In this document: one piece after another, positions 1 through 64,000 of the stretch | How the letters are laid out: each line of letters opens with the position of its first letter | Position numbering within the stretch: the stretch's first letter is position 1 | Translations under genes and position numbers: made by a program | Source: Escherichia coli | Lineage (GTDB): Bacteria > Pseudomonadota > Gammaproteobacteria > Enterobacterales > Enterobacteriaceae | Length of the DNA stretch: 64,000 bases | Assembly: GCF_003334355.1 (NCBI RefSeq) | Contig: NZ_QOWP01000001.1 | Strand: one strand, 5' to 3' | Notes under the pieces: generated by a model | Databases searched by the model: none | What the model saw: the letters and a program-made list of their open reading frames with translations, nothing else | Told to the model about the DNA's origin: nothing

Positions 1-578
1 ATCATCAGCGACCCCATTGAAGACTGGTGCATGGTCGGCAGCAGCGCACCGAGCGCGATGATGAAGAACATCACCTTGTTTAGTCGCTGTAGCGACACCT
101 TCCACCCCAGACGTTCAAACAGTGCCGGAGCAAACTCCAGTGCCATCACGCCGATATAGATGGTCATACAGACCGCCGTCTCGAACAGTACCGAGTTCAC
201 GTTGAAGTGACCCGGAATGTAGAAGTACGGCAGGTTCCAGTAGCGACCCACGTCGATAGTGATCGACAAGCCACCCAGTGAGTAACCAAACAGACTCGCC
301 AACAGCGCCGGACGCACCAGCGGATGGTATTGCCCACGGTTAAAGACGTATACCGCCCACGCCAGCGCCCAGCCGCCACAGGCAAAGCCGGTGCCAATCA
401 GCAGGTCAAACGCGATCCACACGCCCCACGGGAAGCCGCCGTTCAGGTCAGAGACAGAGCCCAGACCGAACACCAGACGCTTCACAATCAGGAGCATACA
501 GATGACGATTAACGGTCCAAAAATCATGACCGGTTTACTGATGATTTTGCCGCCCAGCGGTTGTGGATCATGACTCAT
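1..578 (-). CDS. hybB: Hydrogenase-2 membrane cytochrome b subunit HybB, N-terminal part (gene continues past window start)
   Basis: Minus-strand ATG at 578..576 followed by codons for S-H-D, matching the remembered HybB N-terminus MSHD...; lies directly downstream of hybA in the hyb operon; absent from the ORF track because it runs off the window edge. Only the first four codons were translated by hand. Confidence 0.75.
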
Positions 579-1554
579 GATCGTCTCCTCCGTCGTGATG
601 GTCGTTTTTGGTGTTGCGACGAACCAGCACGGTTAAGCCCGCCAGCACAGCCAGTGGTAGCATCATGCCTTTATACAGGGTGTGTTGAATATTTTCGGAA
701 CGCGCACCGGTAGAAAGATCGTCCAGTTTCGGCAGGTCGAGATTTTCATAAGGCACACCCGTCAGTACCAGAACCTGAGTACCGCCGCCCTCTTTCTCGC
801 CGTACAGATGCGGATAATATTTCGGCACCGTATGCAGGTAAGTGTCGCCAGATTTCAGCGTCTGACGCGGATAGTGGTATTCGCTGCCAGGCTTCAGCGC
901 CAGACGTTTTTTCGCCTCCGCCATCAGCTCTTCACGCGTACCGAAAATCACCGCGCCCGCCGGGCACACTTCTACGCAGCCAGGTAGACCGCCTTTATCG
1001 AGACGTTCCACACCTTTCTGGTTGCACAGCTCGCACTTATGCAGCGCACCAAACGGGTTGTTGTAGTCGTACTTCGGCACGTTGTACGGACAGGCGACCA
1101 TGCAGTAACGGCAGCCGGTGCACACGTCTTTGTCGTAATGGACAATGCCGGTTTTCGGATCTTTTTTCAGTGCAGAGACCGGGCACACAGAGACACAGTT
1201 CGGATCGACGCAGTGCATACACTGTTTCTTAATGTACGCGTAGCCGTTCTCCTCCTGGTCTTTGTTGACCCCTGTGCCGCTGGTCCACACCTGAATGATG
1301 TTATTGGTATACGGCGACAGTTTGTCGTTGTTCGACCAGGTCTGTTCCCCTTGCGGGTTACGTTCAGGGAAGTTGATATCCTGACACTTGGTGACGCAAG
1401 CCTGGCAGCCTACGCACAAGGTCGAGTCGTACAACATCCCCAGCGATCCCGGAATTGGCGGGCGGTTTTCAGCAGCCGCATGACTGACAGACGGCAGCGC
1501 GCCCGTCAGCAATGCCCCGCAGGAGGCTGCTTTAATAAAATTACGTCTGTTCAC
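568..1554 (-). CDS. hybA: Hydrogenase-2 ferredoxin-type electron-transfer subunit HybA
   Basis: 328-aa ORF with GTG start; N-terminus [11 protein letters not shown] with Tat-like RR motif; several CxxCxxCxxxCP iron-sulfur motifs visible ([33 protein letters not shown]). Confidence 0.95.
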
Positions 1555-1556
1555 GG

Positions 1557-2675
1557 TTATTCTCCCCGTGAGTCAGCGTTATCTTTCTTTTGCTGACGAC
1601 CCAGTTCACGCACCGCCATCACGCTGACACCGGCAACGAGCCCAACCACACCGCCGAGCAAACCAATAGCGCCTGCAGAGACGTTGCCGCCCTCTTTAGC
1701 GTTAACATCCGGTTTCTGTGAACGCGGAGTCTGATTTTCGACGTTGGCAAGCTGATGGATGCCTTTATGGAAGCCGATACCTTCTTCGTTACAGCCATAG
1801 CACGGGTGACCAATCGCCACCGGCCACACACCGCCAACATCGCAGAATTGCAGCGTTGAGCAGTTGCCATAAGTTTCTGGCCCTTTACAGCCGAGGTGGT
1901 ACAGGCACCAGCCTTCGCGGTGGCCTTCATCACCGAACTCTTTGGCAAAACGACCAGCATCGAAGTGCGGGCGACGTTCGCAGTGTTCGTGAATCAGACG
2001 GCCATAGGCGAAGGTCGGACGGTTTTTGTCATCCAGTTTCGGCGGTTTGCCGTAAGTGATGATGTGCGCAACGGTCGCGAGGAAGTTGTGCGGGTTCGGC
2101 GGGCAGCCCGGAATATTGATAACGGTTTTGCCTGGCAGAACTTCTTGCAGGCTGACTGCGCCAGTTGGGTTAACTCCAGCTGCGGCAACACCGCCCCACG
2201 CAGAGCAGGAACCGATAGCGATAATCGCTGCTGCGCCTTCTGCCGCTTTGCGGATGTGATCCACAATCGGCTCACCAGCAACCATGCAATAAATACCGTT
2301 ATCTTTTAATGGGATGGAACCATCCACAACCAACACATACTGCCCTTTGTACTTCTCAAGTGCGTTATGTTTGTTCTCTTCGACCTGATGACCGAAGGCG
2401 GCGGAAAGCACTTCGTGATACTCCAGAGAGATAGTCTCCAGCACGAGGTTTTCTACCGTTGGATGCGTTGCACGAAGCAGAGATTCCGTACAACCGGTGC
2501 ACTCCTGCGCGCCAATCCAGATAACTGGCGGACGCTGCGGGTTAGTAACCGATTCGGCCATCTCTGCAGCGGCTTTGCTACTTAACCCCATGGTGGCGGC
2601 TAATGCTGCACAAAGCTTCATGAAATCACGACGGTTAATGCCGTGAGAATGGATGAGGGTGTTATCTCCAGTCAT
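1557..2675 (-). CDS. hybO: Hydrogenase-2 small subunit HybO
   Basis: 372-aa ORF; N-terminus [27 protein letters not shown] (Tat signal); length and sequence match remembered HybO; sits 2 bp upstream of hybA. Confidence 0.95.
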
Positions 2676-2863
2676 TTATAGTTATTCCGTTGCGAAGACC
2701 TGGCATATATTTTGCCTCAATCGCAAAATCAATAATGCGATCGATGCGCCATTTACCACACATTTATTATGGTTATCGATATCATGATACTGCGGCGGGG
2801 CGCTAAAACGAAGGGAAGAAGCATTAGTGTAATTAATTAAAGCAAGATAATACGTATGTTTGA

Positions 2864-3151
2864 TCAATTTTCGAGGCGATAACCGGCCATAAAAAAGCGC
2901 AACGTAGAACAGGAATTATTCTCACGAAAGAAATCCATTACCATCTCTTTATCCAGTCCATAGCGGCGCGTCAGAATACCCGCTTCCCAGGCGCTAAGCT
3001 GGCGATCTCCGGTCTTTTCGTACATCCGGTGTGAGTAGCCTAATACAAAACCGCGTTTATAATCGGCACAGAATTTTGTCACATTAACCGCACTGTCGGC
3101 ATGCGTTGCTTTTAATCCCGCCATTAAGCCTTTACCAAAATGGTTATTCAT
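2864..3151 (-). CDS. yghW: Small conserved protein YghW (function unknown)
   Basis: 95-aa [30 protein letters not shown]...; length and position upstream of the hyb operon match remembered E. coli YghW. Confidence 0.8.
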
Positions 3152-3269
3152 CGTTCACCTCATTCGCTATATATCACCATATATAGCGATATTTTAGGCA
3201 AAGAACGACTTTTGCGCACGCTATTTTTTCATGCTTGTTTAAGACGTAATCCAGTAAGAGATAAACCTA

Positions 3270-4157
3270 TCAGGAGAGATATTTATCGAACCATTTCAGT
3301 GTCCTTTGCCAGGCAAGATCGGCGGCAGATTTGTCATAACGGGGCGTGGAATCATTATGGAATCCGTGATTAACCCCCGGATAGATATACGCCTCATAAA
3401 CCTTATTATTGGCTTTCAACGCCGCCTCGTAAGCAGGCCAGCCCTCGTTGATTCGGGTGTCCAGTTCCGCGAAGTGGAGTAGTAAAGGCGCTTCAATCTT
3501 CGCCACATCGGCAGTGGGTGCCTGACGACCATAAAACGGCACCGCGCAGGCCAGTTCCGGATACGCGACAGCCGCCGCGTTCGATACGCCACCGCCATAG
3601 CAAAATCCGGTAATACCCACTTTGCCTGCCGCTTGCGGATAGCGTTGCATAAACTCAATTGCGGCAAAGAAATCATTCATCAGTTTGGTTGGATCAACCT
3701 GCTGTTGCAGCTCACGACCTTTATCATCATTTCCCGGATAACCTCCAACGGAACTTAAGCCGTCAGGTGCCAGGGCGATATACCCCGCCTTCGCCACTCG
3801 CCGTGCCACATCTTCGATATACGGATTCAGTCCACGATTCTCATGCACCACCACCACGGCTGGCGTTTTGCCGCTCATTTTTGCGGGTTTCACCAGATAA
3901 CCCCGTACCTCGCCGTGACCATTTGGCGAAGGATACGTGATGTACTCAGCAACAATCTCCGGGTCGGTAAACTCTACCTGAGTCGCCAGCGCATAATTTG
4001 GCTTGAGCAAATCAAACAACGCTAATGCCGTCATCCCGCCCACCGCATACTTCGCCGCAAGGTTGAGGAACTCACGTTTCGAGATTTTCCCGTGAGCGTA
4101 ATAGTCGTAGTAATCCAACAACTCTTGTGGGAAATCTTTGGCGGTTAAACGCGGCAT
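3270..4157 (-). CDS. yghX: Dienelactone hydrolase family protein (YghX-like), uninterrupted frame
   Basis: Continuous ORF; chosen start is the ATG at 4157 (MPRLTAKDF...) preceded by GAGGAG about 7 nt upstream; alpha/beta-hydrolase-like GxCxG motif (GFCYGG) and HGF near the C-terminus. Confidence 0.8.
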   Translation of the reverse strand: MPRLTAKDFPQELLDYYDYYAHGKISKREFLNLAAKYAVGGMTALALFDLLKPNYALATQVEFTDPEIVAEYITYPSPNGHGEVRGYLVKPAKMSGKTPAVVVVHENRGLNPYIEDVARRVAKAGYIALAPDGLSSVGGYPGNDDKGRELQQQVDPTKLMNDFFAAIEFMQRYPQAAGKVGITGFCYGGGVSNAAAVAYPELACAVPFYGRQAPTADVAKIEAPLLLHFAELDTRINEGWPAYEAALKANNKVYEAYIYPGVNHGFHNDSTPRYDKSAADLAWQRTLKWFDKYLS

Positions 4158-4313
4158 CGTTGCACTCCTCAACTGGTGTTTTTTTAAGCAAAGCATAAGC
4201 ACGTGTTTTTGCCCAGTTTTTCGTCACTCTGTGAGCCAGACTACGGGATACGCGCTGGCGAATCGCTAAACTAGAAACATTGTTTCGAAATTGAACGGTG
4301 GAAAGGAGAGGTC

Positions 4314-5354
4314 ATGGTCTGGTTAGCGAATCCCGAACGTTACGGGCAGATGCAATACCGCTATTGCGGAAAAAGCGGTTTACGCCTGCCCGCGTTATCG
4401 CTCGGTTTATGGCACAATTTCGGTCACGTTAACGCGCTGGAATCACAGCGTGCGATCCTGCGTAAAGCGTTTGATTTGGGCATTACGCACTTTGATTTAG
4501 CCAACAATTACGGGCCGCCTCCAGGAAGCGCAGAAGAGAACTTTGGTCGCCTGCTGCGGGAGGATTTTGCCGCTTATCGCGATGAACTGATTATCTCTAC
4601 CAAGGCTGGCTACGATATGTGGCCCGGCCCTTACGGCTCTGGCGGTTCACGTAAATACCTGCTCGCCAGCCTCGACCAAAGCCTGAAGCGTATGGGGCTT
4701 GAGTATGTCGATATCTTTTACTCTCATCGCGTCGATGAAAATACGCCGATGGAAGAAACCGCCTCTGCGCTGGCTCATGCGGTACAAAGCGGTAAGGCGC
4801 TGTATGTCGGGATCTCCTCTTACTCGCCAGAGCGGACGCAAAAAATGGTCGAGTTGCTGCACGAGTGGAAAATTCCGCTTTTAATTCATCAACCTTCGTA
4901 CAATTTACTGAACCGCTGGGTGGATAAAAGCGGCCTGCTGGATACCCTGCAAAATAACGGCGTGGGCTGTATTGCCTTTACTCCTCTGGCTCAGGGATTG
5001 CTGACCGGAAAATATCTCAACGGCATTCCTGAAGATTCACGGATGCATCGTGAAGGGAATAAAGTTCGTGGCCTGACGCCGAAAATGCTCACCGAAGCCA
5101 ACCTCAACAGCCTGCGCTTATTGAATGAAATGGCACAGCAGCGTGGACAATCAATGGCGCAAATGGCGTTAAGCTGGTTGCTGAAAGATGATCGCGTGAC
5201 GTCGGTATTGATTGGTGCCAGCCGTGCAGAGCAACTTGAGGAGAACGTGCAGGCGCTGAATAATCTGACATTTAGCACCGAGGAGCTGGCGCAGATTGAT
5301 CAGCATATCGCCGATGGCGAGCTGAATCTGTGGCAGGCGTCTTCCGATAAATGA
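4314..5354 (+). CDS. gpr: L-glyceraldehyde 3-phosphate reductase (aldo-keto reductase)
   Basis: 346-aa ORF MVWLANPERYGQMQYRYCGKSGLRLPALSLGLW...; matches remembered Gpr/YghZ; GGAAAGGAGAGG Shine-Dalgarno upstream. Confidence 0.9.
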   Translation: MVWLANPERYGQMQYRYCGKSGLRLPALSLGLWHNFGHVNALESQRAILRKAFDLGITHFDLANNYGPPPGSAEENFGRLLREDFAAYRDELIISTKAGYDMWPGPYGSGGSRKYLLASLDQSLKRMGLEYVDIFYSHRVDENTPMEETASALAHAVQSGKALYVGISSYSPERTQKMVELLHEWKIPLLIHQPSYNLLNRWVDKSGLLDTLQNNGVGCIAFTPLAQGLLTGKYLNGIPEDSRMHREGNKVRGLTPKMLTEANLNSLRLLNEMAQQRGQSMAQMALSWLLKDDRVTSVLIGASRAEQLEENVQALNNLTFSTEELAQIDQHIADGELNLWQASSDK

Positions 5355-5393
5355 CCTGTTAATAACGGGCGCGAGAACCGCGCCCGAATCAGA

Positions 5394-5957
<564 letters not shown>

Positions 5958-6078
5958 TCAACATATACGTTAAACCTTTGTCGCATAATTCTGAGGTTTA
6001 GGGATCTTCCTGGTTCCCTTATCAACGCATCGAGAACGTCTACCCTTAAAGGACGTTGAACCTGAAGGGAGAAAAACG

Positions 6079-6963
6079 ATGTCTCATTTAAAAGACCCGA
6101 CCACGCAGTATTACACTGGTGAATATCCCAAACAGAAACAACCGACGCCAGGCATCCAGGCGAAGATGACACCGGTACCGGATTGCGGCGAGAAAACCTA
6201 TGTTGGTAGCGGTCGCCTGAAAGATCGTAAAGCACTGGTGACAGGGGGCGATTCCGGAATAGGTCGCGCTGCCGCCATCGCTTACGCGCGTGAAGGGGCT
6301 GACGTGGCGATCAGTTATCTTCCCGTGGAAGAAGAAGACGCTCAGGATGTGAAAAAGATCATTGAAGAATGCGGACGCAAAGCCGTTCTGCTGCCAGGCG
6401 ATTTAAGCGATGAGAAATTTGCCCGTTCGCTGGTTCACGAAGCGCACAAGGCGTTAGGCGGGCTGGATATTATGGCGCTGGTCGCCGGGAAACAGGTTGC
6501 CATTCCGGATATTGCAGACCTCACCAGCGAACAGTTTCAAAAGACCTTTGCCATTAACGTTTTCGCGCTGTTCTGGCTAACCCAGGAAGCGATCCCCCTG
6601 CTACCGAAAGGTGCAAGTATCATCACCACTTCGTCAATCCAGGCATACCAGCCAAGTCCGCATTTACTGGACTATGCGGCTACGAAGGCGGCGATTCTGA
6701 ACTACAGCCGTGGCCTGGCAAAACAGGTCGCGGAGAAAGGTATTCGGGTGAATATTGTCGCGCCAGGCCCGATCTGGACAGCACTGCAAATTTCCGGCGG
6801 ACAAACGCAGGATAAGATCCCGCAGTTTGGTCAGCAAACGCCGATGAAACGTGCGGGGCAACCGGCGGAACTGGCCCCTGTATATGTTTATCTGGCAAGT
6901 CAGGAGTCGAGCTACGTCACCGCAGAAGTGCACGGCGTGTGCGGCGGCGAGCATTTAGGTTAA
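6079..6963 (+). CDS. yghA: Short-chain dehydrogenase/reductase family NADP-dependent oxidoreductase YghA
   Basis: 294-aa ORF; Rossmann glycine motif [10 protein letters not shown] and SDR-type YxxxK region (YAATKAA). Confidence 0.9.
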
Positions 6964-6967
6964 AAAA

Positions 6968-6996
6968 ATGCCCGGTTGTGAAAAGCAACCGGGCAT
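6968..6996 (+). terminator. Hairpin downstream of yghA (candidate intrinsic terminator)
   Basis: Inverted repeat ATGCCCGGTTG / CAACCGGGCAT with a 7-nt loop immediately after the yghA stop, preceded by an A-run; the T-run after it is weak. Confidence 0.45.
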
Positions 6997-7012
6997 CATT
7001 GTGAATTCACTC

Positions 7013-7113
7013 TTACCTGATGTGGCGAAAACGCCTTATCCGCCTACAAACGCATGAAGATTCAACATGTTGCAATAGATTTTGTAGGCCTGATGAGCGT
7101 AGCGCATCAGGCA
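7013..7113. repeat. REP/BIME-type extragenic palindromic repeats
   Basis: Two REP-like palindromic units (..GCGAAAACGCCTTATCCGCCTAC.. and GTAGGCCTGATGAGCGTAGCGCATCAGGC) in the yghA-exbD gap, resembling the REP consensus GCCGGATGCGGCG...CCTTATCCGGCCTAC. Confidence 0.7.
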
Positions 7114-7121
7114 ATTCTACT

Positions 7122-7547
7122 TTACTTCGCTTTGGCGGTTTCTTCGCCGACCAGACCTATCTTCAGGTAACCCGCCTGATGCAGCGTATCCATTACCTTC
7201 ATCAACGTCTCGTAATCGACGGTTTTGTCCGCTCGGAAGAAGATGGTGGTGTCTTTCTTGCCTTCGGTTAACGCATTCAACGCCGTAATCATTGTTTCAT
7301 CGGTGACCGGATCGTTACCGATAAACATCGAGTTGTCTGCCTTCACCGACAAATAAACCGGTTTTTCCGGGCGCGGCTGCGGCGTGCTGGTAGAAGCAGG
7401 CAAATTCACCTTCACATCTACCGTCGCTAACGGTGCCGCCACCATAAAGATAATCAGCAGAACCAACATCACGTCGATAAACGGCGTCACGTTGATGTCA
7501 TGCATTTCGCCGTTATCGTCGAGGTTTTCGTTAAGATGCATTGCCAT
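7122..7547 (-). CDS. exbD: TonB-system energizer ExbD
   Basis: 141-aa ORF MAMHLNENLDDNGEMHDINVTPFIDVMLVLLIIFMV...; matches remembered ExbD. Confidence 0.95.
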   Translation of the reverse strand: MAMHLNENLDDNGEMHDINVTPFIDVMLVLLIIFMVAAPLATVDVKVNLPASTSTPQPRPEKPVYLSVKADNSMFIGNDPVTDETMITALNALTEGKKDTTIFFRADKTVDYETLMKVMDTLHQAGYLKIGLVGEETAKAK

Positions 7548-7553
7548 CGGATA

Positions 7554-8288
7554 TTATCCTGCGCGTAATTTTTGTGCGACACGAACCGGATGCGCAGCGG
7601 CGCTGGCTTCCAGATCCAGGTCACGGCTTTGCAGCAACAATACCTGCGCTGCAACATCACCCAGCATCGCTTTAAAGCCGCCAATCTGGCGTGCAAATAC
7701 GTTATAGATAACGACCGCAGGAATCGCTGCCACGAGGCCGATTGCCGTTGCTAACAGAGCTTCTGCGATACCCGGCGCAACGACTGCCAGGTTAGTGGTC
7801 TGCGTTTGCGCGATACCAATAAAGCTGTTCATGATGCCCCAGACCGTACCAAACAGACCAACGAACGGAGAAATCGCGCCGATGGTTGCCAGATAGCCGT
7901 TACCGCGGCCCATTTGACGACCCACTGCGGCGACCCGACGCTCCAGACGGAAGCTGGTACGTTCTTTAATACCTTCGTTATCGTCGCTGCCTTCTGACAG
8001 TTCCAGCTCATTCTGCGCTTCATTGAGCAAATGCAGGCTTAAGCTTTTGCTACCAAAATCAGCGGCGATATCGTTGGCCTGGTTTAAGGAACGCGCTTCA
8101 GCCAGCAGTTGCTGCTCGCGCTTAAGGCGACGCTTCTGATTGAAGAACTCTACGCTCTTACTGAAGAAGATTGCCCAGGTGACTACGGAGGCCAAAATAA
8201 GCCCAATCATCACGCACTTAACGACAATATCGGCGTGCTGATACATACCCCAGACGGAAAGGTCCGTCTGCATTAAATTATTACCCAC
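7554..8288 (-). CDS. exbB: TonB-system energizer ExbB
   Basis: 244-aa ORF (GTG start) MGNNLMQTDLSVWGMYQHADIVVKCVMIGL...; immediately upstream of exbD. Confidence 0.95.
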   Translation of the reverse strand: MGNNLMQTDLSVWGMYQHADIVVKCVMIGLILASVVTWAIFFSKSVEFFNQKRRLKREQQLLAEARSLNQANDIAADFGSKSLSLHLLNEAQNELELSEGSDDNEGIKERTSFRLERRVAAVGRQMGRGNGYLATIGAISPFVGLFGTVWGIMNSFIGIAQTQTTNLAVVAPGIAEALLATAIGLVAAIPAVVIYNVFARQIGGFKAMLGDVAAQVLLLQSRDLDLEASAAAHPVRVAQKLRAG

Positions 8289-8351
8289 TGTGTATCTCCA
8301 GGACGCAAGTCACAAAATCTGCGCATAATAATATCAAAACGACGTCGAATT

Positions 8352-8370
8352 GATAGTCGTTCTCATTACT
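8352..8370. promoter_or_regulatory. Fur-box-like sequence upstream of exbB
   Basis: GATAGTCGTTCTCATTACT matches about 12 of 19 positions of the Fur consensus GATAATGATAATCATTATC; exbBD is an iron-regulated operon (established knowledge). Weak match. Confidence 0.35.
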
Positions 8371-8505
8371 ATTTGCATACTGCCGTACCTTTGCTTTCTT
8401 TTCCTTGCGTTTACGCAGTAAAAAAGTCACCAGCACGCCATTTGCGAAAATTTTCTGCTTTATGCCAATTCTTCAGGATGCGCCCGCGAATATTCATGCT
8501 AGTTT

Positions 8506-8521
8506 AGACATCCAGACGTAT
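8506..8521 (+). promoter_or_regulatory. Tandem MetJ met-boxes upstream of metC
   Basis: AGACATCC-AGACGTAT, two adjacent 8-bp units close to the met-box consensus AGACGTCT, about 20 bp upstream of the metC ATG. Confidence 0.55.
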
Positions 8522-8539
8522 AAAAACAGGAATCCCGAC

Positions 8540-9727
8540 ATGGCGGACAAAAAGCTTGATACTCAACTGGTGAATGCAGGACGCAGCAAAAAATACACTC
8601 TTGGCGCGGTAAATAGCGTGATTCAGCGCGCTTCTTCGCTGGTATTTGAGAGTATGGAAGCCAAAAAGCACGCGACGCGCAATCGCGCCAATGGCGAGTT
8701 GTTCTATGGACGGCGCGGAACGTTAACCCATTTTTCCTTACAACAAGCGATGTGTGAACTGGAAGGTGGCGCAGGCTGCGCGCTATTTCCCTGCGGGGCG
8801 GCAGCGGTTGCTAATTCGATTCTTGCTTTTGTCGAACAGGGCGATCATGTGTTGATGACCAACACCGCCTATGAACCGAGTCAGGATTTCTGTAGCAAAA
8901 TCCTCAGCAAACTGGGCGTAACGACATCGTGGTTTGATCCGCTGATTGGTGCCGATATCGTTAAGCATCTGCAGCCAAACACTAAAATCGTGTTTCTGGA
9001 ATCGCCAGGCTCCATCACCATGGAAGTCCACGACGTTCCGGCGATTGTTGCCGCCGTACGCAGTGTGGTGCCGGATGCCATCATTATGATCGACAACACC
9101 TGGGCAGCCGGTGTGCTGTTTAAGGCGCTGGATTTTGGCATCGATGTTTCTATTCAAGCCGCCACCAAATATCTGGTTGGGCATTCAGATGCGATGATTG
9201 GCACTGCCGTGTGCAATGCCCGTTGCTGGGAGCAGCTACGGGAAAACGCCTATCTGATGGGCCAGATGGTCGATGCCGATACCGCCTATATAACCAGCCG
9301 TGGCCTGCGCACATTAGGTGTGCGTTTGCGTCAACATCATGAAAGCAGTCTGAAAGTGGCTGAATGGCTGGCAGAACATCCGCAAGTTGCGCGAGTTAAC
9401 CACCCTGCTCTGCCTGGCAGTAAAGGACACGAATTCTGGAAACGAGACTTTACAGGTAGCAGCGGGCTATTTTCCTTTGTGCTTAAGAAAAAACTCAGTA
9501 ATGAAGAGCTGGCGAACTATCTGGATAACTTCAGTTTATTCAGCATGGCCTACTCGTGGGGCGGGTATGAATCGTTGATCCTGGCGAATCAACCAGAACA
9601 TATCGCCGCCATTCGCCCACAAGGCGAGATCGATTTTAGCGGGACCTTGATTCGCCTGCATATTGGTCTGGAAGATGTCGACGATCTGATTGCCGATCTG
9701 GACGCCGGTTTTGCGCGAATTGTATAA
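8540..9727 (+). CDS. metC: Cystathionine beta-lyase MetC
   Basis: ORF trimmed to the ATG giving 395 aa ([37 protein letters not shown]...); PLP-enzyme region around ...[10 protein letters not shown]... Confidence 0.95.
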
Positions 9728-9866
9728 CATTGCCACTTTTGGACAATTTTGCAGACATTTAATTGTGAAAAGTCTTAAATTGTTGCGTCCGGGATCAAGG
9801 CGTCCCGGACGAATCAGGAGTACAATAGGCAGATAAAGGCTTAAACGCTGTTCCACAGGAAAGTCC

Positions 9867-10526
9867 ATGGCTGTTATTCAAGATATCATCGCTGCGCTCT
9901 GGCAACACGACTTTGCCGCGCTGGCGGATCCTCATATTGTTAGCGTTGTTTACTTTGTCATGTTTGCCACGCTGTTTTTAGAAAACGGCCTGCTGCCCGC
10001 CTCATTTTTGCCAGGCGACAGCTTGTTGATACTGGCAGGAGCATTGATTGCCCAGGGGGTTATGGATTTTCTGCCTACGATTGCGATTCTGACCGCCGCA
10101 GCAAGTCTGGGCTGCTGGCTAAGTTATATTCAGGGGCGCTGGTTAGGGAATACCAAAACGGTGAAAGGCTGGCTGGCACAGCTTCCTGCTAAATATCACC
10201 AGCGCGCCACCTGCATGTTTGACCGCCACGGTCTGCTGGCGCTGCTGGCTGGACGTTTTCTTGCATTTGTCCGTACGCTGCTGCCAACCATGGCGGGAAT
10301 TTCCGGTCTGCCAAACCGCCGTTTCCAGTTTTTCAACTGGTTAAGCGGATTGCTGTGGGTCAGCGTGGTAACCAGTTTCGGCTATGCCTTAAGTATGATT
10401 CCGTTCGTTAAACGCCATGAAGATCAGGTAATGACGTTCCTGATGATCCTGCCAATTGCCTTGTTAACCGCTGGCTTGTTAGGCACGCTGTTTGTGGTGA
10501 TTAAAAAAAAATACTGTAACGCCTGA
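9867..10526 (+). CDS. yghB: DedA-family inner membrane protein YghB
   Basis: 219-aa [47 protein letters not shown]...; DedA-like hydrophobic profile. Confidence 0.9.
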
Positions 10527-10565
10527 CGATTTTCCCTGTTCCCGGTTGCTGTACCGGGAACGTAT

Positions 10566-11522
10566 TTAATTCCCCTGCATCGCCCGCATTCTTGCCGCAT
10601 CTTCCCCCGGCGTCACACCGAAGTAACGTTTAAACTCACGGCTAAATTGCGATGCGCTTTCATAGCCGACGCGCATCGCTGCTGCGCTGGCCTTCATGCC
10701 GTCATGGATGATCATCATCCGCGCCTTATGCAGACGGTAATTCTTCAAATACTGCAACGGCGAGGTACTGGTGACAGACTTAAAATTATGGTGGAACGCC
10801 GATACGCTCATGTTGGCTTCTGCCGCCAGTTGCTCGACGCTCAGGTTTTCGGTGTATTTATTCTCAATCCGTTTCAGCACGCGGCTAATCAGACTGAAGT
10901 GAGTCTGGCGACTGACCAGCGCCAGTAACGCGCCGCCGCAAGGTCCGGTCAGCACGTAGTACAGAATTTCGCGGATGATCTGTTTGCCGAGAATACGCGC
11001 ATCCAGTGGTCGCTCCATCACGTCGAGTAACCGCTCCGCCGCGCATAAAATCTCTTCTGATAACGTGGCGGAGTTAATCCCGCTGGCTGCCATCGACGGC
11101 TGGAAATGCTCATCTTCGCCAATGTCCATCAACAGTTCCTGTAACTGCAAAATATCGACATTGAGACGCAACCCTGCCAGCGGCACCTCTGACGTGGCAT
11201 AGGTTTCGCACTCAAACGGCAACGGCACCGTCAGCAGCAGGTATTCATTGGCATCATAACGAAACACGCGTTCATTGATATAACCGATTTTATGCCCGGA
11301 AAAGAGAATTATGATGCCAGGCTCGTACATCACCGGTGTACGTGCGAAAGGCGTCTCGCCATACAACAAACGCACATCGGGCAACAGTTCTGACAAACTA
11401 TTTTCTTTATTTTTCAGTTTATTAACTTTATCCGCCAGCAAGCGGCAAATCTCTTCACGTTTCATATCGCGTAATTTCTTAGGAATAATGCGGCAATTTG
11501 ATTGTGCGCAATTTTGTAGCAT
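10566..11522 (-). CDS. yqhC: AraC-family transcriptional regulator YqhC
   Basis: ORF trimmed to the ATG giving 318 aa ([25 protein letters not shown]...); C-terminal AraC-type helix-turn-helix region. Confidence 0.9.
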
Positions 11523-11544
11523 TTCTCCAGCACTCTGGAGAAAT
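11521..11544. promoter_or_regulatory. 24-bp palindrome in the yqhC/yqhD divergent region (candidate YqhC operator)
   Basis: ATTTCTCCAG-CACT-CTGGAGAAAT, a perfect 10-bp inverted repeat with a 4-bp spacer overlapping the yqhC start codon; a palindrome of this kind is reported as a YqhC binding element for yqhD-dkgA activation (recalled from literature). Confidence 0.6.
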
Positions 11545-11658
11545 AGGCAAGACATTGGCAGAAATGAGCATTGAGAGCCAGGGCGCTGGCGATCACAATG
11601 AAAAACATCAGGCAGATCGTTCTCTGCCCTCATATTGGCCCAGCAAAGGGAGCAAGTA

Positions 11659-12822
11659 ATGAACAACTTTAATCTGCACACCCCAACCCGCATTCTGTTT
11701 GGTAAAGGCGCAATCGCTGGTTTACGCGAACAAATTCCTCACGATGCTCGCGTATTGATTACCTACGGCGGCGGCAGCGTGAAAAAAACCGGCGTTCTCG
11801 ATCAAGTTCTGGATGCCCTGAAAGGCATGGACGTGCTGGAATTTGGCGGTATTGAGCCAAACCCGGCTTATGAAACGCTGATGAACGCCGTGAAACTGGT
11901 TCGCGAACAGAAAGTGACTTTCCTGCTGGCGGTTGGCGGCGGTTCTGTACTGGACGGCACCAAATTTATCGCCGCAGCGGCTAACTATCCGGAAAATATC
12001 GATCCGTGGCACATTCTGCAAACGGGCGGTAAAGAGATTAAAAGCGCCATCCCGATGGGCTGTGTGCTGACGCTGCCAGCAACCGGTTCAGAATCCAACG
12101 CAGGCGCGGTGATCTCCCGTAAAACCACAGGCGACAAGCAGGCGTTCCATTCTGCCCATGTTCAGCCGGTATTTGCCGTGCTCGATCCGGTTTATACCTA
12201 CACCCTGCCGCCGCGTCAGGTGGCTAACGGCGTAGTGGACGCCTTTGTACACACCGTGGAACAGTATGTTACCAAACCGGTTGATGCCAAAATTCAGGAC
12301 CGTTTCGCAGAAGGCATTTTGCTGACGCTAATCGAAGATGGTCCGAAAGCCCTGAAAGAGCCAGAAAACTACGATGTGCGCGCCAACGTCATGTGGGCGG
12401 CGACTCAGGCGCTGAACGGTTTGATTGGCGCTGGCGTACCGCAGGACTGGGCAACGCATATGCTGGGCCACGAACTGACTGCGATGCACGGTCTGGATCA
12501 CGCGCAAACACTGGCTATCGTCCTGCCTGCACTGTGGAATGAAAAACGCGATACCAAGCGCGCTAAGCTGCTGCAATATGCTGAACGCGTCTGGAACATC
12601 ACTGAAGGTTCCGATGATGAGCGTATTGACGCCGCGATTGCCGCAACCCGCAATTTCTTTGAGCAATTAGGCGTGCCGACCCACCTCTCCGACTACGGTC
12701 TGGACGGCAGCTCCATCCCGGCTTTGCTGAAAAAACTGGAAGAGCACGGCATGACCCAACTGGGCGAAAATCATGACATTACGTTGGATGTCAGCCGCCG
12801 TATATACGAAGCCGCCCGCTAA
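11659..12822 (+). CDS. yqhD: NADPH-dependent aldehyde reductase YqhD (iron-type alcohol dehydrogenase family)
   Basis: ORF trimmed to the ATG giving 387 aa ([27 protein letters not shown]...); GGGSVLD motif. Confidence 0.95.
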
Positions 12823-12926
12823 GCTTTTTACGCCTCAAACTTTCGTTTTCGGGCATTTCGTCCAGACTTAAGTTCACAACACCTCACCGGAGCCTGCTCC
12901 GGTGAGTTCATATAAAGGAGGAACGT

Positions 12927-13754
12927 ATGGCTAATCCAACCGTTATTAAGCTACAGGATGGCAATGTCATGCCCCAGCTGGGACTGGGCGTCTGGCAAGC
13001 AAGTAATGAGGAAGTAATCACCGCCATTCAAAAAGCGTTAGAAGTGGGTTATCGCTCGATTGATACCGCCGCGGCCTACAAGAACGAAGAAGGTGTCGGC
13101 AAAGCCCTGAAAAATGCCTCAGTCAACAGAGAAGAACTGTTCATCACCACTAAGCTGTGGAACGACGACCACAAGCGCCCCCGCGAAGCCCTGCTCGACA
13201 GCCTGAAAAAACTCCAGCTTGATTATATCGACCTCTACTTAATGCACTGGCCCGTTCCCGCTATCGACCATTATGTCGAAGCATGGAAAGGCATGATCGA
13301 ATTGCAAAAAGAGGGATTAATCAAAAGCATCGGCGTGTGCAACTTCCAGATCCATCACCTGCAACGCCTGATTGATGAAACTGGCGTGACGCCTGTGATA
13401 AACCAGATCGAACTTCATCCGCTGATGCAACAACGCCAGCTACACGCCTGGAACGCGACACACAAAATCCAGACCGAATCCTGGAGCCCATTAGCGCAAG
13501 GAGGGAAAGGCGTTTTCGATCAGAAAGTCATTCGCGATCTGGCAGATAAATACGGCAAAACCCCGGCGCAGATTGTTATCCGCTGGCATCTGGATAGCGG
13601 CCTGGTGGTGATCCCGAAATCGGTCACACCTTCACGTATTGCCGAAAACTTTGATGTCTGGGATTTCCGTCTCGACAAAGACGAACTCGGCGAAATTGCA
13701 AAACTCGATCAGGGCAAGCGTCTCGGTCCCGATCCTGACCAGTTCGGCGGCTAA
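12927..13754 (+). CDS. dkgA: 2,5-diketo-D-gluconate / methylglyoxal reductase DkgA (aldo-keto reductase)
   Basis: 275-aa ORF MANPTVIKLQDGNVMPQLGLGVWQASNEEV...; AGGAGG Shine-Dalgarno upstream. Confidence 0.95.
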   Translation: MANPTVIKLQDGNVMPQLGLGVWQASNEEVITAIQKALEVGYRSIDTAAAYKNEEGVGKALKNASVNREELFITTKLWNDDHKRPREALLDSLKKLQLDYIDLYLMHWPVPAIDHYVEAWKGMIELQKEGLIKSIGVCNFQIHHLQRLIDETGVTPVINQIELHPLMQQRQLHAWNATHKIQTESWSPLAQGGKGVFDQKVIRDLADKYGKTPAQIVIRWHLDSGLVVIPKSVTPSRIAENFDVWDFRLDKDELGEIAKLDQGKRLGPDPDQFGG

Positions 13755-13953
13755 CATGCAAATTCTCCCGGTGGCGGTAATGTTCCGCTACCGGACTTTT
13801 CAGAAATCATTTATTCCCCTCGCGTCCCGCCCGTTGTTACTCTTCCTTGTTCAGGAATGCCAAATATAAGGACATCATCATGCAGAGCCGGAAGCTCTTA
13901 AAAGAACAACTCATCTATATCCGGGATAAACGCAACGGAGAGGTGAAAAACAG

Positions 13954-14880
13954 ATGAAAATAATACTTCTGTTTTTAGCAGCCCTGGCAAGTTTTACCGT
14001 ACACGCACAGCCCCCCTCACAGACCGTAGAACAAACAGTCCGGCATATTTATCAGAACTATAAATCAGATGCCACTGCCCCTTATTTTGGTGAAACCGGA
14101 GAGCGGGCGATAACTTCTGCGCGTATTCAACAGGCGCTTACCCTGAACGACAATCTTACGCTGCCGGGCAATATTGGCTGGCTGGATTATGATCCGGTTT
14201 GTGATTGTCAGGATTTTGGCGATCTGGTGCTAGAAAGCGTTGCGATAACCCAAACTGACGCCGATCATGCCGATGCCGTTGTGCGCTTTCGTATCTTTAA
14301 AGATGATAAAGAAAAGACCACGCAGACACTGAAAATGGTGGCGGAAAATGGTCGTTGGGTCATTGACGATATTGTCAGCAATCATGGCAGCGTCTTACAA
14401 GCAGTTAATAGCGAGAATGAAAAAACGCTGGCCGCTTTAGCTTCGTTGCAAAAAGAACAGCCGGAAGCCTTTGTTGCCGAACTCTTTGAACATATTGCTG
14501 ATTATAGCTGGCCGTGGACGTGGGTGGTTTCCGACTCTTACCGCCAGGCGGTTAATGCCTTCTATAAAACCACCTTCAAGACGGCCAATAATCCCGATGA
14601 AGATATGCAAATAGAACGGCAATTTATTTACGACAATCCGATCTGTTTTGGCGAAGAGTCGCTATTTTCACGCGTTGATGAAATTCGAGTCCTGGAGAAA
14701 ACCGCCGATTCCGCCCGCATTCATGTTCGTTTTACGCTGACCAATGGCAACAACGAAGAGCAAGAACTGGTTTTACAGCGGCGCGAAGGCAAGTGGGAAA
14801 TCGCTGATTTTATCCGCCCGAACAGCGGCAGCCTACTTAAGCAGATTGAGGCAAAAACTGCCGCCAGATTAAAGCAATGA
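13954..14880 (+). CDS. yqhG: Secreted protein YqhG (function unknown)
   Basis: 308-aa ORF with N-terminal signal peptide MKIILLFLAALASFTVHAQ. Confidence 0.85.
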   Translation: MKIILLFLAALASFTVHAQPPSQTVEQTVRHIYQNYKSDATAPYFGETGERAITSARIQQALTLNDNLTLPGNIGWLDYDPVCDCQDFGDLVLESVAITQTDADHADAVVRFRIFKDDKEKTTQTLKMVAENGRWVIDDIVSNHGSVLQAVNSENEKTLAALASLQKEQPEAFVAELFEHIADYSWPWTWVVSDSYRQAVNAFYKTTFKTANNPDEDMQIERQFIYDNPICFGEESLFSRVDEIRVLEKTADSARIHVRFTLTNGNNEEQELVLQRREGKWEIADFIRPNSGSLLKQIEAKTAARLKQ

Positions 14881-14930
14881 GCTGAATTAAATAACAATTA
14901 GCCGGAACAATAAATAAAAGGGAACACTAT

Positions 14931-15188
14931 ATGAAAACGATTTTCACCGTGGGAGCTGTTGTTCTGGCAACCTGCTTGCTCAGTGGCTGCGTCAATGAGC
15001 AAAAGGTCAATCAGCTGGCGAGCAATGTGCAAACATTAAATGCCAAAATCGCCCGGCTTGAGCAGGATATGAAAGCACTACGCCCACAAATCTATGCTGC
15101 CAAATCCGAAGCTAACAGAGCCAATACGCGTCTTGATGCTCAGGACTATTTTGATTGCCTGCGCTGCTTGCGTATGTACGCAGAATGA
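14931..15188 (+). CDS. yqhH: Small lipoprotein YqhH (Lpp-like)
   Basis: 85-aa ORF; lipobox LLSGC in signal peptide [20 protein letters not shown]; coiled-coil-like body. Confidence 0.8.
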
Positions 15189-15189
15189 T

Positions 15190-15232
15190 AAAAAAATCCC
15201 CGGTAGCGTGTCAGTTGCCGGGGATATTTTTT
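15190..15232. terminator. Bidirectional intrinsic terminator between yqhH and ygiQ
   Basis: A-run, stem ATCCCCGG / CCGGGGAT with a 14-nt loop, then ATTTTTT; located between the convergent yqhH and ygiQ ends. Confidence 0.7.
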
Positions 15233-17450
15233 AACGTCCAACCGCCGCTTTAGGCCGTTTCTTCGCACCAGCATTCACCGGACGAGATTGCGTAGACGAC
15301 GCTTTTTTTGCCGTAGCAGGCGTCTGACGCTGGGTCGCCATCGGCGTATGTTTCGTCAACGCCGGACGGGTATTGCGGTTCTGGCGACGAGCTTCACGCA
15401 TCTCTTCAATGGTTGGCGCAGGCACTAAGCAATCGCGACGGCTACCAATCAGATGCTTTTTACCCATCGCTTCCAGCGCCTGGCGGATTAACGGCCAGTT
15501 TGCCGGATCGTGGTAACGCAACAACGCTTTATGCAAACGACGCTGCTTGTCGCCCTTCGGTACGAAGACGTCTTCACTCTTATAACCAATCTTCGCCAGC
15601 GGGTTTTTCCCGGTGTAATACATGGTGGTTGAGTTCGCCAGCGGCGATGGGTAGAAGTTCTGTACCTGGTCGAGACGGAAACGATGCTTTTTCAGCCACA
15701 GCGCCAGATTCACCATATCTTCATCACGCGTACCGGGGTGCGCGGAGATGAAATAGGGGATCAGATACTGCTCTTTACCTGCCTGTTTTGAGTAAGTATC
15801 GAACAGCTCTTTAAAGCGGTCATAGCTGCCCATGCCCGGCTTCATCATCTTCGATAACGGCCCTTCTTCGGTATGTTCCGGGGCAATCTTCAGATAACCG
15901 CCGACGTGATGGGTCGCCAGCTCTTTGATATAGCGTGGATCTTCCACGGCGATGTCATAACGTACGCCTGAGGCAATCAGGATCTTTTTAATGCCTTTCA
16001 GATCGCGAGCGCGGCGATAGAGGTTGATCGTCGGTTCGTGGTTAGTGTCCATATGCGGACAAATATCCGGGTAAACGCAGGACAAACGGCGACAAGTTTG
16101 CTCTGCGCGTGGCGATTTGCAGCGCAACATATACATGTTGGCAGTTGGCCCACCGAGATCGGAAATCACGCCCGTAAAACCTGGAACGGTGTCGCGGATC
16201 GCTTCAATCTCATTAATGATCGAATCTTCCGAACGGCTCTGAATAATGCGCCCTTCGTGCTCGGTGATAGAACAGAAAGAGCAGCCGCCAAAGCAGCCGC
16301 GCATAATGTTGACCGAGAAACGGATCATTTCGTAAGCCGGAATACGGGCATTGCCATAGGCCGGATGCGGCACGCGCTTGTACGGCAGCGCAAAGACGCT
16401 GTCCATCTCTTCGGTAGAAAGCGGAATAGCAGGCGGGTTGATCCACACATAGCGGTCGCCATGTTTTTGCATCAATGCGCGGGCGCAGCCTGGGTTAGTT
16501 TCGTGGTGCAGAATACGCGAAGCATGGGCGTACAGCACTTTATCGCCCTTCACTTTCTCGAAAGAAGGCAGCAACACGTAGGTTTTTTCCCACGGTTTCG
16601 GGCGCGGCGGCTGCACGGTTACGGCTTTGGCTTCCTGCTTTTTCGGCATCACCGGTTTGTTATCCGCACACGGCAAATCTTCGCCATACGGATGCGGTAT
16701 CGGGTCGATTTTCCCAGGAGTATCAAGACGAGTAGAATCCACGCCGCTCCAGCCTAGCAACGCCTCTTTTACGATAATCGCAGTATTACGCACATCGCGG
16801 ATTTCGCTAATTGGCTCGCCCATCGCCAGACGATGCGCCACTTCCACCAGCGGACGCTCACCGTTACCAAACATCAGCATGTCGGCTTTCGAATCCACCA
16901 GCACGGAACGGCGCACGGTATCGGACCAGTAATCATAATGCGCGGTACGGCGCAGACTAGCCTCAATACCGCCGAGGATCACCGGTACATCTTTCCACGC
17001 CTCTTTACAACGCTGGGTATAAACCAGTGTGGCGCGATCCGGGCGCTTACCCGCGACGTTATCCGGCGTGTAGGCATCGTCATGACGTAAACGGCGATCG
17101 GCGGTATAACGGTTGATCATCGAATCCATGTTGCCAGCAGTAACACCGAAAAACAGATTCGGTTTACCCAGACGCATAAAGTCGTCTTTGCTGCTCCAGT
17201 CCGGCTGGGCGATGATCCCGACGCGAAAGCCCTGCGCTTCCAGCATACGACCGCAAATCGCCATCCCGAAGCTTGGGTGATCGACATACGCGTCGCCAGT
17301 AACCAAAATGATGTCGCAGCTATCCCAGCCAAGTTGATCCATCTCTTCACGAGACATCGGCAAAAACGGTGCCGGTCCAAAACAGGCGGCCCAGTACTGC
17401 GGCCAGGAGAACAGGTCGCGATCCGGTTGGATCAGGGAGATAGAGCTCAT
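15231..17450 (-). CDS. ygiQ: Radical SAM family protein YgiQ (UPF0313)
   Basis: 739-aa [26 protein letters not shown]...; CxxxCxxC motif (CFGGCSFC) visible; Lys/Arg/Thr/Ala-rich C-terminal tail. Confidence 0.9.
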
Positions 17451-17560
17451 TTTGCTTCCAGAAATGATAAAAAAATAATCAAAGGCCGGGGATTATAAGC
17501 CGGAACGAAAGAGAAATCGAAAGGTATTCCATACTCGCCCTCCTCGGGCGAGTATGAAGA

Positions 17561-18973
17561 TTACGGTACCGGATTGACCAACAGTTGCCCAATCGAGCCA
17601 CGGTCCGCCATTTCCAGCGTCTGACTGTTGAAGTAGAACGGGAAGTGCGCCCAGGAAGGCTGACCGAAATAAACAAGCAGCTCCACTTGTCCGTCAACCC
17701 AAACGGTATCTTTCCAGCCTCTGTCTTCCGGGAACGGCATCGCGCCATTCACGTTACGGATCTGGAACATTACGCCTTCAATATGGAACGCTTGCGGCTC
17801 GTCCGCGCGTACCGTCCAGCGTTCCCACGTTCCTTGCTGCGCGGTGACATCAATACGGTTGACGTCCCACAGCTGTCCATTAATACCCGGGTCATCACCC
17901 AGACTGATATCGCGACTGCGAATTGGCGAACCAGCCATGATTTCAGTTGGCAGCAAGCGCATCGGAAGACTGTCTGTGACCAGCGGCAGAAGGCCGGTTG
18001 GGCGCAGCGTTAGCACCAGGGTAGAAACCAGAATACTGGATGGCTCAAAGAAGCCACGAATACGATCAACAATGCTCGCCGCTTCGCCACAGGTGATCGA
18101 CACTTCATCGCCGTTGCTCATATCCACCAGAATCTCGCGGCGCTCGCCCGGTGCCAGCGAAAGTTGCTTCACCGATACAGGAGCAGGCAGGAATCCCTGA
18201 TCGCCAGAAATCACATGTAACGGGCGACCATCGTTCATCTGTAGTTGATAGCGACGAGAGTTCGACGCGTTCAGCAGTCGCAAGCGCACCCAGCCACGCG
18301 AGACTTCAACGTACGGGCTTTGTACACCGTTAACCAGCAGCGTATCACCAACAAAGCCGCCGCTTCCCGGTTCGTTGTATTCTGGCGTACCAAAGTTATC
18401 CAGCCGTTTATCCTGGATAATGACCGGAAAATCATCCACACCATAATGGTTGGGGATAGGCAGCGACTTGCTGACTTCATCTTCCACCAGCCACATTCCG
18501 GCAAGGCCGTTATAGACCTGCTGAGCCGTGCGGTTGGGAGTATTGGCGTGATACCACAGAGTAGCTGCGTTCTGGCGAATGGGCAGTACGGGTGCCCAGT
18601 CAGCGTTTGGCGACATCATCCGTGCCGGACCGCCCATCAGCGGGCCTGGTACCTGTAGCCCGGCCACCGTCATTGAGACATTTTCTGTCAGGCGGTTGCT
18701 GTAAATAAGCTTAACATCGTCGCCCTTCCAGACGCGGATAGTCGGCCCCAGGTAACGACCATTGATTCCCCAGACCGACGCGCGTGTCCCTGGCGTAAAT
18801 GACCAGTGCGCACGTTGTACAGTCATAAACAGCGGTTGCCCACGGCGAGATTCAAGTAGCGGCGGAACGGGTAGCGGTTGCTGTTGCCCGGCTGCGCTGG
18901 CCTTCAGGGGAACAGCGCCTGCACAAAGTGCAATCCCCGATGCCTGAATGAACTGACGCCGACTGAGTGACAT
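17561..18973 (-). CDS. ftsP: Cell division protein FtsP (SufI), multicopper-oxidase fold, Tat-exported
   Basis: 470-aa ORF MSLSRRQFIQASGIALCAGAVPLKASA (Tat signal); matches remembered FtsP/SufI. Confidence 0.95.
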   Translation of the reverse strand: MSLSRRQFIQASGIALCAGAVPLKASAAGQQQPLPVPPLLESRRGQPLFMTVQRAHWSFTPGTRASVWGINGRYLGPTIRVWKGDDVKLIYSNRLTENVSMTVAGLQVPGPLMGGPARMMSPNADWAPVLPIRQNAATLWYHANTPNRTAQQVYNGLAGMWLVEDEVSKSLPIPNHYGVDDFPVIIQDKRLDNFGTPEYNEPGSGGFVGDTLLVNGVQSPYVEVSRGWVRLRLLNASNSRRYQLQMNDGRPLHVISGDQGFLPAPVSVKQLSLAPGERREILVDMSNGDEVSITCGEAASIVDRIRGFFEPSSILVSTLVLTLRPTGLLPLVTDSLPMRLLPTEIMAGSPIRSRDISLGDDPGINGQLWDVNRIDVTAQQGTWERWTVRADEPQAFHIEGVMFQIRNVNGAMPFPEDRGWKDTVWVDGQVELLVYFGQPSWAHFPFYFNSQTLEMADRGSIGQLLVNPVP

Positions 18974-19047
18974 ATTTGCTCCATGTAAAACTGGCTAAAG
19001 TAATACCGTGCAGGAAAGTGTTCCCCGCAAAAATACAGATTGCCGAC

Positions 19048-19785
19048 TTAAACTTTTCCGGCGGCTTCGCGTTCTGCGACTTCTTTATCGAGCTCGGCGA
19101 TTTTTTGTTCCATTATCGAACGACAATGGGCAGCCAGCTCACGAACCTGATCTTTGCCATACTGACTGACGTCAATTGGCGGCAGCATTTCGACAATCAC
19201 CAGACCGTTGTGCAGTCGATTAAGATTAATCTTATTCGAAGTTGTAGAGACGCACACGGGAATAATCGGGACGCCCGCCGCAATTGCCGCGTGAAATGCT
19301 CCAGTCTTGAACGGTAGCAGGCCGCGACCACGGCTGCGGGTTCCTTCCGGGAACATCCAGATGGAAATACGGCGTTTTTTGAAATGATTCACGACTTCCG
19401 CAATGGTGCCGTGAGCTTTAGTGCGATTGTTTCTGTCGATCAATAAGTTGCCGGTTAACCAGTACAACTGCCCGAAGAAGGGGATCCACAGCAAGCTCTT
19501 TTTACCTACCGTCACCGTCGGCGGTTGCACAATGTTCGATGCTGTCACCATGTCATAGTTGTTCTGGTGGTTAGCGATATAGATAGCATTGCCGTAGCTT
19601 TCAGCATCTGCAGGTTTGCGGCACTCAACTTTCAGGCCGAACAGCGGCGCAAGACGGCCAAACATATGCCCAAAGGTGGCCACATGTTTCGGGTTACGCG
19701 GGCTGAAAAGGCAGTAAATGGAGCCGAATACACAGACTAAGATGCTGTAAATCACGGTAATAATAAGACGAAAGATATATAGCAT
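19048..19785 (-). CDS. plsC: 1-acyl-sn-glycerol-3-phosphate acyltransferase PlsC
   Basis: 245-aa ORF MLYIFRLIITVIYSILV...; acyltransferase HxxxxD motif (NHQNNYD) and FPEGTR motif. Confidence 0.95.
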   Translation of the reverse strand: MLYIFRLIITVIYSILVCVFGSIYCLFSPRNPKHVATFGHMFGRLAPLFGLKVECRKPADAESYGNAIYIANHQNNYDMVTASNIVQPPTVTVGKKSLLWIPFFGQLYWLTGNLLIDRNNRTKAHGTIAEVVNHFKKRRISIWMFPEGTRSRGRGLLPFKTGAFHAAIAAGVPIIPVCVSTTSNKINLNRLHNGLVIVEMLPPIDVSQYGKDQVRELAAHCRSIMEQKIAELDKEVAEREAAGKV

Positions 19786-20018
19786 AACACCCTCTGAAGG
19801 TCTGAGAGACTGGCATTGTACGTCACCTGAAATCAGGTTAGGGCATTGTTAAAAGCCGCTCTCTGGAAAAGCGTATTGTTAATCGCAACGCATGAATAAA
19901 CAACGGTTTCAAGGGAATTTTTATCGTTTCCGGGGGTTGAATACGCTGCCGGATGACGACTTAACGTTTCATCCGGCGTTCCTTGCAAGCGGGAGGAAAC
20001 AGCGCCCTCCCCGGCATA

Positions 20019-22277
20019 TTACTCTTCGCTATCACCGCTGCTGGCACGGCGAGGAGAGTCGATCTCAACACGATCGATACGCTGCAAACCGCGCATCAAC
20101 GTACCGCGGCGTCCACGTTCGCCAGTGACTTTCTGTAGCTCTTCCGGACGCAGTTTAATTTTGCGTTTCCCAACATGAATGGTCAGCGTGCTTTGCGGCG
20201 GCAGAACGTACAGTTGCGCCAGACCATCTTCTCCACGTGCGGCTTCTGCCGATGGAATGTTGATAATCTTGTTGCCTTTGCCCTTCGACAGCTGCGGCAG
20301 ATCGCTTACCGGGAACATCAACATACGGCCTGCCTGAGTGATTGCCAGCAGCATATCGGAAGCATCTTCAATCACCACCGGCGGCATAACATGGGCATTT
20401 TCCGGTAAAGTGATCAAAGCCTTACCTGCACGGTTACGCGCCACCAGATCGTTAAAGGTGCAGACGAAACCGTAACCCGCATCGGAAGCCATCAGCAGTT
20501 TCTGATCGTCGCTTTCCATCAGCATATGGTCAACGGTCGCCCCAGGCGGCAACGTTAATTTGCCGGTGAGCGGCTCGCCCTGACCACGCGCCGACGGCAG
20601 CGTAATCGGGTCAATGGCATAGCTACGACCGGTGGAATCAACAAACACTACCGGTTGGTTGCTCTTACCTTTCACCGCCGCTTTGAAGCTATCACCCGCT
20701 TTATAATTCAGGCCCGGCGCGTCGATATCATGGCCTTTAGCGCTGCGTACCCAGCCCATCTGCGACAGCACAATGGTGACAGGTTCAGACGGCAGCATGT
20801 CGTGCTCGCTCATCGCTTTCGCTTCTTCGCGTTCCTGCAACGGCGAACGACGATCGTCACCGTAGGCTTGCGCGTCTGCCTGCAGTTCTTTCTTCAGCAG
20901 GTTATTCATTTTACGCTCGGAAGCCAAAATGCCCTGCAACTGGTCGCGCTCTTTTTCCAGTTCACTCTGCTCACCGCGAATCTTCATCTCTTCCAGTTTG
21001 GCAAGATGACGCAGTTTCAGTTCGAGGATCGCTTCCGCCTGGGTTTCCGTAAGGCCAAACCGCGACATCAGCGCCGGTTTCGGTTCATCTTCATTACGAA
21101 TGATCTCAATCACTTCGTCGATATTGAGAAACGCCACCAGCAAACCTTCGAGGATATGCAGGCGCTTGAGGACTTTCTCCAGACGATAGTTCAGTCGGCG
21201 GCGCACGGTATCGCGGCGGAACACCAGCCATTCGGAGAGGATTTCCAGCAGGTTTTTCACCGCCGGACGACCATCCAGACCGATCATATTAAGGTTAATA
21301 CGATAGCTCTTTTCCAGATCGGTGGTAGCGAAGAGGTGGTTCATCACCTGATCCATATCCACGCGGTTGGAACGCGGCACAATCACCAGGCGGGTCGGGT
21401 TCTCGTGGTCAGATTCATCGCGCAGATCGTCAACCATCGGCAGCTTTTTGTTGCGCATTTGCGCAGCAATTTGCTCCAGTACGCGCGCACCTGAAACCTG
21501 ATGCGGCAATGCGCTGATAACCACCGCGCCATCTTCTTTCTTCCACACCGCGCGCATACGCACTGAACCACGTCCGTTCTCGTAGATTTTACGGATCTCG
21601 GCGCGCGAAGTGATAATTTCCGCTTCAGTCGGATAATCCGGCCCCAGCACGATATCCAGCAGCTGATCGAGCGTGGTTTTCGGCTGGTCGATTAATGCGA
21701 TTGCCGCCTGAGCCACTTCACGCAGGTTATGCGGTGGAATATCGGTCGCCATGCCGACGGCAATACCGGTGGTGCCGTTAAGCAAAATGTTTGGCAGACG
21801 GGCAGGTAGCATTTTCGGCTCCTGCAAAGTGCCGTCGAAGTTTGGCACCCAGTCAGCCGTCCCCTGCCCCAGCTCGCTCAATAGCAGCTCGGAATATTTC
21901 GACAACCGGGATTCGGTGTAACGCATTGCCGCGAACGATTTCGGATCGTCCGGCGCGCCCCAGTTCCCCTGACCATCAACCAGCGGATAACGGTAAGAGA
22001 ACGGTTGCGCCATCAGGACCATCGCTTCATAACAGGCGCTATCGCCGTGCGGATGGTATTTACCCAGTACGTCACCGACGGTACGGGCCGATTTTTTAAA
22101 TTTGGCGCTGGCATTCAGGCCCAGTTCAGACATCGCATACACAATGCGGCGCTGAACAGGTTTCAGACCATCACCAATAAACGGCAACGCACGGTCCATG
22201 ATCACGTACATGGAGTAGTTTAAGTAGGCGTTTTCCGTAAATTCATGTAGCGCAAGGCGCTCTGCCATATCGCTCAT
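20019..22277 (-). CDS. parC: DNA topoisomerase IV subunit A ParC
   Basis: 752-aa [47 protein letters not shown]...; type IIA topoisomerase A-subunit hallmarks. Confidence 0.97.
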
Positions 22278-22414
22278 TAATTCTGATTCCTCAACTTATT
22301 CGCCAGCCTTCAAAGGGGCAATATTGCCGGAGATACTACATTATCTGCCGCGTCGAGTCACAGGAGATCAGCGTGAATAGCGCCGCCGGACGTGCTCCGA
22401 CGGCGATAAAGGCA

Positions 22415-24022
22415 TCAATGTGCCTTGATATACAACTCTTTGCTGTAGACATAATCCTGGGGATTATGCAGCGGAAAACCGCCAACGTAGGGTTTAAGCA
22501 GTTTGATTAACGGCTGATAGTAGATAGGAATCAGCGGTGCCTGTTGGTTGATGATCACTTCTGCCTGCTGATACAACGCATTACGCTTTGTCGCATCAGT
22601 GATCTGCGTGGCCTGGTTTAGTAAGGCGTCATACTGCGCATTTTTCCAGTGACCGACGTTTTCTTCACTATCGCTTTTGAGCGTGTTCAGGAAGCTGGAA
22701 GCATCATTGTACGTCGCATCCCACGACTGCCGAGACAGCATGAAATCACCGGCTCGTCGGGCATCAAGATAGGTTTTCCACTCCATTGTGCGCAGCGTCA
22801 CCTGTGCACCCAGCCATTTTTTCCATTCGGAAGACAACGCTATCGCGGTCTTTTCATGCAGATCGTACTTGTTGTAGAACAGCTCAAAGCGTAGCGGATG
22901 AGAGGCGTCGTATCCCGCCTGTTTCAGCAAGGCTTTTGCCATCGCGACGCGCTCACTCATTGGCTTTTGCAGTTCATCGAACGTCGTCGCGCTAAAGCCT
23001 TTTACCTCTGGCGGCGTCAGCGTGGTTGCGGGCGTTCTCAACCCCAGTACCTTTTGCGCAATAAGCTGTCGATCAACCGTAAGATATAGCGCCCGACGCA
23101 CTCGCACATCGTTAAATGGCGGTTTCTCAAGGTTGAAGTTGTAATATTCGCTGTTCAGACGCGGAATAATTCGTAGCTCGCCAGGCAGTGATTTTTCAAT
23201 GGCGGGAATTTGCTGCGCCGGAACCCAGGTGAGATCGACCTCTCCCGCGCGATAGCGGTTATAGCCGGTGACCGAATTATCTAGCGCCAGATACTCAACC
23301 TGTTGCAATACTGTATGTTGCGCATCGCGGTACTTTGGATTTTTGCGTGCAGTAATCTTTTCGTTAACTACCCACTGATCAAGCACAAAGGCACCGTTGT
23401 AAACCATGTTCTCTGGCTTACTCCAGCTATCGCCATGTTTAGCGATGACATGATGAGGAACCGGGAACAGCGTCGGCCAGGCGAGCATCGTCGTGAACCA
23501 AGGAACCGGCTGCTCAAGCGTAACTTCAAGAGTACGATCATCCGTCGCTTTGACACCCAGCGATGTAACATCTGCTTTACCCGCAACAATAGCTGCGGCA
23601 TTGTTAATGTGCGCCTGTGCCAGATAGCCAGCAAAAGGGCTTGCCGTTTTCGGGTCAACCGCGCGCTGCCAGCCGAGGACAAAATCCTCTGCCGTCAGAG
23701 GCTGACCGTCGGACCACTGCAAACCGCTACGCAGATGGAAAATATAGCGCTTGCCGCCGTCCAGTATCTCCCAGCGTTCAGCCTGAGCGGGCTGCACCTG
23801 GCCTTCACCGTCCATCCATACCAGACCTTCAAACAGATCCAGCACAATCTGCGCGGCAGTATTCTCCTCCACCTTTTGCGGGTCGAGCGTACCTGGGTCG
23901 CTATGATTGTTGTAACGAAAGACTTGTTGCGGGGCGAGCGGTGTGTTGGCGGGAACGTCAGCAGCGTAGAGAGGAGCCGCACTTACCAGGCTGACCAGCC
24001 ATAATAAATTTCGCGTATACAT
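22415..24022 (-). CDS. ygiS: Periplasmic solute-binding protein YgiS (peptide/oligopeptide ABC-type, family 5)
   Basis: ORF trimmed to the ATG giving 535 aa (MYTRNLLWLVSLVSAAPLYAADVP..., signal peptide). Confidence 0.9.
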   Translation of the reverse strand: MYTRNLLWLVSLVSAAPLYAADVPANTPLAPQQVFRYNNHSDPGTLDPQKVEENTAAQIVLDLFEGLVWMDGEGQVQPAQAERWEILDGGKRYIFHLRSGLQWSDGQPLTAEDFVLGWQRAVDPKTASPFAGYLAQAHINNAAAIVAGKADVTSLGVKATDDRTLEVTLEQPVPWFTTMLAWPTLFPVPHHVIAKHGDSWSKPENMVYNGAFVLDQWVVNEKITARKNPKYRDAQHTVLQQVEYLALDNSVTGYNRYRAGEVDLTWVPAQQIPAIEKSLPGELRIIPRLNSEYYNFNLEKPPFNDVRVRRALYLTVDRQLIAQKVLGLRTPATTLTPPEVKGFSATTFDELQKPMSERVAMAKALLKQAGYDASHPLRFELFYNKYDLHEKTAIALSSEWKKWLGAQVTLRTMEWKTYLDARRAGDFMLSRQSWDATYNDASSFLNTLKSDSEENVGHWKNAQYDALLNQATQITDATKRNALYQQAEVIINQQAPLIPIYYQPLIKLLKPYVGGFPLHNPQDYVYSKELYIKAH

Positions 24023-24154
24023 GGTATTCCTTACCGGAGAAATTATAAGCCCAACAACAATACGCCTGTGGCATTGTTCGCTCAAACTTATCGCGAGTGA
24101 TTTGGCTCACACTCCGGTAAAGAAAAAAGCGAGTTGCCCCCGCTTTTCCATTAA

Positions 24155-24550
24155 TTAACGGATTTCATTCAATAGTTCTGGATGCTTATCCAGAACACGT
24201 AAAAGTTTGATTGTGGAAGGATGAGGTTGGGCATTGCCTTTTTCGTAACGCGAAAACGCATTTACACCTCCCCCAAAAATTTCGCTTGCCTCTTTTTGGG
24301 TAAGAGAGAGCTTTTTTCGAACCTTCACTATAAATTCAGGTGCCACTGTTTCGGCATTCACCGAAGCCCGAAATGCCTTTACTTGCGCCATGAAAGCATC
24401 TGACTCTTCTTTATTCATGATGCTCTCTTCGCAATGGACACAATATAAACCGTGGATACCTTTCAATACTGTTTTTCGTCCACGGAAGGTGTATGGAATA
24501 TCTTTAATGCCAGAAACCATTTCTCCCTGGTGGCAAACCGGACATTTCAT
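24155..24550 (-). CDS. mqsA: Antitoxin MqsA (zinc-ribbon plus HTH-XRE)
   Basis: 131-aa ORF MKCPVCHQGEMVSGIKDIPYTFRGRKTVLKGIHGLYCVHCEES... (CxxC...CxxC zinc ribbon); 1-nt gap after mqsR. Confidence 0.95.
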   Translation of the reverse strand: MKCPVCHQGEMVSGIKDIPYTFRGRKTVLKGIHGLYCVHCEESIMNKEESDAFMAQVKAFRASVNAETVAPEFIVKVRKKLSLTQKEASEIFGGGVNAFSRYEKGNAQPHPSTIKLLRVLDKHPELLNEIR

Positions 24551-24551
24551 A

Positions 24552-24848
24552 TTACTTCTCCTTAAACGAGACGATCAGTACGTCATGAATTACCGTAATT
24601 TTAAGATAAACCTGGCCTGTAACAAGCCTGGGTCTGTAAACATCCTGCCAGATAGTATGATCAGAGTAGGTGGTCATGCTTTTATAAAAGTCGCTCTCTG
24701 ATAATCCAATGATAACATTACACATACCATCAAAATCCAAACCTAACTCATCTGCATTTAACAGGGCACTACGTGTTGTACGAACTTGCCCGGCATTGAC
24801 AAGTTTTTTAACCTGACTCAAACGTGTATATGGTGTGCGTTTTTCCAT
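24552..24848 (-). CDS. mqsR: mRNA interferase toxin MqsR (RelE-like)
   Basis: 98-aa ORF MEKRTPYTRLSQVKKLVNAGQVRTTRSALLNADELGLDFDGM...; toxin gene precedes antitoxin, the reversed order typical of mqsRA. Confidence 0.95.
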   Translation of the reverse strand: MEKRTPYTRLSQVKKLVNAGQVRTTRSALLNADELGLDFDGMCNVIIGLSESDFYKSMTTYSDHTIWQDVYRPRLVTGQVYLKITVIHDVLIVSFKEK

Positions 24849-24878
24849 AACCCCCGCCTCCCTGTTACTTTAGTTATA

Positions 24879-24921
24879 ACCTAAAAGGTTAATTACAGCA
24901 ATGAAAAAGCACCTAAAAGGT
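24879..24921. promoter_or_regulatory. Two MqsA operator palindromes in the mqsRA promoter
   Basis: ACCTAAAAGGT occurs twice (24879..24889 and 24911..24921), fitting the MqsA operator form ACCT-N3-AGGT, about 31 and 63 bp upstream of the mqsR start. Confidence 0.75.
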
Positions 24922-25052
24922 TAGTTAGATGTACGGAGATAGTGACCACACAAAACGTATTCTTTAAGGAAAGTGATTGACCATATAAGAAAGTGGCGCA
25001 TTAGTAGCGCCAGTTTGAAGCAGGAATTTATAAGGGAAGCTGGAGTCAGGCA

Positions 25053-25535
25053 TCACGCCAACGGCACATAAACATCCGTTTCCAGTCGCTGCTCTGTCAC
25101 CCCTTCGGCAAGATTGGTGTAGTGAAACAGAATCGGTGCTTTACGCATTTTCTCGCCGCTTGCAGGCAGCCAGTGGCGAATGATGCCCCATACCGTGTGT
25201 GAAATATCGTCCAGCTCGCCAACGTGGCGGGCCACGGCATAACGTCCACCGGTAAGTTCACCATTGCTCACACCATAACGATTATCGGGAATCGGTTCGC
25301 TAACGCTGCCGCAGATATCAAAGCGAAACGCTTCCGGTGCGGTGGTGGCAGGGTCGTCCCAGGCGACGCCAAAAGTCTGGCTTTGGTTAACAGGAGAAAG
25401 CCCCGTCTCTTTACGCCACATGATAAATTTCGCCACGCTGTAGTTGAGCAATTCAGGGCTACAGCGGTGCGGCAACATCGCCACAGGTATTGATGGGAAA
25501 TCGATAATGTTTACATCCAGTGTCAGGTTTGTCAT
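25053..25535 (-). CDS. ygiV: GyrI-like effector-binding domain protein YgiV
   Basis: 160-aa ORF MTNLTLDVNIIDFPSIPVAMLPHRCSPELLNY...; matches remembered YgiV. Confidence 0.85.
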   Translation of the reverse strand: MTNLTLDVNIIDFPSIPVAMLPHRCSPELLNYSVAKFIMWRKETGLSPVNQSQTFGVAWDDPATTAPEAFRFDICGSVSEPIPDNRYGVSNGELTGGRYAVARHVGELDDISHTVWGIIRHWLPASGEKMRKAPILFHYTNLAEGVTEQRLETDVYVPLA

Positions 25536-25587
25536 TTTGCCTCCCTGCGAAATTATTCCCGGGAACGCGTCCCGGGAGCGGTAACAA

Positions 25588-25980
25588 TTACGGATTTACT
25601 TTGCGGATCTGTTTGACGTCAATTTCAACAGAATTCCAGTCTTTATCGACTTCACCCTGAATCTCAACCGTATCTTTCGGCGTCACCGTCACGCCGTTCC
25701 AGCGTTTGTGGTCGATATCAACATTGATAGTACCGCTGGCATCTTTGAACACGTAGAGATCGTCAGAGATGCGTTCAACGATATTGCCGCGCAGGGTTAC
25801 CCAGGTGTCGTCACGCAGGGATTTTGCGCTTTCTACAGTCGTTACGCTGCCGTTCGGCCCCTGGAATCCTCCGGCCTGACTTTGCGTTGCCGATGGGCCA
25901 GAAAAACCGCCCTGCTCTGCTGCCATCACCGGTGCGCTGCACAGGGCCATTACTGCGATTACTGCTGCGAATTTTTTCAT
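25588..25980 (-). CDS. ygiW: Periplasmic OB-fold (BOF family) stress protein YgiW/VisP
   Basis: ORF trimmed to the ATG giving 130 aa (MKKFAAVIAVMALCSAPVMA signal peptide); divergent from qseBC. Confidence 0.85.
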   Translation of the reverse strand: MKKFAAVIAVMALCSAPVMAAEQGGFSGPSATQSQAGGFQGPNGSVTTVESAKSLRDDTWVTLRGNIVERISDDLYVFKDASGTINVDIDHKRWNGVTVTPKDTVEIQGEVDKDWNSVEIDVKQIRKVNP

Positions 25981-26131
25981 GTTTATTACTCCCTTTAATG
26001 TCTGTTTCCGAGCATTTAACAAGATAGTCCTTAACAACTTCTTAAGGGAAAAAAATAAAATTTAGTGCTGTACAGAGCGCGTTACAACACGGTTTACTGG
26101 CAGCAAATACGGTTATCGCAGGGATGAAAAA

Positions 26132-26791
26132 ATGCGAATTTTACTGATAGAAGATGACATGCTGATTGGCGACGGCATCAAAACGGGCCTTAGTAAAATG
26201 GGTTTTAGCGTCGACTGGTTTACACAAGGTCGTCAGGGAAAAGAGGCGCTTTATAGCGCACCTTATGATGCGGTGATCCTGGATTTAACCTTACCAGGCA
26301 TGGATGGTCGCGATATTTTGCGCGAATGGCGAGAAAAAGGTCAGCGTGAGCCGGTGCTGATCCTGACCGCGCGCGATGCGCTGGCGGAACGTGTAGAAGG
26401 GCTGCGTCTGGGAGCTGACGATTATCTGTGTAAACCTTTTGCGTTGATAGAAGTCGCCGCCAGGCTGGAAGCTCTGATGCGCCGAACCAACGGCCAGGCC
26501 AGCAACGAGCTGCGCCACGGTAACGTCATGCTCGACCCCGGCAAACGTATCGCCACGCTGGCTGGCGAACCCTTAACACTGAAACCAAAAGAATTTGCCC
26601 TGCTGGAATTACTGATGCGTAACGCTGGTCGGGTACTGCCGCGCAAACTGATTGAAGAGAAACTGTATACCTGGGACGAAGAGGTCACCAGTAATGCCGT
26701 TGAAGTGCATGTGCATCATCTGCGACGCAAACTCGGTAGTGATTTTATTCGTACCGTGCATGGTATTGGCTACACATTAGGTGAGAAATGA
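26132..26791 (+). CDS. qseB: Two-component response regulator QseB (OmpR family)
   Basis: 219-aa [23 protein letters not shown]... with receiver-domain aspartate context; stop overlaps the qseC start (ATGA). Confidence 0.95.
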
Positions 26792-28137
26792 AATTTACCC
26801 AACGTCTTAGTCTGCGCGTCAGGCTGACGCTAATCTTTTTAATTCTGGCCTCGGTGACCTGGCTGCTTTCCAGCTTTGTCGCCTGGAAACAAACAACGGA
26901 TAACGTCGATGAATTGTTCGACACCCAACTGATGCTGTTTGCCAAGCGGTTAAGTACGCTCGATCTCAACGAAATCAACGCGGCGGATCGCATGGCACAG
27001 ACGCCAAATAGATTAAAACACGGTCATGTTGATGACGATGCGCTGACCTTTGCCATCTTTACCCACGACGGCAGAATGGTCCTTAATGATGGCGATAACG
27101 GAGAAGATATTCCCTATAGCTATCAACGGGAAGGTTTTGCTGACGGGCAACTGGTCGGTGAAGACGATCCTTGGCGTTTTGTCTGGATGACCTCACCTGA
27201 TGGCAAATATCGCATCGTTGTTGGCCAGGAATGGGAATACCGTGAAGACATGGCGCTGGCGATTGTTGCCGGGCAATTGATCCCGTGGCTGGTCGCACTG
27301 CCGATTATGTTAATCATCATGATGGTACTACTGGGTCGTGAACTCGCGCCGCTGAACAAACTGGCGCTGGCACTACGTATGCGTGACCCTGACTCGGAAA
27401 AACCACTAAACGCGACTGGCGTACCCAGCGAAGTGCGGCCACTGGTTGAGTCGCTAAATCAACTGTTCGCCCGCACACATGCGATGATGGTTCGTGAACG
27501 ACGCTTTACCTCCGACGCAGCTCACGAACTTCGTAGCCCGTTAACGGCGCTGAAAGTGCAAACCGAAGTTGCGCAGCTCTCTGACGATGATCCGCAGGCG
27601 CGGAAAAAAGCACTGCTCCAATTACATTCCGGGATCGATCGCGCTACTCGTCTGGTTGATCAACTGCTCACGCTATCGCGGCTGGACTCACTGGATAACC
27701 TTCAGGACGTCGCGGAGATCCCGCTTGAAGATCTCCTGCAATCGTCGGTGATGGATATTTACCACACGGCGCAGCAGGCGAAAATTGACGTGCGACTGAC
27801 ACTCAATGCCCACAGCATCAAACGCACCGGGCAACCGCTATTGCTAAGTTTGTTGGTGCGAAATTTGCTGGATAACGCCGTGCGCTACAGTCCACAGGGC
27901 AGCGTGGTAGACGTCACGCTGAATGCTGATAATTTCATCGTGAGGGATAACGGCCCCGGTGTGACACCAGAGGCACTGGCGCGAATTGGCGAACGCTTCT
28001 ATCGCCCACCCGGACAAACCGCTACCGGCAGCGGGCTTGGGCTATCGATTGTCCAGCGAATCGCCAAATTGCATGGCATGAATGTTGAATTTGGGAATGC
28101 GGAACAAGGTGGATTTGAGGCGAAGGTAAGCTGGTAA
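26788..28137 (+). CDS. qseC: Sensor histidine kinase QseC
   Basis: 449-aa ORF; two transmembrane segments; H-box AAHELRSPL; 4-bp overlap with qseB. Confidence 0.95.
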
Positions 28138-28145
28138 CTTCTCTG

Positions 28146-28181
28146 TCTATGAGAGCCGTTAAAACGACTCTCATAGATTTT
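28146..28181 (+). terminator. Intrinsic terminator after qseC
   Basis: Stem TCTATGAGAG / CTCTCATAGA with a 12-nt loop followed by TTTT, in the 45-bp gap between convergent qseC and ygiZ. Confidence 0.6.
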
Positions 28182-28182
28182 A

Positions 28183-28515
28183 CTAATAGCAAAATATAAA
28201 CCGTCCCCAAAAAAGCCACCAACCACAAACCAGACAAATACCGAGCGAGAATACATATACCCAAAACTCGAACATTTCCCGCATAAAGAGTTTTCTTAAG
28301 ATAAGAATAATAAGTGGCGTAAGAAGAAAAAATGCTGCAATCATTGCTTGCAATATACGATCTTCGCCTGAAACGGAAGGTATACTGCAAATATTTCCTC
28401 CCGACTCAAGCATCCAGTCATACTTATTGAAAGCAAAAAAAGAATCTATTAACCAATAAGTAAGCATTATATATAGCAATGCTTCAAATATTGTTTTAAT
28501 TTTCTGCTTTAACAT
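28183..28515 (-). CDS. ygiZ: Small inner membrane protein YgiZ
   Basis: 110-aa ORF MLKQKIKTIFEALLYIMLTYWLIDSFFAF...; very hydrophobic; gene visibly AT-rich. Confidence 0.8.
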   Translation of the reverse strand: MLKQKIKTIFEALLYIMLTYWLIDSFFAFNKYDWMLESGGNICSIPSVSGEDRILQAMIAAFFLLTPLIILILRKLFMREMFEFWVYVFSLGICLVCGWWLFWGRFIFCY

Positions 28516-28833
28516 ATATCAGTACGCTCATAAAAATCCATTTATAATTATCAACATGACACGTTGATACTTTCATCTTTTACTTATTCAAAGCCATATT
28601 TTCAATCCCCAAAAAAACCGAACCAAACGTGTAAATTATTCCGGTGCGAGTAAGAATTATGAGGAATGGCTATCAGTATTGTCATTTTCAGAAAATATTT
28701 ATCCTGCATCGGTGAGTCAGAGCTAGATCAGACTTTTGCTAAATTCGCAAAAGACTTTGCACATTTTGCTAATTTCACCGTACCGCTCTGTGACGTACTA
28801 TAGTCGGCAAACGTCTCACTTTGAGGTTAAAAA

Positions 28834-29415
28834 ATGAGCAACACCCTGATTATCAACGGCGCGAAAAAATTCGCCCACTCCAATGGTCAACTGAACGACA
28901 CCCTGACCGAAGTCGCGGATGGCACACTGCGCGACCTCGGGCATGATGTTCGCATCGTTCGCGCCGACAGCGACTACGATGTCAAAGCGGAAGTACAAAA
29001 CTTTCTCTGGGCTGATGTGGTGATCTGGCAGATGCCAGGCTGGTGGATGGGCGCGCCGTGGACAGTGAAAAAATACATTGATGATGTATTCACCGAAGGT
29101 CACGGGACGCTGTATGCCAGCGATGGTCGTACCCGCAAAGATCCGTCGAAAAAATACGGTTCCGGCGGCCTGGTACAGGGCAAAAAATATATGCTTTCTC
29201 TGACCTGGAACGCACCAATGGAAGCCTTCACCGAAAAAGATCAGTTCTTCCACGGCGTTGGCGTTGACGGTGTGTATCTGCCGTTCCATAAAGCAAACCA
29301 ATTCCTCGGTATGGAACCGCTGCCGACATTTATCGCTAATGACGTGATAAAAATGCCTGATGTTCCCCGCTATACTGAAGAATATCGCAAGCATCTTGTG
29401 GAAATTTTTGGTTAA
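28834..29415 (+). CDS. mdaB: NADPH:quinone oxidoreductase MdaB
   Basis: 193-aa ORF MSNTLIINGAKKFAHSNGQLNDTLTEVADGTL...; matches remembered MdaB. Confidence 0.95.
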   Translation: MSNTLIINGAKKFAHSNGQLNDTLTEVADGTLRDLGHDVRIVRADSDYDVKAEVQNFLWADVVIWQMPGWWMGAPWTVKKYIDDVFTEGHGTLYASDGRTRKDPSKKYGSGGLVQGKKYMLSLTWNAPMEAFTEKDQFFHGVGVDGVYLPFHKANQFLGMEPLPTFIANDVIKMPDVPRYTEEYRKHLVEIFG

Positions 29416-29445
29416 CTAGAGCTCAGGCTTTAGAAGGAGTTAACC

Positions 29446-29760
29446 ATGCTTACCGTAATCGCAGAAATCCGTACTCGTCCTGGTCAACATCACCGTCAGG
29501 CGGTATTGGATCAGTTTGCTAAAATCGTTCCAACCGTACTGAAAGAAGAAGGTTGCCACGGCTATGCGCCAATGGTGGATTGCGCTGCTGGCGTGAGTTT
29601 CCAGTCTATGGCACCGGATTCTATCGTGATGATTGAGCAGTGGGAAAGCATCGCGCACCTTGAAGCGCATCTGCAAACCCCGCACATGAAGGCGTATAGC
29701 GAAGCCGTAAAAGGCGACGTGCTGGAGATGAATATCCGTATTCTGCAGCCAGGGATTTAA
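29446..29760 (+). CDS. ygiN: Quinol monooxygenase YgiN (ABM domain)
   Basis: 104-aa ORF MLTVIAEIRTRPGQHHRQAVLDQFAKIVPTVLKEEGCHGY...; AGGAG Shine-Dalgarno upstream. Confidence 0.9.
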   Translation: MLTVIAEIRTRPGQHHRQAVLDQFAKIVPTVLKEEGCHGYAPMVDCAAGVSFQSMAPDSIVMIEQWESIAHLEAHLQTPHMKAYSEAVKGDVLEMNIRILQPGI

Positions 29761-29807
29761 TCCTGCCTTGTTTGCCCGGCCATCCTGACCGGGCAATGTT
29801 CTTTCCT

Positions 29808-31703
<1,896 letters not shown>

Positions 31704-31728
31704 TTAAGTTAGCAATTCGAGTTGATCG

Positions 31729-32310
31729 TCAGAGATGGTGCAGACCAAGAAAATCGACGATCGGGTTGAAATAATCTTCGAAGCCCGTGAATGCGTGGTT
31801 GCCGCCTTCTATGACAGTCTGGCGGCAGGAAGCGTAGTACGCCACCGCCTGGCGGTAATCCAGCACTTCATCTCCCGTCTGTTGCAGCAGCCAGATCAAA
31901 TCCGGCGCTTCCAGCGGGTCAATCTGCATGACTTTGAGATCGTAAATATGGCGTGACTCTAGCACATATTGCTGCCCGGTGTAGGGGTTCTCGTTCTGAC
32001 CGAGATAGTCCGTCAGCAGTTCAAACGGGCGCACCGCCGGGTTTACCACCACTGCGGGCAGCATAAAACATTGTGACAACCAGGTGGCGTAATATCCCCC
32101 CAGTGACGAACCGACAATACCCAGCGAATCGCCGCCATGTTCCAGGACAATGGATTCCAGCAGCTCTGCCGCGTCGGAAGGATACGGCGGCAACTGCGGA
32201 ATGATCATCTCAACGTCAGGGTGATGTTCCGCCAGCCAGTTTTTTAACAAGCTCGCTTTTGCAGAGCGCGGCGAGCTGTTGAAACCGTGTAAATAAAGAA
32301 GCGTAGACAT
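31729..32310 (-). CDS. yqiA: Esterase YqiA (alpha/beta hydrolase)
   Basis: 193-aa [22 protein letters not shown]...; GxSxG serine motif (GSSLGG); start overlaps the cpdA stop by 1 nt. Confidence 0.9.
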
Positions 32311-33137
32311 CAGTAGCCTTCTGAAGCGGTATCAGGTTGGAAACGTGTGTCCGCCAGGCGATGCACCTCGGTGGTCAGCGTGCCATCAGCATGTAACTCG
32401 AGAGTACGCCAGCCGGGCGCGATGGTGTCCAGCGTAAAGTTGGAACAGTGCGGCTTAAACTGCACACAGGTCGACGGCGTTGCCAGCAGGCGGCGACCGT
32501 TCCAGTCGAGATCCAGCTCCTGATGAATATGACCGCACAGCAAGTATTTGACGTGCGGAAACTTCGCCAGCACGGTATCCAGTTCGCCCGCGTTACGCAG
32601 ACTGTGTTGATCGAGCCAACTACAACCCGCAGGTAGCGGATGATGATGCAGCAGCAGCAACGTATGGCGTTCTGGCGCATCGGCCAGTTTACGTTCCAGC
32701 CACTCAAGCTGAAACTCGCTCAGCTCACCGTGCGGCACGCCAAACACCTGGCTATCCAGCAACAGGATTTGCCATTGCTCACCAATAAACACGCGCTTCG
32801 CCGGGGAGATACCCGCATCCTGTAACGCGCTGTACATCGCGGGCTGGAAATCGTGGTTGCCAGGCAGCCAGACGCAGGGCGCACGAAAACTTGCGATGCC
32901 TTCAGCGAAATGCTGATAGGCCGCAGAGGATTGATCCTGCGCTAAATCACCTGTCGCGACAATCAGGTCGAATTCGTGCTGGTGTGGACGAATCGCCTCC
33001 AGCACCGCCTGGTAGCTTTCCCAGGTGTTTACCCCTAACAGGGCTTCGTGCTTTTGTGCAAACAGGTGAGTATCGGTAATTTGTAAAATCCTGACTCTGG
33101 CCTCACCAGCCAGAGGAAGGGTTAACAGGCTTTCCAA
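32310..33137 (-). CDS. cpdA: 3',5'-cyclic-AMP phosphodiesterase CpdA (calcineurin-like metallophosphoesterase)
   Basis: 275-aa ORF; metallophosphoesterase motifs DTH, GDL, GNHD, GHIH visible. Confidence 0.93.
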
Positions 33138-33161
33138 ATGGTGTCCTTAGGTTTCACGACG

Positions 33162-33584
33162 CTAGTAAACCGGAATCGCCATCGCTCCATGTGCTAAACA
33201 GTATCGCAACCAGTCCGCTAAAAACTGGTTAATTTGATGCTTTTCGTCGCGTTGATGCAACTTTTTATTAGGATAATCATACCGCGCTTTGAAGCGAAAA
33301 ATCTGCTGGCTTGAACACACTTCAGCCACCATCGCGTCATGATACAGACGCACCGTCATTGACGGAAGGCTCCAGTAACTGATCGCGGGCGCAGTCTGTT
33401 CTATTGTCACCAGGGTAGTGTATCGGGTCGATTCCACAATCGTCAGCCGATATTGTGCGTTTGCCACCTGATAGCTTACAGTTTCGCCGGGTGCGTCATT
33501 GCGCGGTAACAAACGGCGCAATTGTGAAAAGTTCATCTCGCACAGGCGCATCATTTCAGGAAAGTCAGGTGTGTAACGCTTCAT
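33162..33584 (-). CDS. yqiB: DUF1249 family protein YqiB
   Basis: 140-aa [30 protein letters not shown]...; abuts the nudF stop. Confidence 0.85.
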
Positions 33585-34214
33585 TTATGCCCACTCATTT
33601 TTTAACGCTTGATGATGCAGCTGCAGCCATTGCAAAGCGATGACCGACGCTGCGTTGTCGATTTTCCCCTCTTCTACCCACTGGTATGCCTGTTCCCGGC
33701 TTACCACATGAACGCGAATATCTTCGTTTTCATCAGCCAGACCATGAATACCGCTTGCGGTCGTGGCGTCCACTTCGCCCACCATAATTGACGAACGCTC
33801 ACTGGTGCCTCCCGGGCTTGCCAGGAAACTTAACACCGGTTTGGTCCGTTTGACTATCAGTCCCGCCTCTTCAATCGCTTCGCGACGGGCAACATCTTCC
33901 ACACTTTCACCCTCTTCAATCATCCCGGCAACCATCTCCAGTAGCCAGGGGGTTTCACTGGTGTCGTATGCGGCAATCCGAATCTGCTCAATCAGCACAA
34001 CTTCATCACGCACTGGGTCAAAGGGTAGCAAGACTGCGGCGTGACCGCGCTCAAAAATTTCCCGCCGTACCTCATGACTCATTTGCCCGTTGAATAAACG
34101 ATGACGAAATCTATAAAGATCTAATGAAAAAAAGCCGCGATAAAGTGTTTCTCGTGCAATAATTTCTACATCGTTTTTGCCAAATGTAACGGGCAGGCTG
34201 TCTGGCTTAAGCAT
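33585..34214 (-). CDS. nudF: ADP-ribose pyrophosphatase NudF (Nudix)
   Basis: 209-aa ORF; Nudix-box region (...[19 protein letters not shown]...). Confidence 0.93.
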
Positions 34215-34315
34215 TGTTAATGTCCTGGCACTAATAGTGAATTAAATGTGAATTTCAGCGACGTTTGACTGCCGTTTGAGCAGTCATGTGTTAAATTGAG
34301 GCACATTAACGCCCT

Positions 34316-34336
34316 ATGGCACGTAACGCCAACCTT
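34316..34336 (+). promoter_or_regulatory. Candidate MarA/SoxS/Rob box upstream of tolC
   Basis: ATGGCACGTAACGCCAACCTT fits the marbox pattern AYnGCACnnWnnRYYAAAY reasonably; tolC is a known mar/sox/rob regulon member (established knowledge). Confidence 0.45.
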
Positions 34337-34418
34337 TTGCGGTAGCGGCTTCTGCTAGAATCCGCAATAATTTTACAGTTTGATCGCGCTAAATACTGCT
34401 TCACCACAAGGAATGCAA

Positions 34419-35900
34419 ATGAAGAAATTGCTCCCCATTCTTATCGGCCTGAGCCTTTCTGGGTTCAGTTCGTTGAGCCAGGCCGAGAACCTGATGCAAG
34501 TTTATCAGCAAGCACGCCTTAGTAACCCGGAATTGCGTAAGTCTGCCGCCGATCGTGATGCTGCCTTTGAAAAAATTAATGAAGCGCGCAGTCCATTACT
34601 GCCACAGCTAGGTTTAGGTGCAGATTACACCTATAGCAACGGCTACCGCGACGCGAACGGCATCAACTCTAACGCGACCAGTGCGTCCTTGCAGTTAACT
34701 CAATCCATTTTTGATATGTCGAAATGGCGTGCGTTAACGCTGCAGGAAAAAGCAGCAGGGATTCAGGACGTCACGTATCAGACCGATCAGCAAACCTTGA
34801 TCCTCAACACCGCGACCGCTTATTTCAACGTGTTGAATGCTATTGACGTTCTTTCCTATACACAGGCACAAAAAGAAGCGATCTACCGTCAATTAGATCA
34901 AACCACCCAACGTTTTAACGTGGGCCTGGTAGCGATCACCGACGTGCAGAACGCCCGCGCACAGTACGATACCGTGCTGGCGAACGAAGTGACCGCACGT
35001 AATAACCTTGATAACGCGGTAGAGCAGCTGCGCCAGATCACCGGTAACTACTATCCGGAACTGGCTGCGCTGAATGTCGAAAACTTTAAAACCGACAAAC
35101 CACAGCCGGTTAACGCGCTGCTGAAAGAAGCCGAAAAACGCAACCTGTCGCTGTTACAGGCACGCTTGAGCCAGGACCTGGCGCGCGAGCAAATTCGCCA
35201 GGCGCAGGATGGTCACTTACCGACTCTGGATTTAACGGCTTCTACCGGGATTTCTGACACCTCTTATAGCGGTTCGAAAACCCGTGGTGCCGCTGGTACC
35301 CAGTATGACGATAGCAATATGGGCCAGAACAAAGTTGGCCTGAGCTTCTCGCTGCCGATTTATCAGGGCGGAATGGTTAACTCGCAGGTGAAACAGGCAC
35401 AGTACAACTTTGTCGGTGCCAGCGAGCAACTGGAAAGTGCCCATCGTAGCGTCGTGCAGACCGTGCGTTCCTCCTTCAACAACATTAATGCATCTATCAG
35501 TAGCATTAACGCCTACAAACAAGCCGTAGTTTCCGCTCAAAGCTCATTAGACGCGATGGAAGCGGGCTACTCGGTCGGTACGCGTACCATTGTTGATGTG
35601 TTGGATGCGACCACCACGTTGTACAACGCCAAGCAAGAGCTGGCGAATGCGCGTTATAACTACCTGATTAATCAGCTGAATATTAAGTCAGCCCTGGGTA
35701 CGTTGAACGAGCAGGATCTGCTGGCACTGAACAATGCGCTGAGCAAACCGGTTTCCACTAATCCGGAAAACGTTGCCCCGCAAACGCCGGAACAGAATGC
35801 TATTGCTGATGGTTATGCGCCTGATAGCCCGGCCCCCGTCGTTCAGCAAACATCCGCACGCACTACCACCAGTAACGGTCATAACCCTTTCCGTAACTGA
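34419..35900 (+). CDS. tolC: Outer membrane efflux channel TolC
   Basis: ORF trimmed to the ATG giving 493 aa (MKKLLPILIGLSLSGFSSLSQA signal, then ENLMQVYQQARLSNPELRKS...). Confidence 0.97.
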   Translation: MKKLLPILIGLSLSGFSSLSQAENLMQVYQQARLSNPELRKSAADRDAAFEKINEARSPLLPQLGLGADYTYSNGYRDANGINSNATSASLQLTQSIFDMSKWRALTLQEKAAGIQDVTYQTDQQTLILNTATAYFNVLNAIDVLSYTQAQKEAIYRQLDQTTQRFNVGLVAITDVQNARAQYDTVLANEVTARNNLDNAVEQLRQITGNYYPELAALNVENFKTDKPQPVNALLKEAEKRNLSLLQARLSQDLAREQIRQAQDGHLPTLDLTASTGISDTSYSGSKTRGAAGTQYDDSNMGQNKVGLSFSLPIYQGGMVNSQVKQAQYNFVGASEQLESAHRSVVQTVRSSFNNINASISSINAYKQAVVSAQSSLDAMEAGYSVGTRTIVDVLDATTTLYNAKQELANARYNYLINQLNIKSALGTLNEQDLLALNNALSKPVSTNPENVAPQTPEQNAIADGYAPDSPAPVVQQTSARTTTSNGHNPFRN

Positions 35901-35907
35901 TGACGAC

Positions 35908-35927
35908 GACGGGGCTTCGGCCCCGTC
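35908..35927 (+). terminator. GC-rich hairpin after tolC
   Basis: GACGGGGC-TTCG-GCCCCGTC directly after the tolC stop; no strong T-tract follows, so it may be a stabiliser or weak terminator. Confidence 0.45.
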
Positions 35928-36047
35928 TGAACGTAAGGCAACGTAAAGATACGGGTTATCTGCCGCATTCTTCCCCCTTCTCGCTTCAATTTCGACCAGC
36001 CATCCTCTATTCTGATGGGTATTTACCACTGGTCCCGGAAGACAAAA

Positions 36048-36719
36048 ATGAAACGGACAAAATCCATACGCCACGCATCGTTCCGCAAAAACTGGAGCGC
36101 ACGCCATCTGACACCAGTCGCTCTCGCGGTTGCCACTGTTTTTATGCTGGCTGGCTGTGAAAAGAGTGATGAAACAGTGTCTCTCTATCAAAATGCTGAC
36201 GACTGTTCAGCTGCAAACCCAGGCAAAAGCGCCGAATGTACCACCGCGTACAACAATGCGCTGAAAGAAGCCGAACGTACTGCGCCGAAATACGCCACCC
36301 GTGAAGACTGTGTTGCTGAATTTGGTGAAGGTCAGTGCCAGCAGGCACCAGCCCAGGCTGGCATGGCACCAGAAAACCAGGCGCAGGCCCAGCAATCCAG
36401 CGGGAGTTTCTGGATGCCGCTGATGGCCGGTTACATGATGGGGCGTCTGATGGGCGGCGGCGCGGGATTTGCACAGCAGCCGCTGTTCTCCTCGAAAAAC
36501 CCAGCCAGTCCGGCTTACGGTAAATATACCGACGCGACGGGTAAAAACTATGGCGCAGCCCAGCCAGGCCGCACCATGACCGTACCGAAGACGGCAATGG
36601 CACCAAAACCGGCGACCACCACTACCGTTACCCGTGGCGGTTTTGGTGAATCTGTTGCCAAACAAAGCACTATGCAGCGTAGTGCAACCGGTACCTCTTC
36701 TCGTTCAATGGGTGGCTGA
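36048..36719 (+). CDS. ygiB: DUF1190 family lipoprotein YgiB
   Basis: ORF trimmed to 223 aa ([37 protein letters not shown]..., lipobox LAGC); low-complexity Gln/Ala/Gly/Met-rich middle. Confidence 0.85.
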
Positions 36720-36724
36720 TACCG

Positions 36725-37885
36725 ATGGAAAGAGTCAGTATTACCGAGCGCCCGGACTGGCGTGAGAAAGCCCACGAATACGGTTTCAATTTTCACACCA
36801 TGTACGGCGAGCCGTACTGGTGTGAAGATGCTTACTACAAGTTGACCCTCGCCCAGGTTGAAAAGCTGGAAGAAGTCACCGCCGAACTGCACCAGATGTG
36901 CCTGAAAGTGGTGGAAAAAGTGATCGCCAGCGATGAGCTGATGACCAAATTCCGCATTCCAAAACACACCTGGAGTTTTGTGCGCCAGTCATGGCTGACG
37001 CACCAGCCATCGCTTTATTCTCGTCTTGATCTGGCGTGGGATGGCACTGGTGAACCTAAACTTCTGGAAAATAACGCCGATACGCCAACGTCACTATACG
37101 AGGCGGCGTTCTTTCAGTGGATCTGGCTGGAAGATCAGCTTAACGCCGGTAACTTGCCGGAGGGCAGCGACCAGTTTAACAGTCTGCAAGAAAAACTGAT
37201 CGATCGCTTCGTTGAGCTGCGTGAACAGTATGGCTTCCAGTTGCTGCATCTCACCTGCTGTCGCGACACGGTGGAAGATCGCGGAACCATTCAGTATTTG
37301 CAGGACTGCGCAACGGAAGCTGAAATTGCTACTGAGTTCCTCTACATCGATGATATCGGGTTAGGTGAAAAAGGTCAGTTCACGGATTTACAGGATCAGG
37401 TTATTTCCAACCTGTTCAAGCTGTATCCGTGGGAGTTTATGCTGCGTGAGATGTTCTCCACCAAGCTGGAGGATGCAGGCGTACGCTGGCTGGAACCGGC
37501 GTGGAAGAGCATTATCTCCAACAAGGCACTTCTACCGCTGTTGTGGGAGATGTTCCCGAATCACCCGAACCTGCTGCCCGCTTATTTTGCGGAAGATGAT
37601 CATCCGCAAATGGAAAAATATGTGGTTAAGCCGATCTTCTCCCGTGAAGGCGCAAACGTGTCGATCATTGAGAACGGCAAAACCATTGAAGCAGCGGAAG
37701 GTCCGTATGGCGAAGAAGGAATGATTGTTCAGCAATTCCACCCGTTACCGAAATTCGGCGACAGCTATATGCTGATTGGTAGCTGGCTGGTGAACGATCA
37801 ACCCGCCGGAATTGGCATTCGTGAAGACCGTGCATTGATCACCCAGGATATGTCTCGGTTTTATCCACATATTTTTGTTGAATAA
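36725..37885 (+). CDS. ygiC: Glutathionylspermidine synthetase-like ATP-grasp protein YgiC
   Basis: 386-aa [43 protein letters not shown]...; starts 6 bp after ygiB. Confidence 0.9.
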
Positions 37886-37922
37886 GCCACGATACCGGAT
37901 GGCACTCGCCATCCGGTAATTG

Positions 37923-38711
37923 TTAGCCTATCTGCACCGACAGCATACTCAGGCTGCCCATTTCTATACCCTCAACCGGAATGGTAATTGGCTCCTGCCC
38001 ATCCCACGCACCTAACACATACAACAACGGCAAATAATGCTCTGGCGTTGGGTTCGATAACGTGCCACCTTCATGGTCGAGGTAATTCACCAGAGGATGT
38101 TGTTCCACTAGCCCTTGCCACGTCAGATTCGCTTTCACATACTCATTAAACGACGTCGCCCACGGATACGGTGAACTATCACCGTGCCACTTCACTGTGC
38201 GCAGGTTATGCACCACGTTACCGCTGGCGACCAACATTATTCCTTCATCTCGCAGCGCTGCCAGTTTGCGCCCCATTTCGAAATGCCAGGCGGCAGGTTT
38301 GCTACTGTCGATACTCAACTGCACCATCGGGATATCAGCGTCAGGATACATCTTAATCAGCACGCCCCACGAGCCGTGGTCAAAGCCCCAGGCTTCTTTA
38401 TCCAGCGTCACCGGGATCGGCGCTAACAGCTCAACCAGACGCTGTGCCAGCGCAGGCGAACCCGGAGCAGGATAATGCGTATCGTACAGCGCCTGCGGGA
38501 AGCCACCAAAGTCATGAATCGTGGGCGGCGTCTCCATCGCGGTCACTCCTGTTCCACGGGTAAACCAGTGAGCCGAAACCACCACAATCGCTTGCGGGCG
38601 TGGCAATGTCATCCCCAACTTCTGCCAGCTGCGGGTATACAAATTATCTTCCAGCACGTTCATCGGACTACCGTGACCTAAAAACAATGCTGGCATACGT
38701 GTTGAAGACAT
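37923..38711 (-). CDS. ygiD: Extradiol ring-cleavage dioxygenase family protein YgiD (DOPA dioxygenase-like)
   Basis: ORF trimmed to the internal ATG giving 262 aa (MSSTRMPALFLGHGSPMNVLEDN...); a start 9 codons upstream (MTPLVKDII...) is also possible. Confidence 0.85.
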   Translation of the reverse strand: MSSTRMPALFLGHGSPMNVLEDNLYTRSWQKLGMTLPRPQAIVVVSAHWFTRGTGVTAMETPPTIHDFGGFPQALYDTHYPAPGSPALAQRLVELLAPIPVTLDKEAWGFDHGSWGVLIKMYPDADIPMVQLSIDSSKPAAWHFEMGRKLAALRDEGIMLVASGNVVHNLRTVKWHGDSSPYPWATSFNEYVKANLTWQGLVEQHPLVNYLDHEGGTLSNPTPEHYLPLLYVLGAWDGQEPITIPVEGIEMGSLSMLSVQIG

Positions 38712-38853
38712 GATGATATCCTTAACTAAAGGTGTCATTTTGATATCCTCACAATACGCTTGTTCGGCGGAGTAAGAACCCGGATAACAATGATGATGAT
38801 CATCAGTTATTTTGACGATCTGCCTGAAGGTGAAGATTTATAAGGAGTTGTCG

Positions 38854-39627
38854 ATGTCAGTACCTCTCATTCTGACCATACTGGCGGGGGCAGCCACGTT
38901 TATTGGCGCGTTTCTCGGCGTTCTCGGGCAAAAACCCTCGAACCGCTTACTGGCGTTTTCGCTAGGTTTTGCGGCGGGGATCATGTTGCTCATCTCATTA
39001 ATGGAAATGCTTCCTGCCGCACTAGCAGCTGAAGGAATGTCGCCTGTGTTGGGTTATGGAATGTTTATCTTCGGTCTGCTTGGCTATTTTGGCCTGGACC
39101 GCATGTTGCCACATGCTCATCCGCAGGATTTAATGCAAAAATCGGTGCAGCCGTTGCCAAAATCGATCAAGCGCACAGCCATTCTGCTCACTCTCGGCAT
39201 CAGTCTGCATAACTTCCCGGAAGGGATTGCCACCTTTGTCACGGCGAGCAGCAACCTGGAGCTGGGATTTGGCATCGCACTGGCCGTCGCGTTGCACAAT
39301 ATTCCTGAAGGTCTGGCGGTTGCAGGCCCGGTTTATGCAGCAACGGGTTCTAAACGCACGGCAATTCTGTGGGCGGGGATTTCTGGATTGGCAGAAATTC
39401 TTGGTGGTGTGCTGGCGTGGTTAATCCTCGGTAGCATGATTTCCCCGGTGGTCATGGCGGCAATCATGGCGGCGGTTGCAGGAATTATGGTGGCGCTCTC
39501 GGTTGATGAATTAATGCCGCTCGCCAAAGAGATTGACCCTAATAATAACCCCAGCTATGGCGTACTATGTGGAATGTCAGTGATGGGATTCAGTTTAGTG
39601 CTGCTACAAACGGCGGGAATTGGTTAA
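38854..39627 (+). CDS. zupT: Zinc transporter ZupT (ZIP family)
   Basis: ORF trimmed to 257 aa ([23 protein letters not shown]...); AAGGAG Shine-Dalgarno 7 nt upstream; ZIP-like HNxPEG motifs. Confidence 0.93.
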
Positions 39628-39684
39628 AAACAACATCAGAAGTTGTCCAGCACATGGACAACTTCTGCCAGCTTCACGAAAGCC

Positions 39685-39855
39685 TTATTCTACCTTTTCG
39701 GCTGTCTCTTCTCTCGTACTGTTTAAGTATTTGTTCCGCGCTTCAAGCAGTGCGTCTCTGTCCTGGCGAAACGCCCGACAATAACGTTTCAAATGCAGGA
39801 AATAACCCACCACAACCAGAGCAATCAATACAATCCAGTACCAGGCGATAAACAT
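39685..39855 (-). CDS. Candidate small single-pass membrane protein (56 aa), unassigned
   Basis: ATG at 39855 preceded by AAGGG about 6 nt upstream; MFIAWYWIVLIALVVVGYFLHLKRYCRAFRQDRDALLEARNKYLNSTREETAEKVE: one hydrophobic helix then a charged tail. No homology assessed. Confidence 0.35.
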   Translation of the reverse strand: MFIAWYWIVLIALVVVGYFLHLKRYCRAFRQDRDALLEARNKYLNSTREETAEKVE

Positions 39856-40056
39856 CCTTTTACCCTTAATATTTAACAATACTAAACATTTAGCGCATAA
39901 ATTTCACATATCCTTTTTCGGATATATTCATATGGTCGCATAATAACGGAACAATTATATGATTTTGATCATAATGAAAAAGAATGCCTGATATTAATGA
40001 AATTTTCTCATAGAAAGAGAAGCGGAATTAACATCTTGCATAGCAGGGAAAAATAA

Positions 40057-40084
40057 AAACCGAAGCCTGCTACAACTTCGGTTT
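40057..40084. terminator. Bidirectional intrinsic terminator downstream of ribB
   Basis: A-run, stem AAACCGAAG / CTTCGGTTT with a 10-nt loop, then T-run; lies about 35 bp past the ribB stop. Confidence 0.6.
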
Positions 40085-40116
40085 CTTGATTAAGGCAGTA
40101 AATTAAGCAGCGGTTT

Positions 40117-40770
40117 TCAGCTGGCTTTACGCTCATGTGCCTGACGGTATGCCACCAAGTCTTCAATAGTCACGAGCGCCATGTTGTGTTTATTGGCAAA
40201 CTCAATGCACTCTGGTGCACGCGCCATCGTGCCATCGTCATTAGTCAGCTCACACAGCACACCAGCCGGTTTAAAGCCTGCCAGCGTCATCAAATCAATA
40301 GTCGCTTCAGTATGACCGCCACGCGTCAGTACACCACCTGCCTGCGCGCGAAGTGGGAAAACGTGGCCCGGGCGATTCAGATCAGAAGGTTTTGCGCCAT
40401 CGGCAATCGCTGCGCGAACGGTCGTAATACGATCAGCGGCAGAAACACCGGTAGTCACACCTTCAGCCGCTTCAATGGTCACGGTAAAACCGGTGCCATA
40501 GGCGCTGGTGTTATTTTCTACCATCATTGGCAGATCAAGTTGTTTACGGCGATCTTCAGTGATGCACAGGCAAACAATACCGCTACCGTGGCGAATGGTC
40601 AGCGCCATCTGCTCAACGGTCATGGTTTCTGCCGGGAAGATCATATCGCCTTCGTTTTCACGGTCTTCATCATCAAGCACCATTACACCGCGTCCTTCAC
40701 GCAGCGCAGCCAGTGCATTTTCAACACGTTCGAAAGGCGTACCAAAAGAGGAAAGTAGCGTCTGATTCAT
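40117..40770 (-). CDS. ribB: 3,4-dihydroxy-2-butanone 4-phosphate synthase RibB
   Basis: 217-aa [48 protein letters not shown]... Confidence 0.95.
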
Positions 40771-40869
40771 GGTAAAAAAACCTCACTAAAATTATGGTTA
40801 CCAGAATCAGGGCAGTCTTAGGAGTGGCGGCATATAGCCAAAATAACGTGAGCGGGTCCATGCCCGACA

Positions 40870-41025
40870 GAATCGTTACTCTCTCCCATCCGGACTCTAA
40901 CCGTCGGCCCCGGAATTACACCGGATCTGCTGTCCTTTGAGTTCGCACTCAAAGCGCTCGCGGGCTTTCAACCAAGTTGATTTACCGCCGGTGGGGAATT
41001 TCGCCCCGCCCTGAGAATAAGCGGA
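40870..41025 (-). promoter_or_regulatory. FMN riboswitch (RFN element) in the ribB 5' leader
   Basis: Minus-strand leader contains the conserved RFN blocks ...GGGGCGAAATTCCCCACCGGCGGTA...AGCCCGCGAGCG...GGACAGCAGATCCGGTGTAATTCCGGGGCCGACGGTTAGAGTCCGGATGGGAGA..., upstream of the riboflavin-pathway gene ribB. Confidence 0.85.
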
Positions 41026-41143
41026 TTCACTATAACGCTAATGATTAGCGGCAGCAACGCATAGCTTCACATAATTCTGGTTTATGACTTACCCTTATCG
41101 CACTACAATGGCACTCAACACCTATCAGTACAGGGAAACTACA

Positions 41144-41434
41144 ATGATTGACCCGAAAAAAATTGAGCAAATCGCTCGCCAGGTTCACGAATCAATGCCT
41201 AAAGGAATCAGGGAGTTCGGGGAAGATGTGGAGAAAAAAATCCGCCAAACCCTACAAGCGCAGCTGACGCGCCTCGACCTTGTAAGCCGTGAAGAGTTCG
41301 ACGTCCAAACGCAAGTCCTGTTACGGACTCGTGAGAAACTGGCGCTGCTTGAACAAAGAATCAGCGAACTGGAAAATCGCAGTACTGAGATCAAAAAGCA
41401 GCCAGATCCAGAGACTCTCCCCCCAACGCTGTAA
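41144..41434 (+). CDS. ubiK: Ubiquinone biosynthesis accessory factor UbiK (YqiC, BMFP family)
   Basis: ORF trimmed to the ATG giving 96 aa ([35 protein letters not shown]...); coiled-coil character. Confidence 0.85.
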
Positions 41435-41450
41435 ACATTTGTCTTTAATG

Positions 41451-41496
41451 CACTGTAAATTATGAATTAATCCTCTAATTTACAGTGTTTTCTATT
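41451..41496 (+). terminator. Hairpin plus T-tract after ubiK
   Basis: CACTGTAAATT / AATTTACAGTG perfect 11-bp inverted repeat with a 15-nt loop, followed by TTTTCTATT; AT-rich stem, so it could instead be a protein-binding palindrome. Confidence 0.45.
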
Positions 41497-41717
41497 ACAT
41501 TATCGCTTAATCCCATTCAGAGTATCATCACAAAAATGAATGATTGCAATTGAAAATATAATTGTTATGTATTCTTTAAGTTTTACTTAATCGATATTTA
41601 GATAAACTAATTTTATAAAAATCACAAAACAAAATATAATATTTTAATGATTGGTAGTCCTTAAATAACAGTTACTAATCATTCTCTTTTTTACTTATCT
41701 TTATATAAAGGAATATT

Positions 41718-42269
41718 ATGTCTGCTTTTAAAAAGTCACTTCTTGTTGCTGGTGTAGCAATGATTCTTTCCAATAACGTGTTTGCTGATGAAGGTCACGG
41801 TATTGTTAAATTTAAAGGTGAAGTTATCTCTGCTCCATGTTCTATTAAACCAGGTGACGAAGATTTAACTGTAAATCTGGGTGAAGTAGCAGATACCGTA
41901 CTGAAAAGCGATCAGAAATCTTTGGCGGAACCTTTCACTATTCACCTGCAGGACTGCATGCTGAGTCAGGGTGGAACTACTTATTCAAAAGCGAAGGTTA
42001 CTTTCACTACAGCAAATACCATGACGGGTCAGTCTGATCTTCTGAAAAATACCAAAGAAACTGAAATCGGCGGCGCCACTGGCGTTGGCGTACGTATTCT
42101 GGACAGCCAGAGCGGCGAAGTAACTTTAGGTACTCCGGTAGTAATTACGTTCAACAATACCAACAGCTATCAGGAACTGAATTTCAAAGCTCGTATGGAA
42201 TCCCCAAGCAAAGATGCCACCCCGGGCAACGTTTACGCTCAGGCTGACTACAAGATTGCTTACGAGTAA
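41718..42269 (+). CDS. ygiL: Fimbrial major subunit (type 1 pilin-like) YgiL
   Basis: 183-aa ORF with signal peptide MSAFKKSLLVAGVAMILSNNVFA; AAAGGA Shine-Dalgarno; AT-rich upstream region. Confidence 0.85.
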   Translation: MSAFKKSLLVAGVAMILSNNVFADEGHGIVKFKGEVISAPCSIKPGDEDLTVNLGEVADTVLKSDQKSLAEPFTIHLQDCMLSQGGTTYSKAKVTFTTANTMTGQSDLLKNTKETEIGGATGVGVRILDSQSGEVTLGTPVVITFNNTNSYQELNFKARMESPSKDATPGNVYAQADYKIAYE

Positions 42270-42319
42270 TCGCATTTGGCCGGGTTCACCCGGCCACATC
42301 ATTAACGGATTAATGATAA

Positions 42320-44827
42320 GTGGATCAGATGTATAAAAAATTAAAATTAACCACAATAAGCGAATTGATTAAAAATATTTATTGTTCATTATCCGTTATC
42401 ATCATTGGTTGTGCGTCAGCTTATGCCGTTGAATTCAACAAAGATTTAATCGAAGCCGAAGATCGTGAAAACGTTAACCTTTCCCAATTTGAAACTGATG
42501 GCCAATTACCCGTCGGCAAATATTCACTAAGCACTCTGATTAATAATAAGAGGACGCCAATCCACCTTGACCTCCAATGGGTATTAATTGATAACCTAAC
42601 TGCAGTTTGCGTGACACCAGAGCAATTAACATTATTAGGCTTTACTGATGAGATTATTGAAGAGGCTCAGCAAAACCTGATCGATGGTTGTTACCCTATC
42701 GAAAAAGAAAAACAAATTACAACTTATCTCGATAAAGGGAAAATGCAATTATCCATATCTGCACCTCAGGCATGGTTAAAATACAAAGATGCAAACTGGA
42801 CGCCTCCTGAACTTTGGGATCATGGTATTGCTGGGGCATTTCTTGACTACAATTTATATGCCTCTCATTATGCACCACATCAGGGCGATAATTCACAAAA
42901 TATAAGTTCCTATGGGCAGGCTGGGGTTAATCTTGGGGCCTGGCGCCTGCGTACTGATTACCAGTACGATCAGTCATTTAACAATGGCAAAAGCCAGGCG
43001 AACAACCTGGATTTTCCGCGTATTTATTTGTTTCGCCCAATCCCAGCAATTAATGCAAAACTAACTATAGGTCAATACGATACTGAATCCTCTATTTTCG
43101 ACTCTTTCCATTTTTCTGGCGTTTCGTTGAAAAGCGATGAGAATATGTTGCCGCCTGATCTACGTGGTTACGCACCGCAAATCACGGGTGTTGCACAAAC
43201 GAATGCAAAGGTCACTGTCTCACAGAACAACCGTATTATTTATCAAGAAAACGTTCCTCCAGGCCCATTTTCTATTACCAATTTATTCAATACATTACAG
43301 GGGCAACTGGACGTCAAGGTTGAAGAAGAGGACGGGCGCGTCACGCAATGGCAAGTTGCATCTAATAGCATTCCTTATCTGACGCGTAAAGGGCAGATTC
43401 GCTACACTACTGCAATGGGGAAACCGACCAGCGTTGGCGGCGATTCCTTACAACAGCCCTTCTTCTGGACCGGTGAATTCTCATGGGGTTGGCTGAACAA
43501 TGTATCCCTGTATGGTGGTTCAGTATTAACAAACCGTGATTATCAATCCCTGGCTACCGGAGTTGGTTTTAACCTTAACTCGTTGGGCTCATTATCCTTT
43601 GATGTCACGCGATCTGATGCTCAGTTACATAATCAGAATAAAGAAACGGGTTATAGCTACCGTGCTAACTATTCAAAACGTTTTGAATCTACCGGTAGCC
43701 AGCTCACTTTCGCTGGCTACCGTTTCTCTGATAAAAACTTTGTGTCGATGAATGAATATATCAATGACACTAACCATTACACGAATTATCAGAATGAAAA
43801 AGAGAGTTATATTGTCACGTTTAACCAGTATCTTGAATCATTGAGATTAAATACATACGTAAGTCTGGCTCGTAATACTTACTGGGACGCCAGCAGTAAT
43901 GTGAATTATTCATTATCACTTAGCCGCGATTTTGATATCGGCCCATTAAAAAACGTATCCACCTCACTAACATTTAGCCGAATAAACTGGGAAGATGACA
44001 ACCAGGATCAACTGTACCTAAATATTTCAATTCCCTGGGGAACCAGTAGAACATTGAGCTATGGTATGCAACGAAATCAGGATAACAACATTTCGCATAC
44101 TGCTTCGTGGTATGACTCTTCCGATCGAAATAATTCCTGGAGCGTTTCTGCTTCAGGCGACAATGACGAATTTAAAGATATGGAGGCGTCACTGCGCGCC
44201 AGTTATCAGCATAATACCGAGAACGGTCGTCTCTATCTCTCCGGTACATCACAGCGGGATAGCTACTATTCTCTGAATGCCAGTTGGAACGGTTCATTCA
44301 CTGCAACTCGCCACGGCGCCGCTTTCCATGACTATAGTGGTAGTGCTGACTCGCGTTTTATGATCGACGCAGACGGCGCTGAAGATATTCCGTTGAATAA
44401 TAAACGCGCGGTAACTAATCGGTATGGCATCGGAGTTATTCCATCAGTCAGCAGTTACATAACAACATCATTAAGCGTTGATACCCGAAATCTTCCAGAA
44501 AATGTGGATATCGAAAACTCGGTTATCACCACCACCTTAACCGAAGGTGCTATTGGCTACGCCAAACTTGATACCCGCAAGGGCTATCAAATCATGGGGG
44601 TTATTCGCCTGGCAGATGGTAGTCACCCACCACTGGGGATTAGCGTAAAAGATGAAACCAGCCACAAAGAATTAGGACTTGTTGCTGATGGCGGCTTTGT
44701 ATACCTCAACGGCATTCAGGATGACAGCAAACTTACTTTACGCTGGGGTGACAAATCTTGCTTTATTCAACCACCCAAGAGCAGCAACTTAACCACCGGA
44801 ACGGTGATTTTACCGTGTATTAGCTAA
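42320..44827 (+). CDS. yqiG: Fimbrial outer-membrane usher YqiG, uninterrupted
   Basis: 835-aa ORF from a GTG (first ATG at 42329); usher-sized with usher-like conserved region; continuous frame with no inserted element. Confidence 0.88.
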   Translation: MDQMYKKLKLTTISELIKNIYCSLSVIIIGCASAYAVEFNKDLIEAEDRENVNLSQFETDGQLPVGKYSLSTLINNKRTPIHLDLQWVLIDNLTAVCVTPEQLTLLGFTDEIIEEAQQNLIDGCYPIEKEKQITTYLDKGKMQLSISAPQAWLKYKDANWTPPELWDHGIAGAFLDYNLYASHYAPHQGDNSQNISSYGQAGVNLGAWRLRTDYQYDQSFNNGKSQANNLDFPRIYLFRPIPAINAKLTIGQYDTESSIFDSFHFSGVSLKSDENMLPPDLRGYAPQITGVAQTNAKVTVSQNNRIIYQENVPPGPFSITNLFNTLQGQLDVKVEEEDGRVTQWQVASNSIPYLTRKGQIRYTTAMGKPTSVGGDSLQQPFFWTGEFSWGWLNNVSLYGGSVLTNRDYQSLATGVGFNLNSLGSLSFDVTRSDAQLHNQNKETGYSYRANYSKRFESTGSQLTFAGYRFSDKNFVSMNEYINDTNHYTNYQNEKESYIVTFNQYLESLRLNTYVSLARNTYWDASSNVNYSLSLSRDFDIGPLKNVSTSLTFSRINWEDDNQDQLYLNISIPWGTSRTLSYGMQRNQDNNISHTASWYDSSDRNNSWSVSASGDNDEFKDMEASLRASYQHNTENGRLYLSGTSQRDSYYSLNASWNGSFTATRHGAAFHDYSGSADSRFMIDADGAEDIPLNNKRAVTNRYGIGVIPSVSSYITTSLSVDTRNLPENVDIENSVITTTLTEGAIGYAKLDTRKGYQIMGVIRLADGSHPPLGISVKDETSHKELGLVADGGFVYLNGIQDDSKLTLRWGDKSCFIQPPKSSNLTTGTVILPCIS

Positions 44828-44848
44828 AATTAATTCAGGATGAAACTA

Positions 44849-64000: not shown

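Follow-up and report, generated by a model that had tools for sequence, protein, structure and literature searches.

The yghX gene of Escherichia coli is annotated as a pseudogene in K-12 MG1655 (NC_000913.3; b4658, 3146856-3147691), with a separate gene of 47 aa, yqhI (b4755, 3147597-3147740), annotated at its 5' end. An open yghX frame in another E. coli genome thus raises the questions of which state of the gene is the rule, what kind of protein the open frame would encode, and how the K-12 copy was lost. We addressed them with a stretch of 64,000 nucleotides (assembly GCF_003334355.1, contig NZ_QOWP01000001.1; the window hereafter), in which the frame lies at positions 3270-4157. In our assessment, this frame is very probably an intact, ancestral and selectively maintained yghX that encodes a hydrolase of the dienelactone hydrolase (DLH) fold behind a Tat-like presequence and that has decayed in K-12 in two steps.

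The yghX locus and its ancestral state

The frame is flanked by hybA, hybO and yghW on one side and by gpr, yqhA, yghA, exbD and exbB on the other and is the E. coli yghX locus. It runs on the minus strand from an ATG (4157-4155) to a TAA (3272-3270) without interruption, exactly where the first-pass annotation of the window had placed a continuous ORF of unstated strand. A list of ORFs extends the frame further, to a GTG at 4202 (310 aa); the ATG is the start chosen in the RefSeq annotation of the identical sequence of strain PSS-12 and has been shown experimentally for YqhI of K-12, which shares it with yghX (PMC6001520, PMC11429745). Simple sigma-70 and terminator scans of positions 3100-4400 gave no minus-strand promoter or terminator above shuffle expectation, so that we do not claim a promoter for yghX. 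The features of the gene are listed in Table 1.

The proposal of a full-length protein resembling alpha/beta-hydrolases is borne out by a score of 585.3 bits for the NCBIfam profile NF041440 "YghX family hydrolase" (curated cut-off 460 bits; all 292 profile positions are aligned, with residues 3-294), a full-length match to Pfam DLH PF01738 (E=6e-48; residues 84-294, model positions 1-217 of 217) and 98% identity to PDB entry 4ZV9 over YghX residues 59-294 (E=1e-160). Judged by these matches, a chance ORF can be dismissed. Compared with K-12, the window is collinear from 3143587 onward (98.4-99.3% identity) and has no IS2 in yqiG, where K-12 carries one; over 25 kb it matches commensal/environmental isolates such as PSS-12 and A10 at 100% identity. 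The source is therefore a non-K-12 strain, as had been supposed from the open frame. The intact yghX is itself weak evidence on strain identity, since the intact state is both the majority and the ancestral one.

All of the best 120 database relatives, which come from Citrobacter (including C. koseri), Pseudescherichia, Enterobacter, Kosakonia, Leclercia and metagenomes, have 292-299 aa, both Pfam domains and 85-92% identity. Because these relatives are full-length throughout and carry both domains, the open frame is ancestral; among 5,426 complete E. coli genomes, about 70-78% also have it, so that intact yghX is the ancestral and majority allele and the broken K-12 copy the exception. Comparison with the divergent intact allele Ecol_732 (95.7% nucleotide identity) revealed 37 synonymous and 6 non-synonymous differences, and the resulting dN/dS of 0.044 indicates strong purifying selection on yghX.

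In E. coli at large, yghX is thus no pseudogene. The gene itself, the name of its family and a crystal structure of its product have already been made public, and finding the frame open is correct yet ordinary because this is the norm and K-12 the exception. Worth keeping are the two-step lesion and its spread, the nature of YqhI as a stump, the intact copy of BL21 and a Tat-like presequence that AF2 scores as folded.

Table 1. Features of the yghX locus in the window, with the evidence on which each assignment rests.
Feature	Position	Strand	Evidence or remark
yghX CDS, intact allele	3270..4157	minus	295 codons and TAA stop; RefSeq CDS of the identical PSS-12 sequence
Shine-Dalgarno GAGGAG	4165..4170	minus	7 nt 5' of the yghX ATG; read from the sequence
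Presequence, codons 1-58, probable Tat-type signal peptide	3984..4157	minus	PF23678, family alignment, motif counts, start of 4ZV9
Lys-Arg, codons 27-28, where the family has a twin arginine	4074..4079	minus	Family alignment, motif counts
Ala-Leu-Ala, codons 56-58, predicted signal-peptidase I site	3984..3992	minus	Cleavage predicted after Ala58
Predicted mature DLH-fold catalytic domain, residues 59-295 (237 aa)	3273..3983	minus	Pfam DLH, 4ZV9, AF2 model
Glu106 in H-E-N-R-G	3840..3842	minus	Aligns with DLH Glu36, which controls the thiol and Cys conformation
Cys186, putative catalytic nucleophile in G-F-C-Y-G-G	3600..3602	minus	Aligns with Cys123 of Pseudomonas DLH
Asp233, putative triad acid	3459..3461	minus	Aligns with DLH Asp171; invariant in the family alignment
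His264, putative triad base	3366..3368	minus	Aligns with DLH His202
K-12 lesion 1 site: TA in codon 37, present here, deleted in K-12	4048..4049	minus	Global alignment
K-12 lesion 2 site: one C (of CCAACC) in codon 157, present here, deleted in K-12	3688..3688	minus	Global alignment

Fold and catalytic residues of YghX

The AF2 model of YghX (mean pLDDT 96.6, pTM 0.93) superimposes on 4ZV9 with an rmsd of 1.0 A and a TM of 0.98 and overlays with DLH structures at 2.2-3.3 A. A search for the Ser/Cys-His-Asp triad suggested by the first-pass annotation found it complete as Cys186-Asp233-His264, with Cys and not Ser as the nucleophile by BLASTP alignment to Pseudomonas DLH (29% identity; 1DIN, with an aligned sequence that agrees with the PDB entry at 235 of 236 positions). 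An alignment of 32 full-length homologues (36-68% identity) shows Asp233 to be invariant and Cys186, His264 and His105 to be conserved to at least 90%; Glu106 is either invariant or likewise conserved to at least 90%. Since the triad is complete and the gene is under purifying selection, the earlier reading of YghX as a possibly active enzyme is supported. Such an enzyme would most likely hydrolyze an ester or lactone in the periplasm (see below for its predicted export) by way of a thioester acyl-enzyme on Cys186, with His264 and Asp233 as relay and with Glu106 controlling the thiol of Cys186 like its counterpart Glu36 in Pseudomonas DLH.

The protein of 4ZV9, "EcoDLH", is the YghX of O157:H7 Sakai and thus the product of the same gene. 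It differs by three substitutions in residues 59-294 (V69F, S135N and A177T) and by a construct that starts around residue 60, without the 59 N-terminal residues encoded here, and otherwise shows no difference of substance. Purified EcoDLH was inactive as a phosphotriesterase, the Cys of its active site was modified or oxidised in the crystal, and no native activity or substrate was reported (bioRxiv 10.1101/2025.10.30.685675). The neighborhoods of distant YghX homologues include no conserved partner gene (the contig of one, P0122, spans 2.5 kb, and another, P0126, has GFA, HNH and OYE as neighbors); since they are not conserved, gene context gives no hint at a substrate, and we dropped this route of inference because the neighbors are unrelated. 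As a conserved and probably periplasmic cysteine hydrolase of solved structure, YghX is a tractable orphan enzyme, if an unsurprising one.

The N-terminal presequence and the likely site of action

YghX is probably periplasmic, since its first 58 residues resemble an export signal of the Tat type. They comprise a conserved n-region of 26 residues, the motif S-K-R-E-F-L-N, an A/G/L-rich h-region and the end K-P-N-Y-A-L-A, and residues 1-36 match Pfam PF23678 "YqhI-like" (E=8e-20). In the family consensus, four variable residues separate L-Y-D-x-Y-x-H from R-R-x-F-L, after which come a stretch rich in A/G/L and A-x-A; Arg28 is conserved at 91% and Arg at position 27, Phe30, Tyr20 and His22 at 84% each, and of 32 diverse homologues, 75% have Ala at position 58 and 62% have it at position 56. 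Among distant representatives that match the N-terminal motif pattern, the twin arginine dominates (51 with RR, 13 with KR and one each with HR and RK), and plain RR signals also occur in homologues that lack the n-region motif (e.g., P0155, P0175, P0165, P0198 and P0248). Three further homologues (P0203, P0214 and P0227) combine the n-region and RR with a lipobox (LAAC) and an Ala/Thr/Pro-rich linker of 50-80 residues ahead of the catalytic domain. The n-region motif is kept even there, where the lipobox and the long disordered linker part it from the enzyme.

Measured against the Tat motif S/T-R-R-x-F-L-K, YghX of the window has Lys-Arg instead of two consecutive arginines, like all of the best 120 relatives. 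Its residues Y37-F48 are uncharged and form a weakly hydrophobic h-region that is followed by an AxA c-region, as in Tat signals, with charged Lys36 and Asp49 within the h-region. The most hydrophobic 12 residues score 1.59, compared to 1.76 for HybO and 1.57 for HybA, which are both encoded in the window. The TIGR01409 TAT_signal_seq profile gives no match to YghX of the window and, at a cut-off of 16.7 bits, reaches at the homologous position 16.4, 15.8 and 13.5 bits in the RR homologues P0128, P0137 and P0189, respectively, and 9 bits in P0255. With the Tat signals of HybO, HybA and FtsP/SufI from the same window, the presequence shares a basic motif, F-L/M, an A/G/L-rich h-region and AxA, but it differs from them in having KR rather than RR, in its 26-residue n-region with L-Y-D-x-Y-x-H and in being folded according to AF2, and there is no cofactor known that would account for a need of Tat. 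The Tat system of E. coli accepts lysine in place of the first arginine in SufI and TorA, at slower export, and Salmonella TtrB has a natural KR signal (PMC1182353), though TtrB is an Fe-S subunit of demonstrated Tat dependence, while Tat export of YghX is predicted. When papers on Tat export or a periplasmic location of DLH-family proteins were sought, only genome papers came up, and none dealt with YghX.

Taken together, these features suggest that the YghX family is extracytoplasmic and Tat-targeted, and on balance we lean toward the view that YghX itself is a Tat-exported periplasmic enzyme. Its 295-aa precursor would then consist of the 58-residue Tat-like presequence and a 237-residue alpha/beta hydrolase that folds in the cytoplasm, leaves it in folded form via TatABC and has its presequence cut off after Ala58.

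The main rival to this view is that YghX is cytoplasmic and that residues 1-58 are a permanent three-helix module, e.g., a lid or an oligomerisation element, whose likeness to Tat signals in Enterobacteriaceae is a relic or a coincidence. In its favor, AF2 scores residues 1-60 with a pLDDT of 92-96 as three helices (11-21, 27-37 and 44-51) in a model of high overall pTM, and it does much the same for the presequence of the long-linker homologue P0214 (87-93, with the linker below 50); this confidence is atypical of a cleaved signal peptide. The consistent KR, never RR, of the best 120 homologues, the charges in the h-region and the silence of TIGR01409 point the same way, as do the conservation of L-Y-D-x-Y-x-H at 62-84%, which is odd for a signal peptide, and the soluble behavior of YqhI in K-12 (PMC11429745). 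A structural lid is, however, hard to reconcile with the lipobox Cys and the disordered linkers of 50-80 aa in some homologues, and distant members have textbook RR signals, some of them without the n-region motif. In addition, AxA is conserved at the junction, and the catalytic domain folds and crystallises alone, given that 4ZV9 is a structural-genomics construct without residues 1-59. We therefore regard a cytoplasmic YghX as rather unlikely. Based on the AF2 models, the helices might form a unit that masks the h-region, a docked element resembling a pro-peptide or a permanent domain; when the PDB was searched by fold with the full-length model, no solved DLH structure covered these helices, so that their contacts cannot be read from the search. 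Tat export of YghX being the reading that we prefer, a tentative extension of it is that the N-terminal 58 residues of the YghX family represent a new subtype of Tat presequence in which a conserved, amphipathic n-region (L-Y-D-x-Y-x-H), the RR helix and the h-region fold as a small three-helix unit. Until export, this unit might either shield the hydrophobic core or stay docked to the cysteine hydrolase.

Two other readings concern the enzyme rather than its location. Some databases call YghX homologues "carboxymethylenebutenolidase", and one paper places yghX in the degradation pathways of chlorobenzene, fluorobenzoate and toluene, in keeping with KEGG-style annotation as a genuine dienelactone hydrolase (EC 3.1.1.45) of chloroaromatic or catechol degradation. 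Beyond the Pfam DLH match, YghX indeed shares with ClcD (1DIN, EC 3.1.1.45) the fold (TM 0.85) and equivalents of the Cys-His-Asp triad, of Glu36 and of the carboxylate-binding Arg81 (Arg148). However, the identity between the two proteins is only 25-29%, Arg206 of the second carboxylate-binding site is replaced by Asn268 so that one of the two arginines is missing, and ClcD has no counterpart to the 58-aa presequence. The genes nearby are gpr, yghW, the hyb operon and yqhA and not clc/tfd-type or chlorocatechol/maleylacetate genes, and a probable periplasmic site does not fit a cytoplasmic catabolic pathway. This function is very improbable, and we file YghX, going by its sequence, as a DLH-fold cysteine hydrolase and not under EC 3.1.1.45 because it has only one of the two substrate arginines and lacks a chlorocatechol pathway context. 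Alternatively, the frame may be unexpressed or decaying and merely be without a stop codon so far. Roughly one in four complete E. coli genomes tolerates its loss, the locus has served engineers of K-12 and W3110 as a neutral integration site, and there is no known phenotype. Such a state is nevertheless extremely hard to square with the low dN/dS within E. coli, the full-length identity of 85-92% across enterobacterial genera, the intact catalytic residues and a start that is transcribed and translated even in K-12 (PMC6001520, PMC11429745).

Decay of yghX in K-12 and the origin of YqhI

The first-pass annotation had described K-12 yghX as a disrupted pseudogene, which agrees with its public annotation, and a global alignment of the yghW-gpr interval located the damage as a 2-bp and a 1-bp deletion inside the K-12 gene (Table 1). 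Because the two deletions add up to 3 bp, K-12 regains the reading frame after codon 157, while the intervening 120 codons are read out of frame and contain many stops. Apart from these lesions, the K-12 CDS differs from that of the window by 9 substitutions (8 synonymous and 1 non-synonymous), and putting the three bases back would yield a protein that differs at a single residue (A177T), whose state in the repaired K-12 allele is also found in O157 and in the divergent intact allele. Given so few changes, the inactivation of K-12 yghX is recent.

The distribution of both lesions was determined with allele-specific queries of 50-51 nt in which both flanks of the indel are shorter than the 28-nt megablast word, so that a query cannot seed on the other allele. 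The locus is present in all 5,426 complete E. coli genomes. At the first site (2-bp deletion, codon 37), 1,505 of them are deleted, 3,786 intact and 135 unresolved, and at the second (1-bp deletion, codon 157) the respective numbers are 1,199, 4,222 and 5, with deleted-allele counts that are inflated by laboratory derivatives of K-12. The carriers also include many clinical and animal isolates, and the 1,505 and 1,199 genomes with deletions led us to reject the notion of lesions unique to K-12. An intermediate allele, the K-12 haplotype carrying the 2-bp deletion alone, is found in strain JCC-EE 7, whereas strain 222 has both deletions and an extra SNP; in both, the PGAP label for yghX is "frameshifted". 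We had considered that the excess of about 300 genomes at the first site might consist of rows with one mismatch and rejected this because strain 222 has both deletions and the strain with the 2-bp deletion only is JCC-EE 7. In the simplest history, codon 37 suffered its 2-bp deletion before the 1-bp deletion arose in codon 157 in a sub-lineage, which would have left K-12 with a translated stub of 47 aa, YqhI. The yghX locus would thus be a case of two-step gene decay with an intermediate allele that is still circulating.

In K-12, where the locus likewise lies between yghW and gpr, this stub is all that is made from it. YqhI has been detected by chromosomal SPA tagging with the sequence MPRLTAKDFPQELLDYYDYYAHGKISKREFLNLAAK followed by CGRRDDGISVV (PMC6001520); its first 36 residues are the first 36 residues of YghX in the window, and the 11 further ones are out of frame. 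Both detection by ribosome profiling and induction at low Mg2+ have been reported (PMC6001520, PMC11429745), and YqhI has been studied as a stress-induced small protein, one of 17 that are induced by Mg2+ starvation, in its case independently of PhoQP (PMC11429745). Since YqhI is made from the yghX start in K-12, the promoter and start codon of yghX are active, and we infer that strains with an open frame would make full-length YghX under those conditions. The accessible portions of the two reports contain no statement that YqhI is the N-terminus of YghX: in that of the first, yghX_2 appears only as a flanking gene (PMC6001520), and "yghX" is not found in the text of the other as far as it is available (PMC11429745). 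We propose that YqhI of K-12 should be read as a translated remnant of the YghX presequence that was left by the frameshift, and this may explain the phenotype of a yqhI deletion that the peptide failed to complement (PMC11429745). If the presequence were indeed a new Tat subtype, the low-Mg2+-induced YqhI would be a presequence stump and not a gene of its own. Over a quarter of the complete E. coli genomes that were queried share the frameshift behind YqhI.

In published work, the yghX locus of BL21(DE3) has been used as a "pseudogene" integration site. Since yghX of BL21 is intact, insertions there knock out a conserved gene. Another route to loss is seen in strain IAL7255, where only a short 3' remnant of yghX is found, adjoining IS1 in an unrelated genomic context.

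Decay, loss and retention of yghX

The yghX allele of strain JCC-EE 7, an intermediate decay allele, carries only the 2-bp deletion of the two lesions known from K-12. It retains an open frame of 254 codons from Met42 to the normal stop, and re-initiation past the YqhI stop could in principle yield a hypothetical cytoplasmic enzyme devoid of the signal. Strain IAL7255 lost the gene by an independent route: yghX is reduced to a short 3' remnant that adjoins an IS1 element, and its genomic surroundings (mdtM, yjiN) are different. E. coli BL21 harbors an intact yghX of 888 nt with no pseudogene flag, even though engineering work in BL21(DE3) refers to the "pseudogene yghX locus" as its gene insertion site (PMC12617950).

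The window strain also has an intact version of a second K-12 pseudogene, given that its fimbrial usher gene yqiG forms one open frame and lacks the IS2 that resides in the K-12 copy.

Coordinates of features in the window and in the compared E. coli loci
Feature	Sequence	Coordinates	Strand	Description
Palindrome	window	3164-3189		perfect, 11-bp stem, TCGCTATATATCACCATATATAGCGA
YqhI	K-12 locus (L001)	7598-7741		47 aa
Part matching YqhI	window	4050-4157		presequence residues 1-36
yghX	BL21 locus (L011, NZ_CP060121.1)	1117-2004		intact
yghX	JCC-EE 7 locus (L005)	393-1278		2-bp deletion only
yghX remnant	IAL7255 locus (L004)	4101-4196		3' end
Overlap of BLAST pieces	window	7030-7113		window versus K-12
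yqiG	window	42320-44827	+	fimbrial usher gene; single open frame, 835 codons
IS2 junction in yqiG	window	near 42391-42399		IS2 missing
IS2 of yqiG	K-12	3186096-3187426		
sibD/ibsD and sibE/ibsE repeats	window	49511-50241		two segments of ca. 356 bp

The presequence and its relatives

The K-12 small protein YqhI, which is induced by low Mg2+ (PMC11429745), consists of YghX presequence residues 1-36 followed by 11 frameshifted residues. The Pfam family PF23678 ("YqhI-like") therefore describes the n-region and twin-arginine-motif part of this presequence. Three metagenomic homologues of the YghX family (P0203, P0214 and P0227) keep both the n-region motif and the RR, after which they display a lipobox (LAAC), a linker of 50-80 aa rich in Ala, Thr and Pro, and then the catalytic domain. 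The linker has an AF2 pLDDT below 50, as modelled for P0214. These proteins look like a Tat-dependent lipoprotein form of the YghX-family enzyme.

Intergenic palindrome and repeats in the window

The palindrome occupies part of the gap that separates the stop of yghX from the start of yghW and is not followed by a T-run on the minus strand, so that it does not constitute a classic yghX terminator. It may be an operator or a piece of the yghW promoter region; the yghW promoter is listed as constitutive (PMC3946193).

Across window positions 1-25000, most close genomes are ca. 113 bp longer and align in two pieces, while strain A10 is collinear. Together with the overlapping BLAST pieces, this pattern points to a small indel close to exbD that is associated with a repeat. 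Further downstream, two segments, each also matching the other's K-12 counterpart at ca. 90% identity, are the equivalents of two toxin-antisense RNA repeats that K-12 carries in tandem, sibD/ibsD and sibE/ibsE.

Follow-up and report, generated by a model that had tools for sequence, protein, structure and literature searches.

Fur and MetJ operators in the divergent exbB/metC intergenic region of Escherichia coli

The genes exbB and metC of Escherichia coli diverge from a single short spacer, raising the question of whether this DNA acts as one shared control region or as two promoters that answer separately to iron and to methionine. In the window analyzed here, a stretch of 64,000 nucleotides of the E. 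coli chromosome, the spacer occupies positions 8289–8539 (251 bp) as judged from the sequence and the list of open reading frames, precisely the coordinates and the divergent arrangement given in a preliminary description of the sequence, and it is base-for-base identical to the exbB/metC intergenic region of K-12 MG1655, between b3006 and b3008. This control region is already characterized in E. coli K-12, with its operators, its regulators and their independence all documented, and nothing in it is new; the discovery value is therefore little, and the main showing of the analysis is that real operator sites can be recognized by eye from sequence. The reading that we favor, and regard as very probably correct, is that the spacer contains two back-to-back and independently repressed σ70 promoters, with Fur acting on exbBD and MetJ acting on metC.

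The coding sequence of exbB, specifying Ton complex subunit ExbB, runs on the minus strand over 7554–8288 from a GTG start at 8288 (open reading frame list, and K-12 annotation b3006 on identical DNA), and is followed by exbD at 7122–7547 (open reading frame list, and K-12 annotation b3005). Its Shine-Dalgarno sequence, GGAG, lies at 8296–8299 on the minus strand (CTCC on the plus strand) and is invariant in an alignment of 18 Enterobacteriaceae genera. On the plus strand metC, coding for cystathionine beta-lyase, spans 8540–9727 (K-12 annotation b3008) with an ATG start at 8540, and is preceded by the Shine-Dalgarno sequence AGGA at 8528–8531. The list of open reading frames begins metC instead at a TTG at 8405 (8405–9727); the 45 codons added in this way, which run over the spacer and the metboxes, are artefactual, and the conserved and annotated start is the ATG at 8540. 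A search of Rfam at E≤1 over positions 7000–10000 returned no RNA family.

The arrangement is nearly universal in the species. Of 5426 complete E. coli genomes, 5423 match a 421-bp query across the spacer at 95–100% identity, and the flanks of the matches are annotated as exbB and metC every time. In the E. coli lineage in which the identity is only 95%, the Fur and MetJ sites are unaltered and all of the changes lie between the two. Many E. coli genomes annotated by PGAP carry exbB (WP_000527844.1) under the name 'tol-pal system-associated acyl-CoA thioesterase', a name that seems to have been assigned in error; in the K-12 record the product is Ton complex subunit ExbB.

The preliminary description had noticed a Fur-like sequence nearer exbB, without coordinates, and had called the match partial. 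We located this box at 8349–8367 as a 9-1-9 inverted repeat, ATTGATAGTCGTTCTCATT, whose centre at 8358 is 70 bp from the exbB start. Compared with the classical 19-mer GATAATGATAATCATTATC, the box agrees at only 12–13 of the 19 positions. The best match to that 19-mer anywhere in the spacer is 13/19, at 8352–8370 on the minus strand, and 29 positions of the window reach at least 13, so that consensus counting alone does not establish a Fur site. The motif TGAnAATnATTcTCA derived from ChIP-exo (PMC10164565) fits 8351–8365 with two mismatches, and the window has four such matches against 1.75 expected.

The box was also scored with a symmetrised position weight matrix built from 16 K-12 sites with footprint or gel-shift support, not including exbB (Chen et al. 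2007, PMC2189734, Table 4). The sites were carried over from U00096.2 to NC_000913.3, with the offsets checked against the distances that the paper gives from seven start codons, and all 16 align at their listed centres without shifting. With this leave-one-out matrix the Fur box scores 19.6 bits, the best of 63,982 positions in the window and inside the 19.4–29.0 bit range of the training sites, and 2 Mb of null sequence contains no position at that score. By weight matrix the box is as good as the weaker validated Fur sites. The word 'partial' thus stands as a consensus count but fails by weight matrix, and results from taking the old 19-bp consensus as the yardstick. The box is a clear case of a consensus count badly under-rating a site that is first-class both by weight matrix and by its invariance across genera. 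The second-best Fur match in the window, with 15.1 bits (TATGAAAACGATTTTCACC), is at 14930–14948 in the first codons of yqhH; it lies in coding sequence and is probably a chance match.

Published work places Fur at the same position. Chen et al. (2007, PMC2189734) give a 19.1-bit Fur site at U00096.2 coordinate 3150076, −70 from the exbB start, the centre of which is the centre of the 8349–8367 box, and an oligonucleotide of the exbB promoter was gel-shifted by 150 nM Fur in the same study. At exbB, three Fur sites clustered within 31 bp are counted by Chen et al. (PMC2189734), whereas our leave-one-out matrix detects one dimer site. In a nine-strain Fur ChIP-exo and RNA-seq study (PMC10164565), a peak is assigned to exbB at least in MG1655 and W3110, with published intervals corresponding to 8373–8395 for MG1655 (3150091–3150113, U00096.2) and to 8373–8385 for W3110; these coordinates were converted via W3110 together with a +1978 offset checked on seven other genes. 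The intervals fall 6 bp beside the Fur box, not over it, but the peak is close enough to support Fur binding in the spacer. The same study reports exbB fold-change values of 1.87–5.53 across the nine strains, lists exbB and exbD in the core regulon as upregulated on deletion of fur, and counts both as members of the Fur-2 iModulon (PMC10164565). The Fur-like box proposed near exbB is hence borne out by its first rank in the window, the published site, the gel shift and the ChIP-exo peak.

Two features of the DNA adjoining the Fur box are worth recording. The stretch at 8368–8378 (ACTATTTGCAT), immediately beside the box, is conserved too, and may reflect an extended occupancy by Fur. A near-palindrome at 8332–8355, TATCAAAACGAC|GTCGAATTGATA, is 83% complementary and joins the exbB −10 region to the left Fur half-site; its arms are conserved across genera and its centre is not.

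MetJ is the repressor of metC, and both its binding and its repression depend on S-adenosylmethionine. The two tandem met-box-like octamers that had been pointed out near metC are AGACATCC at 8506–8513 and AGACGTAT at 8514–8521, which adjoin one another without a spacer and stand 18 nt before the metC ATG. Thirteen of the 16 bases of the pair fit the consensus AGACGTCT written twice in tandem, and elsewhere in the 64 kb no position does better than 11/16. A symmetrised weight matrix made from 27 published metboxes of eight other K-12 operators, with metC left out (Table S1, PMC3228920), gives the pair a score of 18.5 bits, which ranks first in the 64 kb, and 3 Mb of null sequence from a first-order Markov model contain no match of at least 18.5 bits. 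In the eight other K-12 operators, adjacent metbox pairs score 9.3–20.7 bits, a range that contains the metC value. Taken singly, the boxes at 8506–8513 and 8514–8521 score 9.1 and 9.4 bits and the octamers flanking them in register score −5.6 and −7.4 bits, and the operator therefore consists of exactly two metboxes. The same 16-mer, agacatccagacgtat, is listed as the metC site by Augustus and Spicer (2011, PMC3228920, Table S1) with 18.92 bits, two boxes and a gap of 18, in agreement with the 18 nt counted from 8521 to the ATG. Weight-matrix scans, which the preliminary description had suggested as a check, thus put both motifs far above chance and not below background. The second-best match to the metbox matrix, a pair AGACGGCC AAACATAT with 14.1 bits, lies at 19652–19667 inside plsC, and this location in coding sequence makes it probably a chance match and not an operator.

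Orthologous regions, the other check that had been suggested, were collected from species-representative genomes by way of the ExbB motif WGMYQHAD, written as a degenerate DNA pattern, yielding 120 loci, in 74 of which metC lies divergently beside exbB. A Fur 19-mer of the form ATTGATAGTnGTT(C/A)TCATT precedes exbB in about 100 Enterobacterales loci, including those of Escherichia, Salmonella, Citrobacter, Enterobacter, Erwinia, Pantoea, Serratia, Yersinia, Dickeya and Pectobacterium, and its variation across them is essentially limited to the central, non-informative position; in the 18-genus Enterobacteriaceae alignment all 18 informative columns are invariant. The metbox pair is present in every one of the 44 Enterobacteriaceae loci scanned, 16–22 nt before the ATG and with scores of 15–19.5 bits, and the metboxes have a mean column identity of 0.93 in the 18-genus alignment. 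The stretch at 8425–8496 has a mean identity of 0.56 in that alignment and none of its 72 columns is invariant.

The metC metboxes are kept only within the Enterobacteriaceae. The matrix scan found no metbox pair at metC in Erwinia, Pantoea, Yersinia, Dickeya or Brenneria, where scores are generally below 7 bits, and Serratia has a different site instead (AAACGTCTGGATGGCT, 16.3 bits, 60–73 nt from the ATG). This patchy distribution agrees with a published report that metboxes at metC occur in only about half of the enterobacterial species (PMC3228920). Six Pseudomonas loci contain a weaker Fur-like 19-mer, ATTGCAAnTAATTCTTGTT, 300–390 bp downstream of the WGMYQHAD anchor, scoring 9–15 bits with a matrix that is that of E. 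coli.

The position of each operator relative to its promoter bears on how repression is achieved. A stringent promoter and terminator scan of the spacer returned no σ70 promoter and no terminator, and a looser hexamer scan rests on weak −35 hexamers. For exbB, the looser scan reads an extended −10 element at 8325–8336 on the minus strand as TGATATTAT(TAT). This element, TGATATTATTAT, consists of two overlapping TATTAT hexamers preceded by TG; its mean column identity is 0.93 across the 18 genera, and it is at the right distance from a mapped transcription start. The exbB starts fall at 8319, 8313 and 8309 on the minus strand, as the equivalents of the dRNA-seq starts 89146, 89152 and 89156 of Shigella flexneri M90T (PMC7132871), which were placed through the exbB start coordinate and whose upstream 100-mers match the DNA of the window. 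Relative to the 8319 start the Fur box covers −30 to −48, over the −35 region, which fits the usual repression by promoter occlusion, and we infer that occlusion of the −35 region is the mode of action of Fur at exbB. Chen et al. (PMC2189734) found that 39 of 42 strong Fur clusters overlap a σ70 promoter. The Shigella M90T table (PMC7132871) labels the three exbB starts upstream of the GTG as 'secondary', and its 'primary' exbB start maps to 8278, 10 nt inside the annotated open reading frame and 5 nt before an in-frame ATG that is exbB codon 6.

The metC promoter is less directly placed. No metC start is listed in the Shigella M90T table (PMC7132871), and none was obtained from the Cappable-seq supplement or from the Kim 2012 supplement of E. 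coli and Klebsiella transcription starts. The candidate that we prefer is an extended −10 element TGcTAGTTT at 8497–8505 on the plus strand, directly before the metboxes; the boxes would then extend from about −6 to +10. Another −10-like element, TGcGAAAAT at 8443–8451, is less conserved, and offers a different account of MetJ, in which it would act as a downstream roadblock, with transcription starting near 8458 and the metboxes lying in the leader at about +48 to +63. The loose hexamer scan does choose 8443–8451, pairing a −35 hexamer AAGTCA across a 16-bp spacer with a −10 hexamer GAAAAT that has the TG, and a string resembling TTTGnnAAAAT is seen in many genera. However, this element sits within 8425–8496, the least conserved part of the spacer, whereas the TG-n-TA directly before the metboxes (8497–8501) is invariant in 18 of 18 genera. 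Buttiauxella, despite having lost about 60 bp upstream, retains the TG-n-TA and the metboxes and lacks the 8443–8451 element. We therefore consider the downstream roadblock unlikely.

With two independently repressed promoters, the region would work as follows. Transcription of exbBD would proceed on the minus strand from the extended −10 at 8325–8336, with its start close to 8319. In iron-replete cells, Fe2+-Fur dimers would occupy 8349–8367 and keep RNA polymerase off the −35 region, and less would be made of ExbB-ExbD, the complex that energises TonB-dependent uptake of iron. With S-adenosylmethionine in good supply, a pair of MetJ dimers would bind cooperatively to the adjacent metboxes at 8506–8521, just downstream of the TGnTA element, and block initiation at metC. 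Some 155 bp separate the two operators, and each would govern its own gene only.

Independence of the two controls is what the preliminary description had supposed, and published work agrees: exbB is not MetJ-regulated and a divergent exbB fusion is not repressed (PMC3228920), and metC is absent from the searched supplementary files of the Fur pan-regulon study (PMC10164565). That the spacer is instead a shared bidirectional control region, comparable to metJ/metB or fepA/fes, with Fur also modulating metC, or MetJ exbB, or both, is very improbable. Both promoters do lie within the same 251 bp, MetJ gel-shifts the spacer common to exbB and Ec.metC (PMC3228920), so that the fragment of the exbB fusion is itself bound, and exbB and metC are both among the responding genes in a CpxR study. 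Against this, the Fur and MetJ sites are far apart with each beside its own promoter, and expression of exbB-lacZ has already been reported to be unchanged in a metJ mutant compared with wild type. The suggestion that one motif match, or both, is coincidental and functionless can draw on the unremarkable consensus and ChIP-exo motif counts given above, but has virtually no probability left and is already refuted by the first rank of both sites by weight matrix, the empty null sequences, the conservation across genera and the published binding and regulation.

We take the 'Fur box' of Eick-Helmerich and Braun (1989) at exbBD to be the Fur site studied here, and the K-12 metC MetJ operator of Belfaiza et al. 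(1986) to be the MetJ operator studied here. The Fur site does not differ in sequence or centre from that of the K-12 exbBD promoter (Chen et al. 2007), and the present analysis adds only a score from a matrix that excludes exbB, the invariance of the box across genera and its placement with respect to a start mapped by dRNA-seq. The MetJ operator likewise shows no difference from the K-12 metC operator in Table S1 of PMC3228920, with the same 16-mer, the same two boxes and the same 18 nt to the ATG. The metJ/metBL and metE/metR regions resemble this one, since they too carry tandem metboxes between divergent genes, ahead of a gene for methionine biosynthesis, but there the operators have 3–4 boxes and are listed for both divergent genes, whereas at exbB/metC there are two boxes and exbB is outside MetJ control. 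Similarly, in fepA-fes and fepD-entS, as at exbB/metC, a 9-1-9 Fur site of 19 bp lies in the spacer between divergent iron-uptake genes, but both of their divergent genes belong to the Fur regulon, in contrast to exbB/metC, where only exbBD does.

The alignment of 18 Enterobacteriaceae genera also reveals a third block, at 8400–8424 (TTTCCTTGCGTTTACGCAGTAAAAA), corresponding to MG1655 3152096–3152120, which is as conserved as the metboxes, with a mean identity of 0.93 and 14 of 25 columns invariant, compared with none in the neighbouring 8425–8496. It contains a dyad, TGCG-N4-CGCA, takes the cross-genus form TTTCCTTGCG(C/T)TTACGCAGTAAA, and could be matched to no regulator; its start is always 45 bp from the centre of the Fur box, and it is confined to the Enterobacteriaceae. 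There are no further copies in the 64-kb window, and a literature search by sequence returned only unrelated papers. In a rough comparison by eye, the block shows no evident fit to the consensus sequences of FNR, CRP, PurR, PhoP, CpxR, MetR, OxyR, ArcA, σ54 or σ32. An RNA hairpin is an unlikely explanation, because the variants either alter the loop or disrupt the stem on one side, and none restores pairing by a compensatory change. We suggest tentatively that the block may be a third cis-element, a binding site for a regulator that has so far been connected with neither gene.

An FNR ChIP-chip peak has been reported within the spacer, at U00096.2 coordinate 3,150,195, corresponding to 8477 in the window, without a binding-site sequence being given (PMC1802558), and TTGAT-N4-ATCAA has no match in the spacer. 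The 8400–8424 block could be the input behind this motif-less FNR signal and behind the reported anaerobic repression of exbB. In two Buttiauxella loci and in those of Kosakonia cowanii and Atlantibacter the length of the spacer differs from that of E. coli by 60–63 bp or by 10–11 bp, and the differences all fall in the unconserved stretch between the block and the −10-like element of metC and leave the block in place; in this small sample, such near-whole-turn changes would preserve the helical phasing of the block relative to the metC side.

Follow-up and report, generated by a model that had tools for sequence, protein, structure and literature searches.

The spacer between the divergently oriented genes yqhC and yqhD of Escherichia coli contains a perfect inverted repeat, and this locus raises the question whether the repeat is the operator of the regulator YqhC, as suggested in the initial annotation, or whether its two arms serve different functions. 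The palindrome ATTTCTCCAG-CACT-CTGGAGAAAT occupies positions 11521 to 11544 of the window, i.e. of the whole stretch of 64,000 nucleotides that was analysed, and consists of two 10-nt arms which are 100% complementary and separated by a gap of 4 nt. Coordinates, arms and the CACT loop were found exactly as initially described, and the observation as such is confirmed. The palindrome is present as a single copy in the window, even with three mismatches allowed, and in 0 of 100 shuffles. A perfect palindrome of such size is, taken alone, not decisive as proof of significance. Based on first-order Markov simulations about 0.8 palindromes with arms of at least 10 bp and a loop of up to 10 nt are expected per 64 kb, and eight distinct ones were detected in the window. 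The palindrome is regarded as significant because it is conserved, being located at the same position in all 77 orthologous yqhC-yqhD spacers, which represent 77 species of the Enterobacteriaceae and form the conservation set used here. Within E. coli the spacer region was found in 5413 of 5426 complete genomes.

As a proposed target of YqhC the palindrome is already known. A ‘24-bp palindrome’ of two 10-bp units was proposed in 2010 as the YqhC target together with a ‘SoxS-like’ sequence (Lee et al. 2010, J Bacteriol 192:4205, as cited in PMC6115493 and PMC10991953). YqhC has been described in the literature as the activator of yqhD-dkgA; the purified protein shifts a 151-bp probe (window 11508 to 11658) which includes the palindrome (PMC8262776), and genomic SELEX revealed a single YqhC peak in the yqhC-yqhD spacer (PMC8249747). 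A paper on glyoxal in Pseudomonas from 2025 contains no binding-site information. The initial interpretation as a YqhC operator is partly supported: YqhC does shift the fragment containing the palindrome, whereas a single symmetric operator is not supported, given the unequal arms described below. The suggested autoregulation is in line with the literature, since experiments have hinted at a self-regulation of YqhC and yqhC expression was raised in strains with hyperactive YqhC (both PMC8262776).

The gene yqhC (minus strand, 10566 to 11465) encodes an AraC/XylS-family regulator of 299 amino acids plus stop. The Pfam domains PF06719, PF12833 and PF00165 are assigned to proteins identical to YqhC, and its residues from about 185 to 298 matched AdpA, GadX, MarA, AraC, Rns and SoxS in a PDB sequence search. 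The target gene yqhD (plus strand, 11659 to 12822) encodes an NADPH-dependent aldehyde reductase. The initial annotation had furthermore placed the palindrome over the yqhC start codon. This overlap holds in the annotation of strain K-12 MG1655 only, in which yqhC has 318 codons for amino acids and begins at the ATG at 11520 to 11522 (minus strand), a non-conserved codon located upstream of the mapped transcription start. Position 11521 (A) is T in 44 of the 77 species and position 11520 is unconstrained; between this ATG and Met20 of the K-12 annotation an in-frame stop is found in 57 of 77 species, and only seven keep an in-frame start at the site of this ATG. The codon of Met20 (11463 to 11465, minus strand) is ATG in 77 of 77 species. 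The RefSeq PGAP annotation places the start at 11465 (299 amino acids) in the loci L081 and L082, and the yqhC orthologues are mostly annotated with 299 amino acids as well. This conserved start lies 56 bp from the palindrome. Thus, the K-12 gene model of yqhC is probably 19 codons too long, and constructs fused at the annotated ATG consequently remove the native -10 hexamer and the start site.

The location of the palindrome in a shared divergent promoter region was borne out, and the element is under strong purifying selection across the 77 species. Its centre lies at about -73.5/-74.5 relative to the yqhD start site and at about -38.5 relative to that of yqhC. No indels occur between 11501 and 11608 in any of the 77 species. 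Invariant or nearly invariant are TTCTCCAG, AG.AA, GGCAA, CAG, GCATTGAG and both CACAAT boxes, whereas the loop and the inner right arm vary, and neighbouring spacer columns are close to saturation with substitutions in contrast to the invariant core. The left-arm core TTCTCCAG (11523 to 11530; CTGGAGAA on the minus strand) carries 2.0 bits at all eight positions (77/77). By contrast, the loop and the two innermost bases of the right arm (11531 to 11536) vary without compensating changes in the left arm, positions 11531 to 11535 carrying 0.2 to 0.85 bits. The outer right arm GGAGAAAT (11537 to 11544, plus strand) is conserved again, although G11538 is replaced by T in 24 of the 77 species, once more without a compensating change.

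The core TTCTCC-N8-GGAGAA is retained in all 77 Enterobacteriaceae, the perfect form with ten of ten pairs being restricted to Escherichia and two Phytobacter/Kosakonia loci. Pairs 2 to 6 and 8 of the palindrome are complementary in 72 to 77 species, and pairs 1, 7, 9 and 10 in 21, 53, 67 and 46 species, respectively. Covariation between the arms was not found in this set (pairing in 83.2% of cells, against 83.0% in shuffles). The flank GGCAAGACA beside the right arm hardly varies, whereas its mirror flank at 11511 to 11520 is weakly conserved (0.0 to 1.3 bits), and mirror-symmetric constraint on both half-sites and their flanks was not found in the 77 species. We also rejected a complete YqhC box in mirror orientation to the left, whose distal half (11511 to 11520) is weakly conserved.

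The left arm coincides with a predicted promoter element. An unbiased scan of both strands in all 77 species revealed only two positionally conserved sigma-70 candidates, one of them being the known yqhD promoter (77/77), and the next-best candidate reached just 25 of 77 species. The candidate for yqhC, TGGAGA (11529 to 11524)-17-CACAAT (11506 to 11501) on the minus strand, is present in 76 of 77 species. Its -35 hexamer lies within the invariant left-arm core and matches a TTGACA-like hexamer at four of six positions. The -10 hexamer (11501 to 11506) takes the form CAC[A/T][A/C]T across species, always 17 bp from TGGAGA (76/77), and its positions 11501, 11505 and 11506 (T6, A2 and C1) are invariant. 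In a supplement on differential RNA sequencing (dRNA-seq) with enrichment of 5'-triphosphate ends, Romero et al. 2014 list the TAP-enriched reverse-strand start RVS_(II)-3153213 (U00096.2 position 3153213). Converted from U00096.2 coordinates by a calibration with the 43 start sites that fall into the window, it corresponds to 11494/11495 (minus strand), 6-7 nt downstream of the -10 hexamer, which leaves a leader of about 29 nt up to the codon of Met20. This start was assigned to ‘Class II’, i.e. TAP-enriched and without a visible coverage step, in uninduced cells under one condition (Romero et al. 2014). The Cappable-seq and ROSE supplements provided no usable start site near the yqhC-yqhD locus. 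Hexamer, 17-bp spacer, -10 element and a mapped 5' end 6-8 nt downstream are all found in this arrangement. The left arm is invariant over 8 bp, which is stricter than expected from a -35 hexamer alone.

Other promoters on the minus strand were considered as well. Candidates upstream of the palindrome were rejected since they are shared by 15 of 77 species at most. A sigma-54 promoter was rejected by eye, as the GGCAC-N5-TGC contained in the genus consensus deviates by one base from the strict GG-N10-GC spacing and is absent in E. coli. A GFP fusion at the annotated ATG (fragment 11520 to 11738) gave a signal that depended on the YqhC variant (PMC8262776), and this fragment does not contain the proposed yqhC -10 hexamer and start site. 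At least on a plasmid, part of the transcription may thus originate upstream of the palindrome.

The right arm continues into a longer conserved block on the plus strand. The deeply conserved core box AGAAATAGGCAA (AGrAwTrGGCAA; 11539 to 11550) has one exact occurrence in the 64-kb window and belongs to an asymmetric block (11537 to 11576), starting with the outer right arm, of tandem units of about 10.5 bp, AGAAATAGGCA, AGACATTGGCA and AGAAATGAGCA, followed by TTGAGA. The three units of 10-11 bp lie at 11539 to 11570 and are spaced by 11 and 10 bp; alternatively, the block can be parsed into two 19-bp direct repeats, R1 (11537 to 11555) and R2 (11558 to 11576), which are 21 bp apart. GGCAA, CAG and GCATTGAG are invariant within it in the 77 species. 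The motifs GGAGAAATrGGCA and GCAGrAATGwGCA, 21 bp apart, are both conserved, and the same arrangement was detected in the loci L083, L084, L088 and L090. The block runs unbroken into the -35 hexamer of yqhD and occupies nearly all of the 41 bp between the -35 hexamers of the two genes. The yqhD promoter comprises TTGAGA (11571 to 11576, conserved in 77/77 species) and a non-consensus, conserved -10 hexamer CACAAT (11594 to 11599), both on the plus strand and both reported in the literature. Its transcription start was reportedly assigned to the C at 11606 (Lee et al. 2010, as cited in later literature), and the forward start FWD_(III)-3153325 (U00096.2 position 3153325; Romero et al. 2014) corresponds to the A at 11607. 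The calibrated starts of both genes (11494/11495 and 11607) fall 6-8 nt downstream of their CACAAT boxes. A regulator with two helix-turn-helix (HTH) motifs, helix-phased repeats about 21 bp apart and a proximal repeat abutting a promoter with a weak core are combined here in the manner of class II activation at direct repeats. Based on its sequence the block 11537 to 11576 is predicted to be the main YqhC binding region. A marbox, to which the label ‘SoxS-like’ would refer, was rejected: the pattern AYnGCACnnWnnRYYAAAY has no match with up to three mismatches between 11466 and 11658, and it is not enriched in the window (122 matches versus 137.5 expected).

Distant relatives of YqhC were retrieved from a library clustered at 50% identity, the initial protein homology search having given matches of at least 85% identity only. 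A position weight matrix of 11537 to 11576 located the block upstream of eight of nine relatives with 45-57% identity (shuffle p of at most 0.035), in each case pointing toward the adjacent reductase gene. With few exceptions the loci, those of the 45-57% relatives included, have one exact copy of AGrAwTrGGCAA in their regulatory spacer. No counterpart of the left arm was found beside these relatives, which keep the right-arm half with GGCAA; the symmetric element is thus absent next to proteins that may not be strict orthologues. The portable box of the YqhC family accordingly appears, as judged from these spacers, to be the asymmetric AGrAwTrGGCAA array and not the palindrome, and the left arm is probably not an ancestral part of it.

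Taken together, the palindrome is probably a composite of two back-to-back signals that lie between divergent, activator-dependent sigma-70 promoters, with a YqhC array adjoining the -35 hexamer of yqhD. Both promoters would follow almost the same design (TkGAGA-17-CACAAT). The left arm would represent the -35 region of the yqhC promoter, and the right arm the promoter-distal end of the asymmetric, helically phased array of about 40 bp (11537 to 11576) which abuts the yqhD -35 hexamer. YqhC, which is of the AraC/XylS type with two HTH motifs per monomer, presumably binds as a dimer to R1 and R2, the direct repeats spaced by 21 bp, and would activate yqhD from there in a class II manner. From the same position it may influence the adjacent yqhC promoter, which would result in autoregulation. 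The mirror similarity of the left arm (CTGGAGAAA on both strands) is under selection within the Enterobacteriaceae, and it probably allows a DNA-reading head of YqhC or region 4 of the RNA polymerase sigma factor, possibly in competition, to use the yqhC -35 region. The conservation pattern, the promoter geometry, the start sites and the binding of YqhC to a fragment of this region are established by the present data or the literature, whereas the bases contacted by YqhC, its stoichiometry and the sign of the autoregulation are inferred.

A single two-fold symmetric operator, on which a YqhC dimer would occupy equivalent arms as the main site for both yqhD and yqhC, seems unlikely. AraC-family dimers such as RhaS can bind inverted half-sites, and AraC itself tolerates an altered orientation of its half-sites. 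The palindrome is perfect in Escherichia, complementarity is retained in at least 72 of 77 species at six of its ten pairs (2-6 and 8), the fragment shifted by YqhC includes it (PMC8262776), and later papers credit Lee et al. 2010 with a proposal that comprises such a target (PMC6115493 and PMC10991953). However, the left arm is invariant whereas the right arm varies at four to five positions without compensation, and the flanks are asymmetric, with GGCAAGACA nearly invariant and 11511 to 11520 weak. Relatives of 45-57% identity keep the right-arm half and GGCAA without a left arm. Furthermore, a -35 hexamer backed by a mapped start site falls within the left arm, and the centre of symmetry precedes the yqhD start by about 74 bp, too far for activation without the conserved block that reaches its -35 hexamer.

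A variant in which both arrangements are used is rather improbable as well, i.e. a loop-less, AraC-style ‘light switch’ in which the YqhC dimer would move between inverted and direct half-sites in response to aldehyde. Without aldehyde the dimer would sit on the left arm and R1, covering the yqhC -35 hexamer (autorepression) and leaving that of yqhD free; under aldehyde stress one subunit would move from the left arm to R2, by which yqhD would be activated and the yqhC promoter freed or stimulated. If true, this would account for the mirrored first box unit that was added over the yqhC -35 hexamer in the Enterobacteriaceae, for an invariance of the left arm beyond what a -35 element requires, and for the higher yqhC expression with hyperactive YqhC variants.

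It is very unlikely that the palindrome serves as the operator of a different dimeric regulator over the yqhC -35 hexamer, for instance another repressor or the factor responsible for the reported repression of yqhC and yqhD by cAMP-CRP. We know of no candidate protein for this role. The left arm (8/8 positions, 77/77 species) is under stricter constraint than the yqhD -35 hexamer or the YqhC box, the centre of the palindrome at about -38.5 from the yqhC start is typical of repressors and class II activators, and negative control of both yqhC and yqhD by CRP has been described in a review. However, inspection of the arms by eye revealed no CRP-like TGTGA-N6-TCACA. The right arm moreover passes without interruption into the YqhC-family box, which accompanies YqhC-like regulators in distant genomes, and YqhC itself binds the spacer according to genomic SELEX (PMC8249747) and EMSA (PMC8262776).

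It is highly improbable that the palindrome acts as a hairpin in the RNA of an extended yqhC leader, hiding GGAG and the annotated ATG and thereby controlling translation. The minus-strand RNA does fold into a 10-bp hairpin (minimum free energy of -20.1 kcal/mol for 81 nt, z = -2.4), GGAG precedes the annotated ATG by 2 nt and the GFP fusion at this ATG gave a signal (PMC8262776). Yet the palindrome is not part of the mapped yqhC mRNA because the start at 11494/11495 lies downstream of it, most species lack the annotated ATG or have it out of frame, and the arms lack covariation, G11538T breaking the stem uncompensated in 24 species; an Rfam search gave no match at E of at most 1. A chance palindrome without function of its own, compatible with the expectation of about 0.8 perfect ones per 64 kb, is effectively refuted by the fixed position and the invariant core in 77 species.

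The element is identical with the target that later papers attribute to Lee et al. 2010, with the same locus, palindrome, proposed activation of yqhD-dkgA by bound YqhC and yqhD promoter TTGAGA/CACAAT. Beyond this proposal, as far as it is cited there, the arms are found to be non-equivalent and the left arm is assigned to the yqhC -35 region; the conserved YqhC box appears asymmetric and reaches the yqhD -35 hexamer, and the label ‘SoxS-like’ fails the marbox consensus.

Among known systems, araI (I1-I2) at araBAD with the divergent araC consists of direct-repeat half-sites about 21 bp apart, the proximal one overlapping the -35 hexamer of the target. As in this system, the gene of the regulator YqhC is divergent from its target, direct repeats are spaced by about 21 bp with the proximal one overlapping the target -35 hexamer, and the regulator's own promoter would also be controlled, this class being predicted for the YqhC site from its sequence. 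In contrast to araI, neither a distant O2-type site nor a DNA loop is evident at yqhC-yqhD, just about 112 bp separate the two back-to-back promoters, and the sensing domain of YqhC is PF06719 (AraC_N) instead of the arabinose-binding cupin of AraC. The asymmetric YqhC box and the two-HTH AraC-type domain, which aligns with MarA and SoxS, resemble the marbox of MarA, SoxS and Rob, an asymmetric 20-bp site bound by a monomer, but YqhC possesses a large N-terminal domain, and the site predicted for it is a multi-unit array and not one 20-bp box. The inverted sites of the RhaS/RhaR type, with half-sites of about 17 bp that are about 16 bp apart, offer a precedent for symmetric reading next to a -35 hexamer; unlike these, the arms at yqhC-yqhD comprise 10 bp with a 4-bp gap, are unequally conserved and lose their symmetry in distant relatives.

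The yqhC promoter, whose position was called unknown in a paper from 2021, can be placed at TGGAGA-17-CACAAT with its start at 11494/11495. Aldehyde biosensors are commonly built on YqhC and the yqhD promoter, and both are hit repeatedly when strains are evolved to tolerate furfural, glutaraldehyde or inhibitors from lignocellulose (literature including PMC8262776). The refinements presented here are practical rather than conceptual and leave the general picture of AraC-family regulation unchanged, but telling the bases of the activator site from core promoter elements matters for engineering the YqhC/yqhD promoter.

In this part of the E. coli chromosome the gene order is metC-yghB-yqhC/yqhD-dkgA-yqhG, and window coordinates are converted into those of MG1655 (U00096.3) by adding 3,143,696. 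The perfect 10-bp inverted repeat that the initial annotation reported for the yqhC/yqhD divergent region is present: positions 11521-11544 read ATTTCTCCAG-CACT-CTGGAGAAAT, two fully complementary 10-nt arms separated by 4 nt, and no second copy occurs in the window with up to three mismatches tolerated. Many E. coli genomes match the surrounding 261 bases at 100% identity, and the palindrome region was found in 5413 of 5426 complete genomes of the species. First-order Markov simulations predict about 0.8 palindromes of such size per 64 kb, while eight distinct ones occur in the window, the majority with the appearance of terminators. Since size alone is too common to be meaningful, the argument for a function depends on conservation.

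The perfect palindromes of the window, about ten times as numerous as expected by chance, include five others with arms of at least 10 bp and loops of at most 10 nt (6968-6996, 17530-17556, 37893-37918, 39638-39666 and 43693-43722), which are probably mostly terminators or REP-like elements. The palindrome at 3164-3189 (TCGCTATATATCACCATATATAGCGA; 10-bp arms, 6-nt loop, AT-centred) is located between the - strand ORFs 2864-3151 and 3270-4202 and has the look of an operator more than that of a terminator.

Scanning a single genome per species gave 80 Enterobacteriaceae loci (YqhC identity 78-98%), with yqhD divergent to yqhC in 79, and 77 complete regulatory regions were aligned. The 108-bp core 11501-11608, which extends from the yqhC -10 up to the start site of yqhD, is free of indels in all 77 species despite substitution saturation in many columns. 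Identical throughout are positions 11501, 11505-06 and 11523-30 (TTCTCCAG) on the side of the yqhC promoter and left arm, positions 11539-40, 11542-43, 11546-50 (GGCAA), 11559-61 (CAG), 11565 and 11568-75 (GCATTGAG) in the array containing the right arm, and 11595-99 in the yqhD -10. Near-random columns lie in between, e.g. 11496-99, 11511, 11520, 11532 and 11578-87. Both promoters and the array are held at rigid distances from one another.

Arm pairs 1 to 10 are complementary in 21, 72, 77, 74, 77, 77, 53, 72, 67 and 46 of the 77 species, respectively. Apart from three species in which both bases of pair 1 are changed (to G..C), each change affects one side only, either in the right arm or at the outermost base. 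Paired cells amounted to 83.2% compared with 83.0% in shuffles, and the covariation score of the arms in the 77 species was equalled by 45 of 500 shuffles. By its conservation, 11521-11544 is a real and constrained element, though not in its capacity as a palindrome: arm variation is unequal and one-sided, and pairing is no better than in shuffles. Selection acts on each arm's own sequence and holds the left arm more strictly. The conservation in orthologous spacers applies to the element, but the perfect 10/10 form is limited to Escherichia and two Phytobacter/Kosakonia loci, the latter with G..C ends.

All -35/-10 combinations were scored on both strands in every species, the criterion being retention of the same alignment position. 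Just two promoters were positionally conserved, that of yqhD (77/77) and a - strand candidate (76/77), the next best reaching 25/77. Papers citing Lee et al. 2010 give the yqhD promoter as -35 TTGAGA, -10 CACAAT and initiation at C, which corresponds to 11571-11576, 11594-11599 and C11606 on the + strand. The - strand candidate, assigned to yqhC, whose promoter position was stated as unknown in 2021 (PMC8262776), has its -35 TGGAGA at 11529..11524, inside the left arm, and its -10 CAC[A/T][A/C]T at 11506..11501, with a 17-bp spacer in all cases. Both promoters share the unusual -10 CACAAT, similar -35s and 17-bp spacers, and the control region is roughly mirror-symmetric in its core promoter elements.

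This prediction could be checked against published dRNA-seq data: the start sites that Romero et al. 2014 tabulate in their supplement (BW25113, reference U00096.2) include RVS_(II)-3153213 and FWD_(III)-3153325. With the 43 entries of this table that lie inside the window as calibration, the relation window = coordinate - 3,141,718 suits the forward entries (+1 purine in 13/17) and coordinate - 3,141,719 the reverse entries (+1 purine in 20/26). The start sites are thereby placed at 11494/11495 (- strand) for yqhC and at 11607 (+ strand) for yqhD, each 6-8 nt downstream of its own CACAAT box. The one-base shift of the reverse entries (+1 purine in 20/26 vs 6/26) likely reflects a strand-specific off-by-one in the table. 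The yqhC entry belongs to "Class II" (TAP-enriched without a visible coverage step), which is what a weak promoter should give when the cells are not induced. Between yqhD and dkgA the table has a forward start at 3154594, marked there as a RegulonDB site, which corresponds to A12876 and precedes by 7 nt a GC-rich, perfect palindrome at 12883-12906 (CTCACCGGAGCCTGCTCCGGTGAG); dkgA therefore seems to have its own promoter and a strong hairpin at the extreme 5' end of its leader.

The yqhC start at 11494/11495 leaves the palindrome and the annotated ATG outside the yqhC mRNA, whose leader to Met20 (K-12 numbering) measures about 29 nt. The overlap with the yqhC start codon claimed by the initial annotation is true only of the MG1655-annotated ATG (11522..11520; 318 aa). 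Its base A11521 is a T in 44/77 species and 11520 is unconstrained; an in-frame stop lies between this ATG and Met20 in 57/77 species, and an in-frame start is kept there in only seven. The Met20 ATG (11465..11463) is present in 77/77, usually with GGAG 8-11 nt upstream, and PGAP places the start at 11465, giving 299 aa, the length of most database YqhC orthologues. Since the annotated ATG is unconserved and upstream of the published start site, and Met20 is kept in all species and used by PGAP, the MG1655 model (b3010) probably includes 19 codons too many at its start (region 11463-11522, - strand).

The right arm runs on into a larger conserved block. A repeat search revealed three tandem units, AGAAATAGGCA / AGACATTGGCA / AGAAATGAGCA, at spacings of 11 and 10 bp and directly followed by the yqhD -35; alternatively, the same stretch can be parsed as a pair of direct repeats, each of 19 bp and spaced 21 bp apart, GGAGAAATAGGCAAGACAT (R1, 11537-11555) and GCAGAAATGAGCATTGAGA (R2, 11558-11576). 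For a deeper comparison, full-length YqhC relatives of 45-57% identity were taken from a 50%-clustered library, and their contigs were retrieved. A PWM of 11537-11576 detected the block upstream of 8/9 relatives (shuffle p <= 0.035), always oriented to the neighbouring gene, for example at positions 887-926 (contig L083), ~2371-2410 (L084), ~141-180 (L090; GCAGGATTAGGCAAGACATCGGCAGGAAT) and ~1963-2002 (L091/L092). In L083, GAACGAATAGGCAAAACACGGGCAGCTTCGTGCATTGAAG is followed by ATCACAAT with the spacing of E. coli. The common core AGrAwTrGGCAA occurs once per spacer in nearly every locus, and the 64-kb window has a single exact copy of it (11539-11550). No counterpart of the left arm was detected in any of these distant loci. 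Their identifiable neighbours belong to three unrelated reductase families, Fe-ADH (L083), Zn-ADH (L084) and short-chain dehydrogenase (L091, L092), which suggests that regulator and box form a portable module joined to differing aldehyde or carbonyl reductases.

YqhC itself comprises a standard two-HTH AraC-type domain and the N-terminal domain PF06719. The hypothesis that the palindrome is a YqhC target has been published before: as cited in PMC6115493 and PMC10991953, Lee et al. 2010 proposed a 24-bp palindrome of two 10-bp units plus a SoxS-like sequence. The marbox consensus has no match with up to three mismatches in the yqhC-yqhD spacer, so "SoxS-like" denotes a loose resemblance at most. 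Binding is demonstrated at the fragment level, as genomic SELEX yielded a single YqhC peak in this spacer (PMC8249747), and YqhC shifted a primer-made probe (Merchel Piovesan Pereira et al. 2021, PMC8262776) that maps to 11508-11658 and includes the entire palindrome. For the palindrome itself, binding by YqhC is putative. Strains with hyperactive YqhC showed increased yqhC expression, termed self-regulatory capacity (PMC8262776). In that study a GFP fusion at the annotated yqhC ATG yielded a signal that varied with the YqhC variant, although the construct does not include the -10 or the start site proposed for yqhC in this analysis; the signal might stem from read-through on the plasmid, from a minor start further upstream, or from initiation specific to induction.

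The 41 bp between the two -35 hexamers (11530-11570) consist of 4-5 variable bases followed by the conserved asymmetric array. Relative to the yqhD start, the right arm covers -71 to -62, R1 about -69 to -51 and R2 about -48 to -30; relative to the yqhC start, the palindrome is centred at about -38.5. This layout resembles the direct-repeat class II arrangement for AraC-type activation, as in araI1-I2. Given the array geometry and the -35 in the left arm, a composite element, with the left arm as yqhC -35 and the right arm as distal end of the YqhC array, was chosen as the best explanation and is rather probable.

A single symmetric YqhC operator seems unlikely: six arm pairs keep their complementarity in nearly all species, and the invariance of the left arm exceeds what a -35 requires, but constraint and flanks are asymmetric and distant relatives lack the left arm. 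Somewhat more doubtful is a switch of the AraC kind, where one subunit of YqhC would shuttle between left arm and R2, and a second protein on the palindrome is improbable. An RNA hairpin is very improbable, since the well-folding structure predicted for the - strand RNA is contradicted by the mapped yqhC start site, the lack of covariation between the arms, the unconserved annotated ATG and the lack of an Rfam match. Chance is excluded by the conservation with near certainty.

The composite element builds on observed conservation, geometry, start sites and fragment binding. A YqhC dimer would presumably occupy the direct repeats, the bases contacted and the direction of autoregulation being putative. 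The mirror similarity of the arms would be specific to the Enterobacteriaceae and may couple YqhC occupancy to the yqhC promoter.

Follow-up and report, generated by a model that had tools for sequence, protein, structure and literature searches.

The question raised by this locus is whether two short, nearly contiguous genes, preceded by a repeated palindrome, constitute a toxin-antitoxin module that is controlled through the palindromes, and if so, whether these sites serve the module alone, belong to a broader regulon, or are repeats that arose by chance in AT-rich DNA. The genes are located in a 64-kb stretch of Escherichia coli DNA that was analyzed in its entirety (hereafter, the window). 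We conclude, with a probability of about 0.97, that the locus is the chromosomal mqsR-mqsA type II toxin-antitoxin operon of E. coli; nothing in the results contradicts this identification, and the locus, along with its two MqsA operator palindromes, is an already known, textbook example. The initial annotation had proposed such a module at positions 24155-24925 and had left the strand unstated; the module is indeed there, with both genes on the minus strand and one promoter region 5' of mqsR.

The gene for the toxin MqsR (24552..24848, minus strand, 98 aa in the list of open reading frames) precedes the gene for the antitoxin and autorepressor MqsA (24155..24550, minus strand, 131 aa), and the two are joined by the sequence TAA-T-ATG, that is, with a 1-nt gap at 24551, exactly the sizes and spacing first read from the sequence. 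The Shine-Dalgarno sequence GGGAGG, also read from the sequence, lies 8 nt before the mqsR ATG (24857..24862, minus strand). The next gene upstream of the operon is ygiV (25053-25535, minus strand); downstream of mqsA, past a terminator-like hairpin, lies ygiS, which encodes an ABC substrate-binding protein (1293 bits to NF007287). RefSeq names the same DNA of K-12 MG1655 mqsA and mqsR, between ygiS and ygiV. No RNA family was detected by Rfam in the region 23900-25200.

Comparison of both predicted proteins with protein families and structures, the check that the initial annotation had called for, yields the same assignment. MqsR matches the Pfam family PF15723 over residues 5-97 (4.2e-34) and is identical to chain B of PDB 3HI2 in 97 of the 98 residues; there was no NCBIfam model match for MqsR, so that in this case Pfam and PDB were used instead. 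MqsA is 100% identical to the proteins in PDB 2KZ8, 3GN5 and 3O9X, and matches Pfam PF15731 (8e-56) and TIGR03830 (146.7 bits, with the cutoff of 61.8). The suggested N-terminal zinc ribbon (CPVC...CVHC) and C-terminal HTH of MqsA were both recovered, as a match to TIGR03831 (YgiT_finger; 43.7 bits, cutoff 20.2) over residues 3-47 and to Pfam HTH_3 over residues 76-117, respectively. The zinc ligands are Cys3 and Cys6 in CPVC, and Cys37 and Cys40 in CVHC; in an alignment of 18 MqsA sequences sharing 53-92% identity, these four cysteines are invariant, as are N97 and R101, the two DNA-contact residues of MqsA as cited in PMC5422877. The residues of MqsR implicated in toxicity and catalysis, namely, K56, Q68, Y81 and K96 (PMC2791442, PMC9636575), are all present, and each is conserved in 59-60 of 60 MqsR sequences.

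To examine the family at large, 80 loci were fetched with the MqsA profile from a collection containing one genome per species. In 75 of these, the gene directly preceding mqsA encodes an MqsR homolog, and in 61 of 67 loci (the window included) in which the MqsR match starts at residue 1, the gap between the two genes is 1-5 nt. The toxin-first order, which had been noted as reversed relative to most type II pairs, is described as unconventional in the literature (PMC6918082, PMC4803016).

The promoter region contains two palindromes. In plus-strand coordinates, ACCTAAAAGGT occurs at 24879-24889 and again at 24911-24921; in the orientation of the genes, it reads ACCTTTTAGGT. The proximal copy is the core of a perfect 15-bp palindrome, TAACCTTTTAGGTTA (24877..24891), which corresponds to palindrome 1 of p-mqsRA (PMC4894380), whereas the distal copy (24911..24921) is the 11-bp palindrome ACCTTTTAGGT. 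The sites are 32 bp apart from start to start, as originally described, with 21 bp between the cores. The published MqsA operator is 5'-AACCT-N3-AGGTT, present in two copies in p-mqsRA (PMC4894380, PMC5422877), and the published starts, which lie 34 bp from each other if the 15-bp form is used (PMC4894380), agree with the window.

That these palindromes are merely chance repeats of an AT-rich region, devoid of operator function, is a reading to which we assign a negligible probability. The only observation in its favor is the low GC content of the region: 0.41 over 24100-25050 (0.39-0.43 across the locus) compared to 0.507 for the whole window, which bears out the initial description of an AT-rich stretch beside ygiV. 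Exact ACCT-N3-AGGT sites, however, number two in the 64-kb window, with 0.44 expected, and both are in p-mqsRA; the 13-mer shared by the two sites, ACCTAAAAGGTTA, is expected only 0.02 times per window, and two copies were found in 0 of 100 shuffles. Moreover, both palindromes have counterparts in orthologous promoters. All five Enterobacterales relatives (Brenneria, Rouxiella, Serratia, Yersinia artesiana and Sodalis; MqsA identity of 59-70%) carry an exact pair of ACCT-N3-AGGT palindromes, spaced by 30-34 bp and at positions that match those in the window. A palindrome with no more than one mismatch occurs at least once in 52 of 60 loci with full-length MqsR (the window included). Across the orthologs, the central N3 varies freely, whereas the position relative to the -35 and -10 hexamers is conserved, and among all upstream palindromes of the 4-N3-4 form, ACCT is by far the commonest half-site, with 28 occurrences versus 4 for the next one. 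Given this conservation in the promoters of relatives, the palindromes are conserved operators rather than chance repeats, and the binding of MqsA to such sites has been published (PMC4894380, PMC5422877); MqsA has also been crystallized in complex with DNA (PDB 3O9X). Together, conservation and the published binding data already refute the chance-repeat reading.

With regard to base composition elsewhere in the window, the segment 28250-28850, just after qseC and around the position of ygiZ in K-12, is very AT-rich (GC content of 0.30-0.31).

The operators can be placed with respect to a putative promoter, pRA. Every ortholog has a TAnnnT hexamer whose first two bases are the TA of AGGTTA, which points to TATAAC (24873..24878, minus strand) as the -10 hexamer in the window; the probable -35 hexamer is TTGCTG (24896..24901, minus strand), at the place where relatives have a conserved TTGCCA. 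A scan for consensus promoters did not call these pRA hexamers. With the hexamers so assigned, the 17-nt spacer holds the proximal operator, which shares 2 nt with the -10 hexamer, and the distal operator is located upstream of the -35 hexamer. The scan did detect a sigma-70-like site, TTGTTA-16-TAAAAT, inside mqsR (24598..24625, minus strand). Fraikin et al. 2019 report (PMC6918082) two constitutive promoters within the mqsR ORF that drive mqsA only, and the detected site is possibly one of these, pA1. As for pA2, TTGGAT-17-TGTTAT is a weaker candidate, also inside mqsR, at about 24741-24713 on the minus strand. Directly after the mqsA stop codon, there is a hairpin of the form GGAAAAGCGGG-GGCAA-CUCGCUUUUUU (24123..24149, minus strand; fold of -17.5 kcal/mol, z = -2.0), a likely intrinsic terminator, and the scan found another hairpin resembling a terminator in the interval that separates ygiV from the mqsRA promoter (24994..25012, minus strand).

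Combined with the documented mechanism of mqsRA (PMC2791442, PMC9636575, PMC6918082, PMC5422877, PMC4803016), this arrangement suggests the following mode of operation. Transcription of the operon runs along the minus strand, starting from one promoter under autoregulation. The toxin MqsR is expected to act as an RNase of the RelE fold, cutting mRNA at GCU (and GCA) independently of the ribosome, as reported for the characterized enzyme, which is ribosome-independent and cleaves GCA less efficiently than GCU (PMC4803016), with K56 and Y81 as the catalytic residues (PMC9636575). MqsA would bind MqsR via the N-terminal zinc domain and block RNA binding sterically, in line with the steric obstruction of substrate binding described for this antitoxin (PMC9636575); growth arrest by MqsR and its neutralization by MqsA are experimental findings for the K-12 proteins (PMC2791442). 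On the proximal operator, between the -35 and -10 hexamers and overlapping the latter, MqsA would occlude RNA polymerase. Excess MqsR would free MqsA from DNA and would have no co-repressor role; destabilization of the MqsA-DNA complex by MqsR, in place of co-repression, is cited in PMC6918082 and PMC5422877. Finally, the constitutive promoters inside mqsR would supply surplus antitoxin, offsetting the toxin-first gene order.

Whether MqsA also acts beyond its own operon is a matter of published dispute: roles in stress response, biofilm formation and global regulation have been claimed (PMC4894380), but found no confirmation in the work of Fraikin et al. (PMC6918082). Under the global-regulator interpretation, further ACCT-N3-AGGT sites, at rpoS, csgD and cspD, are real targets, and the operon serves to regulate stress responses and biofilm formation instead of being a self-contained module. 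EMSA and expression data for csgD, rpoS and cspD are on record in favor of this interpretation (PMC4894380; summarized in PMC4803016). Nevertheless, we consider it unlikely. The window contains no further exact site, relaxation of the spacer to N2-4 yields no additional ACCT/AGGT site within the 64 kb, and palindromes with one mismatch occur in the window at the level of chance (18 versus 13.0 +/- 3.7 expected); pleiotropic regulation and a stress or biofilm role were the very effects that could not be confirmed in 2019. Furthermore, the operon is missing from 58% of the complete E. coli genomes, which fits an accessory module that is poorly integrated in core regulation.

This presence-absence pattern can be traced to a discrete low-GC segment. 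Alignment with Nissle 1917 and O104:H4 delimits 927 bp (24124..25050) that encompass the whole operon, namely, the upstream hairpin at 24994-25012, the promoter, both genes and the terminator, such that the hairpin following mqsA marks the left edge of the indel; strains without mqsRA (Nissle 1917, O104:H4 and rows of the O157:H7 type) carry the five bases TTCCC instead. The segment is present in 2295 of the 5426 complete E. coli genomes (42%), in which it is always chromosomal and at least 99% identical. No direct repeats flanking the 927-bp segment were seen. Several rearrangements in this neighborhood were observed in individual strains: in strains of the O104:H4 type, nearly the whole of ygiS is missing as well, strain H9Ecoli has an IS1-associated deletion that extends from just beyond ygiS to mdaB, and in the O121 strain 201805972, IS1A is inserted inside the 961-bp locus.

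The closest known system is MqsR/MqsA of E. coli K-12 (b3022/b3021, YgiU/YgiT), which resides at the same chromosomal site, ygiS-mqsA-mqsR-ygiV, and has MqsA, the promoter, both palindromes, the 1-nt gap and the terminator identical to those in the window. The 961-bp locus differs from that of K-12 MG1655 at one base, MqsR having His7 in MG1655 and Tyr7 in the window. The source is a natural strain and not K-12, because the surrounding 35 kb are only 99.3% identical to MG1655 (blastn; window 7030-44364); the closest complete genome is that of PSS-12. The mismatches to MG1655 are clustered in a mosaic pattern, with identity of about 96% beyond 42.4 kb, and the IS2 found near ygiL in MG1655 is lacking at that point in the window.

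A homologous MqsR and MqsA are also part of MqsRAC of E. coli C496_10, a tripartite system reported to defend against phage T2 (PMC9519451, PMC10783111). MqsRAC, however, needs the SecB-like chaperone MqsC, whereas mqsA in the window is followed by the terminator hairpin and then by ygiS; no mqsC-type gene for a SecB-like chaperone is present downstream of mqsA at the locus, and the last residue of MqsA is number 131, just as in K-12. We considered YgiS as a possible third component in place of MqsC and rejected this assignment: MqsC is a SecB-type chaperone of another strain, and ygiS is found also in strains without mqsRA. The mqsRA locus is not filed as a known defense system in the PADLOC library, given that PADLOC gave no MqsR model match and only weak HTH matches (RmrA) for MqsA.

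The HigB/HigA pair resembles mqsRA in the toxin-first order, the RelE-fold RNase toxin and the Xre-type HTH antitoxin, but HigA is devoid of the N-terminal zinc domain, HigB is ribosome-dependent and the operator sequence is different. The C-terminal domain of MqsA shows a weak match to HigA-2 (PDB 5JAA, E = 4.6e-4).

The one base that distinguishes the locus from that of MG1655 is at position 24830, A on the plus strand (G in K-12), and changes codon 7 of the minus-strand gene mqsR from CAT (His) to TAT (Tyr). The variant base was found in none (0/2296) of the complete E. coli genomes carrying mqsR. The exact H7Y protein is nevertheless encoded on at least 19 public contigs from separate samples, in the same genomic context and always with intact mqsA. 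An artefact, or a change confined to the window, was therefore rejected: the recurrence of the exact protein beside intact mqsA identifies H7Y as a rare natural allele. Because the change affects a conserved RNA-contacting residue, the activity of this MqsR may differ from that of the K-12 toxin. It could be a natural hypomorph, with weaker cleavage and a module that is partly disarmed in this lineage, although we regard this possibility as rather doubtful. His7 is conserved in 57 of the 60 MqsR sequences (95%). Its chemical shift changes upon addition of any of the RNA substrates tested, and its replacement with alanine leaves only moderate cleavage in vitro (PMC9636575); the absence of the allele from the complete genomes with mqsR points in the same direction. 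Conversely, H7A is as toxic as the wild type upon overexpression (PMC2791442), tyrosine occurs naturally at position 7 in one distant homolog (L076), a tyrosine could still stack on RNA, and the allele recurs in independent samples, each time next to intact mqsA. The His7-to-Tyr change is the only unusual detail of an otherwise ordinary mqsRA locus.

The layout of the operator region varies within the family. In Pseudomonas putida KT2440 (PP_4205/PP_4204), MqsR/MqsA shares with the E. coli system the toxin-first order, the ACCT-N3-AGGT operator, repression by MqsA and the lack of a co-repressor role for MqsR (PMC5422877), but has a single palindrome directly before the start codon; the E. coli type differs from it by the second, distal palindrome and by a leader with a Shine-Dalgarno sequence. 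The arrangement in P. putida is the prevalent one: of the 60 family loci, 46, none of them from Enterobacterales, have a single ACC[T/A]-N3-AGGT palindrome with its start at -23 +/- 2 relative to the start codon, and in 40 of these 46, TAnnnT follows directly, with about 6 nt then remaining to the start codon. Since the palindrome and TAnnnT leave only these ~6 nt, the mqsR mRNA is predicted to be leaderless, probably, in most of the distant family members. In distant loci, we also observed an upstream half-site, TAACC[A/T]AC, that abuts a TTGCCA -35 hexamer. The leader with the Shine-Dalgarno sequence and the second, distal operator appear to be specific to Enterobacterales.

The mqsRA system is among the best-characterized toxin-antitoxin systems, with solved structures for MqsR, MqsA and the MqsA-DNA complex, and the present analysis shows that such a module and its operators are recognizable from raw sequence alone. 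The boundaries of the 927-bp indel and its 42% presence, the rare H7Y allele and the probable leaderless, single-operator layout of most family members could be of use to specialists in toxin-antitoxin systems; these side results are new but minor, and none opens a new question. Taken jointly, two interpretations are advanced here tentatively, as possible but on balance improbable: that MqsR with H7Y is naturally attenuated or shifted in specificity, and that the ancestral layout of the family consisted of a single operator and a leaderless mqsR. If this is true, the Enterobacterales-specific leader and distal operator would be additions that tighten the control of the toxin.

Follow-up and report, generated by a model that had tools for sequence, protein, structure and literature searches.

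Among described type VI secretion modules, the closest parallels to the locus reported here are the Tse3–Tsi3 pair (Tge1–Tgi1) of Pseudomonas aeruginosa and the Tge/Tgi pairs, in which an effector without a signal peptide is encoded beside a type VI component gene and a small gene follows immediately downstream. Tsi3 and Tgi2, both solved with lysozyme-like type VI effectors, are soluble periplasmic proteins or lipoproteins. A second parallel is offered by the Hcp-linked cargo modules and Hcp-ET fusions of Enterobacteriaceae, in which toxin and immunity genes directly follow an hcp gene that lies apart from the main type VI cluster. A third is provided by orphan immunity genes (type VI, CDI, Rhs), which are retained after toxin and delivery genes have been lost.

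The stretch of DNA that we analysed, hereafter the window, comprises 64,000 nucleotides of an Escherichia coli contig (NZ_QOWP01000001.1, assembly GCF_003334355.1) with the local gene order ...ygiW–qseB–qseC–ygiZ–mdaB–ygiN–parE.... We propose, with a probability of about 0.72, that positions 28138–28729 are a decayed hcp–X–ygiZ type VI cassette in the qseC–mdaB spacer, of which ygiZ survives as an orphan immunity gene. X denotes a 236-aa candidate effector encoded in E. coli strains that carry the whole cassette.

Like the effectors of the Tse3–Tsi3 and Tge/Tgi pairs, X has no hydrophobic signal peptide at its N terminus, adjoins a type VI component gene and is followed immediately by a small gene. 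It differs from them in a sequence identity of only 13%, in lying beside hcp rather than within the main type VI cluster and in having as partner a polytopic membrane protein (DUF2645) rather than a soluble periplasmic one. The arrangement of an hcp gene outside the main cluster, then toxin and immunity genes, recalls the Hcp-linked modules, as does one 325-aa gene call from a JGI metagenome (P0002) in which an Hcp domain (PF05638) is continuous with an X sequence of 97% identity. This call could be a natural Hcp–toxin fusion or an artefact of a frameshift or of gene calling; hcp and X are normally separate genes, and the X family lies outside the Hcp-ET toxin types named in one account of them. 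With orphan immunity genes, ygiZ shares the loss of toxin and delivery genes, retention under purifying selection, presence/absence alleles within a species and, in Citrobacter, recurrent decay of the toxin side; it differs in that one gene, not an array, occupies a constant position on the chromosome, and the protection that it would confer is predicted.

In the literature that we searched, DUF2645 is not mentioned, and type VI secretion is, by title and abstract, the topic of none of the papers found that mention ygiZ. Searches on mdaB with hcp and T6SS, and on orphan hcp genes, returned nothing on the qseC–mdaB locus; the Hcp2B operon of APEC (PMC5874247) is a different locus.

The low-GC insertion between qseC and mdaB

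The first-pass annotation had described ygiZ as a very hydrophobic 110-aa protein gene with AT-rich, atypical codon composition, and measurement bore this out. Among the window's 56 open reading frames of 100 aa or longer, ygiZ was lowest in GC (0.342; mean 0.510, s.d. 0.047), in GC3 (0.333; mean 0.549, s.d. 0.080) and in codon adaptation (window-referenced CAI 0.502; mean 0.692, s.d. 0.056; z = −3.4; rank 1 of 56). Its amino-acid composition alone predicts a GC of 0.43, so the choice of synonymous codons is atypical as well. The contrast with the neighbours was equally apparent, with a GC of 0.355 in the ygiZ–mdaB spacer against 0.530 in qseC and 0.507 in mdaB, and the minimum in 200-bp sliding windows fell to 0.28.

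The reason for this composition emerged from an alignment of three alleles: the window, strain KE50 (full island) and strain UCPROB-002 (empty site). Relative to the empty site, a block of low GC takes the place of about 7 bp of the ancestral qseC–mdaB spacer (Table 1), and that this block is an insertion is essentially certain. The earlier suggestion of a horizontally acquired insert thus holds for positions 28138–28729, but not for the whole 318-bp ygiZ–mdaB intergenic region. That region (28516–28833, with mdaB starting at 28834) is AT-rich as described (35.5% GC); however, it is not a single unit, since only 28516–28729 is inserted and 28730–28833 is the ancestral mdaB promoter. The low GC of the ygiZ region accordingly reflects an inserted block that is polymorphic among strains.

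Table 1 Features of the qseC–mdaB region in the window
Feature	Position	Strand	Evidence or remark
Low-GC insertion, 592 bp, GC 0.343	28138–28729		Three-allele alignment; allele counts; species survey
Terminator-like hairpin between the convergent qseC and ygiZ stop codons, part of the insert	28145–28178		Repeat scan; RNA fold
ygiZ, 110 aa	28183–28515	−	Pfam DUF2645; three predicted membrane helices; proposed orphan immunity gene
158-bp segment, in ygiZ-only alleles only	28516–28673		Stands where X, hcp and most of the hcp upstream region are
Right insert end, common to full-island strains and there upstream of hcp	28674–28729		Aligns with KE50 4683–4764; missing in the empty-site allele
Ancestral mdaB promoter and leader, 104 bp, GC 0.394	28730–28833	+	Unchanged in empty-site E. 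coli; conserved in the family
Inverted repeat (A)CTTTTGC-N7-GCAAAAG	28732–28753		Repeat scan; copy 1 of the 13-mer is the left arm
Marbox-like site TTTGCACATTTTGCTAATT(T)	28756–28775	+	Two mismatches to AYNGCACNNWNNRYYAAAYN; 3′ half is copy 2 of the 13-mer
Probable mdaB −10 hexamer TACTAT	28796–28801	+	GTAnnAT pattern conserved in 80 species

All three alleles are common in a sample of 5,426 complete E. coli genomes, of which they account for 5,423. The site is empty in 825 genomes, including an O157:H7 strain; here the qseC–mdaB spacer is 109 bp and the qseC stop codon is followed by GGGTAAG and ACTTTTGC... (also written ACTTTTGCTAAATTCGCAAAAG...). About 3,336 genomes carry ygiZ only, as does the window, approximately 306 of them with a diverged variant of the segment upstream of ygiZ, and the whole region was matched in only 3,329 of the 5,426. 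The full island is present in 1,262 genomes, including ST131 strains: after qseC come ygiZ on the minus strand, X and hcp, and then mdaB. This full-form insert measures about 1.7 kb at GC 0.342, its three genes have GC3 of 0.26–0.31 (GC 0.33–0.35), and its junctions with the flanking DNA are identical to those of the ygiZ-only allele in the alignment.

To set these alleles against the wider family, 80 species-representative Enterobacteriaceae genomes recovered with MdaB were surveyed, with gaps computed from alignments. In 76 of the 80 species no cassette gene lies at the qseC–mdaB site, and 75 have a gap of 102–112 bp; larger computed gaps in three further species result from a truncated QseC alignment. 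The species with short spacers include E. coli, Escherichia albertii, Salmonella, Klebsiella, Enterobacter and most Citrobacter, and the only occupied sites were those of Escherichia whittamii (ygiZ only), Citrobacter werkmanii and a Pseudocitrobacter (full trio in both). The empty site is therefore the ancestral state. In its atypical composition and its presence and absence among close relatives, the block has two marks of a horizontally acquired genomic islet; no integrase or other mobility gene, tRNA target or flanking direct repeat was found at the insert in the junction alignment or in a repeat scan of 28100–28900.

The non-coding parts of the insert have features of their own. The hairpin that separates the two convergent stop codons has 15-nt arms that are 93% complementary, folds at −18.1 kcal/mol (z = −5.9 against shuffled sequences) and is missing from the empty-site allele. 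A consensus terminator scan of 28050–28900 made no call, the hairpin being passed over because it has no clean T-run. Such a strong hairpin between qseC and mdaB may, in strains with the insert, shield mdaB from transcription reading through from qseBC. Promoter-like matches in 28050–28900 were no commoner than in shuffled sequences, and 27900–29000 had no match in Rfam.

The 158-bp segment upstream of ygiZ had no blastn match in full-island genomes and no similarity to X at the protein level (tblastn, protein HMM). A weak colinear similarity to the 3′ end of X was seen with blastn, nhmmer (E = 0.077) and shuffled Smith–Waterman alignment (z = 1.6–4.0). With a derivation of the segment from X thus no more than possible, the steps that led from the full island to the ygiZ-only allele are only partly reconstructed. 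[quoted passage not shown] Another published BglJ–RcsB target (PMC3950696), yqhG, lies in the window at 13954–14880 and is itself somewhat low in GC (0.474; GC3 0.472).

The candidate effector X and its DUF2645 partner

X is encoded at positions 3423–4133 of the KE50 locus, and we found no genuine match to it in Pfam, NCBIfam, PDB (by sequence and profile) or PADLOC. When a profile was run against 1.84 billion representative proteins, 374 matches were returned, and in many of these the X domain forms the C-terminal part of a longer protein. Among 40 long homologues, the N-terminal partners were eCIS_core (11), OmpA (4), PAAR (2), RHS repeats, PG_binding_1 and Ntox3, some of which bind peptidoglycan. 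This is the architecture of a polymorphic toxin domain. X also matches a phage family of unknown function (phrog_11932, E = 1.6e-27), and the domain occurs on Serratia, Rahnella and Cronobacter plasmids and, distantly, in Streptomyces and Nostoc.

An alignment of 88 diverse sequences revealed four invariant residues (E82, G85, S112 and Q119) and at least 90% conservation of Y188 and G191 (YNxG). These residues resemble the motifs of SLT domains: the catalytic Glu, E-S, G-x-x-Q and Y-N-x-G. Pfam SLT (PF01464) matched 2 of the 88 family members at E ≤ 1e-3 and 8 at E ≤ 0.1, and X itself gave no match; X therefore represents a distant branch outside the current Pfam SLT family. An AlphaFold model based on the 88-sequence alignment reached a pLDDT of 95 and has a lysozyme-like, lytic-transglycosylase fold, with the Pseudomonas type VI muramidase Tse3 as the closest solved structure. 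It replaced a first model, built from 25 close homologues, with a pLDDT of 57.5. Enzymatic activity of X is predicted from the modelled fold and the motifs, and toxicity and type VI secretion are suggested at the level of the fold.

In the 1,262 E. coli genomes with the operon, hcp lies 2 bp upstream of X and scores 196.5 bits against TIGR03344 (cutoff 58.9), and ygiZ follows X, co-oriented, after 6 bp. The same trio recurs elsewhere. In Pectobacterium hcp–X–DUF2645 is flanked by pagP and an eamA-family gene, in Serratia it is plasmid-borne, and Citrobacter and Pseudocitrobacter, including additional Citrobacter genomes, have it at the qseC–mdaB site; in Erwinia, X and a DUF2645 gene stand between yfb genes with no hcp called. 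The cassette is a portable unit.

The pair is conserved beyond the trio. A distant X homologue (42% identity) belongs to an hcp–X–109-aa trio whose third product is small, hydrophobic and weakly YgiZ-like, in a vent metagenome X is followed by a weak DUF2645 match, and a 361-aa PAAR–X fusion precedes a 100-aa DUF2645 protein, with overlapping stop and start codons. Adjacency of X and DUF2645 is thus kept in six genera, in a metagenome and after fusion of X to PAAR, and the pairing holds whatever the delivery module. At the qseC–mdaB site of Citrobacter and on a related metagenome contig, we observed several states of decay, with hcp cut to 112 aa, X split into 150 and 90 aa, or no hcp called; the 110-aa DUF2645 gene was intact in each. 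Decay in Citrobacter thus strikes the toxin side first.

YgiZ as a candidate immunity protein

YgiZ is annotated in RefSeq as a DUF2645 family protein, and residues 13–109 match the Pfam family (PF10840) at E = 1.3e-9. It has a GRAVY of +0.90; two segments, at about 55–75 and 84–106, exceed the 19-residue hydropathy threshold, and a third helix, at about 9–29, was placed by eye from the sequence, giving a predicted total of three. Truncated or extended variants occur in Shigella and some E. coli. In each ygiZ-only genome sampled, however, the annotated reading frame is intact, and dN/dS is about 0.1–0.4 across all pairs and 0.33–0.42 between orphan alleles, which indicates that ygiZ is maintained. 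Overexpression of ygiZ confers sabinene tolerance, in BL21 it is beneficial and not lytic, and the gene is measurably induced (PMC7181518).

Four observations point to YgiZ as the immunity protein for X: its position after the effector gene, the conserved pairing, its retention after loss of the toxin and purifying selection. The candidate lies downstream of X and co-oriented with it, X is linked to Hcp or PAAR, and in the window ygiZ stands alone. We thus consider ygiZ to be probably an orphan immunity gene for X, as judged from sequence and gene order. The main reason for caution is the protein itself. YgiZ has three predicted helices and no long soluble domain of the Tgi type; with only about 25 residues exposed, a membrane protein of this kind would be an uncommon type of inhibitor for a lysozyme-like enzyme.

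A possible mechanism is as follows. A small mobile type VI cassette would have inserted into the short qseC–mdaB spacer as an intact operon of hcp (secretion tube and effector carrier), X (cell-wall-cutting effector) and ygiZ (inner-membrane DUF2645 protein), and the lineage of the window would later have lost hcp and X and retained ygiZ. Neighbouring strains armed with type VI secretion would inject X into the periplasm, where it would cut the glycan strands of peptidoglycan until neutralised there by YgiZ from the inner membrane. If the Lys-rich N terminus of YgiZ is placed inside the cell, the conserved loop NKYDWMxExGDxICSIP (residues 30–47) and a conserved C-terminal Cys would face the periplasm and the RKLFMR turn would be cytoplasmic. 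Expression in ygiZ-only strains would be driven by the published BglJ–RcsB-responsive spacer promoter. Immunity function, topology and site of neutralisation are all predicted here.

YgiZ could instead belong to the Rcs/BglJ regulon as a membrane protein of general envelope stress, helping to keep the membrane or cell wall intact rather than neutralising a particular toxin. Its link to hcp and X would then be incidental or secondary, and the published phenotypes, BglJ–RcsB control and sabinene tolerance, would fit such a role as well. We regard this as unlikely, since a gene that 76 of 80 Enterobacteriaceae species and 825 E. coli genomes lack has no core envelope function, overexpression phenotypes of small membrane proteins are unspecific, and all DUF2645 homologues that we located follow an X-domain gene, whichever delivery module is present. 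The same pairing could also mean that YgiZ assists X, as a holin-like accessory factor or membrane chaperone through which an enzyme that has no signal peptide could reach the cell wall or be loaded for export, rather than acting as its antidote: three helices in about 110 aa beside a gene for a lysozyme fold have a superficial likeness to a holin–endolysin pair, and X does match a phage family. Yet ygiZ lies downstream of the enzyme gene and near Hcp or PAAR rather than in a phage lysis cassette, YgiZ has no PHROG match, and its overexpression in BL21 is not lytic. About 3,336 genomes keep ygiZ without X, as would be expected of an antidote but not of a helper, and we find a helper role very unlikely.

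Decay of the cassette might instead have left ygiZ and its spacer as inert foreign remains, silenced by nucleoid proteins, functionless now and on the way to being lost, a reading that accords with the AT-rich block, its variable presence among strains, the deletion of the partner genes and the altered ygiZ variants of Shigella and some E. coli. This appears quite unlikely given the dN/dS between orphan alleles, the intact frame in every ygiZ-only genome sampled, the dedicated regulated promoter (PMC3950696) and the measurable induction (PMC7181518). The low GC could, lastly, be a by-product of a hydrophobic protein and a normal promoter, with no foreign origin: promoter regions are generally AT-rich, and the Phe, Ile, Leu, Tyr and Lys codons of ygiZ do lower the expected GC. 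Observed GC (0.343), GC3 and codon adaptation, the lowest of the 56 reading frames, nevertheless go beyond that expectation, and the segment is physically missing from empty-site strains and most related species. The empty-site alleles refute the by-product reading, which we consider extremely improbable.

If YgiZ is an orphan immunity protein, the species would be divided into armed and immune (about 23% of complete genomes), immune-only (about 61%) and sensitive strains (about 15%, including the O157:H7 strain). Such a three-way compatibility polymorphism at one locus could influence how strains compete with one another in the gut and urinary tract. A probable function would be gained for ygiZ, an uncharacterised inner-membrane gene of K-12, and for DUF2645, and a 236-aa effector family that has no Pfam assignment would be recognised as a Tse3-like cell-wall glycosidase. 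More tentatively, and with some doubt on our part, DUF2645 may constitute a class of immunity proteins that has so far escaped notice, polytopic and located in the inner membrane, whose partner is an unnamed Tse3-like X family (type VI, eCIS, phages), with X acting at the membrane face. On this reading ygiZ would give most E. coli, including laboratory strains that lack type VI secretion, standing protection against the approximately one quarter of strains that carry hcp–X. A membrane-bound antidote would then imply that X acts on, for example, nascent or lipid-linked glycan strands and not on the mature sacculus.

The ancestral mdaB promoter, and low-GC or variable loci elsewhere

The near-duplicated TTTTGCTAA(A)TT motifs that had been noticed in the AT-rich region exist, but both copies lie in the ancestral mdaB promoter, outside the insert. 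Copy 1 (TTTTGCTAAATTC, 28734–28746) and copy 2 (TTTTGCTAATTTC, 28764–28776) are identical at 12 of 13 positions and 30 bp apart. Chance alone could produce two such copies of a 13-mer; however, across the 80 species both TTTTGC cores and all of copy 2 are nearly invariant, and the block ATTATTGC-N7-GCAAAAGACTTTGCACATTTTGC..ATTT is at least 90% conserved. Copy 1 is part of an inverted repeat directly upstream of the marbox-like site. Across the 80 Enterobacteriaceae species the arms of this repeat are conserved but the 7 bp between them vary, a pattern that has the signature of a dimeric regulator site.

A search for MarA/SoxS boxes upstream of mdaB, as proposed in the first-pass annotation, yielded the candidate with two mismatches listed in Table 1. 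This site is nearly invariant across the 80 species, but the window as a whole shows no enrichment of the pattern (22 matches, 16.9 expected). The case for the site consequently rests on its conservation and on PMC2989944, which, citing Martin & Rosner 2002, counts mdaB as a member of the mar regulon. In mar/sox/rob-activated promoters the marbox adjoins or overlaps the −35 region, and the 20-bp candidate would resemble them in lying next to the likely −35 region of mdaB, 20 bp upstream of a TAnnAT that is at least 90% conserved in the 80 species and is the probable −10 element. Unlike in those promoters, the candidate has two mismatches and is statistically undistinctive in the window, and the conserved inverted repeat upstream is unexplained by the mar/sox/rob system. 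The best marbox match in the window (34316–34334, one mismatch, ATGGCACGTAACGCCAACC) precedes the start of tolC (34413) by about 80 bp; tolC is a mar/sox/rob target, which this match fits.

Other parts of the window are also low in GC or variable among strains. A second low-GC patch, at 24000–25000 (GC 0.38–0.44), corresponds to the mqsR–mqsA toxin–antitoxin pair in the annotation of a matching genome, with mqsA (24155–24550, minus strand) at GC 0.42 and GC3 0.36. Four consecutive plus-strand reading frames at 41718–46664 (183, 832, 252 and 354 aa; GC 0.38–0.43), probably the yqiGHI fimbrial genes, have low codon adaptation. The block is missing in strain VE-T9, where yqiJ follows glgS and the sequence around ygiZ is otherwise identical, and is thus another accessory low-GC block. 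Finally, some E. coli strains (four of the compared loci) carry genes for a MurR/RpiR regulator and an iron-siderophore ABC transporter between ygiN and parE; in the window and in two other compared E. coli loci ygiN and parE are direct neighbours. This makes for a second presence/absence polymorphism one gene away.

Follow-up and report, generated by a model that had tools for sequence, protein, structure and literature searches.

The nudF-yqiB-cpdA-yqiA-parE string of Escherichia coli: a catalogued gene run, its conserved junctions, and its probable expression as a complex operon

Near the middle of a 64,000-nucleotide stretch of Escherichia coli DNA (the window), four minus-strand genes—nudF, yqiB, cpdA, and yqiA—lead into parE, while tolC is transcribed divergently from the other end of the run (Table 1). 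All five proteins exceed their curated NCBIfam equivalog cut-offs, with full-length scores against cut-offs, in bits, of 440/248 for nudF, 285/195 for yqiB, 518/225 for cpdA, 379/252 for yqiA, and 1250/723 for parE. RefSeq annotates the five genes at the same coordinates as the open reading frame calls, and the preliminary description of this DNA had both their positions and their minus-strand arrangement upstream of parE exactly right. This sequence matches E. coli chromosomes at 100% identity, and all 5426 of the 5426 complete genomes contain it. The feature is the catalogued E. coli nudF-yqiB-cpdA-yqiA-parE gene string—real, ordinary, and known before—and it offers little novelty: the operon had been recorded already, and bacterial operons commonly have overlapping stops and starts.

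Table 1. Genes, junctions, and candidate control elements of the string, listed from the tolC side (positions are those of the window)
Feature	Position	Strand	Remarks
tolC, divergent neighbour of the string	34419..35900	+	Arrangement kept along with the string
tolC-nudF divergent control region	34215..34418	.	tolC marbox and -10 blocks (alignment)
Alternative candidate nudF promoter, GTCAAA-17-TTTAAT	34241-34269		Weak match
Candidate nudF promoter, sigma-32-like, GCTGAAA-N13-CACTATTA	34232-34259		Motif score 9/14 in E. coli
nudF, ADP-ribose diphosphatase, 209 aa, first in string	33585..34214	-	ORF; NCBIfam NF008003 equivalog; RefSeq
nudF stop/yqiB start, TAAATG, gap 0	33582..33587	-	Junction reading
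yqiB, DUF1249 protein, 140 aa	33162..33584	-	NF008267
TTGCAT-17-TCAAAT in yqiB, fits reported start 88 nt upstream of cpdA	33232..33260	-	Weak; single 454 read
yqiB-cpdA spacer, 24 nt, with AAGGA Shine-Dalgarno (33144-33148) 6 nt before TTG	33138..33161	-	Sequence
cpdA, 3',5'-cAMP phosphodiesterase, 275 aa	32310..33137	-	NF008359
cpdA stop/yqiA start overlap, TGATG, -1	32308..32312	-	Junction reading
yqiA, esterase YqiA (UPF0227), 193 aa	31729..32310	-	NF008291
Block CAATATGTG(C/T)TAGAGTC in yqiA, codons 114-119	31955..31971	-	Candidate internal promoter
yqiA-parE spacer, 28 nt, A/U-rich	31701..31728	-	No hairpin, no parE Shine-Dalgarno
parE, topoisomerase IV subunit B, 630 aa, distal gene	29808..31700	-	TIGR01055
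G+C-rich hairpin between convergent parE and ygiN	29774..29794	.	Sequence

From nudF to parE, the gaps between successive minus-strand genes are 0, 24, -1, and 28 nt. As first described, the nudF stop abuts the yqiB start (TAA ATG), the cpdA stop overlaps the yqiA start by 1 nt, and the string stands directly upstream of parE; the characterization of its junctions as zero or overlapping holds for these two pairs but not for yqiB>cpdA, where 24 nt carry a separate Shine-Dalgarno sequence. The 3' end of nudF holds GAGTGG, a Shine-Dalgarno-like sequence for yqiB whose GAG, although the site is synonymous, is retained by at least 95% of Enterobacterales. We compared these features across 80 genomes (Enterobacterales, Vibrionaceae, and Aeromonas) and 8 distant metagenomic loci; word-index protein searches gave close relatives only, and distant context came from a representative search and contig look-ups. 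The nudF>yqiB gap is at most 4 nt in 95% of 60 Enterobacterales and the cpdA>yqiA gap lies between -4 and +3 in 60 of 60, while in Vibrionaceae the latter is at most 4 nt in 77% and the former is larger, with a median of 26 nt. Both tight pairs are found even where the DUF1249 protein is just 35-45% identical to YqiB, and the same tight geometry is seen in L003, L089, and L090. Both junctions are conserved well past chance, with their geometry under selection.

Stop/start overlaps of -1 and -4 are reportedly the commonest gene spacings within E. coli operons, so the junction pattern is not unusual by itself. When the junction windows were folded as RNA, none was more structured than its shuffles (z from +0.4 to +1.6), and nothing therefore forces dependence on an upstream ribosome. 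Masked start sites as a ground for obligatory coupling were ruled out by this comparison; with open start regions, yqiB and yqiA may be able to dispense with coupling to the gene upstream. The label of a translationally coupled string was accordingly too strong: coupling geometry is present at nudF/yqiB and cpdA/yqiA only and not at yqiB/cpdA (24 nt) or yqiA/parE (28 nt), cpdA has its own Shine-Dalgarno sequence and a weak TTG start, and at no junction does the RNA show more structure than its shuffles.

The two looser junctions have distinctive features of their own. Between yqiB and cpdA, the spacer sequence AAGGACACCATTTG is nearly invariant across Enterobacterales, and no other valley of synonymous constraint in the five genes is as strong as the one here. 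Ahead of the catalytic D-x-H motif of cpdA, the TTG (33135-33137) is the sole start codon in frame, and a non-ATG start (TTG or GTG) is likewise forced in 72 of 75 related loci, Aeromonas cpdA starting on GTG; this non-ATG start is retained across Enterobacterales and Vibrionaceae. At the distal end, E. coli parE lacks a Shine-Dalgarno sequence, its anti-Shine-Dalgarno duplex being valued at +0.1 kcal/mol, and the medians in relatives are +0.1 (60 Enterobacterales) and +0.2 (14 Vibrionaceae); Aeromonas parE has only a weak Shine-Dalgarno match. The Shine-Dalgarno-less parE, too, is retained across Enterobacterales and Vibrionaceae. Folding against shuffled sequence showed the yqiA-parE spacer to be unstructured.

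A simple scan of the minus strand from 31700 to 34214 for Rho-independent sites found nothing terminator-like, and Rfam, searched over 29000-36500 with a limit of E<=1, gave no element. The hairpin between parE and ygiN is probably the end of the transcription unit; we can only infer that it terminates parE, because its T-run lies on the ygiN side only. A simple sigma-70 scan detected no promoter within the string and no strong consensus upstream of nudF. The literature fills in part of this picture: Shimada 2014 (PMC3946193) lists an operon ‘(nudF- -yqiA-parE)’ and places a constitutive RpoD promoter inside it, between cpdA and yqiA; the supplement of Mendoza-Vargas 2009 (PMC2760140) counts cpdA as the third gene and yqiA as the fourth gene of the operon and gives starts at cpdA -88 and yqiA -143, each of them a single 454 read. 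The string's genes are not mentioned in the SMRT-Cappable-seq and Kim 2012 supplements. Operon status draws on database-derived statements in the two papers and on the logic of the sequence; co-transcription of the string with parE is plausible because the genes share one strand, no terminator-like site intervenes, the 28-nt spacer is free of hairpins, and both papers list the operon.

Within yqiA, about 250 nt before the parE ATG, a short block includes TGcTAGAGT, which resembles an extended -10 element. All 60 of the 60 Enterobacterales carry the block unchanged, although its synonymous sites are free to vary and it includes a rare Leu codon, and among 1345 windows it stands third for synonymous constraint (-3.7 sd). 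The block is absent in loci with a long yqiA-parE spacer; its promoter-like motif occurs 89 times in the window. Judged by this motif, the block may be parE's own promoter. Short synonymous-site-invariant blocks resembling embedded promoters occur once in nudF and once in yqiA. In two Vibrionaceae, simple sigma-70 and terminator scans of the long yqiA-parE spacers found no promoter or terminator.

These observations bear directly on whether the string behaves as a strict single operon, in which one promoter upstream of nudF and coupling at every junction would yield the four enzymes and ParE in fixed proportion. The single strand, short gaps, lack of terminator-like sites, and conserved gene order would all suit such an arrangement, but we regard it as very unlikely: two of the four junctions span 24 and 28 nt, cpdA has a weak TTG behind its own Shine-Dalgarno sequence, parE has no Shine-Dalgarno sequence at all, internal promoters have been reported in the literature, yqiA carries a conserved promoter-like block, and the start regions are not sequestered by structure. 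The co-expression with topoisomerase IV proposed at the outset is similarly upheld in part. It agrees with the shared strand, the uninterrupted run, and the operon given in two papers, but its strict form is at odds with the reported internal promoters, the yqiA block, and a yqiA-parE link that widens or breaks elsewhere. Co-expression would be graded rather than equal, because the cpdA TTG/GTG is forced, parE lacks a Shine-Dalgarno sequence, and yqiA may hold a promoter block.

Gene order had been proposed as a check, and the order tolC<>nudF-DUF1249-cpdA-yqiA-parE(-parC), where <> marks divergent transcription, recurs in the 80 genomes and in the distant loci, with the tight junctions persisting. 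DUF1249 is followed by a Metallophos (cpdA) gene in 7 of the 7 distant loci that could be scored and in 79 of 80 genome loci, the sole exception, L077, having no scored cpdA match. A divergent OEP gene is found in six of eight distant loci (L002, L084, L085, L088, L089, and L090), and parC directly follows parE in Vibrionaceae, Aeromonas, Budvicia, and L089. The interval between yqiA and parE is more variable: Enterobacterales have 26-116 nt, Vibrionaceae about 160 nt, and Aeromonas 1.2-4.5 kb, which efflux genes fill. parE still comes after the string in six of seven distant loci and is missing from the Endozoicomonas locus. In L085, the cluster has a crp-like gene and a cyclase gene as neighbours. 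Taken with the divergent tolC and downstream parC, the cluster is far older than most operons and has also been far more stable.

One alternative reading is that the proximal genes form a module for clearing adenine-nucleotide signals, with parE and parC attached by ancient synteny alone and without functional meaning. TolC would export cAMP, CpdA hydrolyse cAMP, and NudF hydrolyse ADP-ribose, with DUF1249 and YqiA as accessories. The near-universal succession of DUF1249 and cpdA (7/7 distant and 79/80 genome loci), the tolC-like OEP gene diverging in almost all loci, and the crp-like and cyclase genes beside the cluster in L085 all favor this idea, as do the removal of parE to 1.2-4.5 kb behind efflux genes in Aeromonas, its absence from the Endozoicomonas locus, and the TolC-dependent cAMP export mentioned in PMC3726613. 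Yet parE follows the string in six of seven distant loci, so that the linkage may be under some selection or may be decaying very slowly.

The proposed partnership of YqiB with CpdA was approached with AlphaFold on a (G4S)6-linked fusion and a 28-row genome-paired alignment. YqiB by itself is modelled by AF2 with a pLDDT of 86.7 and a pTM of 0.80, whereas the fusion reached a pTM of 0.62, about the value for undocked YqiB, with no gain in YqiB confidence; a complex is unsupported, although the test is crude because it came without PAE or contact output. This result, too, counts against the clearance module, which we consider tentative and somewhat unlikely. A profile search of YqiB against PDB sequences gave no relative, and no fold family was assigned, the best Foldseek hit against the PDB having an E of 0.02 and a TM of 0.37, which is no convincing match. 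Our literature search found nothing on DUF1249, on yqiB-cpdA, or on the full nudF-yqiB-cpdA-yqiA-parE string; papers on ‘yqiB’ mostly concern an unrelated B. subtilis gene.

A different rationale for the linkage would be stress, with sigma-32 raising nucleotide-clearing enzymes and topoisomerase IV together as a heat-shock operon. We scored the region upstream of the first gene against the sigma-32 consensus (CTTGAAA, 13-15 nt, CCCCATnT; maximum 14). In Enterobacter, Citrobacter, and related genera, CTTGAAA-N13-CACCATTG lies 45 nt upstream of nudF, and scores of 11-12/14 were reached in 15 of 81 loci, all Enterobacteriaceae other than E. coli, against 1% of background windows; because the high scorers are close relatives, these locus counts are not independent. 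Cedecea and Mixta carry a near-canonical -10, CCCATTT or CCCCCACT, and in P. aeruginosa PA4971-PA4969 are induced by RpoH. On the other hand, the E. coli version is degenerate, a search of the literature turned up no study that assigns E. coli nudF to the sigma-32 regulon, and parE is not among the listed RpoH-induced P. aeruginosa genes. On balance, a heat-shock operon is an unlikely description of the E. coli string.

The reading we favor, to which we give a probability of roughly three in four, is a complex nudF-yqiB-cpdA-yqiA-parE operon with unequal but correlated expression, descended from an ancient gammaproteobacterial cluster, tolC<>nudF-DUF1249-cpdA-yqiA-parE-parC. Transcripts would originate between tolC and nudF and continue across all five genes, since nothing terminator-like precedes the hairpin past parE, and weaker internal promoters in yqiB, cpdA, and yqiA would supplement the distal-gene transcripts. 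Translation is set separately for each gene. Because yqiB and yqiA start at the nudF and cpdA stops, with Shine-Dalgarno-like sequences embedded in the gene upstream, termination-reinitiation would be allowed within each pair; cpdA initiates independently from its own Shine-Dalgarno sequence and obligatory weak TTG, which might keep the phosphodiesterase low, and parE initiates without a Shine-Dalgarno sequence from an unstructured A/U-rich leader. The outcome would be expression that is correlated but unequal, as opposed to that of a strictly coupled string.

A stronger version, in which tolC<>nudF-DUF1249-cpdA-yqiA-parE-parC is an ancient selected super-operon, DUF1249 is an obligate partner of the cAMP phosphodiesterase, and deliberately tiered expression ties cAMP and ADP-ribose removal to decatenation, strikes us as improbable. 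If it were true, the tiers would be the forced cpdA TTG, the Shine-Dalgarno-less parE, and the embedded promoters, with heat-shock control possible. The preliminary remark that the logic of this linkage is not obvious stands. As a finding the string is of small importance, with modest value in the details of its conservation, starts, and blocks; these could guide studies of cAMP homeostasis, of how the quinolone target topoisomerase IV is expressed, and of what DUF1249 and YqiA do.

Compared with known systems, the locus is the same as the nudF-yqiB-cpdA-yqiA-parE unit of E. coli K-12 (PMC3946193, PMC2760140), with no difference; relative to those reports, junction geometry, start codons, Shine-Dalgarno features, and conservation are detailed further here. 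In Serratia marcescens, Kalivoda et al. 2013 (PMC3726613) describe cpdS within a run of genes in the same direction with topoisomerase genes downstream, and the authors of both that study and one on Yersinia ruckeri yqiA (PMC5981175) wrote of a putative operon and suspected polar effects. The gaps in Serratia loci are -4 to 0, 27, -1, and 77-89 nt, the spacer to parE thus being longer than the 28 nt of E. coli. In P. aeruginosa, PA4971 (aspP/nudF), PA4970 (DUF1249), and PA4969 (cpdA) are adjacent and co-induced 7-12 fold by RpoH. We take PA4968 to be yqiA-like and PA4967 to be parE. RpoH control has been shown in that organism, whereas E. coli has only a degenerate sigma-32-like element. Vibrio vulnificus is reported to have a mutT-yqiB-cpdA-yqiA operon, with a polycistronic message and an internal cpdA promoter activated by cAMP-CRP; its four families and their order match those of E. 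coli. Vibrionaceae loci differ from that of E. coli in their wider nudF-yqiB gap (median 26 nt) and in a parE that lies about 160 nt away.

The string belongs to the nudF-yqiB-cpdA-yqiA-parE complex operon, which has been catalogued before. The open reading frame listing, the sequence itself, RefSeq annotation and NCBIfam equivalog models agree for all five minus-strand genes; the feature is real and was placed correctly from the outset. The window is E. coli chromosomal DNA: positions 31600-34420 are 100% identical to many complete E. coli genomes, and the region is present in 5426 of 5426.

Coordinates of the string, its neighbors and associated elements in the window, with E. coli junction gaps measured directly
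Feature	Position	Strand	Detail
tolC	34419-35900		divergent from nudF
sigma-32-like element	34232-34259		upstream of nudF
nudF	33585-34214	minus	ORF, RefSeq, NCBIfam equivalog
nudF codons 15-21	34153-34172		GATGTAGAAATTATTGCACG
TGcAATAAT	34155-34163	plus	extended -10-like
yqiB (DUF1249)	33162-33584	minus	ORF, RefSeq, NCBIfam equivalog
cpdA start region	33135-33149		AAGGACACCATTTGGA
cpdA	32310-33137	minus	ORF, RefSeq, NCBIfam equivalog
yqiA	31729-32310	minus	ORF, RefSeq, NCBIfam equivalog
yqiA block	31955-31971	minus	CAATATGTG(C/T)TAGAGTC
parE upstream region	31701-31728		no Shine-Dalgarno
parE	29808-31700	minus	ORF, RefSeq, NCBIfam equivalog
hairpin	29774-29794		G+C-rich, between convergent parE and ygiN
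parE-parC interval	22300-29800		genes include ygiW, qseBC, ygiZ, mdaB, ygiN (RefSeq)
parC	20019-22277	minus	7.5 kb beyond parE
nudF>yqiB junction			gap 0 nt, TAA ATG
yqiB>cpdA junction			gap 24 nt, AAGGA Shine-Dalgarno 6 nt ahead of start
cpdA>yqiA junction			gap -1 nt, TGATG
yqiA>parE junction			gap 28 nt

The preliminary description had the four genes packed with zero or overlapping junctions. This holds for two of the three internal junctions, including both specific instances it named (the nudF stop abutting the yqiB start and the 1-nt overlap of cpdA with yqiA), but not for yqiB>cpdA. Overlaps of -1 and -4 nt are the modal gene spacings within E. coli operons, so the geometry of the tight junctions is ordinary. 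Reinitiation is possible at nudF>yqiB and cpdA>yqiA, though nothing enforces it there; in a folding comparison, none of the four downstream start regions was more structured than shuffled sequence. Thus, the geometry for translational coupling exists at two junctions, whereas uniform coupling of the string was overstated, given the 24- and 28-nt gaps.

Conservation of gene order had been proposed as a check, and a profile built from diverse DUF1249 proteins retrieved 80 genome loci (Enterobacterales, Vibrionaceae and Aeromonas; six genes modelled per locus) across which the order recurs. Among the 60 Enterobacterales, median gaps were -4 nt for nudF>yqiB (4 nt or less in 95%), 27 for yqiB>cpdA, -1 for cpdA>yqiA (3 nt or less in all) and 45 for yqiA>parE (range 26-116). 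In Vibrionaceae, cpdA>yqiA is tight in most loci and the yqiA>parE median reaches 161 nt, while the latter gap spans 1.2-4.5 kb in Aeromonas, where an AaeA-like adaptor gene and a gene for an AaeB-like efflux protein (aaeA/aaeB-like; L075 11900-16300, also in L076, L079 and L081) have been inserted and break the string's link to topoisomerase IV. The same pattern appeared in eight distant loci whose DUF1249 proteins are only 35-45% identical to YqiB: a Metallophos (cpdA) gene always comes next after DUF1249, parE follows the string in six of seven, and a TolC-family gene is divergent in six of eight. The NUDIX|DUF1249 and Metallophos|UPF0227 pairs again abut or overlap in three of them (L003, L089 and L090), with L089 retaining the complete order tolC<>nudF-DUF1249-cpdA-yqiA-parE-parC-plsC. 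The string is therefore one piece of a very ancient cluster; its two tight junctions are selected features, and its loosest link is the attachment to parE. Separately, a Cupin_7 (ChrR-like) gene replaces or precedes the NUDIX gene before DUF1249 in Endozoicomonas (L084 8324-8974) and on a metagenomic contig (L003 60-812), and cAMP-signalling genes adjoin the cpdA string in another distant locus (L085 13624-16642), with a Crp-family regulator and a CHASE2-adenylate/guanylate cyclase just past parE. parC directly follows parE in Vibrionaceae, Aeromonas, Budvicia and L089, so the genes between the two in E. coli were apparently inserted later, splitting an ancestral parE-parC pair.

Expression of the string is tiered rather than uniform. 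In E. coli, TTG is the sole possible cpdA start, with no alternative in-frame start upstream of the catalytic motif, and a non-ATG start is likewise forced by the lack of an in-frame ATG in 72 of 75 genome loci (TTG in Enterobacterales and Vibrionaceae, GTG in Aeromonas). The start region is almost invariant across Enterobacterales, and among 1345 synonymous-site windows in the five genes none is under stronger constraint than the cpdA initiation region. parE, compared at the same upstream position in 78 loci, lacks a Shine-Dalgarno sequence: its anti-SD duplex is +0.1 kcal/mol in E. coli (medians +0.1 in 60 Enterobacterales and +0.2 in 14 Vibrionaceae), versus -3 to -6 for nudF, yqiB, cpdA and yqiA. 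This lack extends throughout Enterobacterales and Vibrionaceae, at a yqiA spacer of 26 nt just as at one of 250 nt; its persistence at spacers of 100-250 nt indicates a trait independent of coupling to yqiA.

Two further blocks stood out in the synonymous-site scan. The yqiA block (-3.7 sd) does not differ among any of the 60 Enterobacterales although third positions are free and one leucine codon is rare, and is not conserved in long-spacer lineages. Within it, the extended -10-like TGcTAGAGT sits roughly 250 nt ahead of parE, and the block could act as a parE promoter lying within yqiA; with 89 copies of such a motif in the window, promoter function is an inference. The nudF block, nearly invariant across Enterobacterales and the second strongest window (-4.0 sd), carries on its reverse complement an extended -10-like motif facing tolC some 250 nt off; it could serve tolC as a promoter lying further upstream, or bind a regulator at a site overlapping nudF.

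The tolC-nudF spacer gives a good alignment across Enterobacteriaceae, in which the tolC marbox and -10 blocks are visible. Many genera (L005-L033) carry CTTGAAA-N13-CACCATTG 45 nt upstream of nudF, matching 11-12 of 14 sigma-32 promoter positions in 15 of 81 loci versus 1% of background windows, with near-canonical -10 elements in some; the E. coli version is degraded (9/14). Homologous genes in P. aeruginosa, PA4971-PA4969, show 7-12 fold RpoH induction. This hints at sigma-32 control of the first gene in the family, but only weakly in E. coli.

AMP is the product of both NudF and CpdA, from signalling or by-product nucleotides. Export of cAMP by TolC is also reported (mentioned in PMC3726613), and L085 has its crp-like and cyclase genes alongside. 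Together these fit a putative nucleotide-signal clearance module, with parE/parC attached through ancient synteny. YqiB is predicted confidently (pLDDT 86.7, pTM 0.80) as helix-five strands-helix, with no sequence relative in the PDB and no convincing fold match. A YqiB-CpdA fusion construct, with the alignment paired by genome, gave a pTM of 0.62, about the value for undocked YqiB, and so offers no support for a complex.

Scanning the minus strand from parE to the nudF start revealed no terminator-like site, Rfam recovered no element, and the yqiA-parE spacer holds no hairpin. The hairpin beyond parE has a T-run on the ygiN side only and, for parE, would thus be a hairpin without a U-tract. 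Shimada et al. 2014 (PMC3946193) list the operon as '(nudF- -yqiA-parE)' and place a constitutive RpoD promoter internally, between cpdA and yqiA; supplementary entries of Mendoza-Vargas et al. 2009 (PMC2760140) for cpdA ('gene 3') and yqiA ('gene 4') give single-read starts at -88 and -143 nt, respectively. Co-expression with topoisomerase IV, as initially proposed, is overstated in its strict form, but co-transcription of all five genes is likely from sequence logic and annotation. Papers on Serratia (PMC3726613) and Yersinia (PMC5981175) describe a suspected operon that is the same as the E. coli string.

Follow-up and report, generated by a model that had tools for sequence, protein, structure and literature searches.

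The ygiB-ygiC gene pair downstream of tolC in Escherichia coli: a conserved module of an ATP-grasp acid-amine ligase and a predicted exported lipoprotein

Two genes, ygiB and ygiC, lie downstream of tolC in Escherichia coli, and they raise the question of what their products are and whether they belong with the TolC channel or with each other. The role of YgiB and YgiC, together with the aggravated metabolic collapse of tolC mutants, is a question of a 2025 TolC review that is addressed here for a stretch of E. coli DNA of 64,000 nucleotides (hereafter the window). All three genes are found on the plus strand: tolC (34419..35900), encoding the outer membrane channel and assigned from its open reading frame (ORF) and from the way RefSeq annotates the identical region of E. 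coli HS, is located upstream in the same orientation; ygiB (36048-36719) encodes the 223-aa precursor of a DUF1190 lipoprotein, as identified by the ORF list, Pfam, NCBIfam and RefSeq; and ygiC (36725-37885) encodes a cytoplasmic ATP-grasp acid-amine ligase of the GSP_synth family (386 aa). When the E. coli HS locus (L001) was mapped onto the window, the RefSeq coordinates of ygiB and ygiC coincided exactly with the two ORFs delimited in the initial annotation. Several E. coli genomes show 100% identity over this region, and every complete genome of this species (5,426 of 5,426) contains the pair. The tight spacing that had been pointed out is real, but the spacer separating the ygiB stop codon from the ATG of ygiC (TACCG, 36720..36724, plus strand) measures 5 nt and not 6; the codons GGTGGC for the terminal Gly-Gly of YgiB are situated 8-13 nt 5' of this ATG. 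Apparent fusions of DUF1190 and ligase genes in two E. coli assemblies (P0121 and P0122) were rejected, since a frameshift close to the stop codon of ygiB accounts for each. An Rfam scan of positions 34200-38800 returned nothing relevant. ygiB-ygiC is thus an ordinary, already known and annotated E. coli pair downstream of tolC. As structures of the enzyme have also been solved, the sequence needs nothing new to explain it, and we consider it very probable that a known, conserved two-gene module, transcribed together and formed by the YgiC ligase and the exported YgiB lipoprotein, accounts for the whole locus.

YgiC residues 12-384 match the complete Pfam model PF03738 (GSP_synth; positions 1-371 of 371, E=4.4e-164), and the Pfam search of YgiC revealed no second domain besides GSP_synth. 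In the comparison with the bifunctional Gss of 619 aa, the alignment covers Gss residues 251-617 only, and the N-terminal amidase domain is absent. These results bear out the earlier reading of YgiC as a glutathionylspermidine-synthetase-like ATP-grasp enzyme without an amidase domain, for which a domain search had been proposed as a check; the profile match is full-length. The fold itself was taken from identity to deposited structures and from model confidence: over all 386 residues YgiC is 100% identical to PDB entry 7UK8, entitled 'Putative acid-amine ligase YgiC', and crystal structures therefore exist for the identical sequence (7UK8 and 7UKA), while the AlphaFold2 model of the domain has a pLDDT above 90. 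Loss of the ATP-grasp catalytic residues, which would have spoken against this assignment, is not observed. Residues involved in binding of the triphosphate and Mg2+ and in the transition state have been described for LmTSA (R328, D330, E344, N346, K513, K548 and R613) together with their EcGSPS equivalents (R316, D318, E330, N332, K498, K533 and R598) (Fyfe et al., 2008, PMC2427367), and all seven map to identical residues of YgiC, namely R100, D102, E115, N117, K267, K302 and R366 (encoded within 36725..37885, plus strand). The first five are invariant in 138 family members of 37-52% identity; of these 138, 136 retain K302 and 134 retain R366. Three long ligase homologues (P0349, P0287 and P0362) were considered as potentially informative fusions and set aside, since they carry unrelated extensions or are likely frameshifts. 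Enzyme activity is known to us through secondary citations: YgiC is presented as a peptide-spermidine ligase in vitro in the 2025 TolC review (PMC11762307, citing Pederick 2023), and the E-64 paper refers to YgiC-type enzymes as 'peptidylpolyamine synthetases'. As a cytoplasmic ATP-grasp acid-amine ligase, YgiC would, by analogy with glutathionylspermidine and trypanothione synthetases, use ATP and two Mg2+ to activate the carboxylate of a C-terminus as an acyl phosphate, which would then be attacked by the amine of a polyamine to form an amide.

The partner protein YgiB belongs to the DUF1190/UPF0441 family (Pfam PF06693, E=3.5e-55; NCBIfam NF008655, 404 bits against a cutoff of 223), and its significant structural matches in AFDB50 are all DUF1190 proteins. 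Its N-terminus is a predicted signal peptide (36048..36158, plus strand) with a basic n-region and a hydrophobic h-region, followed by the lipobox L-A-G-C, which fits the pattern [LVI][ASTVI][GAS]C and ends at Cys37. Of 69 homologues, 64 have a lipobox, and none of 46 diverse sequences departs from Cys37, in agreement with the description of YgiB as a lipoprotein in the initial annotation. The +2 residue is Glu, and by the +2 rule Glu rather than Asp after the lipobox Cys favours the outer membrane. YgiB is listed as a 'predicted OM lipoprotein' (PMC11762307) and has been detected in vesicles of a tolA mutant. YgiB is thus predicted from its sequence to be an exported, lipid-anchored protein.

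Behind the anchor follows an alpha/beta domain (residues 38-100; 36159..36347, plus strand) with four cysteines, Cys53, 64, 88 and 97, which are likewise invariant in the 46 diverse sequences; AlphaFold2 models it with a pLDDT of 87-91. The Gln/Ala/Gly/Met-rich low-complexity core that had been described is real as a stretch of biased composition, as in 25-aa windows the summed fraction of these four residues reaches 0.56-0.64 over residues ~89-145 vs 0.16-0.28 at the N-terminus, but it consists of two different parts. Truly of low complexity is a variable Gln/Ala-rich loop (residues ~101-120; 36348..36407, plus strand), which is gapped or expanded in other genera and is modelled as disordered (pLDDT ~51-54 per 10-residue block, with residues 104-107 and 111-117 below 50). 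The other part is a hydrophobic motif conserved throughout the family alignment, with an invariant Pro124 (36408..36446, plus strand), that AlphaFold2 models as beta-strands (residues 122-124 and 128-132, pLDDT ~90). The flexible C-terminal tail (36633..36716, plus strand) comprises an RGGFG motif in which Arg196, Gly198 and Gly200 are invariant, a variable spacer and a terminal Ser-Met-Gly-Gly, and residues 200-217 of the model have a pLDDT below 50. In all 60 of 60 DUF1190 homologues the N-terminal domain is net negative and the tail net positive, a charge split that might suggest a transmembrane helix placing the basic tail in the cytoplasm. This was rejected on the low Kyte-Doolittle maxima past the signal peptide (0.37-1.16, median 0.75, 19-residue windows, DUF1190 homologues) and the beta-strand model of the motif, and the split therefore probably corresponds to packing within one periplasmic fold. 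YgiB would be laid out as a lipid anchor followed by the domain with four cysteines, a core rich in beta-strands and a basic, flexible tail.

That the two genes form one operon, as initially proposed, is supported by their arrangement in other genomes. In about 70 of 80 genomes the ligase has a DUF1190 gene alongside it, and in 57 of 70 distinct loci, counted after homology-based refinement of the ligase starts, it is found -10 to +20 nt upstream of the ligase start, the 5-nt spacer of the window falling within this range. ygiB and ygiC would thus be transcribed together and are probably translationally coupled. tolC adjoins the module in 22 of the 80 loci, exclusively in Enterobacterales, and does not accompany the pair in Alteromonadales, Vibrionaceae, Xanthomonas, Rhizobiales and SAR116. 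Judged by these sequence comparisons, and this is new here, the pairing of DUF1190 and ligase genes is old and extends through the Gamma- and Alphaproteobacteria, while its linkage to tolC is limited to Enterobacterales. Also new are the conserved hairpin, CpxR-like box and promoter-like element of the tolC-ygiB spacer and the near-invariant hydrophobic-Gly-Gly ending of the lipoprotein, all described below. E. coli itself carries a paralogous pair, yjfM-yjfC, in the PspA-type cluster yjfIJKLMC, and Ravi et al. have noted the association of yjfMC-type genes with a PspA-type cluster (PMC11237479). The physiological role of the module may lie in envelope or polyamine stress.

Transcription of ygiBC may start from more than one place. 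The spacer between tolC and ygiB is 147 nt long and contains, just past the tolC stop codon, a hairpin GACGGGGC-UUCG-GCCCCGUC (35908..35927, plus strand) that lacks a U-tract; the fold of 35890-35960 has a free energy of -26.1 kcal/mol (z=-2.39), and no terminator-like site was scored on the plus strand of the spacer. Most Enterobacterales genera have a hairpin at this place, with a U-tract behind it in Enterobacter, Mangrovibacter, Rahnella and Pectobacterium. The hairpin of the window probably terminates transcription weakly or in part, or stabilises the RNA, and so allows read-through into ygiB. It is followed by a direct repeat resembling a CpxR box, GTAAGgcaacGTAAA (35933..35947, plus strand), one mismatch away from GTAAA-N5-GTAAA. 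Escherichia, Citrobacter, Pseudocitrobacter, Kluyvera, Enterobacter and Mangrovibacter share the same repeat halves, and Pantoea, Brenneria and Pectobacterium have the related GTATA-N5-GTAAA; as such patterns are commoner than chance across the window (10 found vs 3.45 expected), the site is weak evidence on its own. For Citrobacter rodentium, a preprint places a putative CpxR site at the corresponding position and reports that ygiB has a separate promoter under Cpx control, that a ygiB-lux reporter is active, and that Cpx regulates ygiB and tolC in opposite directions. The best conserved block of the spacer among 15 Enterobacterales genera is a promoter-like element (35985..36013, plus strand) with a -35 hexamer TTCAAT (35985-35990), a 17-nt spacer and a -10 hexamer TATTCT (36008-36013). 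A strict sigma-70 consensus scan of the tolC-ygiB spacer returned no promoter, this conserved element being weaker than the scan threshold; it fits the ygiB-lux activity in C. rodentium and is a candidate promoter for ygiBC. The possible co-transcription with tolC that had been suggested agrees with the assignment of tolC-ygiBC to one operon, as cited in PMC11762307 and PMC10333786, but has to be reconciled with the separate ygiB promoter of C. rodentium. ygiBC would be expressed by two routes, read-through past the hairpin and a conserved promoter that probably responds to Cpx, so that the module appears to possess a promoter region of its own. At the other end, a hairpin between ygiC and the convergent ygiD, which ends on the minus strand at 37923, is likely a bidirectional transcript end (37895..37916). 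Its stem is perfect over 9 bp, or 10 bp with the flanking A-U pair, and it is unique within the window; its fold (-24.7 kcal/mol, z=-5.0) was equalled in stability by 0 of 200 shuffled sequences.

If YgiC ligates polyamines to peptides, one may ask whether its natural substrate is encoded next door. What always accompanies the ligase in DUF1190 is a flexible tail with Gly-Gly at its end. Among 69 unique DUF1190 proteins, 65 terminate in GG, compared with 10 of 1,191 background ORFs, and 56 of these 65 have M, F, W or Y at position -3. The proximity of the GGTGGC codons to the ygiC start might suggest a Shine-Dalgarno function, but this cause was excluded. All four Gly codons are used, GGA is not preferred, and a ligase gene that is far away or on the opposite strand does not entail loss of GG (11 of 13 loci with a non-adjacent ligase keep it); codon usage and these loci together indicate that the constraint acts on the protein and not on the ribosome-binding site. 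The terminal Gly-Gly of YgiB and YjfM could then be the substrate of the neighbouring ligase. By analogy with GspS acting on the glycine of glutathione, YgiC would amidate the terminal Gly carboxylate of YgiB with spermidine, before or during export, giving a C-terminally spermidinylated, polyamine-tipped envelope lipoprotein. Consistent with this idea, the enzyme family activates C-terminal Gly carboxylates (PMC2427367), YgiC is reported to accept peptides (PMC11762307) and the YgiB tail is predicted by modelling to be flexible. Moreover, YjfM still ends in HWGG at only 23% identity to YgiB; reduced relatives in Bradyrhizobium, encoded directly 5' of the ligase, have lost the Cys domain and keep the anchor, RGGFG and GG; and at a distant locus with rearranged gene order the lipoprotein still ends in GGGFGG. 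Against it, the lipobox and the beta-strand motif place mature YgiB, tail included, in the periplasm, whereas YgiC requires cytoplasmic ATP, and four of the 69 proteins end in GS, AG or SG. An AlphaFold2 fusion of YgiC, a 30-residue Gly/Ser linker and the last 16 residues of YgiB gave no docking signal either (34 paired sequences, tail pLDDT ~29), although such fusion tests often fail even with true peptide substrates. We therefore regard this modification as unlikely; if true, it would constitute a protein modification not described before, linked to PspA- and TolC-related envelope stress.

It is still less probable, and in our opinion very doubtful, that TolC depends on YgiB and YgiC as dedicated accessory factors for assembly or activity of the channel. 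The shared orientation, the short distance to tolC and the published operon assignment would fit such a function, as would the reports that loss of ygiBC together with yjfMC aggravates the growth defect of a tolC mutant in minimal glucose medium (C. rodentium preprint; PMC11762307, a phenotype that we know through secondary citation). However, deletion of the genes leaves TolC localisation, folding and activity unaffected, according to the same review. In addition, tolC is a neighbour in a minority of loci confined to one order, and elsewhere the pair does without it; the paralogues yjfMC are located in a PspA-type cluster instead; a full terminator separates tolC from ygiB in several genera; and Cpx regulates the two genes oppositely in C. 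rodentium. The comparative results point to the DUF1190-ligase dyad, and not tolC, as the functional unit.

Finally, the product name 'glutathionylspermidine synthase family protein' would make YgiC a genuine monofunctional glutathionylspermidine synthetase, which is hardly credible: the full-length GSP_synth match, the homology that links YgiC with residues 251-617 of Gss and with trypanothione synthetase, and the alignment of E184/D185 with Gss E391/E392, presumably the acidic pair on the polyamine side, favour it, but YgiC scores 168 bits against the 882-bit cutoff of the NCBIfam Gss equivalog NF007801, and among the Gss residues that we take to be on the glutathione side S335/S337/C338 align with T120/T122/S123, while C539, D610 and T441 are replaced. 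The activity is also reported as absent in two papers, both citing Sui 2012 (PMC11762307 and PMC12506659).

The conserved module of ligase and lipoprotein that we favour can be compared with several known systems. The E. coli YgiC of 7UK8/7UKA is the same protein as that of the window, with no difference. Gss of E. coli (PDB 2IO7) and the trypanothione synthetase-amidase of Leishmania (PDB 2VOB) contain the same GSP_synth ATP-grasp domain, and, the seven triphosphate/Mg2+ residues being identical, their chemistry is presumably shared. Differently from Gss, YgiC has no N-terminal amidase, falls far below the equivalog cutoff and is reported, in the two papers cited above, not to use glutathione; its gene adjoins that of a DUF1190 lipoprotein. 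Another likeness is offered by RimK, which modifies ribosomal protein S6 at its C-terminus, and by LysX, which modifies LysW. As with ygiC, the gene of an ATP-grasp ligase lies close to that of a small protein whose C-terminus is conserved (for RimK, PMC10375531), and the idea of a Gly-Gly substrate arose from this analogy; however, RimK and LysX belong to another ATP-grasp family, add amino acids and not polyamines, and act on cytoplasmic substrates. The paralogous pair yjfM-yjfC is likewise a dyad of DUF1190 and ligase genes in the same order, with a spacer of 2 nt. Its ligase YjfC (PDB 7UK6/7UK7), like YgiC reported as a peptide-spermidine ligase (Pederick et al., 2023), matches YgiC at E=1.3e-129, and YjfM resembles YgiB in its lipobox, Cys pattern, hydrophobic motif, RGGYG in place of RGGFG, and terminal GG. 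Unlike ygiBC, yjfMC is preceded not by tolC but by yjfI, yjfJ (PspA-like), yjfK and yjfL (DUF350).

The 34.3-38.0 kb region of the window matches several E. coli chromosomes at 100% identity and is present in 5,426 of 5,426 complete E. coli genomes (at least 80% covered in 5,422). Transfer of the RefSeq annotation of E. coli HS to the window places tolC (34419-35900), ygiB (36048-36719) and ygiC (36725-37885) on the plus strand and the convergent ygiD (37923-38711) on the minus strand, with a strong hairpin at 37895-37916 between ygiC and ygiD. The initial annotation had described ygiB and ygiC as a tightly spaced pair, and its coordinates agree exactly with the mapped genes; the two are indeed adjacent, but the gap from the ygiB stop to the ygiC start is 5 nt (TACCG) and not 6. 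In the ORF list, the start of ygiB is an in-frame ATG (36015) and that of tolC a TTG (34380), whereas the RefSeq starts are 36048 and 34419. Starting ygiB at 36048 yields a canonical basic n-region, a hydrophobic stretch and a lipobox LAGC followed by Glu, with the lipobox Cys at residue 37 as in the orthologues. Upstream of ribB, the identical region of E. coli HS has an annotated FMN riboswitch (window 40874-41022, minus strand).

Genomic context was surveyed with one genome per species, giving 80 loci that encode a ligase with 47-95% identity to YgiC. A DUF1190 gene is found in about 70 of the 80, and in 57 of 70 distinct loci it immediately precedes the ligase in the same orientation, at a distance of -10 to +20 nt (measured after homology-based refinement of the ligase start). 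The taxa include Enterobacterales, Alteromonadales, Vibrionaceae, Xanthomonas, Rhizobiales and SAR116, as well as Sphingomonas, where DUF1190 is carried in a divergent operon. tolC adjoins the ligase in only 22/80 loci, every one from Enterobacterales. Because the pairing is widespread and tolC adjacency is confined to one order, the conserved functional unit is the DUF1190-ligase dyad, and linkage to tolC is a lineage-specific placement. E. coli itself has a paralogous pair, yjfM-yjfC, formed by the last two genes of yjfIJKLMC, and Ravi et al. described DUF1190 ('metal-chelating lipoprotein') with a GspS-like ATP-grasp ligase in PspA-type envelope-stress operons (PMC11237479).

Several loci depart from the common arrangement. 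In Sphingomonas (loci L061, L067 and L069) and Pseudovibrio (L040 and L046), DUF1190 and the ligase are 1.5-3.5 kb apart and on opposite strands. DUF1190 there belongs to a divergent operon that also contains a DUF350-like gene (product C-terminus …GILNAACMT[NY]), and it retains its terminal Gly-Gly despite the non-adjacent ligase. A metagenomic contig (L085:856-3138 and L086) carries two tandem GSP_synth ligase genes 3' of a lipoprotein ending …GGRGGGA, a module variant in which the ligase is duplicated and the lipoprotein does not end in GG. At L083:5001-6182, the genes around a ligase homologue of 37% identity give eukaryote- or giant-virus-like Pfam matches (eIF-1a, microbial PARG), and there is no DUF1190 neighbour. 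Two apparent 569-aa DUF1190-GSP_synth fusions from E. coli assemblies (P0121 and P0122) are explained by a frameshift shortly ahead of the ygiB stop, within its last few codons, and are most probably artefacts of assembly or annotation and not real fusions.

Co-transcription with tolC, which the initial annotation considered possible, has literature on its side: a 2025 TolC review places tolC in an operon with ygiB and ygiC (PMC11762307). According to the same review, deletion of the ygiB/ygiC genes leaves TolC localisation, folding and activity unaffected, and these genes are linked to the defective growth of tolC mutants in minimal medium with glucose (Dhamdhere and Zgurskaya 2010, as cited in PMC11762307). 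A Citrobacter rodentium preprint describes a separate Cpx-regulated promoter for ygiB, a putative CpxR site in the tolC-ygiB interval, and a Cpx response of ygiB opposite in direction to that of tolC. We aligned the tolC-ygiB spacer from 15 Enterobacterales genera. A stable hairpin without a U-tract follows the E. coli tolC stop (35908-35927); most of the genera have a hairpin here, with a U-tract in Enterobacter, Mangrovibacter, Rahnella and Pectobacterium. In these four it resembles a full terminator, whereas that of E. coli and Citrobacter does not (35900-36048 compared with loci L002-L045). Since the terminator-like U-tract occurs in some genera only, tolC-ygiBC transcriptional coupling may differ between genera. 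Next, 3' of the hairpin, lies a CpxR-box-like GTAAG-N5-GTAAA (35933-35947). Across the 64-kb window, GTAAA-N5-GTAAA with at most one mismatch occurs at 10 sites against 3.45 expected, a number reached in 0/100 shuffles. The best conserved block of the spacer is promoter-like, with TTCAAT (35985-35990), a 17-nt spacer and TATTCT (36008-36013); a strict promoter scan did not call this element. As judged from sequence, these features fit read-through from the E. coli tolC gene as well as a separate promoter for ygiBC.

Profile searches assign YgiB to DUF1190 (Pfam, E=3.5e-55; NCBIfam, 404 bits with the cutoff at 223), and its significant AFDB50 matches are DUF1190 proteins without exception. Among 46 diverse homologues, Cys37, Cys53, Cys64, Pro80, Cys88, Cys97, Pro124, Pro145, Arg196, Gly198 and Gly200 are invariant, and Gly222 and Gly223 nearly so. 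The low-complexity core attributed to it resolves into a variable Gln/Ala-rich loop (~101-120) and a conserved 12-residue motif. An AlphaFold2 model with a custom alignment was partly confident (mean pLDDT 71.6, pTM 0.60): the four-cysteine domain (41-100; pLDDT ~90), the hydrophobic motif, modelled as beta-strands (pLDDT ~90), and a beta-rich region (141-190; pLDDT ~87) are well predicted, while the model is disordered in the Q/A loop and over the C-terminal ~24 residues.

The initial description of the pair is borne out and its reading supported. The two genes are already known, YgiC having solved structures and a reported in-vitro activity; what remains of interest is the physiological substrate and role, on which the cross-species comparison provides one concrete, cheaply testable lead. 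A terminal Gly-Gly is found in 65/69 unique DUF1190 proteins, versus 10/1,191 other ORFs with a minimum length of 150 aa, and is preceded by M, F, W or Y in 56 of the 65; YjfM ends in HWGG. Bradyrhizobium has reduced relatives, encoded immediately 5' of the ligase, in which the cysteine domain and the hydrophobic motif are gone and an N-terminal anchor, RGGFG and the terminal GG remain, and at a distant locus with altered gene order the lipoprotein still ends in GGGFGG. Because YgiC's enzyme family activates a C-terminal glycine carboxylate (PMC2427367) and YgiC is reported to accept peptides (as described in PMC11762307), the DUF1190 C-terminus could be the natural substrate of the neighbouring ligase. 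We consider this improbable, as mature YgiB is predicted to be wholly periplasmic while YgiC requires cytoplasmic ATP, and in an AlphaFold2 ligase-linker-tail fusion with paired sequences the tail reached a pLDDT of only ~29. That the GGN-GGN codons are conserved because ribosomes bind there to translate the ligase gene can be dismissed, since all four Gly codons are used (at position -2, GGC 31, GGT 14, GGG 5, GGA 5) and GG outlasts separation from the ligase, being retained in 11/13 loci with a non-adjacent ligase.

YgiC is identical in sequence to PDB 7UK8/7UKA ('Putative acid-amine ligase YgiC'), with 7UK6/7UK7 (YjfC) as close matches, and GSP_synth is its sole Pfam domain (residues 12-384, E=4.4e-164). 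It is classed as cytoplasmic in the literature, yet has been found in inner-membrane proteome fractions. The Leishmania and E. coli enzymes share seven strictly conserved residues that serve to bind triphosphate and Mg2+ and to stabilise the acyl-phosphate transition state (Fyfe et al. 2008; PMC2427367). Through the alignment with Gss, the E. coli bifunctional glutathionylspermidine synthetase/amidase, all seven are identical in YgiC (R100, D102, E115, N117, K267, K302 and R366); among family representatives of 37-52% identity five are invariant, K302 occurs in 136/138 and R366 in 134/138. The ATP-grasp assignment thus stands, because these triphosphate/Mg2+ residues are conserved. By its profile score, 168 bits against a curated Gss cutoff of 882, YgiC is not a Gss equivalog. 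Glutathionylspermidine synthetase activity is described as absent (Sui 2012, as cited in PMC11762307), peptide-spermidine ligase activity is reported (Pederick 2023, as cited in PMC11762307), and a 2025 paper on enzyme-function mis-prediction gives the 'glutathionylspermidine synthase' label of YgiC as an example of an erroneous call (PMC12506659). The proposed likeness to an amidase-less glutathionylspermidine synthetase holds for the domain: YgiC aligns with the synthetase half of trypanothione synthetase and with residues 251-617 of the 619 of Gss, and because the alignment reaches only these Gss residues, the amidase domain is absent from YgiC.

Follow-up and report, generated by a model that had tools for sequence, protein, structure and literature searches.

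The Small-Protein Gene yqiD between zupT and ribB of Escherichia coli: Coding Selection, Transcription Unit and Two Diverged Haplotypes

Introduction

MgtS, MgrB, AcrZ, MntS and PmrR are characterised bacterial regulators that consist of a small protein with a single pass through the inner membrane. They belong to a size class of less than 60 amino acid residues, with one transmembrane helix and a short soluble segment, and several of them were found only by dedicated small-protein screens. Small membrane proteins of E. coli are known to modulate transporters, as exemplified by the pairs MgtS-MgtA, MntS-MntP and AcrZ-AcrB and by KdpF; the targets of MgtS and MntS are a magnesium and a manganese transporter, respectively.

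The E. coli protein YqiD, with 56 residues and one predicted transmembrane helix, belongs to the same size class, and it too is known from a small-protein screen. It differs from the five regulators in that it shares no sequence similarity with them and in that its soluble part is composed of a conserved 18-residue basic helix followed by a variable acidic tail. No published function for YqiD was found, the searched literature giving only its detection and the variation of its expression.

The present analysis concerns the yqiD locus in a 64,000-nucleotide stretch of E. coli DNA (contig NZ_QOWP01000001.1), called the window below, whose numbering is used for all coordinates unless another locus is named. 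The explanation as a whole, in which yqiD is a translated and vertically inherited small-protein gene that forms its own unit, encodes a single-pass membrane product and is regulated, is very probably correct. YqiD, the product of an E. coli core gene of near-universal occurrence, with a strongly constrained helix, an 18-residue motif that is presumably cytoplasmic, and a conserved palindrome and leader upstream of the gene, is a reasonable candidate for a small-protein regulator. A sequence-level map of the selected residues, of the limit of the promoter unit, of both haplotypes and of the zupT-free cases could guide experiments.

Results and Discussion

Identity of the Open Reading Frame

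The minus-strand frame at positions 39855-39688 translates into the 56-residue sequence MFIAWYWIVLIALVVVGYFLHLKRYCRAFRQDRDALLEARNKYLNSTREETAEKVE, with an ATG at 39855-39853 and a TAA at 39687-39685. The coding sequence of 56 codons plus stop occupies 39685-39855 (minus strand), to the base where the first-pass annotation had placed its ORF. A megablast search of 39600-40120 against 5,426 complete E. coli genomes returned the annotation "yqiD: protein YqiD" under the match, and the coding sequence of the RefSeq "protein YqiD" WP_000469266.1 in the feature table of one matched genome projected exactly onto 39685-39855 of the minus strand. In that table yqiD stands at locus positions 2586-2756 (minus strand), strain W3110 matched the yqiD coding sequence at 100%, and an exact-sequence look-up in UniProt returned YQID_ECOLI. 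The identical 56-residue YqiD sequence was printed by VanOrsdel et al. 2018 (Proteomics 18:1700064; PMC6001520), who located yqiD between zupT and ribB at MG1655 coordinates 3183381-3183551, and the EcoCyc identifier b4756 is used for the gene in a 2026 paper. The comparison with YqiD of E. coli K-12 (b4756) showed 100% sequence identity, the same position and strand, the same 171-nt coding sequence and no difference. These data show that the ORF is yqiD (b4756), an already named and experimentally detected small membrane protein gene of E. coli.

The product has been observed directly, YqiD being among the 36 of 80 short ORFs for which the product of a chromosomal SPA-tag fusion was seen by immunoblot in LB cultures (PMC6001520). 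The authors of that study described the detected subset to which YqiD belongs as being mostly at high levels. According to the account in PMC6001520, YqiD was also one of 13 that Nakahigashi et al. 2016 had already obtained as positives, still without identification, by ribosome profiling with tetracycline arrest, and none of these small proteins was represented by a peptide in a mass-spectrometry study cited there. The locus goes unmentioned in the main text of Nakahigashi et al. 2016. Tagged expression and ribosome profiling, both proposed as checks in the first-pass annotation, were thus already in the literature with positive outcome. Its description of the ORF as unassigned, of a kind often missed by annotation, has to be withdrawn, since yqiD was named in 2018, is annotated in RefSeq at the exact coordinates and has the UniProt entry YQID_ECOLI; as a discovery the ORF carries no weight, its translation having been shown at the same date.

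Start Codon and Local Setting

The list of open reading frames extends the yqiD frame upstream to a TTG at 39879 (64 aa). This extension is unlikely, because the homologues all begin with MFIAWYW and because species differ by single-nucleotide indels in the stretch from the Shine-Dalgarno sequence to the ATG. On these comparative grounds the ATG at 39855 is the start codon. It is preceded by the sequence TTAAGGGTAAAAGGATG, in which the ribosome-binding region AAGGGTAAAAGG (39856-39867, minus strand), read directly from the DNA and at least 90% conserved in 24 loci, lies immediately 5' of the ATG. An AAGGG at 39863-39867 is separated from the ATG by 7 nt, a further AAGG directly abuts it, and both are kept across genera; the Shine-Dalgarno sequence reported previously is therefore present, with a spacing of 7 nt rather than the proposed value of about 6. 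The start region GUAAAAGGAUGU fits 11 of 12 positions of the CsrA SELEX consensus. A CsrA site was not adopted, the GGA being GAA in the Citrobacter freundii group.

The GC content is 0.29-0.30 at 39825-40049, in comparison with 0.5-0.59 in the flanking genes. The earlier picture of an AT-rich region just past the ribB terminator, with the ORF convergent with zupT, proved accurate: the terminator lies at 40055-40086, zupT ends at 39627 and yqiD at 39685, and a hairpin between the two stop codons is common to both genes.

Conservation and Coding Selection

With the coding sequence alone as query, yqiD was found in 5425 of the 5426 complete E. coli genomes, and it is single-copy in this species. 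Protein searches gave homologues in Escherichia species, Citrobacter and Salmonella, and further ones in Intestinirhabdus, Enterobacter sp. kpr-6, Phytobacter and Kosakonia came from a genome scan. In all 35 loci checked, an intact frame of 56-70 codons was found tail-to-tail with zupT, and no frameshift or stop occurred in any related locus examined. The frame is also complete in Salmonella bongori N268-08 (locus L045, 1439-1614), where all 58 codons, the Shine-Dalgarno sequence, the leader and the upstream palindrome are intact; the deposited annotation of this genome gives only 37 aa, starting from an internal Met.

Substitutions are distributed very unevenly along the gene. Among 29 sequences from four genera, the numbers of variable sites in the first, second and third positions of codons 1-40 were 18, 11 and 35 of 40, whereas codons 41-56 showed no bias (16, 17 and 18 of 18 codons). 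For codons 1-40, dN/dS was 0.03-0.07 against Citrobacter and Salmonella in the pairs with estimable dS, these estimates being above 0.9 and several pairs being too saturated to compute. In the tail dN/dS was mostly 0.4-1 where estimable, and proteins of between 56 and 70 aa occur in the different genera. The first 40 residues are, as judged from these substitution patterns, under strong purifying selection, and the C-terminal tail evolves freely.

Within 4.5 kb, 44 ORFs reach 30 aa or more, so that the length of an ORF is by itself uninformative here, and yqiD is regarded as real because it is conserved and not because of its length. The conservation and the synonymous versus nonsynonymous pattern, which had been put forward as the check to be made, both favour a genuine gene for a single-pass membrane protein over a chance ORF, with the frame intact in all related loci examined and the low core dN/dS given above.

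In the 17-sequence Escherichia-Citrobacter-Salmonella alignment the invariant residues are M1, I3, W5, Y6, W7, Y18, H21, K23, R24, A28, R30, D32, R33, D34, A35 and L36. After addition of the Phytobacter-type sequences the invariant set is M1, I3, W5, R24, C26, A28, R30, D32, R33, D34 and A35. The family is narrow, only 20 clusters having been recovered when 1.84 billion representative proteins were searched exhaustively with a profile. In the remote homologues the motif A-[FYC]-R-[QH]-[DE]-R-[DE]-A is retained, but Cys26 is displaced or absent in P0142, P0145 and P0148. One predicted metagenomic protein of 125 aa (P0146) combines the first ~70 residues of ZupT with a C-terminal half resembling that of YqiD; because zupT and yqiD are convergent, it probably arose as a chimera during assembly or gene calling.

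Predicted Protein Architecture

Three segments can be distinguished in YqiD. The predicted transmembrane helix FIAWYWIVLIALVVVGYFLHL is encoded by codons 2-22 (39790-39852, minus strand), with a Kyte-Doolittle hydropathy of 2.1-2.4 and an AlphaFold2 helix in which the block pLDDT is 79-87; W5 is invariant in it, and Y6, W7 and Y18 are nearly so. The basic amphipathic juxtamembrane helix KRYCRAFRQDRDALLEAR (codons 23-40; 39736-39789, minus strand) follows, with the core motif given above, with invariant or near-invariant columns in both alignments and in the remote homologues, and included in the core of low dN/dS. Residues 21-40 carry a net charge of +3, have a hydrophobic moment of 0.45-0.55 and are the most conserved part of the protein. 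The fast-evolving charged tail (codons 41-56; 39688-39735, minus strand) is delimited by its codon-position pattern, its dN/dS and its changes in length. The strongly hydrophobic helix and charged C-terminal tail noted at first reading were recovered, with a mean hydropathy of 2.3-2.4 over 19 residues within positions 1-20 and the charged tail at codons 41-56. AlphaFold2, run with the 17-sequence alignment, gave one continuous helix over residues 3-55 in a model of moderate confidence (mean pLDDT 74, pTM 0.35).

Neither family libraries nor solved structures assigned a function by homology. NCBIfam gave no membership, the best match being NF038143 with 18 bits against a cut-off of 50, and the Pfam matches were weak, inconsistent and driven by the transmembrane helix, such as DUF2621 with E = 8e-4 in one of the 17 members. 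No hits were obtained in a PDB profile search at E <= 10 or with the PADLOC defence models. NCBI and UniRef apply the label DUF4051 to homologues from Citrobacter, Salmonella and Shigella and to the second E. coli haplotype described below. The proteins so labelled are either 67-80% identical to YqiD over 88-93% of the query or cluster-mates at 90% identity, and they are encoded at the same locus. In Pfam-A, no DUF4051 hit was found for the query or the 17 members, and the model was possibly absent from the library used.

Transcription Unit and Neighbouring Genes

A terminator-like hairpin at 40055-40086 (minus strand), the putative intrinsic terminator of ribB, separates ribB from the yqiD unit. 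On the other side, the yqiD and zupT stop codons flank a hairpin with a 13-bp stem (39637-39667); on the minus strand it is terminator-like with a T-run, and it appears to be a terminator common to the two genes. A fimbrial operon of four genes sets ribB and yqiD apart in E. coli Nissle 1917 and 042, and in S. enterica and S. bongori the genes assT-dsbL-dsbI lie directly upstream of yqiD. In every case the upstream conservation starts at a palindrome, whatever adjoins beyond it. Since the ribB terminator lies between them, and since other genes intervene in Nissle 1917, 042 and Salmonella, yqiD is placed outside the ribB operon. These observations support yqiD as a separate monocistronic unit, with its own promoter within the AT-rich 200 bp and a terminator hairpin shared with zupT.

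Promoter activity of this segment has been reported in a preprint (bioRxiv 10.1101/2025.06.10.658842), in which the fragment 39856-40050 and its variant from the other haplotype were cloned before GFP and the fragment drove GFP expression. In the same work yqiD was among four genes for which GWAS, promoter model and reporter agreed that natural upstream variants altered expression.

The operon inserted in Nissle 1917 and 042 (locus L007, 7026-12000, and locus L039, 8422-13396, respectively) is of the yqi chaperone-usher type, and its DNA is 67-75% identical to the ygiL-usher genes of the window, where the fimbrial genes follow ubiK from 41718 onward. The same two strains carry assT-dsbL-dsbI between ygiC and ygiD.

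Upstream Palindrome, Promoter and Leader

The palindrome at which the upstream conservation starts is a perfect one of 16 bp, TATGAT-CAAA-ATCATA (TATGATCAAAATCATA; 39958-39973), for which 0.04 chance matches are expected in the window; it is a candidate transcription-factor site. Escherichia, Citrobacter, Salmonella and Intestinirhabdus all retain it, and Enterobacter sp. kpr-6 has it in the form CATGATCGGGGTCATC. The homology between the two E. coli haplotypes begins exactly at this site. About 31 nt downstream of its centre, a candidate -10 hexamer CATATG (39929-39934, minus strand) lies in a conserved alignment block and is represented by TATATG, TATAGT, TATATA or TATAAA in other genera. 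The palindrome may be the site of either an activator or a repressor, because three candidate -10 sequences exist.

Class II sites of the CRP/FNR type, centred near -41.5, have the form TTGA-N6-TCAA for FNR and GTGA-N6-TCAC for CRP. The palindrome resembles them in its TGA-N6-TCA core and in a compatible spacing to the candidate -10. It differs from them at the specificity base, which is A (ATGA-N6-TCAT) in place of the T of FNR sites or the G of CRP sites; this A occupies each of the two half-sites in Escherichia, Citrobacter, Salmonella, Intestinirhabdus and Enterobacter sp. kpr-6. Literature searches that combined FNR with zupT or ribB, combined ChIP-exo with zupT, or used the palindrome sequence found no ChIP or literature support for a factor binding it. 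Motifs of Fur (11 of 19 positions), ArcA, PhoP, OmpR and NikR were compared by eye and dropped, such comparisons being unreliable in AT-rich DNA. A promoter-scan candidate (TTAATA-18-TATGAT) was likewise rejected, because its -35 is not part of the segment that stays conserved when haplotypes or genera are compared.

Between the candidate -10 and the ribosome-binding region lies a conserved leader (39868-39928, minus strand), likely the 5' UTR, with the inverted repeat ATATATCC-GAAAAA-GGATATGT at 39906-39927. Column identity is about 90% or more over much of 39856-39928, and a TGTTT/TGTTA direct repeat is present. From the palindrome to the ATG, Escherichia shares an identity of 0.67-0.80 with Citrobacter or Salmonella, in comparison with 0.45-0.65 at third codon positions; since the former exceeds the latter, the promoter and leader are under constraint. 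The arms of the inverted repeat change together in some Citrobacter (ATACCT/AGGTAT), and the corresponding hairpin is present in both the MFE and the centroid fold, the single-sequence fold being not significantly stable (z = -1.8). RNAalifold gave only a weak helix that pairs the leader with the start region of the gene (-1.9 kcal/mol), with no compensatory changes and no covariation-supported consensus. Because RNAalifold lent no support and the fold is not significantly stable, no structured regulatory RNA is proposed. The palindrome and the constrained leader suggest that yqiD expression is probably regulated.

Two Haplotypes in E. coli

The window segment 39621-39980 was compared with the equivalent segments of Nissle 1917 (locus L007, 12446-12802) and 042 (locus L039). 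As seen in these alignments, E. coli carries two deeply diverged yqiD haplotypes. The K-12-type allele (at least 95% identity) is present in about 4,430 E. coli genomes, and the second allele in about 990, including Nissle 1917 and 042; the latter is 80.7% identical to the former over the first 108 nt and cannot be aligned beyond. The protein that it encodes shares 69% identity with the K-12 type and bears the RefSeq name "hypothetical protein", only the K-12 type being named YqiD. The divergence sets in abruptly with the stop codon of zupT: within that gene the first ~240 bp are 93-100% identical, as against 47-82% for the yqiD segment. Between the alleles the synonymous sites are saturated, yet the protein core is kept, with a dN/dS of 0.06.

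The 042 allele (locus L039, 7670-7840) bears the DUF4051 label in UniRef and is the sole gene so labelled at the locus. In enteroaggregative E. coli 042, Orf3334, assigned to the "DUF4051 family", was one of only three among 23 tested genes that were upregulated in an aar mutant (PMC5570504). Orf3334 is probably the 042 allele of yqiD; if so, the gene would be linked to the Aar/H-NS/AggR network.

Proposed Mode of Action

YqiD would form one long helix, of which residues 2-22 would span the inner membrane. No charge precedes this helix, and K23, R24, R27, R30 and R33 follow it within eleven residues; because of this distribution of Arg and Lys the positive-inside rule predicts a periplasmic N-terminus and a cytoplasmic segment of residues 23-56. 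The selected parts would be the transmembrane helix and the amphipathic basic helix, the tail being a freely evolving charged appendage. As described for other small membrane proteins, YqiD may bind and modulate a larger inner-membrane protein or complex through its transmembrane and juxtamembrane helices. We consider this N-out/C-in single-pass shape, together with action by binding of a partner, to be somewhat better than an even proposition.

The neighbouring divalent-metal importer ZupT is a positional candidate for that partner, YqiD then being a dedicated accessory or regulatory subunit that would sense metal or redox state through His and Cys residues at the interface. The tail-to-tail arrangement with zupT, at a distance of about 60 bp, holds in all 35 synteny loci and in further Salmonella and enterobacterial loci, and the pairing survives inserted operons that displace ribB. 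His21 and Cys26 would lie at the membrane-cytosol interface, accompanied by Cys20 in most genera, or appear as His18, Cys21 and Cys26 in the Phytobacter type, and the E. coli small membrane proteins that modulate transporters offer precedents. However, the convergent orientation means that yqiD and zupT are not co-transcribed, adjacency among close genera can be explained by simple inheritance, and, as described above, Cys26 is not universal. In addition, in two loci of metagenomic enterobacteria (L043 and L044, 3001-3162 in both), assT and ygiC flank the gene for a 53-residue YqiD homologue (P0143, about 51% identity), and neither zupT nor ygiD is alongside, the only case found of yqiD not paired with zupT. 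The searched literature yielded no experimental link between YqiD and ZupT, and this assignment is judged unlikely. Between assT and ygiC of E. coli Nissle, no unannotated yqiD paralogue was found. A fuller version is judged very unlikely; in it YqiD would be a regulated modulator of an inner-membrane transporter, with ZupT as the positional candidate, acting through the juxtamembrane helix and its His and Cys residues, a factor resembling the CRP/FNR family would bind ATGA-N6-TCAT, and the two ancient haplotypes, with their different promoter contexts and tail sequences, would confer phylogroup-specific expression.

The small size and the very hydrophobic N-terminal helix of YqiD would also suit a type I toxin-like peptide comparable to Ibs, Ldr or TisB, and Ibs toxin genes are located about 7-10 kb away in Nissle and 042. 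Against a toxin speak the detection of YqiD by chromosomal tagging in ordinary LB cultures (PMC6001520), the single-copy and near-universal occurrence of the gene in E. coli, and the strong purifying selection on a long polar cytoplasmic segment that such toxins do not have. No Rfam antitoxin or sRNA family overlapped the ORF at E <= 1, nor was there a PADLOC match, and a toxin of this type is regarded as highly improbable.

That the frame is a chance ORF in AT-rich DNA, or incidental to a conserved RNA such as a ribB 3'-UTR fragment or sRNA, has next to no likelihood: the abundance of short ORFs, the conservation of the flanking non-coding DNA and a sub-threshold Rfam match to STnc240 at the ribB terminator would accommodate it, but it is refuted by the concentration of substitutions at third codon positions and the published immunoblot (PMC6001520), as well as being at odds with the uninterrupted frame, the low core dN/dS and the lack of any Rfam family covering the ORF.

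The STnc240 match (40048-40118, minus strand) scores 29 bits against a gathering score of 55 and covers the ribB stop codon and terminator; it may represent an RNA derived from the 3' end of ribB. Upstream of ribB, an FMN riboswitch was matched at full length at 40874-41022 (minus strand) with 121 bits, as annotated in RefSeq.
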